Source of the DNA: Chthoniobacteraceae bacterium
GTDB taxonomy: Bacteria > Verrucomicrobiota > Verrucomicrobiia > Chthoniobacterales > Chthoniobacteraceae
DNA: 30,632 nucleotides
Direction of reading: 5' to 3'
NCBI GenBank assembly: GCA_041751075.1
Contig: JBGSYE010000717.1
Span: 1-30,632, forward strand
Positions 1 through 30,632 of the stretch are shown here, piece by piece; position 1 is the stretch's first letter; each line of letters opens with the position of its first letter. The position numbers and the translations under genes are program-made. The notes beneath the pieces are model-generated. The model was not told the origin of the DNA. It saw only the letters and a program-made list of their open reading frames with translations, and made no database searches.

Positions 1-125
1 CGCGCCGCCTGCACCGCCGCTGCCACTCCGCCACTCGTGCCGCCATAGATACACACGTCGGCCTCGATGACCGCAGCGGAGCACAGGGAGGACAGCAGGC
101 AGAGAAGCGGCAGGGGAGTTTTCAC
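1..125 (-). CDS. FAD-dependent oxidoreductase, 5' part only (runs off the window start)
   Basis: My translation from GTG at 125: MKTPLPLLCLLSSLCSAAVIEADVCIYGGTSGGVAAAVQAAR. This is a signal-peptide-like N-terminus followed by a Rossmann dinucleotide-binding motif (DVCIYGGTSGG). It is not in the supplied ORF track. Confidence 0.8.
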   Translation of the reverse strand, partial: MKTPLPLLCLLSSLCSAAVIEADVCIYGGTSGGVAAAVQAA

Positions 126-199
126 AGCCCGGATGTTGGGAAGCTGCCGTCCGTTCGGCAAGGGCGATGGTCAACACGGCACTAGGATCAAAGTTGGGC

Positions 200-469
200 G
201 AGCCGGCATAGAACTGCGTGACGCTCATCCCGATGCTGGTGCCCGCCATTTCTCCGGCCCGGGGGTCCACGAATTCCTTGTGATGCACGTCATTCAGCCG
301 AAACGAAATGAAAGGCGCCTGCCCCAGCTGCCGGCAGCGATCGATGAAGACCCTCACGACGTCGCCTCCGTCGAGCACGAAGCGGCCATACGAATCCGGC
401 TCCCGGCCATAGCGCTGTTTGATCCAGGCGTAATCGGGCGTCGAGAGGAAGCACCGTGCTCGGCCACAT
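200..469 (-). pseudogene. Frameshifted fragment resembling family-10-like (GHL10) glycosyl hydrolases
   Basis: MWPSTVLPLDA in one frame continues after a +1 shift near 433-436 as YAWIKQRYGREPDSYGRFVLDGGDVVRVFIDRCRQLGQAPFISFRLNDVHHKEF. The S-x-R-[LM]-N-D-x-H motif is recalled from PVC GHL10-type proteins. No intact full-length ORF is present. Confidence 0.5.
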
Positions 470-582
470 CGGCGCCACGCCGTCTCGTGGACGCGCACTC
501 TCTGCGCGCTGCCTCTGCGTGCGGTTGCCAAACCGTTTGCGACGAATGGCCCAGACTGTATAGGGATGAGCTTCCGCGATCC

Positions 583-3500
583 ATGCGCTCCCTCCACCTG
601 ATAGCCGCCACGCTCTTGACCTGCACCGCTGCCGCTTCCGGTGCGGTGGATTTCGCCCGCGACGTCTTCCCGATTTTTCAGCGCGCCTGCTTCGAGTGCC
701 ACGATGCGAAGAAGCAGAAAGGTGATCTTCGGCTCGATGTCCGCGAGGAGGCATTCGGCGCCGATGGCGTGATCGTGAAAGGCGACGCCGCGAAGAGCGA
801 ACTTTACGCCCGCATTGTGCTGCCGCGGGATCACGAAGACGTGATGCCGAGCCTTGGCGAACCGCTCTCCAAGGCCGAGACCGATCGCATCAAGGCGTGG
901 ATCGAGGCCGGCGCCGTGTGGCCGGATGGGGTGAAGCCGGCGAAGCACTGGTCGTATGTGAAACCGGTGCGGCCCGAGGCGCCGCGGATTGCCGATTTGC
1001 AATTGCCGATTGCCGATTGGAACGCCACCTCCAACGCGATCGACGCCTTCATTTTCAGAAAGCTCGCGGAGGAAAAGCTGGCGCCGTCCCCGGAAGCGGA
1101 CCCGGCGACGCTCATTCGCCGCCTATCGCTCGATCTCACCGGCCTGCCCCCGAGTCCCGCGGAAGTAGACGACTTCGTCCAAGCGGCCGTCGGCAATCGC
1201 CAATCGGCAATCGAAAGCGCGGTCGATCGTCTGCTCGCCTCGCCGCAATTCGGCGTGCGGTGGGCGCGGCCGTGGCTCGACTACGCGCGCTACGCCGACT
1301 CGCACGGGTTTCAGCGCGACGACATCCGCGATCTCTGGCCGTATCGCGACTGGGTGGTCGCGGCGCTCAATGCGGACATGCCGTTCGATCGATTCACGAT
1401 CGAGCAGCTCGCCGGCGACCTGCTGCCGAATGCGACCGAGGACCAGCGCACCGCCACCGGCTTCAATCGCAGCGCGCCGACCAATGTCGAGGCCGGCTCC
1501 GACCCCGAGGAGACGCGGGTGAATCAAGTCCACGACCGCGTAAACACCCTCGGCATGATCTGGCTCGGCGCGGCGCTCGAGTGCGCGCAGTGCCACGATC
1601 ACAAGTACGACCCCATCTCGATGCGCGAGTACTACGGCCTCTTTTCTTTCTTCAACAACACCGCGCTCGAAGCCGACCGGACTCGGCCGAATGTCCCGGG
1701 CTCGATCGGCTTTATCGGACCCGAGATGCCGCTCGCCGATGCGCCGCTCAAGGCCCGCCGGTCCGAAATCGCGGAGGAGGTCGCCGGGGTCGATCGCAAG
1801 ATGTCCGTGCTCGCCGCGAGTGCGGGGCCGACTGCCGAATGGGAGGCGGAGTTGGTGAAATCCTCCGCCGTCGCGCCGGTCGAGCACGTCCTCGATGTCG
1901 CGGCTTTCGAGTCGCTCGGTGGGGCGACCGACGAGATCCAGCCGGATAAGTCGGTGCTCATCAGCGGCGATCCCGCGCCAGACAAGGACACCTACGTGGT
2001 CGAGGTGCGGACGGACCTTGCGGACATCCGCGCGATCAAGATCGAGGCGCTCACCGACGATTCGCTGCCCGGCAAAGGCCCTGGACGCGGCGACGAGAAC
2101 CGCCCGAATTTCGTCCTCAACAACTTCACCGTCACCGCAGCGCCTGCCGCGCGACCGGGCGAAGCCAGGCCAGTCGTCTTCACCCGCGCCACCGCCTCCT
2201 TTTCCCAGTCGAACTTCCCCGTGGCGAATCTGCTCGAGGAAAACGGCCCGCGCGGCGGATGGGCGATCATGCCGCAATTCCATCAGCCGCATTGGGCGAG
2301 CTTGGAGACCGCGCAGCCGCTCGGTCATGCCGGTGGCACGGTGTTGAAATTCCGCCTCGAACAGAACTTCGGCGGCGGCCGTGTGATTGGACGACTCCGG
2401 CTGAGCGCGATCACCGGCAACGTCGCGCAGGAGCCGCTCCCCAGCGACGTGACCAAAATTTTGAAGAGGCCGGCCGATCGGCGTACCGCCGCGCAGCAGC
2501 AGACGCTGCTCGATTTCCGTCTGCGCGGAAATGCCGAACACGCCGCGCTGGCGAAGGAAAGGCAACGGCTCACGAACGAACTCGCTAAGGTCAAGCCGAC
2601 GACCACGCTGGTGATGCAGGAGCTGTCCGAACCGCGCATGAGCGTGGAATTTGAGCGCGGCGACTTCCGCTCACCGGGCGCGCCGGTTACACCCTTCGTG
2701 CCGGCGATCCTGCATCCGATGAAAGCGGACGGACCGACGCCGACGCGGCTGGATCTCGCCCGCTGGCTGGTGAGCCGGGAGAATCCGCTCGCCGCGCGCG
2801 TGACGGTGAATCGCTGGTGGGCCGAGATTTTCGGACACGGGCTCGTGACCACGCCGGAGGACTTTGGCATCAAAGGCGAACTGCCCACGCATCCCGAGCT
2901 GCTCGACTGGCTTGCCGTCGAATTCATGGATGGCGGCTGGTCTTTTAAGAAACTGCTCAAGACTATCGTGACGAGCCGCACGTATCGGCAGGCTTCGCGG
3001 ATCTCGCCGGAACTGCTCGCGCGCGACGATCGCAATCTCCTGTATGCACGCGGCCCGCGCTTTCGCCTCGACGCCGAGGGCATCCGCGACAATGCGCTGG
3101 CGATCTCCGGCCTGCTGAGCCTCGCGCAGGGCGGCGTGCCGATTCGCCCGTATCAGCCCGATGGCCTGTGGGTGAAAGTCGGCGGGCAGAAGTACGACTA
3201 TCAAGTGAGCCCCGGTGAGGCGAAGTACCGCCGCGGTCTCTACGTCGTCTGGAAGCGGGGCGCGCCGTATCCGAGCTTCGTGAACTTCGATGCCAATGCG
3301 CGCATGGCCTGCCGCGTGAAACGTCCGCGCTCGAACACTCCGCTGCAGGCGCTGACGCTGATGAACGACCCCGTGTATGTCGAAGCCGCGCTCGCCTTTG
3401 CCCGCCGCATCCTCGACGAACGCCCCAGCGCGACAGCGGAGGAGCGAATCGCGCACGCTTTCCGGATTGCGACCGCTCGCGATGCACGGCCGGAGGAAGT

Positions 3501-3681
3501 CGCGGTGTTGAGCGAATTGCTCGCCAGCGAAAAATCCGCGCGTGCGGCGGACCCGAGGGGCACGAAGGATTTCATCGGCGACGCCGCACTCTCCAAGCAG
3601 GCAGATGCGGCGGAGCTGGCCGCGTGGTATGCCGTCGCCGCCGCGCTGCTGAATCTCGACGAAACCATCACCAAAGGCTGA
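583..3681 (+). CDS. PSD1/planctomycete cytochrome c domain protein (PSCyt1 + DUF1549 + DUF1553) with an inserted beta-sandwich domain
   Basis: True start is probably ATG 583 (MRSLHLIAATLL, signal peptide). Motifs: CxxCH at CFECH and CAQCHDH, LIRRLSLDLTGLPP, WLDYARYADSHG, RVTVNRWW, PTHPELLDWLA, NTPLQALTLMND. Confidence 0.93.
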   Translation: MRSLHLIAATLLTCTAAASGAVDFARDVFPIFQRACFECHDAKKQKGDLRLDVREEAFGADGVIVKGDAAKSELYARIVLPRDHEDVMPSLGEPLSKAETDRIKAWIEAGAVWPDGVKPAKHWSYVKPVRPEAPRIADLQLPIADWNATSNAIDAFIFRKLAEEKLAPSPEADPATLIRRLSLDLTGLPPSPAEVDDFVQAAVGNRQSAIESAVDRLLASPQFGVRWARPWLDYARYADSHGFQRDDIRDLWPYRDWVVAALNADMPFDRFTIEQLAGDLLPNATEDQRTATGFNRSAPTNVEAGSDPEETRVNQVHDRVNTLGMIWLGAALECAQCHDHKYDPISMREYYGLFSFFNNTALEADRTRPNVPGSIGFIGPEMPLADAPLKARRSEIAEEVAGVDRKMSVLAASAGPTAEWEAELVKSSAVAPVEHVLDVAAFESLGGATDEIQPDKSVLISGDPAPDKDTYVVEVRTDLADIRAIKIEALTDDSLPGKGPGRGDENRPNFVLNNFTVTAAPAARPGEARPVVFTRATASFSQSNFPVANLLEENGPRGGWAIMPQFHQPHWASLETAQPLGHAGGTVLKFRLEQNFGGGRVIGRLRLSAITGNVAQEPLPSDVTKILKRPADRRTAAQQQTLLDFRLRGNAEHAALAKERQRLTNELAKVKPTTTLVMQELSEPRMSVEFERGDFRSPGAPVTPFVPAILHPMKADGPTPTRLDLARWLVSRENPLAARVTVNRWWAEIFGHGLVTTPEDFGIKGELPTHPELLDWLAVEFMDGGWSFKKLLKTIVTSRTYRQASRISPELLARDDRNLLYARGPRFRLDAEGIRDNALAISGLLSLAQGGVPIRPYQPDGLWVKVGGQKYDYQVSPGEAKYRRGLYVVWKRGAPYPSFVNFDANARMACRVKRPRSNTPLQALTLMNDPVYVEAALAFARRILDERPSATAEERIAHAFRIATARDARPEEVAVLSELLASEKSARAADPRGTKDFIGDAALSKQADAAELAAWYAVAAALLNLDETITKG
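987..1212. repeat. Inverted pair of heptamer arrays inside the PSD1 CDS
   Basis: 987-1021 holds five GATTGCC-like units; 1192-1212 is GGCAATC GCCAATC GGCAATC, the reverse-complement unit. They translate as IADLQLPIADW and GNRQSAI. Confidence 0.75.
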
Positions 3682-3684
3682 CCC

Positions 3685-5103
3685 ATGAATCCGCTTCAGA
3701 CCTTCTCCCGTCGCCAGTTTTTCCATCGCTCTGGCCTCAATCTCGGCGCCGTCGCGCTGGCTTCGCTGCTGAACGAGCAGACCATGGCCGCGCCGGCGGA
3801 CCCGCTGGCCCAGCGCAAGCCGATGCTCCGGCCGCGGGCGAAGCGCGTCATTTATCTCCACATGATCGGCGCGCCGTCGCAGATCGATCTCTTTGAAAAC
3901 AAACCGGAGCTGAACAAGCGCAACGGCGAGGATTGCCCGGAGTCTTTGCTCAAGGGCCGGCGCTTCGCCTTCATCGGTGGCAAGCTCAAGCTCGCGGGAA
4001 CGAAGTTCCATTATGCGCGGCACGGGCAAAGCGGGCAGGAGATGTCCGAACTGCTCCCGCATCTCGCGACCGTCGCGGACGACATCGCGATCGTGAAGAC
4101 GCTGCACACCGACGAGATAAACCACGCGCCGGCGCAGATGTTCCTGCACACCGGCTTTGGGCGCGGAGGGCGGCCGAGCTTTGGCTCGTGGGTGACCTAC
4201 GGCCTCGGCTCCGCAAACCGCGACTTGCCCGCCTATGTCGTGCTGCTCTCCGGCCCGCCCGGCGGCGCGGGTACTTCGCTGTGGGCGAATGGATTCATGC
4301 CGAGCGTCTATCAAGGCATTCAGTTCCGCTCGAGCGGCGACCCGGTGCTTTTCCTCAGCAATCCGAAGGGGCAGACGCAGAGCGATCGGCGGCGGATCTA
4401 CGATGCGGTGAAGGCGCTCAATGAGCGCAAGCTCGCGGATGTGGGCGATCCCGAGATCGCCACGCGTATCAGCCAGTACGAGATGGCGGCGCGGATGCAG
4501 ACCAGCGTCCCGGACCTCGCCGACCTGGCGCAGGAGCCGCAGTCCGTGCTAGATCTTTACGGGGCGAAACCCGGCGCGGCGTCCTTTGCCAACAACTGTC
4601 TGTTTGCGCGCCGCCTGATCGAGCGTGGCGTGCGCGTGGTGGAACTCTACGACTCGGACTGGGATCACCATTCCGGGCTGGCCACGCGCCTGCCGGCGAA
4701 GTGCCGCGATGTGGATCAGGGCATGTCCGCGCTCATCAAGGATCTCAAGGCCCGCAATCTCCTCGATGACACGCTGGTGATCTGGGGCGCGGAATTTGGC
4801 CGTACTCCGTTGGCGCAAGGTATCGACGGCGACGGCAAATCGACAAACCCAGGTCGCGATCATCACAAGGATGCCTACACCGTCTGGATGGCCGGTGGCG
4901 GAATCAAAGGCGGCGTGACCCACGGGCGCACCGACGATTTCGGATTCAGCCCGGTGGAAAATCCGGTCCATGTTCACGACCTCAACGCCACGATCCTGCG
5001 GCTGCTCGGTCTGGATCACGAAAAGCTGACTTTTAAGTACCAGGGGCGCGAATTCCGGCTGACCGACGTGCACGGCGAAGTCGTCCGGGCTTTGCTGGCG
5101 TAG
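3685..5103 (+). CDS. DUF1501 domain protein (alkaline-phosphatase/sulfatase-like superfamily), Tat-type N-terminus
   Basis: SRRQFF twin-arginine motif; [71 protein letters not shown]. Starts 3 nt after the PSD1 gene, the usual pairing. Confidence 0.93.
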
Positions 5104-5108
5104 CGAAA

Positions 5109-5177
5109 GGAGAGCGAGCGTCCCGACAGGCCGCTCGCTATCGGAAGCGAGCACTCTGAAAGACATGCTCGCTCTAC
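5109..5177. repeat. REP doublet, family A
   Basis: GGAGAGCGAGCG..CGCTCGCT facing AGCGAGCA..TGCTCGCTCTAC; two small hairpins in inverted orientation. Confidence 0.8.
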
Positions 5178-5209
5178 GGGCGGGAGTATTCCCGAGATTC
5201 CAGAATTCC

Positions 5210-5225
5210 CGGCACATCGGCTGCT
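5210..5225 (+). promoter_or_regulatory. Candidate sigma54 (-24/-12) promoter of the pilM operon
   Basis: CGGCACATCGGCTGCT fits GG-N10-GC with GGCAC and TGCT flanks, ending 17 nt before ATG 5242. Confidence 0.4.
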
Positions 5226-5241
5226 TGGGATGGAGTTCGCA

Positions 5242-6285
5242 ATGGCCAAAACTCCCACTTCAGTCATCGGCGTGGATCTCGGTCGCTACTCGCTCAAGTC
5301 CGTACGGCTCCAGCGAAAGGGCGGCGACCGGGTCGCAATCACGCATTTCGCTTCCCAGGTTCTCAAAGAGCCCGCCACGGATGCGGACAAGCTCGCGCAG
5401 CAACTGAAACTGCTGCTCAAGGAGATGGGCGGCGCCGCCAAGACGTGCGCCGTCGCCGTCTCCAGCCCCGATGCGCTCCTTCGCATCATCGAACAACCGG
5501 AGACGCCGGTGGAGTTGCTGCGGGATGCGCTCCGCTTGAACGGCATCGCGCTGCTCAATCAGGATTGCAAAGAATTCGTGCTCGATTGCGACAAGATCGA
5601 GGCCGGCGGCGATCCTGCGACCGCTGAGAAAGGGAAGTCCGGCCCGCGGCGGTATCTCGTCGGCGGCCTGCCCCGCGTGCAGGTGAACGAGATTGGCAGC
5701 GCTTTTGAGAAGAACACCGCGCCGATGAGCGTGATGCAGCTCGCCCCGATCTGCAGCTTCAACGCATTCGAGTTCGCCCACCCGGAAATCTTCAACAACA
5801 ACGCCTTCTTCCTCGTCGATATCGGCCACACCAACTCCACGATGATGGTCGGGGTAAAGCGGGAACTGGTGCTGGTGCGGACGATCGAATTTGGCGGCAG
5901 CGCGCTCACCGAGGCGTTGATCGGCCTGACCGATGAACCGCGCGAGGCGGTCTTCAGCGCGCTGGATCATGAAGACGAAGTAATGGTCGAATATACCCGC
6001 GTCGCCCTGAATGCGCTGGTGCGGGAGATCCAAAGCTCCCTCGGCTTCCTCGAACATCAGCGCGATCAGCGGATCGAGCGCATCCACGTCTCCGGCGGCC
6101 CGGCCAAGTCGCGGACCCTGCTCAAGGTGATGAGTGAGGAACTCGGTCTGCCTTGCGAATCGTGGACCGCGGTGGGCAAATGCGAGAACGGCGTCCAGGG
6201 CAGCCGCAAGACGAATCTCGAAAGCGAGGCGATGGATCTGAACGTCGCGTGTGGAGCGGCAGCACAACTTTTGAAAGCAAACTGA
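5242..6285 (+). CDS. pilM: Type IV pilus assembly PilM-like actin-fold protein
   Basis: VIGVDLGRYSLKSV phosphate-1 motif, FFLVDIGHTNS phosphate-2 motif, LVRTIEFGG, EIQSSLGF, IHVSGG. The start may be 5230 or 5242. Confidence 0.8.
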   Translation: MAKTPTSVIGVDLGRYSLKSVRLQRKGGDRVAITHFASQVLKEPATDADKLAQQLKLLLKEMGGAAKTCAVAVSSPDALLRIIEQPETPVELLRDALRLNGIALLNQDCKEFVLDCDKIEAGGDPATAEKGKSGPRRYLVGGLPRVQVNEIGSAFEKNTAPMSVMQLAPICSFNAFEFAHPEIFNNNAFFLVDIGHTNSTMMVGVKRELVLVRTIEFGGSALTEALIGLTDEPREAVFSALDHEDEVMVEYTRVALNALVREIQSSLGFLEHQRDQRIERIHVSGGPAKSRTLLKVMSEELGLPCESWTAVGKCENGVQGSRKTNLESEAMDLNVACGAAAQLLKAN

Positions 6286-6288
6286 GCC

Positions 6289-6933
6289 ATGTCACTCCGA
6301 CTCAATCTCTACCACGAAGTCCAAAAGCAGGCGGCGCTGAAGCGGCGCGATCCGCTCAAGCTCTCGCTCTACGGCATGGGTGCGATCGCCGTGTGCATGG
6401 CCGGCTACTATTTCCTCCAGCTCGGGAAATCTCATGGCCTGAACTCCGAACTCGACCGGTTGAAGGCGGAGCACTCCAAACTCGACCCCGAGGCCAAGAC
6501 CGCGCTGAAGCGGGAGGAGGAATTGGCCGCGAAGATCAAAATGAACGAACTCATCGAGCGCCGCATCGAGGAGCGCCTCTACTGGGCGCCCTTGCTCGAG
6601 CAACTCGTGGGCGTCGTGCCCCGCGAAGTGCAGCTCATCAAAATCAGCGGCGAGATCGAGTCCGAGATCACGAAGAAATGTACGCTGACCATCAACGGCA
6701 TTTCCGCCGGGACCGACGCACGCGGCATTGCCGAGGAGTTGCGCATCGCCGTCGCCGAGCGACTCGGGACGAAGTATCGCAATGTGACCGCGAAATTCCG
6801 CTCTCTCGATGACGGCAGCGAACCAGTGGCTCTCGAAGGCAAACAGCTCCCGACCGCGGCATTCGTCATCGCCGTGGATCTCACCTGGGGCGGCGAAGCA
6901 CTCGCCGCCGCCGCACCCCGTCGGAAACGCTAA
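6289..6933 (+). CDS. PilN-like inner-membrane alignment protein
   Basis: N-terminal RLNL motif (PilM-binding INLL-like), a single TM helix, a coiled coil, then a ferredoxin-like tail (WAPLLEQLVGVVPREVQLIKI...LTINGIS). Directly follows pilM. Confidence 0.7.
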   Translation: MSLRLNLYHEVQKQAALKRRDPLKLSLYGMGAIAVCMAGYYFLQLGKSHGLNSELDRLKAEHSKLDPEAKTALKREEELAAKIKMNELIERRIEERLYWAPLLEQLVGVVPREVQLIKISGEIESEITKKCTLTINGISAGTDARGIAEELRIAVAERLGTKYRNVTAKFRSLDDGSEPVALEGKQLPTAAFVIAVDLTWGGEALAAAAPRRKR

Positions 6934-6944
6934 CTCTCTCACGC

Positions 6945-7496
6945 ATGAAACTCGGCAAAGAAGAAATCCAGAAACTCGCGCTCGGCATCCTGCTGCTGAT
7001 CGGCGTGGTGTACAGCTACTTCGACATGCTCCTCTTTCCGGAGCTGAAGAAGCAGGACGCGGTCGCCAAGAACATCGCCTCGCTCTCGCCTGAGATTAAA
7101 AAGGCGCAAGAGCAGATCAAACGCGCGCAGGATCTCGAACAGTCCGCTCCTGGGAAGACGCAGGTCGTGCCGCAAGTCGAGGCCATGATCCCCGACGGCG
7201 CGCCCGTTGCCTGGTTTCCGCCCCGGATCAGCGAGCTTTTCAAACGTGAGGGTATCGACAAGGTGGCGGCGAAGCTGAACAACGAGACTGCCGAGAAGGA
7301 TCTGCCGGGATTCCGCCGGATCGCGTGGACGATCGATTTCCCAAAGGTGGATTTCATCGGCTATGCACGCGCGCTCTCGACGCTTGAGAACGACGAGCCG
7401 CTCGTCGCGGTGACGAGTCTCTCCATCGAGCCGAGCGTGGACGACGTGGAAACGCAGCGCGCCCTCATCACCGTCAACAACCTCGTCAAACAATGA
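6945..7496 (+). CDS. PilO/GspM-like protein
   Basis: N-terminal TM helix, coiled coil, then FPKVDFIGYARALSTLENDEPLVAVTSLSIEP; third gene after pilM. Confidence 0.7.
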   Translation: MKLGKEEIQKLALGILLLIGVVYSYFDMLLFPELKKQDAVAKNIASLSPEIKKAQEQIKRAQDLEQSAPGKTQVVPQVEAMIPDGAPVAWFPPRISELFKREGIDKVAAKLNNETAEKDLPGFRRIAWTIDFPKVDFIGYARALSTLENDEPLVAVTSLSIEPSVDDVETQRALITVNNLVKQ

Positions 7497-7993
7497 TCAC
7501 GAAACTCACCACCATCGCTGTCGCTGCCCTGCTGCCTTTTGCTGTCCTCGCCGAAGAGCCGGCTCCGAAGACCCCAGGTTACGAGTTGAAGAATCGTTCG
7601 TCGTTCACTGCGGCGGATGACACCCGCGCACCCTTTTGGCCGATCGGATGGAGCCGACGCGTGACGCAGGCCCCACCTACCGCGGCTGCGCCTGCGGTGG
7701 TGAAAAGCACGATCGATCCGAATCACTACAAGATCACCAGCATCCTGCTCGGCTCACCATCGCTCGCCGTCATCAATGGCCGCGCCTACGAGGAAGGCGA
7801 GTATCTCAAGACTCCGCGATCGAAAGATGCCGCACCTGCCGGTCAAGTCGCGCCACTTCGGATTCGGGTGCAGCAGATCACCGACAGTGCGGTGATCCTC
7901 CAGCACGCCGAGCAGATGGTCACCGTGCCCTTCAGTCGTCCGGGCCTGGCGGCCAAGGGGCCCGCGCGCGATCTCCTGCTCGAAGATCGCTGA
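7493..7993 (+). CDS. PilP/GspC-HR-like exported protein (no lipobox)
   Basis: ATGA overlap with the pilO-like gene; signal peptide ending AVLA; RAPFWP (compare PilP RDPF.P); ITSILLG..LAVING..Y..GE and IRVQQITDSAVIL beta-domain. Confidence 0.55.
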   Translation: MITKLTTIAVAALLPFAVLAEEPAPKTPGYELKNRSSFTAADDTRAPFWPIGWSRRVTQAPPTAAAPAVVKSTIDPNHYKITSILLGSPSLAVINGRAYEEGEYLKTPRSKDAAPAGQVAPLRIRVQQITDSAVILQHAEQMVTVPFSRPGLAAKGPARDLLLEDR

Positions 7994-7998
7994 TCGCG

Positions 7999-8715
7999 CT
8001 ACTTCGCGTTGAGTTCCGCGAGCACCGCGGGATCGCGCACGTCGGCCCAGTCGCCCGATAGCTCGAAGGCCTGCACCAGACGGCCACTCTGCGCGAGGGC
8101 GCGAATCGCGTCGGTTAGTTCGTATTCGCCGCGCGGTGATTTCTCCAGGCGCGCGGTGAACTCGAAGATGCTCGGACGAAAGGTGTAGATGCCGGCGTTG
8201 TACCAGGGGCTCGTCGGTTCGCCGGGTGCCGGCTTTTCCCGCAGGTCGGTGAGTTCGAAGCGTTCGTTGACGAAGACCGCGCCGCCCTTGGCGACTTCGC
8301 CGGGGTTGTGTTTCACGCTGATCAGCGCCTCGGCTTTGTCCGGGGCCACGAGGCGAAGGTAATTCCCCGGGCTCACGAGGATGTCGCCGTAGCTGAGGAC
8401 GAAGGGATCGCTGCCAGCGAAGTCGCGCGCGAGTTCGACGACACGTCCGGTGCCGTCCTGCACTTCCTGCACGATGTATTCGACCGCGAGGCCAAACTGG
8501 CTCCCATCGCCGAAGAACTCGCGCACCACATCGGCGCGGTAGCCGACGACGATCAGGACGCGTGTTACTCCCGCTGCCTTCAAGCCCTCGATGATGTGCA
8601 GGAGGATCGGCTTGCCCTGCACGGGCAGCATGGGCTTCGGGATGTCGTTCGTGAGTTCCTTCATCCGCGTGCCTTTGCCCGCGGCGAGGAGGACGGCTTT
8701 GGTGACCTGGTTCAT
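7999..8715 (-). CDS. Sugar-phosphate nucleotidyltransferase (NTP_transferase family)
   Basis: Start MNQVTKAVLLAAGKGTRM..PKPMLPV; GTG, YGD, EKP, GIY, RGEYELTD and WADV motifs. ATGA overlap with the upstream aminotransferase. Confidence 0.9.
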   Translation of the reverse strand: MNQVTKAVLLAAGKGTRMKELTNDIPKPMLPVQGKPILLHIIEGLKAAGVTRVLIVVGYRADVVREFFGDGSQFGLAVEYIVQEVQDGTGRVVELARDFAGSDPFVLSYGDILVSPGNYLRLVAPDKAEALISVKHNPGEVAKGGAVFVNERFELTDLREKPAPGEPTSPWYNAGIYTFRPSIFEFTARLEKSPRGEYELTDAIRALAQSGRLVQAFELSGDWADVRDPAVLAELNAK

Positions 8716-9896
8716 TTGCTTTTTTTCTTCTTTGTTTCGGCGACGAAGTCCCCGACGCGCTCCATCGCCACCTTGATCTGATCGAGACTCGTGGCGTAGC
8801 AGCAGCGGACGAAACCCTGACCGCTCTGTCCGAAGGCTTCGCCGGGCACGCACGCGACTTTTTTCTGCTGCAGGAGGCCGAGCGAAAACTCGCGGCTCGT
8901 CAGCCCGGTGCTGGAGATGTCCGGGAAGATGTAAAATGCGCCCACGGGTTTGTGGCAGGGGAGGCCGAGATCGTTGAAGGCTTTCACGATGTAGTTGCGC
9001 CGCACTTCGTACTCCTTGCGCATCGCCTCGACGCCGCGCGCTCCGTGTTCGAGCGCCTCGATCGCGGCGTCCTGCGCCATCACCGCGGCGCAAAGGATCG
9101 AGTATTGGTGGATCTTCATCATCGCATCGGTGAGCGGGGCCGGGGCGCAGGCGTAGCCGATCCGCCAGCCCGTCATCGCAAATGCTTTGGAAAAGCCGTG
9201 CAGAAAGACAGTGCGCTCCCGCATTCCCGGCAGCGATGCGATGCTGACGTGCTCGGCTTTGTCATACGTCAGCTCGCTGTAGATCTCGTCGGTGAGCACG
9301 ACGAGATCGTGGTCGATCGCGAGGCGCGCGATCTTCTCCAACTCCGCGCGGGTCTGCGTCGCGCCGGTCGGGTTGCAAGGAAAGTTGAGCATCAAGACCT
9401 TCGACTTGGCGGTGATCCTTGCCGCGAGCGCCTCGGCGGTGAGACGGAAACTATCCGTCGCATGAGTGGCGATCGCCACGGGAACGCCGTGCGACATCAC
9501 CACGGTCGGCGAATAGCTCACGTAGCACGGCTCATGGTAGAGCACCTCGTCGCCGGGGTTGATCAGCGCCCGCAGGATGAGGTCCAGCGCCTCGCTGACG
9601 CCGACGGTGATGATGACTTCCGTGCGCGGGTCGTAGGCGACGCCGAAGTGCTTGTGGACGTAGCGGCAGATGGAACTGCGCAGCTCGGGCAGGCCGAGGT
9701 TCGAGGTGTAGTGGGTGCGCCCGTGTTCGAGCGAGTAGATGGCCGCCTCGCGGATGTGCCACGGGGTGTCGAAGTCCGGCTCGCCTACGCCGAGGGAGAT
9801 GACTTCTTTCTCCTGCGCCACGATGTCGAAGAATTCGCGGATGCCGGATTTGGGAATGTCGCGCACGTGAGCCGCGACGCGTTTGTTGAGATTCAT
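8712..9896 (-). CDS. PLP-dependent class I/II aminotransferase
   Basis: ISLGVGEPDF, YTSNLGLPELR, NFPCNPTG, DEIY, GFSKAFAMTGWRIGY (PLP lysine), GAFY, VPGEAFG, VRCCYA. Confidence 0.95.
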   Translation of the reverse strand: MNLNKRVAAHVRDIPKSGIREFFDIVAQEKEVISLGVGEPDFDTPWHIREAAIYSLEHGRTHYTSNLGLPELRSSICRYVHKHFGVAYDPRTEVIITVGVSEALDLILRALINPGDEVLYHEPCYVSYSPTVVMSHGVPVAIATHATDSFRLTAEALAARITAKSKVLMLNFPCNPTGATQTRAELEKIARLAIDHDLVVLTDEIYSELTYDKAEHVSIASLPGMRERTVFLHGFSKAFAMTGWRIGYACAPAPLTDAMMKIHQYSILCAAVMAQDAAIEALEHGARGVEAMRKEYEVRRNYIVKAFNDLGLPCHKPVGAFYIFPDISSTGLTSREFSLGLLQQKKVACVPGEAFGQSGQGFVRCCYATSLDQIKVAMERVGDFVAETKKKKSK

Positions 9897-9913
9897 TGGG
9901 AGTTCAGATCGAG

Positions 9914-10050
9914 AGATTTCAGATTTCAGATTGGAAAGCGGCAGCGAGAGCGCCGCGTCTACTCCGCGAGCAAGGGATGAACGAGCCGCGAAGAGACGCG
10001 GCTATCGGGCTCGGGCCGCCGAAATCTGCAATCTGCAATCTGCAATCTGG
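9914..10050. repeat. Heptamer-array inverted-repeat element
   Basis: AGATTTC AGATTTC AGATTGG (9914-9934) facing GAAATCT GCAATCT GCAATCT GCAATCT (10021-10048). Confidence 0.8.
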
Positions 10051-10057
10051 AAGCCCT

Positions 10058-10537
10058 TCATGGCGTCACCGCGAGCCGATCTGGCTTCGCATCCTTCGTC
10101 AGCGTCACGCCGTTCTCCTTGTAGCTCTTTAGCCGGAAGCGCGTGGCCGTCGAGATGACCCCTTTGATCGTGCTCAGCTTTTCGGAGATGAACGACGCCA
10201 CGTCCTGCAAAGTATTTCCCTCGACCACGACGAGCAGATCGTAGCCGCCGCTCATCAGGTAGCAGCTCTGCACCTCGCTGAAGCGCGCGATCCGATTTGA
10301 GAGCCGGTCGAACCCTCCGCCACGCTCCGGCGTGATGCGCACCTCGACGCAGGCGACGACCTTTTGCGCCGCGGTCTTCGAGAGATCGACGATCGCCTGA
10401 TACCCGAGCAGCACGCCCGCCGCCTCGAGTTCGGCGATCCGTTTCGCCACCTCCTTCGGCGTCGTATTGAGCTCCGCCGCGAGTGTCTCGATCGACGCGC
10501 GGGCGTTCTGGCGCAGGAGGTTGAGGAGTTCGTCCAT
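10058..10537 (-). CDS. Lrp/AsnC family transcriptional regulator
   Basis: Start MDELLNLLRQNAR; HTH with RIAELEAAGVLLGY; RAM domain EVRITPERGGGFDRLSNRIARFSEVQSCYLMSGGYDL; upstream of an aminotransferase. Confidence 0.93.
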   Translation of the reverse strand: MDELLNLLRQNARASIETLAAELNTTPKEVAKRIAELEAAGVLLGYQAIVDLSKTAAQKVVACVEVRITPERGGGFDRLSNRIARFSEVQSCYLMSGGYDLLVVVEGNTLQDVASFISEKLSTIKGVISTATRFRLKSYKENGVTLTKDAKPDRLAVTP

Positions 10538-10579
10538 GGATTGAAAAGGGCGGCGAGCATACACGGGCACCGCAGCGGG

Positions 10580-11056
10580 TCAGCGAAAATTTTCCCGGGC
10601 TGTGACGCGCAGCACACCATCGCTCAAGATCTTTGCGCGCAAGCCGCCGCGACCGCGCAGCGCCTCCTCCGTCCCCGGTGCAAAAGCCTGGTCCTGCCAT
10701 TCACAAGGCGAGCACTCCGCGACGCCGAGGAATCGCACACCCTGAATCTCAAACTCCTGACCGATCAGTGAATTCAGATCGACGCCGCTCGTGATCACAT
10801 TGCGCCGGAAGGCCGACGGCGGCTTGTCCCGCACGTCGAAGCGCGCGCACAGCTCCTCGTAGATTTCCTGCGCGAAGAAAGTGATCTGCCCCTTGTAATC
10901 CGGCTTGAAATCGAGGAAGCGGTCGCCCTCGATCCCGCGTCCCGCGAGGCATCTCACCTCGCGCTGCTCGACCGTGGCGTTCGTTCCGGCCGACTGCCCG
11001 TGGTGCCCGAAGAAATTGTGACCCGTTGAAAGGTACAGATGCTCAATGCGAATCAT
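10580..11056 (-). CDS. MOSC domain protein
   Basis: GRGIEGDRF, QITFF, FRRNVITSGVDLNSLIGQEFEIQGV, conserved PC (CSPCEW), GRGGLRAKILSDG. Confidence 0.88.
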   Translation of the reverse strand: MIRIEHLYLSTGHNFFGHHGQSAGTNATVEQREVRCLAGRGIEGDRFLDFKPDYKGQITFFAQEIYEELCARFDVRDKPPSAFRRNVITSGVDLNSLIGQEFEIQGVRFLGVAECSPCEWQDQAFAPGTEEALRGRGGLRAKILSDGVLRVTARENFR

Positions 11057-11065
11057 GGAGGAAGC

Positions 11066-11147
11066 GTAGAGCGAGTGTGCCTTCAAGGCCACTCGCTGTG
11101 TGCGCGACCCCGGATAGCGAGTGGCCCTAAAGGCACACTCGCTCTAC
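11066..11147. repeat. REP doublet, family A (GTAG-tagged)
   Basis: GTAGAGCGAGTGTGCCTTCAAGGCCACTCGCT ... AGCGAGTGGCCCTAAAGGCACACTCGCTCTAC; the terminal TAG is the methyltransferase stop codon. Confidence 0.9.
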
Positions 11148-12175
11148 GGCTTGCGCGCGAGAATAAATCCGCGCGCCACCGTCGTCGTCTGCTGATCGAG
11201 CCACTCGAAATCGAGTTCATTCAGATAGGTGCGCATTTCTCCGAGCGAGTAGCATTTCCCCTCGGTGATCTGCATGAGCAGCGCGGAATACTCCGCAACA
11301 TGGAGCGGCCCGGTCTTCTCCGCATTGATGAAAGCGTCGTGGATGAGCAGCAGTCCGCCGGAGGGCAGCGCTGCGTGCGACTTTGCGAGGAGATCGCGCA
11401 CCACGGGCTCCTCCCAGTCGTGCAGCACATTCGAGATGAGATGCACGTCATAGCCCGCGGGCCAGGCGTCCTTGAACATATCGCCGGCGATCACGCTTAC
11501 CCGCTCGCTGCACTCCTGCCGCGCGATGGCCTCCCGGGCGATTCGATCCACTGGTGGCTTCTCAAAGACAGCGGCCCGCAGATGCGGATGCTGCACCGCT
11601 AGCGCACAGGCATAAATGCCCGAGCCGCCCGCCACATCGAGCAGTGCCGTGCTCGAGGAAAGATCCACCTTTCGCGCGAGCGCCGGCCCGAGCAGCACGC
11701 CGCGGCAATCCATCGCCGCCGTGAACTGCGTCGCGAAATCCTCGCGCTCCATGGCCTGCGCCCATGCCTGCGGGTCATAACTGCCCCAGTTTGCGGGCTT
11801 CCCGGTGCGCAGCACCTTCAGCATGTCGAGCGTCTGCGGACGGTCCTTCATCGACGCGTAATACGGCGCGAGATTCCATGGCGAGGACTTCACCAGATGC
11901 TCCCGGGCCCGCAGCGTGACGTGGAAACAGCCGCCCGCGGTGGTCACGAGTTTCATCGCCGTGAAGAGCGTCATCATCACGTCCGCAGGCCGCGGATGGA
12001 TCTCAAACTGCGCGCAGATCGCGCCGACGGTCGCAGGGTGCTCCGCGAGCCAGGTGAAAAAATCGAGATGCGCGACCGCCGCGCCGAGCAGATCGACCGA
12101 CACGATGGCGTCGCGGTAGCGGTAGAGATCGGCCGGGTCGGTGGCGGGGAGATCGGTGAAGTGGCGGAGGGGCAT
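11144..12175 (-). CDS. SAM-dependent methyltransferase (Methyltransf_2 type with dimerisation domain)
   Basis: Start MPLRHFTDLP; LLDVAGGSGIY SAM motif, AGDMF, SNVLHDW, LPSGGLLLIHD. Confidence 0.9.
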   Translation of the reverse strand: MPLRHFTDLPATDPADLYRYRDAIVSVDLLGAAVAHLDFFTWLAEHPATVGAICAQFEIHPRPADVMMTLFTAMKLVTTAGGCFHVTLRAREHLVKSSPWNLAPYYASMKDRPQTLDMLKVLRTGKPANWGSYDPQAWAQAMEREDFATQFTAAMDCRGVLLGPALARKVDLSSSTALLDVAGGSGIYACALAVQHPHLRAAVFEKPPVDRIAREAIARQECSERVSVIAGDMFKDAWPAGYDVHLISNVLHDWEEPVVRDLLAKSHAALPSGGLLLIHDAFINAEKTGPLHVAEYSALLMQITEGKCYSLGEMRTYLNELDFEWLDQQTTTVARGFILARKP

Positions 12176-12188
12176 GGGAGGGAGGGTG

Positions 12189-12291
12189 AACATCCAACAT
12201 TCAACATCCAACACCCAACATCCGATGACTCATTCCTGCCGCTCCGCGTCTTCATCGAATCTTGAATGTTGGATGTTGGATGTTGAATGTT
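12189..12291. repeat. Heptamer-array inverted-repeat element
   Basis: Five AACATCC-like units (12189-12223) facing GAATGTT GGATGTT GGATGTT GAATGTT (12264-12291). Confidence 0.9.
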
Positions 12292-12297
12292 TCCGCC

Positions 12298-12666
12298 ATG
12301 AAATTCCTCCCGACCCTGCTCGCCCTCGCCATGCTCACCGCCTCCTCGCTCGCCGCCGACGGCCCCATTCGGCACGTCGTCCACTTCAAATTCAAAGCCG
12401 ACGCCAAACCCGATCAGATCGCCAATGTCGTGAAAGAATTCGCGGCGTTGAAGGGGAAGATCGGTGCGGTGGAGTCACTGGAGTGGGGGACCGATGTGAG
12501 CCCGGAGGGTCTGAGCAAAGGCTTCACGCACTGCTGGATCGTCACCTTCAAGAATGCCGCCGACCGGGACACCTATCTCAAGCACCCGGACCACACCGCC
12601 TTCGTCGCGATCCTCAAGCCCGTGCTCGAAGAGGCGCTCGTGGTTGATTTCGTGCCGCAGAAGTAA
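12298..12666 (+). CDS. Dabb (stress-responsive alpha/beta barrel) family protein with signal peptide
   Basis: MKFLPTLLALAML signal; IRHVVHFKFK, EWGTDVSPEGLSKGFTH..VTF...DRDTYLKHPDH. Confidence 0.92.
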   Translation: MKFLPTLLALAMLTASSLAADGPIRHVVHFKFKADAKPDQIANVVKEFAALKGKIGAVESLEWGTDVSPEGLSKGFTHCWIVTFKNAADRDTYLKHPDHTAFVAILKPVLEEALVVDFVPQK

Positions 12667-14040
12667 TCAGCGTCCGAGGTCGTAACAGACCAGCCAGTTT
12701 TCGTCGCGGAGGTAGAGGCGCTTGTCGGCGAGGACGGGAGCGGCCCAGCACGGGTAGCTGAGCTTCGGCACCTGGAAGCGCGCGAGTTCCTCGAGCTTCT
12801 CGGGATTTGCGCGGAAGAGTCCGAGCAGTCCGGCTTCTCCGAGCGCGATCAGTTTCCCGTCCGCGAGGATGGCGCTGCCGCGGCCAAAGACCTTGGGTTC
12901 GCTGCCGGGCTCGACTTTGCCGTGGCCGCCATTGGGCCAGCCTTCATTGCGATCCCACTTCACCTTGCCCGTGGCGTACTCCACGCAGCGAAAATGCGCA
13001 TCGGGTTCGTTGCGTCCGGTGAAGGCGTAGAGATGTCCGCCGGTGAGCACGGGGCGCGTCCAGTGGATCTCGAGTTGCGTGCCGGCCCACACGTCATCGA
13101 CGCCCTTTCCATCGGGCCGCACGCGCAGCAGCACGGAGCCGCCACGATAGTAGGCGGTGGAGAGGAAGATCGTGTCGCCATCCACGACGGGCGTCATCGC
13201 ATTCACCGACGAATCATGCCGCACGCGGAACCAGCGGGAGAAATGGTGCCGCCCTGTCTTCGGATCGAGCGAGACGAGGCCCTGGCGGGTGACGGTGAGC
13301 AGGTGGCGCTTTCCGTGAAACGTGGCGAGCACCGGAGTGCAGTAGCTCGCCTGCATGGCAAATGCCGGATCGGCGCGGCTCCAGGTTACGAGACGTTCGC
13401 CGGGCCAGCCGATCATTGGCAGTCCGGTCCAGGTGCGTTCGCCGCCATTCATCCAGAGAGTGCGTCCGGTATTTGCGTCAAAGGCGACGACGGCGGCATT
13501 CGGTTGCCCGCCGACTTGCACGAAGACGATCCCGTCCTCCAGCACGGGCGAACTTCCCGCGCCAAAGAACGCCTCGGGCACTTCAAACTCCCGGCCAGTA
13601 TTGCGCCGCCAGATTTCTTTGCCCGTGGCGAAGTCGAGGCAGCACAGCACGCCCTCCGCGCCGAGTGTGTAGCAGCGATCGGGAGTGAGCAGCGGAGTGC
13701 AGCGCGGGCCGTTGTTGAAGCCGAAGGGATCGCGATACGACGAGGGATACTCGTGCTTCCATTTCGCCGCGCCAGTGGCCGCGTCGCAGGCTTCGACGAT
13801 CTCCTTGTCGCCCACACGATGATGAAGGACGAGCACGCCGTCGCGCACGGATGGCGCGCTGTAGCCGGTGCCGACTTGCCTTTCAAAGACGAGTTTCGGG
13901 CCAGTGCTCGGGAAGGTGTCGAGGAGCCCAGTCTCGGTGGAGATCTGATCGCGCGTGGGGCCCATGAACTCCGGCCAGTCCGCAGCGTGGATCAGTGGCG
14001 ACGCGGCGAGGAGCGCGGAGAGGAAGGTGCGGGCGAGCAT
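12667..14040 (-). CDS. PQQ-binding-like beta-propeller repeat protein, exported
   Basis: Signal peptide then DWPEFMGPTRD; GYSAP, GPRCTP, DFATGKEIWR, SSPV, SYCTPV, TGKVKW, WAAPVLADKRLYLRD. Confidence 0.9.
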   Translation of the reverse strand: MLARTFLSALLAASPLIHAADWPEFMGPTRDQISTETGLLDTFPSTGPKLVFERQVGTGYSAPSVRDGVLVLHHRVGDKEIVEACDAATGAAKWKHEYPSSYRDPFGFNNGPRCTPLLTPDRCYTLGAEGVLCCLDFATGKEIWRRNTGREFEVPEAFFGAGSSPVLEDGIVFVQVGGQPNAAVVAFDANTGRTLWMNGGERTWTGLPMIGWPGERLVTWSRADPAFAMQASYCTPVLATFHGKRHLLTVTRQGLVSLDPKTGRHHFSRWFRVRHDSSVNAMTPVVDGDTIFLSTAYYRGGSVLLRVRPDGKGVDDVWAGTQLEIHWTRPVLTGGHLYAFTGRNEPDAHFRCVEYATGKVKWDRNEGWPNGGHGKVEPGSEPKVFGRGSAILADGKLIALGEAGLLGLFRANPEKLEELARFQVPKLSYPCWAAPVLADKRLYLRDENWLVCYDLGR

Positions 14041-14083
14041 GGAGCCGAGTGTGGGAAGTGAAGCGGCGCGTGGCAAATGTTCC

Positions 14084-14264
14084 GGTACCATACGCGTCAC
14101 GCGTGTGGGTCGCCGCGTCCCGCGGCGACGAATGAGCAAGAGTTCCGTGCCAGGGGACACTCCGGAGCTGTCTGCGGGTGCGGAGCTTCTTGCCGGGAAT
14201 TGACGGCTTCGGAAGCTCGTTTCGGCGGGACGCCGAAACCAACACGCGAGACGCGTATGGTACC
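14084..14264. repeat. Long inverted-repeat element (REP doublet, family D)
   Basis: GGTACCATACGCGTCACGCGTGTGGGTCGCCGCGTCCCGCGGCGACG versus reverse complement of the right arm, GGTACCATACGCGTCTCGCGTGTTGGTTTCGGCGTCCCGCCGAAACG. Confidence 0.88.
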
Positions 14265-14269
14265 CGGAG

Positions 14270-14938
14270 CTACCGTCCCGCAGGCGGTGTGCTCGTGCGG
14301 AATTGCGGGACTCCGCTCGGCTGCGCCGGTGCGCCGGTCATCTTGCTCGCGAGTTGCAGACGCGCCTTGGCGACCGGGAGCATCTGGCTGACGAAGTTTT
14401 TGATGTCGGGATCCTGCGAATTGGAGCCGGCTTCGTAAGCGCTGACGGCGAGCCGATTCACGGCAAGCAGTTGATCGAGCACCGCCTTGTCGAACTTCAG
14501 CCCATCGAGTGTTTCGAGTTCGCCAACCAATTTCGACCGCACCGCCGCCACGTCGCTAGGGACTGGGACGCCCTTGCGCGCGGCGAGCATTCCGAGCTGC
14601 TCATTCTCCTCGGCCTGTGTGCTCGCGAGCGTGGCGCCGAGCTTTCGCACATGCTCGGTCTGGCCTTTGGACTTTGCGAGTTCGCCCAGATACGCCTGGA
14701 GCAGGCCCGCTTCGGAGGCATTGCGGAGGAAGCGCAGATCGAGGCCGCCGATGTCACTCGATAGGAGCTTCCCGCTGTCACCTGATGGCGTTCCGCCGGG
14801 TGGATGCATCTGGATGATGCCGGGATACGAGCGCGCCTTCGGACTCGATTTCTTCGGCGCGGCAGCGGCACCCGCGGAGAGCGCGCACGAAGCGCTGAGG
14901 AGGAGCGGGAGGAATTTCAAGAGGCGAAGGAACCACAT
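14270..14938 (-). CDS. DUF4142 (ferritin-like) exported protein
   Basis: Hydrophobic signal; DLRFLRNASEAGLLQAYLGELA, LDGLKFDKA, DPDIKNFVSQMLP. The start is uncertain (ATG 14938 or TTG 14920). Confidence 0.8.
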   Translation of the reverse strand: MWFLRLLKFLPLLLSASCALSAGAAAAPKKSSPKARSYPGIIQMHPPGGTPSGDSGKLLSSDIGGLDLRFLRNASEAGLLQAYLGELAKSKGQTEHVRKLGATLASTQAEENEQLGMLAARKGVPVPSDVAAVRSKLVGELETLDGLKFDKAVLDQLLAVNRLAVSAYEAGSNSQDPDIKNFVSQMLPVAKARLQLASKMTGAPAQPSGVPQFRTSTPPAGR

Positions 14939-14946
14939 CCAGCCCA

Positions 14947-15027
14947 GTAGAGCGAGCATGCCTTTGACGCTGCTCGCGCTACCTGCGCGCCGAATTGCGA
15001 GCAGCCTGGACGGCATGCTCGCGCTAC
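14947..15027. repeat. REP doublet, family A
   Basis: GTAGAGCGAGCATGCC..TGCTCGC ... GCGAGCAGCC..GGCATGCTCGCGCTAC; contains the gatB TAG stop. Confidence 0.88.
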
Positions 15028-16475
15028 GTCAGCAGCCGCGCGAGGATCTCGGCGACGACCGCGGGGTTCGCCTTCCCATGGGAGAGCTTCATCACCTGGC
15101 CTTTCACGGCATTGATCGCCTGCACCTTGCCGGCCTTGTACTCGGCCACGGCCTTCGGGTTCGCCGCGATCGCCTGCACGCACATCGCCTCGATCGCGCC
15201 GGTGTCGCTCTCCTGCACGAGCCCCTTCTCCTGCACGATCTGCGCGGCGGCTTTGCCCGTCGCAAACATCTCGGCGAAGACCGTCTTGGCCTGCGAGGTG
15301 TTGATCTTGCCGTCGTCAATGAAGTTCACGAGCTCATCGAGCGCGTGCGCGGAGATCGGGCAATGCACGATCGTCTTTTCCGCAACCGTGAGCGCGCTGA
15401 GCAGGTCGTTGATGACCCAGTTCGCGACGGTCTTCGGCTTGCGGGCGCCTTTCGCGGCGGCGTCGAAGTATTCCGCAAGCGGGTTTTCGCTCGCGAGCAC
15501 GCTGGCGTCGTAGGCGGTCACGCCGAAATCGCGGACGAAGCGGTCCCGCTTTTCACCCGGCAACTCCGGCCGGCGCGAGCGCACCTCTGGCATGAAGCCG
15601 GTGGTCTTCACCGGGATCAGATCGGGGTCGGGAAAATAACGGTAGTCGTGCGAGGATTCCTTCACCCGCATCTGGAAGGTCTTGCCGCTGGCGTCGTCCC
15701 ACCGGCGCGTGGATTGGATGAGCGTCTCCCCGCGCTGCGCCGCATCCGTCTGGCGCTCGATCTCGTGCGCCAGCGCGCGCCGCACGCCGCTGATCGAGTT
15801 CATATTCTTGATCTCGATCTTCACGCCGAGCTCGCTCGTGCCCTCGGGGCGCACGCTCACATTGCAATCGCAACGGAGCTGGCCCTTCTCCATGTCCGCA
15901 TCGCTCACTCCGCCGTAGATGAGGATCTGCTGGAGCGAAGTGAGATACGCGAAGGCTTCCTCCGGCGTCTCGATTTCCGGCTCGCTCACGATCTCCATCA
16001 GCGGCGTGCCGGCGCGGTTGAAGTCGATCCCGGTGCAGGTTTCGAAGTGCTGCGACTTCGCCACATCTTCCTCGAGATGGATGCGTGTGAGCCGCACGCT
16101 TTTGCCCGGATGCGCGATGCTTTTCTGCGCGTCCTTCGGATACGCAAAGTCGTGCAGCGGCACCGCGCCGCCGACGCAGATTGGCCGGTCGAATTGCGTG
16201 ATCTGGTAGTTCTTCGGCATGTCCGGATAGAAGTAATTCTTCCGATCGAATTTGCAGACCTCCGGGATGTCGCAACCGAGCATCAGCCCCGCGAGTGCGC
16301 TCATCTTGAGCGCCTCCTCATTCATCACAGGCAGCGCGCCCGGGAAGCCGAGACACACGGGGCAGGTGTGCGAGTTCGGCGGCGCGCCGTACTCAACGGG
16401 ACACGCGCAAAACATCTTGCTGCGAGTCTTAAGCTGGACGTGGACCTCGAGACCGATGGTGGGGATGAAAGTCAT
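15024..16475 (-). CDS. gatB: Asp-tRNA(Asn)/Glu-tRNA(Gln) amidotransferase subunit B
   Basis: IGLEVHVQL, CPVCLGFPGALP, FDRKNYFYPD.PKNYQITQ, RIHLEED, DFNRAGTPLMEIV, RCDCNVSVR, EIKNMNS, YRYFPDPDL, YqeY-like tail. Start MTFIPT at 16475. Confidence 0.98.
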   Translation of the reverse strand: MTFIPTIGLEVHVQLKTRSKMFCACPVEYGAPPNSHTCPVCLGFPGALPVMNEEALKMSALAGLMLGCDIPEVCKFDRKNYFYPDMPKNYQITQFDRPICVGGAVPLHDFAYPKDAQKSIAHPGKSVRLTRIHLEEDVAKSQHFETCTGIDFNRAGTPLMEIVSEPEIETPEEAFAYLTSLQQILIYGGVSDADMEKGQLRCDCNVSVRPEGTSELGVKIEIKNMNSISGVRRALAHEIERQTDAAQRGETLIQSTRRWDDASGKTFQMRVKESSHDYRYFPDPDLIPVKTTGFMPEVRSRRPELPGEKRDRFVRDFGVTAYDASVLASENPLAEYFDAAAKGARKPKTVANWVINDLLSALTVAEKTIVHCPISAHALDELVNFIDDGKINTSQAKTVFAEMFATGKAAAQIVQEKGLVQESDTGAIEAMCVQAIAANPKAVAEYKAGKVQAINAVKGQVMKLSHGKANPAVVAEILARLLT

Positions 16476-16526
16476 GGCGCACCCTTTTCCTCCGCCGCAC
16501 GGTGGAGGGCAAGAGCGCAGACGGAT

Positions 16527-16630
16527 CCACGGAAGACACGGAATGGCACGGAAGGAAAGGCGTTCGGAAATGCGAGTGGCGCCGCGTATCGCCATTCCAG
16601 ACTTTCCGTGACATTCCGTGTCTTCCGTGG
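16527..16630. repeat. CACGGAA-unit inverted-repeat element
   Basis: C CACGGAA GA CACGGAA TGG CACGGAA facing TTCCGTG ACA TTCCGTG TC TTCCGTG G; 27-bp inverted repeat with one mismatch. Confidence 0.9.
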
Positions 16631-16676
16631 ACATCACTCCCGCACAGCGAGACGCGCCGCGGACGCTGCTCTGCTC

Positions 16677-17156
16677 CTATTCCTTCCGCTGAAAGAGCGA
16701 CTGGACGTTCGTCGCGTCGAGATCGCTGAGGTCGAGGCTCAAGGCGCCATCGCGCGCCGCTGCAATTTGGATCCGTTCGTTGAGCGCACGCGCCGCGGGA
16801 GCGGCAAAGTATTTCATCGAGCCCACCGTCACATGAGTGGGGAAGACCAGCACGAGCAGCGAGTTTTCATCCACGTTCAGCATCAGCGTGGAGAAATTCT
16901 CCCCTTGCTGGTACATGCTCGCGAAGTTCGACTCGCCGACCAGCGAAGCCATGAACTGCACGGCGTTGTAAGCATTCGAGCCGAGGGTGGCGAAGGTCGT
17001 GGTATCGACCTGCCCCGTGCCGCCAGCCTCGTGGATGAGGTAGCCGGCTTTTTCCACGAGGAGCGCGAGGCTGGCCTCGCTGCGTTCGAGCAGCTCGCGC
17101 AGCAGCGCATCGACGTGATCCACGTCTTCCTGATTGAGTTGAGGAAACTGGCCCAT
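16677..17156 (-). CDS. mglB: MglB-like roadblock/LC7 protein (GAP for MglA)
   Basis: LLVEKAGYLIHEAG, DTTTFATL, LVGESNF...QGENFS and a C-terminal helix LSDLDATNVQSLF. Co-linear with Myxococcus MglB as I recall it, and adjacent to mglA. Confidence 0.9.
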   Translation of the reverse strand: MGQFPQLNQEDVDHVDALLRELLERSEASLALLVEKAGYLIHEAGGTGQVDTTTFATLGSNAYNAVQFMASLVGESNFASMYQQGENFSTLMLNVDENSLLVLVFPTHVTVGSMKYFAAPAARALNERIQIAAARDGALSLDLSDLDATNVQSLFQRKE

Positions 17157-17168
17157 GATGGCTCGGGG

Positions 17169-17780
17169 TTACTTCCGGACGCCGTCGTTGAGGAACTTAT
17201 TGAGCAACATCCGCGTGATCATGTTCAGCGTCTCGAACACGCCCTCAGTCTTGCTCGCCGCAGCTTCAAACGAGGGCATCTGGGTCTCGCGATTGTTCAG
17301 CACGTACTCGAGATACTCCACCGGCGCGACGTCGGGGAGGTCGCGCTTGTTGTACTGCATCACGCACGGGATGTCCTCGAAGTTGATGTTCAGCGACTTC
17401 AGATTGTCCTGCAGGTGCTGGAAGGTCTCTATGTTCTCCTCCATCTTTTCGTAGCGGCTGTCGGCGACGAAAACGATGCCGTCCACTCCGCGGAGCACGA
17501 TCTGGCGTGTCGCGTTGTAGATCACCTGACCGGGCACGGTGAAGAGCGCGAACTTGGTCTTGAAACCTTTGATCGCGACCGCTTCGAGCGGGAAGAAATC
17601 GAAGAACAGCGTGCGGTCGCTCGAGGTTGCGAGCGAGGTCAGCTTGCCCTTGGCGTCCTGATTCGGCACCTGCACGTTCGCGTGCACCTGTTCGAGGTTG
17701 GTCGTCTTTCCGCTCTTGGCAGGACCGTAATAGACGATCTTTACCTGCAGCTCTTTGGTGGCTTGGTTGATGATGGCCAT
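17169..17780 (-). CDS. mglA: MglA-family small Ras-like GTPase
   Basis: Start MAIINQATKELQVKIVYYGPAKSGKTTNL (G1), DRTLFFDF (intrinsic Arg finger), TVPGQ (G3, catalytic Gln), LRGVDGIVFVADS, QYNKRDL (G4). Confidence 0.96.
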   Translation of the reverse strand: MAIINQATKELQVKIVYYGPAKSGKTTNLEQVHANVQVPNQDAKGKLTSLATSSDRTLFFDFFPLEAVAIKGFKTKFALFTVPGQVIYNATRQIVLRGVDGIVFVADSRYEKMEENIETFQHLQDNLKSLNINFEDIPCVMQYNKRDLPDVAPVEYLEYVLNNRETQMPSFEAAASKTEGVFETLNMITRMLLNKFLNDGVRK

Positions 17781-17791
17781 GGGCGTATGGA

Positions 17792-19540
17792 TTACTTTTG
17801 GACTTGGCGGGAGAGTTCCGATGCGACGAGGCGCAGCGCGTTCCAGGGGAGTGACGCGCCGGGCTTTCCGAGCACGGCGAGATAGACGCTGCCGAGGCGG
17901 TAGATGAGGCAGTGCGCGCCGCGGGTGGTGAAGAGGAGATCGTCCACCTCGCCGAGTTTCATCTCGCCGGCGTATTGATTGAGGCGGGTGAAAATCTGGG
18001 GCAGGAATGCGGAGACGGTCTCGGCGTTCACACCGTCGGGCAGTGCGTGCGCGACTTGGAAGCCTTCCTGCAGCGCGACGACCGCGCCGGCGACTCCGGG
18101 GAGCTTCACCACTGCATTGACGAGCGCTGCGGGAGTCCAATCCTTCTTGCCGGGCTCGCCCAATACGTCACCGACGGACTGCGTGGCTGCCGGTTCGGCG
18201 GGAGTCTCGACAGGAGCGTCCGCCGTGGCAGCGGCAGTGACTGGAGACTCGATCTTCGCATCGCTGGCTTCAGCCGTGGTTTCGGCGGCTTCCGGTGCCT
18301 CGCTGGCTTTCTCCACCGCGGCAGGTTCGCCCGGAGTTTCGACCGGCGCGGGAATCGTGGCGACTTCGTCCGCGGGAGCTTTCACCTCCTCGATGATCGC
18401 GGCGGGAGTCTCTTCCGCTGACTCTGGCTTCGCTTCGATGTGCTCTGCCACGGGAGGCGCTTCAGCGGCCGGCGGTTCAGGCGCGACGAGTGGCGCCGTG
18501 GGTTCGACTTCCGCCTTCCGGCGCGGAGTCCCCCCGGAGAAGAGCGCAGGGATCGTGTCATCGACCGCGACGCTCTTGCGAGGAGCGGACGGAGTCTTCG
18601 TCGAAGCCATGAATGCGGGAGCCACTACCTTCAGCGGCAGCACCAGCGCGGTTTCGGGGTCGATTGCGGTATTGCCTGGAGGCGGCGTGAGCCAGCCGCA
18701 GAGTTGTTTCCAAGTGCAGGAGATTTTTCCCCGGGCAAGTCCCGGCGCGATGAAGCTGTGAGGAATCGTAACGCTTGTCGCTGCGTCGAGTGCCGCGAGT
18801 TCGCTGGTGACCGTCTCGGGCCAGCCGTCGGAGAGCTTCGCGAGCGGCAGGAGCAGCGTTGCTTCGCTGGATGCCGCCTTGGCGGCGATTGGCGCCGGAG
18901 CGGCGGGTTTGGGCGGCTTCGGAGCCGGAGCAGTCTTCGCCGCGGCGAGGTTTAGCTCGCTGGGTGGAGCCACGACGCGCATCGCGCTGGGCGCTTGCTC
19001 CGCCGCGGGCGGCGCATCCTCGCTCGGGGCGGATGCCGCGATGGGCGCGACCGGCTTGGTTTCCTTGCGACTGTTGAAGACGGGGAGTTCGAGTTCTTCG
19101 TCCGCGAGATCGACGTTGCGTTGATCGGTCCTGCGCTTGAGAGCCGTCGGCTTCACATGCTTGAAGACTTCCGCGAGCGGCACCTCGACCATCCGCTTGT
19201 CACCGGCTGGCAGCGGCTTGAAGAGTCCCGGCGGCGCCTGTCGATGGAGCGAGGCGAGCGACATGCGCACGACGCCCGCCGGCAATTGCTTCACGATCGT
19301 CTGAATGGGCAGGACGACCGTGGCGGAGTCGTCGGGAGCACTGATGAGCAGCGCGCGGATGTCCTCGGGAAATTTGGCTACGATGTTTTTGAGCGACAAC
19401 TTCGCGACCTCGACCTTGGCCATCTGGATCGCCGATTCGAACTGCATCTGCGCTGGCGAAGGCGCGGATGGAGAGGGGGCCAGTGGGCCATCCGTTTTTT
19501 TCGCGGTCTTGCCGAAGATTTTTTTGAAGAGGGTAAGCAT
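17792..19540 (-). CDS. 582-aa multidomain protein: amphipathic N-terminus, two copies of an unrecognised ~105-aa domain, Pro/Ala/Glu linkers, C-terminal roadblock/LC7 domain
   Basis: Start MLTLFKKIFGK. C-terminal LPGVAGAVVALQEGFQVA...AFLPQIF...MKLGEVDDLLF...YLAVL is a roadblock pattern. Stop is 11 nt before mglA. Confidence 0.85.
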   Translation of the reverse strand: MLTLFKKIFGKTAKKTDGPLAPSPSAPSPAQMQFESAIQMAKVEVAKLSLKNIVAKFPEDIRALLISAPDDSATVVLPIQTIVKQLPAGVVRMSLASLHRQAPPGLFKPLPAGDKRMVEVPLAEVFKHVKPTALKRRTDQRNVDLADEELELPVFNSRKETKPVAPIAASAPSEDAPPAAEQAPSAMRVVAPPSELNLAAAKTAPAPKPPKPAAPAPIAAKAASSEATLLLPLAKLSDGWPETVTSELAALDAATSVTIPHSFIAPGLARGKISCTWKQLCGWLTPPPGNTAIDPETALVLPLKVVAPAFMASTKTPSAPRKSVAVDDTIPALFSGGTPRRKAEVEPTAPLVAPEPPAAEAPPVAEHIEAKPESAEETPAAIIEEVKAPADEVATIPAPVETPGEPAAVEKASEAPEAAETTAEASDAKIESPVTAAATADAPVETPAEPAATQSVGDVLGEPGKKDWTPAALVNAVVKLPGVAGAVVALQEGFQVAHALPDGVNAETVSAFLPQIFTRLNQYAGEMKLGEVDDLLFTTRGAHCLIYRLGSVYLAVLGKPGASLPWNALRLVASELSRQVQK

Positions 19541-19566
19541 GCGGTCGCGGTTTGAGCGCCGTGACA

Positions 19567-19582
19567 AGCAGTCGCGATGCCA
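19567..19582 (-). promoter_or_regulatory. Candidate sigma54 promoter of the roadblock-protein/mglA/mglB operon
   Basis: The minus strand reads TGGCATCGCGACTGCT (GG-N10-GC), ending 27 nt before ATG 19540. Confidence 0.45.
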
Positions 19583-19715
19583 TTGCGGTGCCGGCGGATT
19601 TTCTCCCGGCAGATCCTGCCGCTGGCCTGTGTCGTGCTTTTGCGGTGGAGGCGTTCCCGATCGTCGGAAATGCCGAACCGTCCGCAAACCCTCTCGGAAT
19701 CAAGATTCACAGCCC

Positions 19716-20771
19716 ATGCCAGCCCGCCACAAAATCCTGATCCTCGACGATGAACACGACATCCTCGAGATCTACCAGGAGATCCTCGCCCGCATCCCGA
19801 GCCAGCCGGAGATCCACACGGCGGACTCCGGCCCACGGGCGCTGGCGCTACTCGAGAGCGAGGCTTTCAATCTCCTGCTCGTCGATCTGCGGATGCCGGC
19901 GATGGATGGCTTTCAGGTACTCACGATCGTCCGCCGCCGGTTCCCCACGCTGCGCGTGGTGGTGATGACCTCGGCGCAGGACGAGCAATTCCGCGCCCGG
20001 GCCTATGCGATGGGCATCGACCTGTACATGGAGAAGCCGAAGACGGGGAAGGAGATCATCAACTTCGTCGATTGCATCGAGTCGATGCTCGAGCGGGAAG
20101 TGCATGGCGGCTTCCGCGGCGTGCAGAGCAAGACGCTCATGGACATCATCCAGCTCGAGTGCCTCACGCAGAGCTCGTCGATGTTGAAGATCGCGAGCGG
20201 ACCGGGTGAAGGGTGCATCTGGTTTCAAAAGGGCGAGATCATCGACGCGGCGACCGGCGAAGTGATGGGGCGCGAGGCCTTCCTCGAGATGCTGCGCTGG
20301 AAATCCGGTTCCTTCGAGATTCTGCCCTGCGACATGCCGCGGCCCCGGACGATCTTTGTGAGCTACGAGAGCCTGCTCATGGAGACGGCACAGACCATCG
20401 ACGAGAGCACCGCCGAGGAGCCGGCCGCCGGCGAAGGCGACACGAGTCCGCTGGCGGGCTTCTCACGGTACAAAGGCGTGCAGTTCGTCGTCGCGGTGCA
20501 GAGCGGCGAGGAGATGAAATTCGACCACTGGGCTGCGGAGTATCCCGAACGCACCGCTGCGTGGATCCGCGACACCACGCAGACCTTTCAGGCGCTCGGC
20601 GACCGGCTCGAAGCCGGGCAACTCGAGATGATCGAAGCTATCGGCACGCAGCGCCACGTCGGACTCCTCTGCGATGGTGAAAACGCCCTGGGCATCGGCT
20701 TCACCCGATCGGCCACCCTCACCCACATCCGCGAAACCATGAAGCAAATCGAAGCCAAATGGGCCTCCTGA
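19716..20771 (+). CDS. Response regulator: REC + DUF4388 (PatA_N-like) + C-terminal roadblock-like domain
   Basis: ILILDDE, D57 (VDLRMP), T85, K107 (EKP); GFRGVQSKTLMDIIQL...G.IWFQKGEIIDA..GE..GREAF.EML.W..GSF (DUF4388); tail KGVQFVVAV...LGDRLEAGQLEMIE. Confidence 0.88.
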   Translation: MPARHKILILDDEHDILEIYQEILARIPSQPEIHTADSGPRALALLESEAFNLLLVDLRMPAMDGFQVLTIVRRRFPTLRVVVMTSAQDEQFRARAYAMGIDLYMEKPKTGKEIINFVDCIESMLEREVHGGFRGVQSKTLMDIIQLECLTQSSSMLKIASGPGEGCIWFQKGEIIDAATGEVMGREAFLEMLRWKSGSFEILPCDMPRPRTIFVSYESLLMETAQTIDESTAEEPAAGEGDTSPLAGFSRYKGVQFVVAVQSGEEMKFDHWAAEYPERTAAWIRDTTQTFQALGDRLEAGQLEMIEAIGTQRHVGLLCDGENALGIGFTRSATLTHIRETMKQIEAKWAS

Positions 20772-21475
20772 AACCACTCGCCCGCTCGACTCCGCAGCCC
20801 GTGAAGATTGAGCGCCTGCCGAGCGGTTGCTTTACCATGCACCGCGGCGGCACCGTCACCGCCTCGACCCTGCCCTCGACCTTTCCGCAGCAGAAGATGA
20901 TCGAGATCGGCCGCGCGGTGCTCACCGCGTTCAAGGATGCCGCGGAGATCGATCTCCCGCTCTCCGATCTCCACATCCACTACAGCGGCATGCTCGTCAC
21001 CGCCCGCGAACTGCGCGGCGGCGCCCTCATCTTCATCCAGCCCGTCACACTCCAGCTCCCATCCACCCTCAAGCCTCCATCCATGCACTACAAGAACCTC
21101 GATGAATTCGTCCTGCATCTCGAGAACTACATCGAGTGCTGGAAGCAATTCAACCATTACGTCGGACTCGCCCGGGAAAAGAAACACACGCGCGACGACG
21201 AGGCGCAGTTCCTGGAGGTGAAGAGCATCATCGCCCAGGGGCTCGAGGCGATCAGCGTTTCGGTCGAAAAGGGTGGGCCGCGCAAGGAGGAGGTTCACAC
21301 CCTCTTTGCCAACGCGCCAAGCCTCCGCCACCTCGCCGAGGTCGATGAGGCCATGTCCACCGTGGAGTCGCAGTGGCACAAGGTCTATCTCACGCTCCAG
21401 TCCCTGCTCGGGCAGCTCAAAGTGCAGCAGAGCAAGTCGGACCGCGGCGGCTGGAACCTTTTCGCGAAGCGGTAG
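20759..21475 (+). CDS. Hypothetical two-domain protein (roadblock/profilin-like N-half, helical C-half); possibly a fusion of two genes
   Basis: Overlaps the regulator's 3' end by 13 nt; protein-like composition throughout; internal ATG 21083 (MHYKNLDEF) in a C/T-rich start-like context; ends GGWNLFAKR. Confidence 0.75.
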   Translation: MGLLKPLARSTPQPVKIERLPSGCFTMHRGGTVTASTLPSTFPQQKMIEIGRAVLTAFKDAAEIDLPLSDLHIHYSGMLVTARELRGGALIFIQPVTLQLPSTLKPPSMHYKNLDEFVLHLENYIECWKQFNHYVGLAREKKHTRDDEAQFLEVKSIIAQGLEAISVSVEKGGPRKEEVHTLFANAPSLRHLAEVDEAMSTVESQWHKVYLTLQSLLGQLKVQQSKSDRGGWNLFAKR

Positions 21476-21487
21476 AACAGCACCCCT

Positions 21488-21611
21488 GTAGCGGCGGTCT
21501 ATGACCGTCGCAAACTTTCGCGGGCGAAGGCGGCGCGGAACTGCCAAGCGCGCTGACGCTCCGCGCCTCCCCCGCCCACGGATGCGAGCGACGATCATAG
21601 ACCGACGCTAC
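21488..21611. repeat. REP doublet, family B (GTAG-tagged)
   Basis: GTAGCGGCGGTCTATGACCGTCGC versus right-arm reverse complement GTAGCGTCGGTCTATGATCGTCGC (2 mismatches in 24). Confidence 0.9.
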
Positions 21612-21669
21612 CATCACGGGCGAAGTCGATGCTTGGTTCGCCGTGGGCTCGCTGCTTCACTGCGCGGCC

Positions 21670-23205
21670 ATGTCCAAAAAACCTGTTGTCCTGATCATCC
21701 GCGATGGGTGGGGGATCAATCCCGGAGGCGACGCCAAAGCGGAGGAGAACGGCGACGCCACCCTGCTCGCGCGCACACTCTTTCACGATTCCCTTTACGC
21801 GACCTATCCGCAGTCCACGCTGAGCGCGAGCGGCAGGGAGGTGGGCCTGCCCGGAGGCCAGATGGGCAACAGCGAGGTCGGCCATCTCAATCTCGGCGCG
21901 GGGCGGATCGTCTATCAGGATCTGACGCGCATCAACAAGGCGATCGAAGACGGGGAACTCGCGACGAATGCTGTGCTGCAAGAGACCTTCGGGCACGCCC
22001 GCGGGCGGCGATTGCACTTCATCGGGCTGGTCTCGGATGGCGGCGTCCACTCGCATCAGGATCATCTCGTCGCGCTCGCCGAGGCGGCGAAAGCAGCGGG
22101 CGTCGAGGACATCATGGTGCATGCGATCACCGACGGCCGGGATACTTCGCCGACGGGCGGTGCGGACTATCTCACCAAGCTCAGCGCCGACCTGGCGCCG
22201 AGCGGCGCGGTCGTCGCTACGGTCATCGGGCGCTACTACGCGATGGATCGCGACAAGCGCGGGGAGCGCACCAAGCTCGCCTGGGATGCCATCGTCCTCG
22301 GGCGCGGCACCGTGTCTTCGCAGTCGCCGGGCGAGGCGGTGCGCGCGGCCTACGCCACCGATCCGCGCGGGGATGAATTCCTCCAGCCGCTGATCTTCGC
22401 GCACGCCAAAGAACTCCGCGTCCGTCAGGCGGATGTCGTCCTTTTCTTCAACTTCCGAGCCGACCGCGCGCGGCAGCTTTCCGTCGCGTTCATCCGCGCG
22501 GACTGGCCGGGCTTTGAGCGCGAAAATCTGCCGCGCGTGCATTTCGTGACGCTCACGGAATACGACGAGACCTACGGCGTGCCCGTGGTCTTCGGCCCGC
22601 AATCGCTCAAGAACATCCTCGGCGAAGTCGTCAGCGCCGCCGGGTGCAAGCAGCTCCGGATCGCCGAGACGGAGAAATACCCGCACGTCACCTTCTTCTT
22701 CAACGGCGGCATTGAGCAGCCCGTTGCCGGCGAAGACCGCATCATCGTGCAGTCGCCGAAGGACGTGCCGACTTACGACTTCAAGCCGCAGATGAGTGCG
22801 CCGGAAGTGACGGAGAAAGTCGTCGCCGCGCTGCCCGATTACGATCTCGTGATCCTCAATTTCGCGAATCCGGACATGGTCGGCCACACCGGCGTCGTCG
22901 AGGCGGGGATCAAAGCCGTAGAGACCATCGACGATTGTGTCCGGCAGGTCGTCGAACGGACCCTTTCGCTCGGCGGAAAACTGCTGATCACCGCCGATCA
23001 CGGAAACTGCGAGCAGATGCGCAACCCCGACGGCTCACCGAACACCGCGCACACGACGAACCTCGTCCACTTCCTCTACGTCGCCGACGATGCCGCGCAG
23101 CACACGCTCGAGAGCGGCATCCTCGCAGACGTCGCCCCGACGCTGCTGCATCTCCTCGCCATCCCGCAGCCAGCAGAGATGACGGGTCGCTGCCTCTTGA
23201 AGTGA
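21670..23205 (+). CDS. gpmI: 2,3-bisphosphoglycerate-independent phosphoglycerate mutase
   Basis: PVVLIIRDGWG, GQMGNSEVGHLNLGAGR (catalytic Ser), SDGGVHSH, GRYYAMDRD, FNFRADRAR, AETEKYPHVTFFFNGG, NFANPDMVGHTG, ADHGN. Confidence 0.98.
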   Translation: MSKKPVVLIIRDGWGINPGGDAKAEENGDATLLARTLFHDSLYATYPQSTLSASGREVGLPGGQMGNSEVGHLNLGAGRIVYQDLTRINKAIEDGELATNAVLQETFGHARGRRLHFIGLVSDGGVHSHQDHLVALAEAAKAAGVEDIMVHAITDGRDTSPTGGADYLTKLSADLAPSGAVVATVIGRYYAMDRDKRGERTKLAWDAIVLGRGTVSSQSPGEAVRAAYATDPRGDEFLQPLIFAHAKELRVRQADVVLFFNFRADRARQLSVAFIRADWPGFERENLPRVHFVTLTEYDETYGVPVVFGPQSLKNILGEVVSAAGCKQLRIAETEKYPHVTFFFNGGIEQPVAGEDRIIVQSPKDVPTYDFKPQMSAPEVTEKVVAALPDYDLVILNFANPDMVGHTGVVEAGIKAVETIDDCVRQVVERTLSLGGKLLITADHGNCEQMRNPDGSPNTAHTTNLVHFLYVADDAAQHTLESGILADVAPTLLHLLAIPQPAEMTGRCLLK

Positions 23206-23216
23206 GCCCGGTGCGA

Positions 23217-23343
23217 CCTGGAGGGACATGCCCCGTCATGTCCCAAACTTCTGCGGGCGGAGGCGGTGCGGAGCGATCTACGCCTGGCTCCACGCCACCT
23301 TCGCCCACTTGATCACGGACACGACGGAGCGTGTCCCTCCAGG
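23217..23343. repeat. REP doublet, family C (GGAG-tagged)
   Basis: CCTGGAGGGACATGCCCCGTCATGTCC versus right-arm reverse complement CCTGGAGGGACACGCTCCGTCGTGTCC; compensatory stem change. Confidence 0.88.
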
Positions 23344-24384
23344 CTACCTCCGCAGATCCTTCTTGCAGCTCTCGTCCGGCGGAGTCACCTCGCCGACCTG
23401 CTCGACGGGATGCGTGAAGAGATACCGCCACACCGCTTCGTGCAGGAACTCGCCGGCGGCATTCTTTACCGCTGCCTTCCCGGGAGTCACGGAGCTGTGC
23501 GCGCGCTTCGCGTCGTTCTTCACGTCGGCGTTGGTGATCAGCCGGCGGGTATTGGCGAAAGGCGGCGCGCTGCGATCCACGTTCACGATCGGGCCGAAGC
23601 GGTGCAGGCCCAGCAACTCCCACGAGCGGCAGTAATGGTCGCCAGACCAGCCGCTATCCAGCACATGGCTGAAGCCGAAGTAGCGGTTCTCCGGGGTCGC
23701 CGAGGGCAGGCCCTGCCACGTCTCATACTGATCGCGCGGCCCGCAAAACATCACCACACGATCCACGCGCTGATGCTTGGCAAAGCGCGCCGCAGTCGTC
23801 GATCCATGCGAACTCCCGGCCATGATCACCCGCTCCCAGCGCAGCCCGGACCCGTCGGCGGTGAGAAAACACTCCCAGCGTCCCTGCGGATTCTCCTTCG
23901 CCAGCCATTTCACAAACTGCAACGCGCGCTCCATCATCCCATCGGGCTCGGGAATCACGACCGCGTCGCTGAAGTCTTCGCCCATCGCCGCTTCGAGCCG
24001 GATTTTCCCGAGGAACTTGTCATCCGCCGGTGGCGGCTCCTTGCCAAACTTGCCGAACCAGCCATTGGCGTAATGCACCCGGATGATGTGCATCCCGTAG
24101 CTGTTCACGCGCTCAAAGAGCGGTGCGCTGTGCCCCATGAGCCAGATCACCAGCCGCCCCTGCGGCGCCACCCGCGTGTCCACTGATGCGTTCTCCGTGT
24201 CCTGCGGTTTGCCGTCCTTTTCAAAAAGGAAGTCGATCGCCGGATGCGGACGAGCACGCGAGTCGATCTCGCTGGCGCGGGCGCTCAGCTCATACCGCTG
24301 TGGAGAGGGATCCGAGAAAGTCAGCGGCACATCGGCGGCGAGCGCTGCGAGCGGAGCGAGGAGGAGGAACAGGCAGGGTTTCAT
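23344..24384 (-). CDS. Exported BPSS1187-like alpha/beta-hydrolase-fold protein
   Basis: Signal peptide; nucleophile elbow GSSHG, RVVMFCGPRD, H..D and C-terminal AHSSV; LVIWLMG and KIRLEA segments recalled from BPSS1187-family proteins. Confidence 0.75.
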   Translation of the reverse strand: MKPCLFLLLAPLAALAADVPLTFSDPSPQRYELSARASEIDSRARPHPAIDFLFEKDGKPQDTENASVDTRVAPQGRLVIWLMGHSAPLFERVNSYGMHIIRVHYANGWFGKFGKEPPPADDKFLGKIRLEAAMGEDFSDAVVIPEPDGMMERALQFVKWLAKENPQGRWECFLTADGSGLRWERVIMAGSSHGSTTAARFAKHQRVDRVVMFCGPRDQYETWQGLPSATPENRYFGFSHVLDSGWSGDHYCRSWELLGLHRFGPIVNVDRSAPPFANTRRLITNADVKNDAKRAHSSVTPGKAAVKNAAGEFLHEAVWRYLFTHPVEQVGEVTPPDESCKKDLRR

Positions 24385-24391
24385 AGAATGA

Positions 24392-24904
24392 TCAGGTCGT
24401 GAATATGGTTTCCAACTGGCGGAGGTAATCCGGCGCCGCCGCGTCGCCCTCGTCCGGCGCCCAGGCGGCGAAGGTTTTGTCCCGGCCTTGGTCGTAAGGG
24501 CCGCGCTTGATTTCTAATACCACGGTGTCTTCCGCCAGCGGCACGAGCGTGTGCCAGACGCCGGGCTCGATATCCACGAGGCACGCGCCCGGATCGCCCG
24601 CCACGAGCCGGTGCGCCGACTGCACGTCGCCGGTCGGTGCGAAGACGAGAAAGCCGACCGAGCCCTTCAGGACCGCGACCGTCTCGATATTCTCCGGCGC
24701 GGCGTGGCAGTGCGGTTGTGCGTAGCTGCCGCGCTGCATGAAATTCAGCAGCCGCTGCACTCCTTCGGCATCGGAGCGATGCACCTGCATCATGATCCGC
24801 CGGCGGGCACTTTCCTTCGCGGCGCTGGTGCCGCGTGCAATGGCCGTCCCATCGAGCGCAAAGGCCGGACCCTCGGCTCTGGGCAGATTTGGCGGGTGAC
24901 TCAT
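24392..24904 (-). CDS. WbuC-family cupin-fold metalloprotein
   Basis: A..S.RRR, VQRLLN.MQRGSYAQPHCH, ET..VLKG, DIEPGVWHTLV, VLEIKRGPY. Start ATG 24904. Confidence 0.88.
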   Translation of the reverse strand: MSHPPNLPRAEGPAFALDGTAIARGTSAAKESARRRIMMQVHRSDAEGVQRLLNFMQRGSYAQPHCHAAPENIETVAVLKGSVGFLVFAPTGDVQSAHRLVAGDPGACLVDIEPGVWHTLVPLAEDTVVLEIKRGPYDQGRDKTFAAWAPDEGDAAAPDYLRQLETIFTT

Positions 24905-25573
24905 GGCATCACTTTGCGCCAGCGATGCCGGCCCAGGCGAGTCCTCTTGTTGCGTCTCCGTGCTGGCTACAGGATCGGCTTGTCGCGGTGTCGCGGAGCG
25001 AAGACGAGCAGCGTGCTGATGCACGCGTGGGCAACCGCATTGAATGACGCTCCGATTTTTCGCTGCGACCGCAGGTCTCCGCGTTTTTGTCGCCGCCCTG
25101 GTCTGCCGTCCGGGTGCTGGGGTTTGGCTGCCTGGTTGCGCTCGGCTTTTCTCTCCTTGCTGGCAGGCCGATCTTCGCTGCGGAAAGACCATCGAAACGA
25201 GTCGTCGCAGATCGCGGAGGCTCACGCGCGCCTGCGGTTTGAAAGCGGGACAATGCTCGCCGGCGACGGACCGGACCACACGCTCAGCAGCGAAGTCCTG
25301 CCCACAGTGCCGGATGAGGGCCTCTATATTTCCACGAGCCCTCCAGATCAGGCCCGCATCGCCCCACCCTGGAGCGCCCTTCGCGCGCACCCACGCGGAG
25401 GGCGGCAGAAATGTCTTGCCGATTCCCCAAAAAACACCCATCCACCCCCACTACCCCACACGATGCAGCGTTTGTCCCCGGGGTTGTGCGTGAATACTTC
25501 GGTATGTTGCCACACTTCGGGTGACACCCCTGCAACCCAACCCTAAAACCTCATCCACAGAAAGACCCCGTAC

Positions 25574-26170
25574 ATGAAAAGAACCATTGCCATCCTCACC
25601 CTCTGCACCGCCTTCACCGCTGCGTCCGCCACCGCGGGCGAGACCGTCATGCACGACTCGAAGCATACCGTCACCCCGATGGTTACCCCCTGCTTCGCGG
25701 ACCGCGAATGGCAGCTCGACCTCTTCGGCGCCTATGCCTTCTCCACTCCCGGCCAGGATAACCTCTTCGGCGACCACGCCTGGGGCGGCGGCCTCGGCGT
25801 CAATTACTTCTTCACCCGCCATATCGGCCTCGGTGTCGAAGGCACTCTGCTCGACCAGCGCCACGGCGGAGACGTCCTCGGCCAGGCCGGCCTGAACCTC
25901 TTCGTCCGCTTCCCGATCGACGATCACTGCTTGGCACCCTACATCTTCATCGGCGGCGGCGCAGTCTTCAATGCCGAAGACATCGACGTCGAAGACTTCG
26001 ATAATGACGGCGGCAGCGACGACGCCCTGTGGGAAGCCCACGCCGGAATCGGTCTCGAATATCGCTTCAGCCCGCGCTGCGGCCTCTTTGTCGATGGCCG
26101 TTTCACCGTGGTCGAAAAGAACGATAACAACTTTGCGACCGTCCGCACCGGTCTCCGGCTGTCGTTCTAA
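25574..26170 (+). CDS. Outer-membrane beta-barrel protein
   Basis: Signal peptide; alternating amphipathic strands (WGGGLGVNYFF, GLNLFVRFP, APYIFIGGG, GIGLEYRF); C-terminal RLSF BAM signal. Confidence 0.9.
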   Translation: MKRTIAILTLCTAFTAASATAGETVMHDSKHTVTPMVTPCFADREWQLDLFGAYAFSTPGQDNLFGDHAWGGGLGVNYFFTRHIGLGVEGTLLDQRHGGDVLGQAGLNLFVRFPIDDHCLAPYIFIGGGAVFNAEDIDVEDFDNDGGSDDALWEAHAGIGLEYRFSPRCGLFVDGRFTVVEKNDNNFATVRTGLRLSF

Positions 26171-26198
26171 GACACGACGAGTTCCACACTTGGTTGGT

Positions 26199-26237
26199 GA
26201 ACGCCGGGGCCGCGAGGCTCCGGCGTTCTCCTTTCTC
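26199..26237 (+). terminator. Probable intrinsic terminator of the OMP gene
   Basis: 13-bp stem GAACGCCGGGGCC / GGCTCCGGCGTTC with a GCGA (GNRA) loop, followed by TCCTTTCTC, 29 nt after the stop. Confidence 0.65.
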
Positions 26238-26430
26238 GGAACAGCCGCAACGTCCCCCTCCGACCGGGCAGGTCGTCCACGAGTGGCCGAAGGATGAGGC
26301 ACTCCTCGATGCCGGGAGCGGCCGTCGCACGTCATCTCGCGGAGTTCGGGATGAAAATGAGGAGCCCGGCCACCGCTCGCCCGGCTTTTCGCTTGAGATG
26401 CGAGCCGCCGCACGGGACGTTGCGGTGCTT

Positions 26431-27810
26431 ATGAAATTCCTCTCGTGGATGTTGTTCCTCTGCGGCGCACTGGTCTCGAGCGTCGCGGCGGCCGAGGCGA
26501 CGGCGGCGCCCGGACCGGTGGTCGTCGTGCCGCTGCGGACGGAAGTTTCGGAGGCGCAGTTTTTCCTCCTCCGCCGCGCGCTGAAGGAAGCGGTCCGCGA
26601 TGGCGCCAGCGCCTTCATCATCGACATGGAGACGCTCGGCGGCTCCGTGGATGCGGCGCTGCGCAATATGGAGGCGCTGCAGAAGACGACCATCCCGACC
26701 TACACGTACATCAATGACCGCGCGCTCTCGGCCGGCGCGCTCATCGCGCTCGCGACTCAGAAAATCTACATGGCGCCGACGGCGGTGATCGGCGCGGCGG
26801 CGCCGGTCATGGCCACCGGCCAGGATCTGCCCGAGACGATGACGGACAAGACCGTGTCGATGCTTTCCGCGACGGCGCGCGCGGCGGCGCAGAAAAATGG
26901 GCACAACTCCGAGGTCGCCGAGGCCTTTGTGGACAAGGAAAAGGAGGTGAAGATCGGCGACGTGGTGATCGACAAGGCGGACTCGCTGCTCACGCTCAGC
27001 GCGGCCGAGGCCACGCGGCTCTACGAAGGCAAGCCGCTCCTCGCGGCCGGCACCGCGGCGACGCTCGAGGAAATGCTCACGCAGGCGGGGCTCACAGGCC
27101 AGGTGCGGCGGATCGAACCGACGGGCTTCGAGCAACTCGCGCTCTGGATCACCGCGCTGGCGCCTATCTTCCTCCTCGGCGGCATCGTCGGCGCTTACAT
27201 CGAATTCAAAACTCCGGGTTTCGGCGTGCCGGGATTTCTCGGGATGGTCTGCTTTGCGATCTTCTTTGCCGGGCACTATCTCGCCGGGCTGGCCGGGTGG
27301 GAAGTGGTCTCGGTGTTTGTACTCGGGTTGCTGCTCGTCGTCGGTGAGCTGCTCATCTATCCGGGCGCTCTGATCCCCGGGCTCCTCGGGGCGCTGATGA
27401 TGGTGGGCTCCCTGGTCTGGGCGATGATCGACCGCTATCCCGGCGATGCCTGGTGGCCCTCGGGCGAGATGCTCACGCGGCCGCTGATCAATCTCGGCAT
27501 CGCGGTGCTCGGTGGAATCGGCGTCGCCCTTCTCCTCGCGAAGCTGCTGCCGAAGACTTCGCTCTACCACTACATCGTGCTCGATGCCGCGAGCGGCGCA
27601 GCGAGCGCCTCTCGGGTGCCGGTGGTGAATTCGCGCATGCCTCTCGGCGCAGTCGGTATCGCGCACACTTCGCTCCGGCCCAGCGGGAAAGTGCAGTTCG
27701 ATGGGCAGGCCTGCGACGTGGTGACGAATGGCGACTTCATCGACGCCGGCGCAAGAGTGCGCGTGGTCGCGGTGGACGGCACGCGGGTGGTCGTCGAGCA
27801 GGCGGCCTAG
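26431..27810 (+). CDS. nfeD: NfeD family membrane-bound ClpP-class serine protease (long form)
   Basis: Signal peptide; DMETLGG, ALSAGALI (catalytic Ser), IGAAAPV, TM bundle (EFKTPGFGVPG, FFAGH), C-terminal OB fold (LRPSGKV, GDFI..G..VRVV.VDG). Confidence 0.92.
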   Translation: MKFLSWMLFLCGALVSSVAAAEATAAPGPVVVVPLRTEVSEAQFFLLRRALKEAVRDGASAFIIDMETLGGSVDAALRNMEALQKTTIPTYTYINDRALSAGALIALATQKIYMAPTAVIGAAAPVMATGQDLPETMTDKTVSMLSATARAAAQKNGHNSEVAEAFVDKEKEVKIGDVVIDKADSLLTLSAAEATRLYEGKPLLAAGTAATLEEMLTQAGLTGQVRRIEPTGFEQLALWITALAPIFLLGGIVGAYIEFKTPGFGVPGFLGMVCFAIFFAGHYLAGLAGWEVVSVFVLGLLLVVGELLIYPGALIPGLLGALMMVGSLVWAMIDRYPGDAWWPSGEMLTRPLINLGIAVLGGIGVALLLAKLLPKTSLYHYIVLDAASGAASASRVPVVNSRMPLGAVGIAHTSLRPSGKVQFDGQACDVVTNGDFIDAGARVRVVAVDGTRVVVEQAA

Positions 27811-27892
27811 AGCGAGCGTGCCTGCGAGGCCGCTCGCTCCCTGGATGTGCGCGCGGAGATAGCGAGCGACCGCGAAGGCACGCTCGCGCTAC
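27807..27892. repeat. REP doublet, family A, bridging two convergent stop codons
   Basis: CTAGAGCGAGCGTGCC..CGCTCGCT ... AGCGAGCG..GGCACGCTCGCGCTAC; the left TAG is the nfeD stop and the right TAG is the ftsY stop. Confidence 0.88.
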
Positions 27893-28737
27893 AGCATCTT
27901 CTCGACGAACTCCCGGCTCTCGAAGAACGCGAAGTCCCCCAGCTTCTCCCCCGTGCCGATGAATCGCGTCGGCAGCCCGAGTTCATTCTTGATCGCGACG
28001 ACCACGCCGCCTTTGCCGCTCCCGTCGAGCTTCGTCACGATGATGCCGGTGAGCTTCGCCGCCTGGTCGAACTCCCGCGCCTGCGAGACCGCGTTCGAGC
28101 CCGTGGTCGCATCGACGACGAGCAGCGACTCGTGCGGCGCGCCGGGATCGCACTTCGCGAGCGCCCGCTTGATCTTGTCCAGCTCGCTCATCAGGTTCGC
28201 CTTCGTGTGCAGGCGGCCTGCCGTGTCGCAGATCACAAACTCGAGGTTGCGACTCTCCGCGGCTCGGTAGGCGTCGTGGCACACCGCCGCCGGATCGGCG
28301 TGGTACTGTCCCTTGATGATGTCGCACCCGATGCGATCGGCCCACACGCCGAGTTGCTCGATCGCCGCCGCGCGGAAGGTATCCGCCGCAGCGAGCAGTA
28401 CGCTGTGTCCCTTGCTTTTGAGGAAGTGCGCGAGCTTCGCCGTGCTCGTGGTCTTGCCCGTGCCGTTCACGCCGACGACGAGCACGACCTTCGGCTTCGA
28501 GGGAAAGGGGCGGAGCTGGAGATTGTCGCGCGGCAGCACCTTCAGGATTTCTTCCCGAGCGATCGCGACCGCCGTCTCCGCCGTTAGCTTCTCCTCGCGT
28601 TCACGGCAGGCTTGCAGAATGCGCATCGCCATCGGCACCCCGAGATCCGCGCGGATGAGCATCTCCTCGAGTTCGTCCCAGTCCACGGGTCTGCCCGTGA
28701 ATTTCTGGATGAGCGATTTGAAGAAGCCGAGGGGCAT
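27889..28737 (-). CDS. ftsY: Signal recognition particle receptor FtsY (NG domain only)
   Basis: VGVNGTGKTTSTAKLA, AAADTFRAAAIEQL, DTAGRLHTK.NLM.EL, DATTG.NA, TKLDGSGKGG, GTGEK. Confidence 0.97.
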   Translation of the reverse strand: MPLGFFKSLIQKFTGRPVDWDELEEMLIRADLGVPMAMRILQACREREEKLTAETAVAIAREEILKVLPRDNLQLRPFPSKPKVVLVVGVNGTGKTTSTAKLAHFLKSKGHSVLLAAADTFRAAAIEQLGVWADRIGCDIIKGQYHADPAAVCHDAYRAAESRNLEFVICDTAGRLHTKANLMSELDKIKRALAKCDPGAPHESLLVVDATTGSNAVSQAREFDQAAKLTGIIVTKLDGSGKGGVVVAIKNELGLPTRFIGTGEKLGDFAFFESREFVEKML

Positions 28738-28739
28738 CG

Positions 28740-28858
28740 GGAAAGGCAGCAGGAAGAAGTCAGAAGTCGGAAGCAGCCGAAGCCGGAGGAGGCGGCGGCA
28801 CCCGGGTCGCGTCGAGCCCGTGCACTTCCGCCTTCTGACTTCTGCCTTCTGCCTTTCC
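28740..28858. repeat. Heptamer-array inverted-repeat element overlapping the nusB 3' end
   Basis: GGAAAG GCAGCAG GAAGAAG TCAGAAG TCGGAAG versus right-arm reverse complement GGAAAG GCAGAAG GCAGAAG TCAGAAG GCGGAAG. Confidence 0.9.
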
Positions 28859-29299
28859 CACCCCCACCCGTGCCGGGCGTCCGATCTCGTTCTTCACTCG
28901 GTCGAGCACGCCATTGATGAAGCCGCCCGACTTCTCCGTCCCGAACTTCTTCGCGATCTCGATCGCTTCATTGATGATGATCACCGGCGCCACCTCCGGG
29001 CTGTAGAGCAACTCAAAGATCGCCACGCGCAGGACGTTGCGATCCACGGCGGCGAGGCGTTCGAGCTCGAAGTTCACGAGACAGGCTTTGATGCGCTCGT
29101 CGATTTCCGGTCGGTTCTCGTTCACGCCGGAGATGAGTTCCGCGGCGAAGGCGCGCACCTTCTCCGAGGGCGCGGACGATTTTTCCTCCGCACGCATCGC
29201 CCAGAACGGGGCGGCGAGTTCGCCGGGCGGCGTCCGGTTCAGGTCGGTCTGAAAGAGGAACTGGATGGCCGCCTCGCGGCCTTCGCGGCGTTTGCTCAT
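28760..29299 (-). CDS. nusB: Transcription antitermination factor NusB
   Basis: Start MSKRREGREAAIQFLFQ; LERLAAVDRNVLR.A.FEL, INEAIEIAKKFG...SGGFINGVLD; follows ribH as usual. Confidence 0.96.
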   Translation of the reverse strand: MSKRREGREAAIQFLFQTDLNRTPPGELAAPFWAMRAEEKSSAPSEKVRAFAAELISGVNENRPEIDERIKACLVNFELERLAAVDRNVLRVAIFELLYSPEVAPVIIINEAIEIAKKFGTEKSGGFINGVLDRVKNEIGRPARVGVGKAEGRSQKAEVHGLDATRVPPPPPASAASDF

Positions 29300-29306
29300 C
29301 GGGAAA

Positions 29307-29786
29307 TCAACGGGGTGCGCGGATCGTGCCCAGCACTTCTGCCATCCGCACGGCCACTCGCGCGGCTTCGGTGCCGCGATTGAGTTCCTCGGCGAGACAC
29401 CGTGCCCGGGCCTGCTCCTCATTCTTCACCGAGAGCACTTCGTGGATCACCGGGATGCGCGAGGTGAGCGCAATCTGCTGCAGGCTCGCCGTCACCGTCT
29501 GCGCGATGAGCGAAGCGTGCGCGGTCTGGCCTTCGATTATCACCCCCAGGGCGATGATCGCATCCACGCCGCCCCGCGCCGCGACTTCACTCACCGCGAG
29601 CGGAATCTCAAAGGCGCCCGGCACTTCATATACCGTGACGCCAAAGCCCGGCGAGATGGCCTGCAACTCGCGCGTGGCATGGTCGATGAGCCCGCCGACC
29701 AACTCGGGGTGATACTGGCCCGCGACGATCGCAAATGCGCGGCGCTTCCCGGTGCTGCGGGGGCGGGCTGGCAGGATGCTGGACAT
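29307..29786 (-). CDS. ribH: 6,7-dimethyl-8-ribityllumazine synthase
   Basis: FAIVA, VPGAFEIP, IALGVII.G.TAH, IPVIHEVL, EQA..R, G.EAA; directly upstream of nusB. Confidence 0.93.
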   Translation of the reverse strand: MSSILPARPRSTGKRRAFAIVAGQYHPELVGGLIDHATRELQAISPGFGVTVYEVPGAFEIPLAVSEVAARGGVDAIIALGVIIEGQTAHASLIAQTVTASLQQIALTSRIPVIHEVLSVKNEEQARARCLAEELNRGTEAARVAVRMAEVLGTIRAPR

Positions 29787-30431
29787 GGGGGCGGGAGCGT
29801 ATGGAGTCGCGCCGCGCGCGCAACAAGTATCGCGCCGCATGGGGGCGCCCGCATGGAGCGATGGGATCAATCAGCCATCCGGATGGGGAGATCGCCTCGC
29901 TCGCCTCGCACGCGGCCTCTGCGTGCGCGTGCTCATCCGCTACTTTGCGGCCCTCGGAAAACTGAATGATCGTACCGATGACAGCGGGCGTAGGGTCGGG
30001 CGGGCCTTGCTCGTTGGCGCTCACGCCAAACCCACCACCCGCCGGGACGCAAGGCAATGGCCGCGGCGGCCACGCTCCAGGAGGGGAGTTATCTTTTCAT
30101 GGCAGGAGCTTGCGAGTGAGATTCACAGACTCGCCCGAGGGAACGGACCCCTGCCTCGCAAGTCCACGGGTTGCCGCCATCGCGGGCCTTCCCCCCCTGC
30201 GTCCCGCCTTTCCGGCCACTGGCGGGACGCGGGCATCGCTGCGTGCCCGGCGCGATCTGTGAAGAGTCAGCCGCCTCCCCGGTGCGCGGTGCGGCGCTGC
30301 GGACGGCATGGCCGCGAGTGAAATGGGCGAGGGTCGGCATTCACCCATGACGTGCGAGATCCCGCGGCGAAAACTCTCATCGAATTGGAAAATCTTTCCG
30401 GGCGCGTCATCCGAGGCGCGGCGATACCCGG

Positions 30432-30632
30432 CTAGCCCCGCATCTCGCGGTGGAGCCACGCTTTCGCATGGGTCCAGTCGCGGTGGGCGGTGGCTTCGGA
30501 GATGCCGAGGATTTCCGCGGCGGCGGCGACTTCGAGGCCGGCAAAGTACCGCAGCTTGACCAACTCGGCCTTGCGGGGGTCGTGAGCCGCGAGCTTTTCG
30601 AGCGCTTCATGCACGGCGAGCTTGCGCCGCGC
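30432..30632 (-). CDS. ECF sigma factor, TIGR02999-like, 3' part only
   Basis: [60 protein letters not shown] is a sigma region 4 with the RDW..A.AWL ending typical of PVC ECFs; the frame is open to the window end. Confidence 0.88.

Follow-up and report, generated by a model that had tools for sequence, protein, structure and literature searches.

How the MglA/MglB switch is attached to its cellular site remains a question even in Myxococcus, in which it concerns the basis of polar binding by RomR. RomR comprises an N-terminal receiver domain, a proline-rich linker and a glutamate-rich C-terminus. The protein described here, termed the scaffold for brevity, is encoded within a 30,632-nucleotide stretch of DNA from a Chthoniobacteraceae bacterium that was analyzed as a whole (the window). 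It resembles M. xanthus RomR in possessing a long Pro/Ala/Glu-rich disordered region within a polarity-module protein and in its possible role as the root of recruitment. However, RomR has neither a Roadblock domain nor a terminal amphipathic motif, and the scaffold has no receiver domain. A Pfam scan of the scaffold with E values up to 1 detected only Robl_LC7 and one chance match, and neither Response_reg nor PopZ. The earlier note on this DNA had termed the protein RomR/PopZ-like. As a statement of homology this description fails, as there is no REC domain and no PopZ family match and the C-terminus is a Roadblock domain; it can only mean a functional analogy.

A second Roadblock protein of the MglA/MglB module, distinct from the GAP MglB, is MglC, whose FDI surface binds MglB and whose KRR surface binds RomR (PMC10329633). 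The scaffold likewise would be an extra Roadblock protein of the module, with expected Roadblock-to-Roadblock docking and a contribution to placing the switch. In contrast to the scaffold, which has 582 amino acids and three further parts, MglC is a single domain of ~120 amino acids. Moreover, MglC is encoded apart from mglBA, whereas the scaffold gene heads the operon.

In eukaryotic Ragulator (LAMTOR1 with the Roadblock subunits LAMTOR2-5), a small GTPase docks on a Roadblock platform that is itself kept at a membrane by an N-terminal anchor and a flexible chain. Roadblock proteins can be wrapped by extended peptides, as with LAMTOR1 around Ragulator. The likeness to the scaffold is one of analogy, and homology is claimed for the Roadblock fold only: the Ragulator anchor is a lipidation, whereas the scaffold has a putative amphipathic helix and carries anchor and Roadblock domain on one polypeptide. 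The M. xanthus protein SopA, which has no Foldseek match (PMC11580455), offers a further comparison, made here by description. SopA is tied to MglA and type IV pili, and like the scaffold has a disordered stretch between two folded regions of unfamiliar fold. However, SopA reportedly is confined to the Myxococcales and has no Roadblock domain. A literature search for the scaffold architecture yielded no paper on it and returned only Myxococcus, Asgard and survey papers. Across the phylum, a single protein in the mglA/mglB operon appears to merge anchor, tether and Roadblock adaptor, which would make the attachment problem testable with a single gene.

The scaffold gene and its surroundings

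The coordinates given in the earlier note were correct, but the gene is read from the minus strand, with 17795 as the end of its last codon and the stop codon at 17792-17794 (Table 1). The start codon, an ATG at 19540, is supported by 158 homologues in which this motif likewise opens the protein at residue 1; a longer open reading frame from a TTG at 19687 was rejected since homologues start at MLTLFKK. More than 250 homologues of the whole protein were found, the named ones being from Chthoniobacter and other Verrucomicrobiota; those of Chthoniobacter flavus include P0061 and B4CVB6. These proteins are designated 'roadblock/LC7 domain-containing protein' by NCBI and 'predicted regulator of Ras-like GTPase activity (Roadblock/LC7/MglB family)' by JGI, and others only 'hypothetical protein'.

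Table 1. Features of the scaffold locus, with positions in the window
Feature	Position	Strand	Basis or remark
Scaffold, whole gene (582 aa)	17795..19540	-	opens scaffold-mglA-mglB operon
MLTLFKKIFGK (residues 1-11), putative amphipathic membrane-targeting helix	19508..19540	-	conserved motif
Copy 1 of unnamed domain (residues 45-135)	19136..19408	-	pLDDT 86-96, AlphaFold2
Linker 1 (residues 136-227), Ala/Pro-rich, disordered	18860..19135	-	pLDDT below 50
Copy 2 of unnamed domain (residues 228-315)	18596..18859	-	pLDDT 94-96, AlphaFold2
Linker 2 (residues 316-466), acidic Ala/Pro/Glu-rich disordered tether	18143..18595	-	pLDDT below 50
Roadblock/LC7 domain (residues 467-582)	17795..18142	-	Pfam PF03259 and fold match
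mglA (203 aa)	17169..17780	-	start 11 bases past scaffold stop codon
mglB (159 aa)	16677..17156	-	Roadblock-domain protein
Sigma-54-type -24/-12 element TGGCATCGCGACTGCT	19567..19582	-	sequence match
Response regulator with PATAN (DUF4388/PatA_N) domain	19716..20771	+	divergent from scaffold gene

Judged by their sequence matches, the mglA and mglB genes of the operon are bona fide. In phmmer searches the mglA product matched solved MglA proteins from Thermus (3t12, E 1.1e-59) and M. xanthus (E 2e-57). The mglB product matched Pfam Robl_LC7 (E 6.8e-8) and the NCBIfam model NF052242 'GTPase-activating protein MglB', the latter with an E value of 4.7e-15 but too weakly to reach the cut-off of that model. 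The downstream end of the candidate sigma-54-type element TGGCATCGCGACTGCT is located 26 bases upstream of the scaffold ATG (19541-19566 between). No other exact match to TGGCAY-N5-YTGCW occurs in the window, for which 0.09 would be expected, and in each of the three genomes sampled from the same family the orthologous open frame carries the same element at its 5' end. The product of the divergent gene matched Response_reg (E 2e-22) and DUF4388 (E 2e-16) in Pfam, and the divergent arrangement of scaffold and PATAN regulator recurs in relatives. A pilM gene also is present in the window.

Architecture of the scaffold protein

The two copies of the repeated domain had been aligned by eye in the earlier note. 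BLASTP gave no significant similarity between the copies (E 23), and therefore that alignment rests on about 21% identity. When 49-sequence alignments of each copy were compared by hhalign, the copies matched across 103 columns (Prob 93%, E 3.3e-7) with a score of 43.6, whereas 100 column shuffles had a median score of 11.8 and never exceeded 20.8. The order of strands and helices in AlphaFold2 models also is identical in residues 45-135 and 228-315, which are modeled with pLDDT above 94. The internal repeat was confirmed by these data, and at the level of sequence the duplication is one that only profiles detect. Each copy is itself composed of four strand-helix units with a core of ~90 amino acids, and the comparison of one half of the domain with the other gave an E value of 4.3e-7 and a score of 30 against a shuffle maximum of 19.4. 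Both copies match the domain consensus LxLxxIxxxLP ... QLxxGxVKISFGELRxxAPxGxF ... VxLPLxEIL, then RRxxQ+ ... LF. The core of copy 1 is followed by a conserved basic tail, KRRxDQR...LF, that reaches approximately residue 156, and that of copy 2 by a conserved tail to ...IPALF at approximately residue 334.

With the copy-1 profile alone, two to seven stretches per protein were detected across the family, and the repeated domain occurs in about 920 clusters at 50% identity in a library of 1.84 billion proteins. A Pfam scan of 49 domain sequences with E values up to 10 revealed no recurring family, NCBIfam holds no family for the domain, and the copy-1 profile produced only chance matches among PDB sequences (E 0.3 or worse). 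The copy-1 model had a best Z of 2.5 against 48,161 PDB chains (VIA) and a best E of 5 against the PDB in Foldseek; in AlphaFold DB clusters and the ESM Atlas it retrieved only proteins of the same verrucomicrobial family. An ESM feature search with the domain yielded only unnamed verrucomicrobial clusters with scores below 0.9. Thus, the inability of the earlier note to assign the domain to a family was upheld by Pfam, NCBIfam, VIA and Foldseek, and since the domain has neither a Pfam family nor a structural neighbor, it makes a good candidate both for structure determination and for the definition of a new domain family.

The C-terminal roadblock domain also was correctly perceived. PF03259 matched residues 473-557 with 27.3 bits against a cut-off of 23 (E 3e-6), and the domain is modeled as an alpha-beta-alpha sandwich with pLDDT above 90. 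In VIA comparisons residues 463-582 gave Z values of 17.6 with an Asgard Roadblock protein (9jue) and 16.0 with M. xanthus MglB (6hjm), followed by 15.8 and 14.8, in matches to solved Roadblock/MglB chains that extended over 110-120 residues. Chains of Ragulator (6b9x, 6ehr, 6u62, 5x6v) were among the fold matches. The Z value for MglC (7cy1) was 9.7, below those for MglB and the Asgard protein, which is a further difference between the scaffold and MglC. The scaffold had no match in NCBIfam, and it is the product of the adjoining gene that matches NF052242 MglB. A profile of the Roadblock domain retrieved neither MglB nor MglC (7cy1) from the PDB with E values up to 10, and BLASTP of the domain against the local MglB gave an E value of 0.14. 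The C-terminus is a Roadblock domain by fold, but is neither MglB nor MglC by sequence; because this likeness is lacking, docking between Roadblock domains as in MglC may not apply to the scaffold. The domain is the best-conserved part of the protein with a mean column identity of 76%, which would fit a contact with MglA or MglB, both highly conserved themselves.

The N-terminal 11-mer is basic and hydrophobic, with the consensus M-[LF]-[ST]-[ILF]-[FL]-K-K-[LI]-F-[GR]-K in 178 of the 223 family proteins that are longer than 400 amino acids, and it is located at residue 1 in 158. The motif also occurs in two short one-domain paralogues of the same genome. The N-terminus of E. coli MreB, MLKKFRGMF, is similar in appearance to the 11-mer. 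The terminal membrane-targeting helices of the cytoplasmic proteins MinD, FtsA and E. coli MreB also are short, basic and hydrophobic, but their likeness to the putative helix of the scaffold is compositional only, and the hydrophobic moment of the latter is moderate. AlphaFold placed a helix at residues 5-9 with pLDDT of about 60, and the helical hydrophobic moment of 0.52 is considered only moderate because 12% of shuffles reach it. The N-terminus is basic, as the earlier note had it, and the stronger support for the motif is its conservation and not the hydrophobic moment. In the relative P0255, which has seven repeats, the motif is replaced by about four hydrophobic, TM-like N-terminal segments, and the following gene encodes a Roadblock domain and a DUF2231 (predicted membrane domain) match under the Pfam cut-off. 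Conservation of the motif, the basic N-terminal third and the TM-like region of P0255 are the grounds on which the N-terminal helix is proposed to bind the membrane.

Among 49 homologues the charge pattern is conserved and the folded parts are constant in length, whereas the linkers vary: linker 1 from 83 to 175 amino acids (median net charge -7) and linker 2 from 50 to 189 amino acids (median -11). The other median net charges are +3 for the N-tail, +6 for domain 1 and -4 for the Roadblock domain; domain 1 ranges from +2 to +10 in all 49 proteins and never is negative. A short stretch of linker 1 also is conserved, with the motif R-x-[IV]-A-P-P-x-[DE]-[FL], to which MRVVAPPSEL corresponds in the scaffold. 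The Ala/Pro/Glu-rich low-complexity tract recognized in the earlier note corresponds to linker 2, which contains 23% A, 16% P and 15% E, has a net charge of -18 and is modeled with pLDDT below 50. The data support a scaffold-like layout in which folded heads and a Roadblock end are joined by disordered acidic tethers that vary in length.

Association with mglA and with pil genes

Of 20 loci drawn from different families and classes of the phylum, 18 have the gene that bears the repeated domain directly beside mglA, with mglB then following in 15, and metagenomic relatives display the same scaffold-mglA arrangement. Within the order, among 201 genomes that include one unpublished genome (G465), the domain is present in 89 and MglA in 93, in the same families. 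The respective counts for domain and MglA were 19/21 and 19/21 in family f3, 21/22 and 22/22 in f66, and 6/8 and 6/8 in f64; both were absent from families f2, f4, f6, f62, f67, f69 and f70. The synteny and co-occurrence of the scaffold gene with mglA are near-obligate. The membership of the MglA/MglB module suggested in the earlier note stood with the operon, the adjacency in 18/20 loci and the co-occurrence by family. In family f66 the ortholog has no detectable Roadblock domain, no mglB follows mglA, and the neighbors are ExbB/ExbD/TonB-like genes; Roadblock docking therefore cannot be the full explanation.

A one-domain paralogue is encoded immediately downstream of pilB in the same genome, and pilM is found in the gene cluster of P0255. 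In most sampled loci the mgl operon does not adjoin the pil genes.

Possible roles in the polarity switch

The reading favored here, which falls a little short of an even chance, is that the protein is a dedicated, membrane-anchored scaffold of the verrucomicrobial MglA/MglB polarity switch whose Roadblock domain docks on MglB and/or MglA. The scaffold probably holds the switch at the membrane. The short basic amphipathic N-terminus together with basic domain 1 would contact the inner face of the cytoplasmic membrane, and both domain copies would be heads on which a partner close to the membrane docks, the likeliest being the PATAN response regulator or a component of the type IV pilus machine. 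The linkers, which are long, acidic and disordered, would serve as flexible tethers, whereas the C-terminal Roadblock domain would dimerize and dock onto MglB and/or MglA, thereby concentrating the GTPase switch at a defined membrane site. Membrane binding, the partner of the new domain and the choice between MglA and MglB as the contact of the Roadblock domain are inferred. The pilM gene in the window, the paralogue downstream of pilB and the P0255 cluster with pilM were counted for this reading.

The same pilus links would suit an unlikely alternative in which the protein is an output adaptor that is recruited by MglA-GTP and whose repeats recruit or activate the pilus extension ATPase PilB or PilM in the manner of SgmX, FrzS and SopA of M. 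xanthus; the N-terminal motif could still bind the membrane in this case. M. xanthus SopA also has two domains, on either side of an unstructured middle, and PilB requires it for polar location (PMC11580455), and two to seven domain copies would suit multivalent recruitment. However, the mgl operon is apart from pil genes in most sampled loci, with ExbB/ExbD/TonB-like neighbors instead in f66, and fusion to a Roadblock domain is more in keeping with a regulator (MglB/MglC) than with an effector. It is quite improbable that the protein is a soluble hub akin to MglC or RomR, with the N-terminal motif as a linear motif for a protein partner rather than for the membrane, be it MglA, the PATAN regulator or the groove of a Roadblock domain. 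In favor of this reading, the N-terminal motif is very short and only moderate in hydrophobic moment, the other conserved short motifs in the tails and linker 1 (RRxDQR...LF, IPALF and R-x-[IV]-APP-x-[DE]-F) show that the protein uses linear motifs, and the peptide-wrapped Ragulator, with 6b9x and 6ehr among the fold matches, provides a precedent. In contrast, 158 proteins have the motif strictly at residue 1, as terminal membrane anchors typically do, P0255 replaces the motif with about four hydrophobic, TM-like segments, and the N-tail and domain 1 are consistently basic.

A catalytic function, with the Roadblock domain as a second GAP, a RomY-like co-GAP or an exchange factor for MglA and the N-terminal domains in regulation or localization, is very unlikely. 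The fold matches MglB (Z 16.0) more closely than MglC (Z 9.7), the domain is extremely conserved, and in some families the scaffold gene is followed by mglA without detectable mglB. However, canonical mglB already is present in the same operon, the loci without mglB are exactly those whose scaffold lacks a recognizable Roadblock domain, and the domain has no sequence similarity to MglB. For this reading as for the docking in the favored one, a complex prediction of the Roadblock dimer versus the MglB dimer with MglA and GTP is no evidence in either direction, as its score of 0.23 is below the mark of 0.34.

An extension of the membrane-scaffold reading is more speculative, and on balance rather doubtful: the repeated domain would be a new fold of four strand-helix units that specifically marks one site of the membrane, for instance where the type IV pilus machine has its base, and with the anchor and Roadblock domain would constitute a bacterial counterpart of Ragulator that positions a Ras-like GTPase and, in Verrucomicrobiota, replaces the RomR/RomX/MglC apparatus of Myxococcus. 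Culturable relatives, including Chthoniobacter flavus, carry the scaffold gene.

Genomic context and association with MglA

Association with MglA was the strongest result of the analysis. When 16-kb regions around domain matches were scanned locally in 20 genomes, picked to cover both different families within the order and further classes of the phylum, the domain-bearing gene directly adjoined mglA in 18 (15 co-directional, three divergent) and mglB followed in 15 of the 20; the two loci without an adjacent mglA encode a giant protein of 2694 aa and a protein of 873 aa. Of 201 genomes of the order, 89 had the domain and 93 had MglA, each in 44 of 72 genera, counts that include one unpublished genome (G465) on which no other result rests. 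The family-by-family patterns are almost identical, with seven families lacking both, and mglA lies at a contig edge in several MglA-positive, domain-negative genomes. The domain occurred in 25 of 401 genomes of the phylum-wide sample, other classes included.

In the window, GC3 and Pfam scans gave the minus-strand order scaffold, mglA, mglB, gatB and a DUF4142 gene. A longer scaffold frame from a TTG at 19687 was rejected because 158 homologues have the N-terminal motif at residue 1. The mglA product is a bona fide MglA (phmmer E-values of 1.1e-59 against Thermus MglA, 3t12, and 2e-57 against that of M. xanthus), in which DRTLFFDF and TVPGQ are presumably equivalent to the arginine and glutamine motifs of MglA. 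The mglB product matches Robl_LC7 and also the NCBIfam MglB model, the latter under the cut-off. The source genome (74% complete) has one mglA and only two Pfam-detectable Roadblock domains, those of the scaffold and MglB. A sigma-54-type -24/-12 element (TGGCAT-N5-CTGCT) ends 26 bases 5' of the scaffold ATG, and no other site in the window fits TGGCAY-N5-YTGCW exactly, against an expectation of 0.09. All three same-family genomes sampled also have this element at the orthologous frame's 5' end, and none of the 16 more distant loci checked does. No enhancer-binding protein gene was identified within the window. The pilM cluster, in which three small ORFs without a Pfam match could be pilN, pilO and pilP, is 12 kb away from the mgl operon.

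In the metagenomic relatives P0170 (three copies) and P0218 (different length), a divergent REC-PatA_N gene and the scaffold are followed by a 200-aa protein with a faint Arf match in P0170 and no recorded family in P0218; a 161-aa Roadblock protein comes next in P0170. The cluster of a further relative, P0255, includes pilM, two PatA_N proteins, two small GTPases and four Roadblock-domain genes; one of these four, the gene after P0255, joins a DUF2231 predicted-membrane-domain match, below the Pfam cut-off, to a Roadblock domain. In one same-family genus, a short domain protein (frames of 221-287 aa) adjoins a divergent MglA-like GTPase with 35-42% identity to the window MglA; the domain-GTPase pairing therefore extends to a paralogous pair. 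One paralogue in the source genome, whose ORF runs off the contig end, is directly downstream of a PilB-type ATPase (T2SSE and MshEN domains), and another follows a putative HflX-type GTPase gene, judged by inspection of the sequence alone.

Coordinates of the scaffold gene, its neighbors and related loci
Feature	Location	Strand	Remarks
Scaffold ORF	ATG 19540; last codon ends 17795; stop 17792-17794	-	582 aa
mglA	17169-17780	-	Starts 11 bases past scaffold stop
mglB	16677-17156	-	159 aa
REC-PATAN (DUF4388) response regulator	from 19716		Divergent to scaffold
Sigma-54-type element	19567-19582	-	19541-19566 between element and ATG
Linker 1 APP motif	18950-18985	-	Residues about 186-197
pilM (Pfam PilM_2)	5230-6285	+	Window
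pilM and three small ORFs	5230-7993	+	Window
P0255	L007 1521-5918	+	1465 aa; six to seven domain copies; no Roadblock domain
Paralogue MGLFDLFFKSR and PilB-type ATPase	L008 (G000:C9) 3-647, 580-2352	-	Source genome; one domain copy
Paralogue MSFLDRFKRKG...	L009 (G000:C518) 1-711	-	One weak domain copy (E 1e-4); cut by contig end
Same-family sigma-54-type element	L010 8513-8528	-	
Same-family sigma-54-type element	L011 7862-7877	+	
Same-family sigma-54-type element	L012 8541-8556	-	
2694-aa frame	L013 746-8827	-	Same-family genome without mglA; one domain copy (E 5e-18)
One-family locus (f66)	L014 4689-11669	+	rpoN, 254-aa ORF, domain protein (543 aa, no detectable Roadblock), mglA, ExbB, ExbD, TonB-like; no mglB
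Short domain protein and MglA-like GTPase	G351:C1:2405829-2407117		
Short domain protein and MglA-like GTPase	G421:C34:50080-51238		

A duplicated domain outside known families

The earlier note had aligned an internal repeat in the scaffold by eye. As BLASTP of the copy 1 region against the copy 2 region gave nothing, homologues were gathered, 49 were aligned and the two sub-alignments were compared as profiles. The hhalign comparison gave a probability of 93% (E 3.3e-7, 103 columns, 21% identity) and a score of 43.6, against a median of 11.8 and a maximum of 20.8 in 100 column shuffles of one alignment and 15.7 with a reversed alignment. The copy 1 profile retrieved 920 proteins at E ≤ 0.001 from 1.84 billion cluster representatives, most with two matched stretches and some with three, four or seven. 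AlphaFold2 with the 49-sequence alignment modeled residues 45-135 and 228-315 at pLDDT >94 with an identical order of elements (strand, two short helices, strand, helix, strand, helix, strand, helix), and residues 136-227 and 316-455 at pLDDT <50. Thus, the profile score and its shuffle control, the profile matches and the shared element order establish that the duplication is real. The Ala/Pro/Glu-rich tract noted before also was borne out, with 23% A, 16% P and 15% E and a net charge of -18 across residues 316-466.

Each domain is in turn built of smaller units. The motif hydrophobic-x-hydrophobic-[S/P]-L-x-x-hydrophobic-hydrophobic-x-x-L-P occurs four times per domain, once per strand-helix unit, and the first half of the domain matched the second at E 4.3e-7 (score 30.0; none of 100 column shuffles exceeded 19.4). 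Comparisons of unit with unit gave E-values of 5e-8 to 2.5e-4 which, coming from very short profiles, are supporting rather than decisive.

The repeated domain had earlier been left without a family, and the searches agree. The sole Pfam match over the scaffold protein is Robl_LC7 (residues 473-557), neither Pfam nor NCBIfam has a family for the domain, no weak Pfam match recurs across 49 domain sequences, and a sequence search of the PDB gave no significant match. A separate copy 1 model (pLDDT 83, core about 90) had no structural neighbor among 48,161 PDB representatives, its best VIA Z of 2.5 comparing with the 7 to 8 that models without a clear match still typically reach, and the best Foldseek E-value against the PDB was 5. 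Searches of the ESM Atlas and of AlphaFold DB clusters returned same-family proteins only, many of which carry Roadblock names; most come from Verrucomicrobiota. That the domain may be a new fold is put forward as a hypothesis, because both sides of these last comparisons are predictions. The MglA/MglB polarity module here probably carries a new domain. No paper on the scaffold architecture was found in the published literature, and public names are 'roadblock/LC7 domain-containing protein', 'predicted regulator of Ras-like GTPase activity' (JGI) or hypothetical protein. A 2014 survey recorded MglA for Verrucomicrobia, at times in a PATAN neighborhood, and fused or additional domains go unmentioned in the searched passages of that survey (PMC4316618).

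The Roadblock domain, the N-terminus and models of scaffold action

The scaffold protein belongs to the Roadblock superfamily, and the C-terminal Roadblock domain recognized earlier from sequence held up in both Pfam and fold comparison (Z-scores of 17.6 for an Asgard Roadblock, 16.0 for M. xanthus MglB and 9.7 for MglC). In the PDB, its profile matched Asgard Roadblock proteins alone (E 3.8e-6), with neither MglB nor MglC among the matches, and BLASTP against the local MglB was not significant; it is therefore a distinct Roadblock subfamily. Membership tests rejected the scaffold as an MglB, MglC, RomR or PopZ family member.

Tentatively, and with slightly less than even confidence, the protein is viewed as a membrane-anchored scaffold of MglA/MglB. 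The basic N-terminus and domain 1 would lie on the membrane, the two domain copies would act as heads that dock onto a partner close to the membrane, the acidic linkers would be tethers, and the Roadblock domain would dock onto MglB and/or MglA. The scaffold would then unite in one polypeptide the roles that RomR and MglC play towards MglB in Myxococcus (PMC10329633), and its likeness to Ragulator is one of analogy only. A rival explanation makes the protein a soluble hub whose N-terminal motif contacts a protein, not the membrane. The motif, M-[LF]-[ST]-[ILF]-[FL]-K-K-[LI]-F-[GR]-K, is shared by 178 of the 223 family proteins that exceed 400 aa, some of which match the query profile at E ~1e-20, and most proteins without it appear N-terminally truncated. 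In a helical arrangement, M1, L2, L4, F5, I8 and F9 would share one face and K6, K7 and K11 would lie opposite, and its amphipathicity alone is unremarkable because 12% of same-residue shuffles reach the Eisenberg moment of 0.52. All 49 homologues have a basic N-tail and a basic domain 1 (median charges +3 and +6); their linkers are acidic (medians -7 and -11) and vary in length, which the folded parts do not. Both short one-domain paralogues of the source genome start with a similar motif, and P0255 has ~4 hydrophobic, TM-like N-terminal segments in its place. The charge pattern, the paralogue N-termini and the P0255 segments favor a membrane role for the N-terminus, as far as sequence can indicate.

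Docking by the Roadblock domain, the other end of the proposed membrane-anchored scaffold, competes with the proposal that this domain is catalytic. It has the highest mean column identity of the scaffold parts (76%; copy 1 has 68% and copy 2 has 56%). A complex prediction with the Roadblock dimer as partner versus the MglB dimer, MglA and GTP scored 0.23 against a mark of 0.34 and counts for neither side. The orthologue in family f66 of the order argues against Roadblock docking being universal, because it has no detectable Roadblock domain and is accompanied by ExbB/ExbD/TonB-like genes instead of mglB. In a further rival explanation, the protein is an MglA effector that recruits PilB in the manner of SgmX and SopA (PMC11580455).

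Within the otherwise variable linker 1 is a conserved motif, R-x-[IV]-A-P-P-x-[DE]-[FL] (here MRVVAPPSEL). Profilins bind proline-rich peptides, and the fold search found the Roadblock fold to resemble profilin (Z 10-12).
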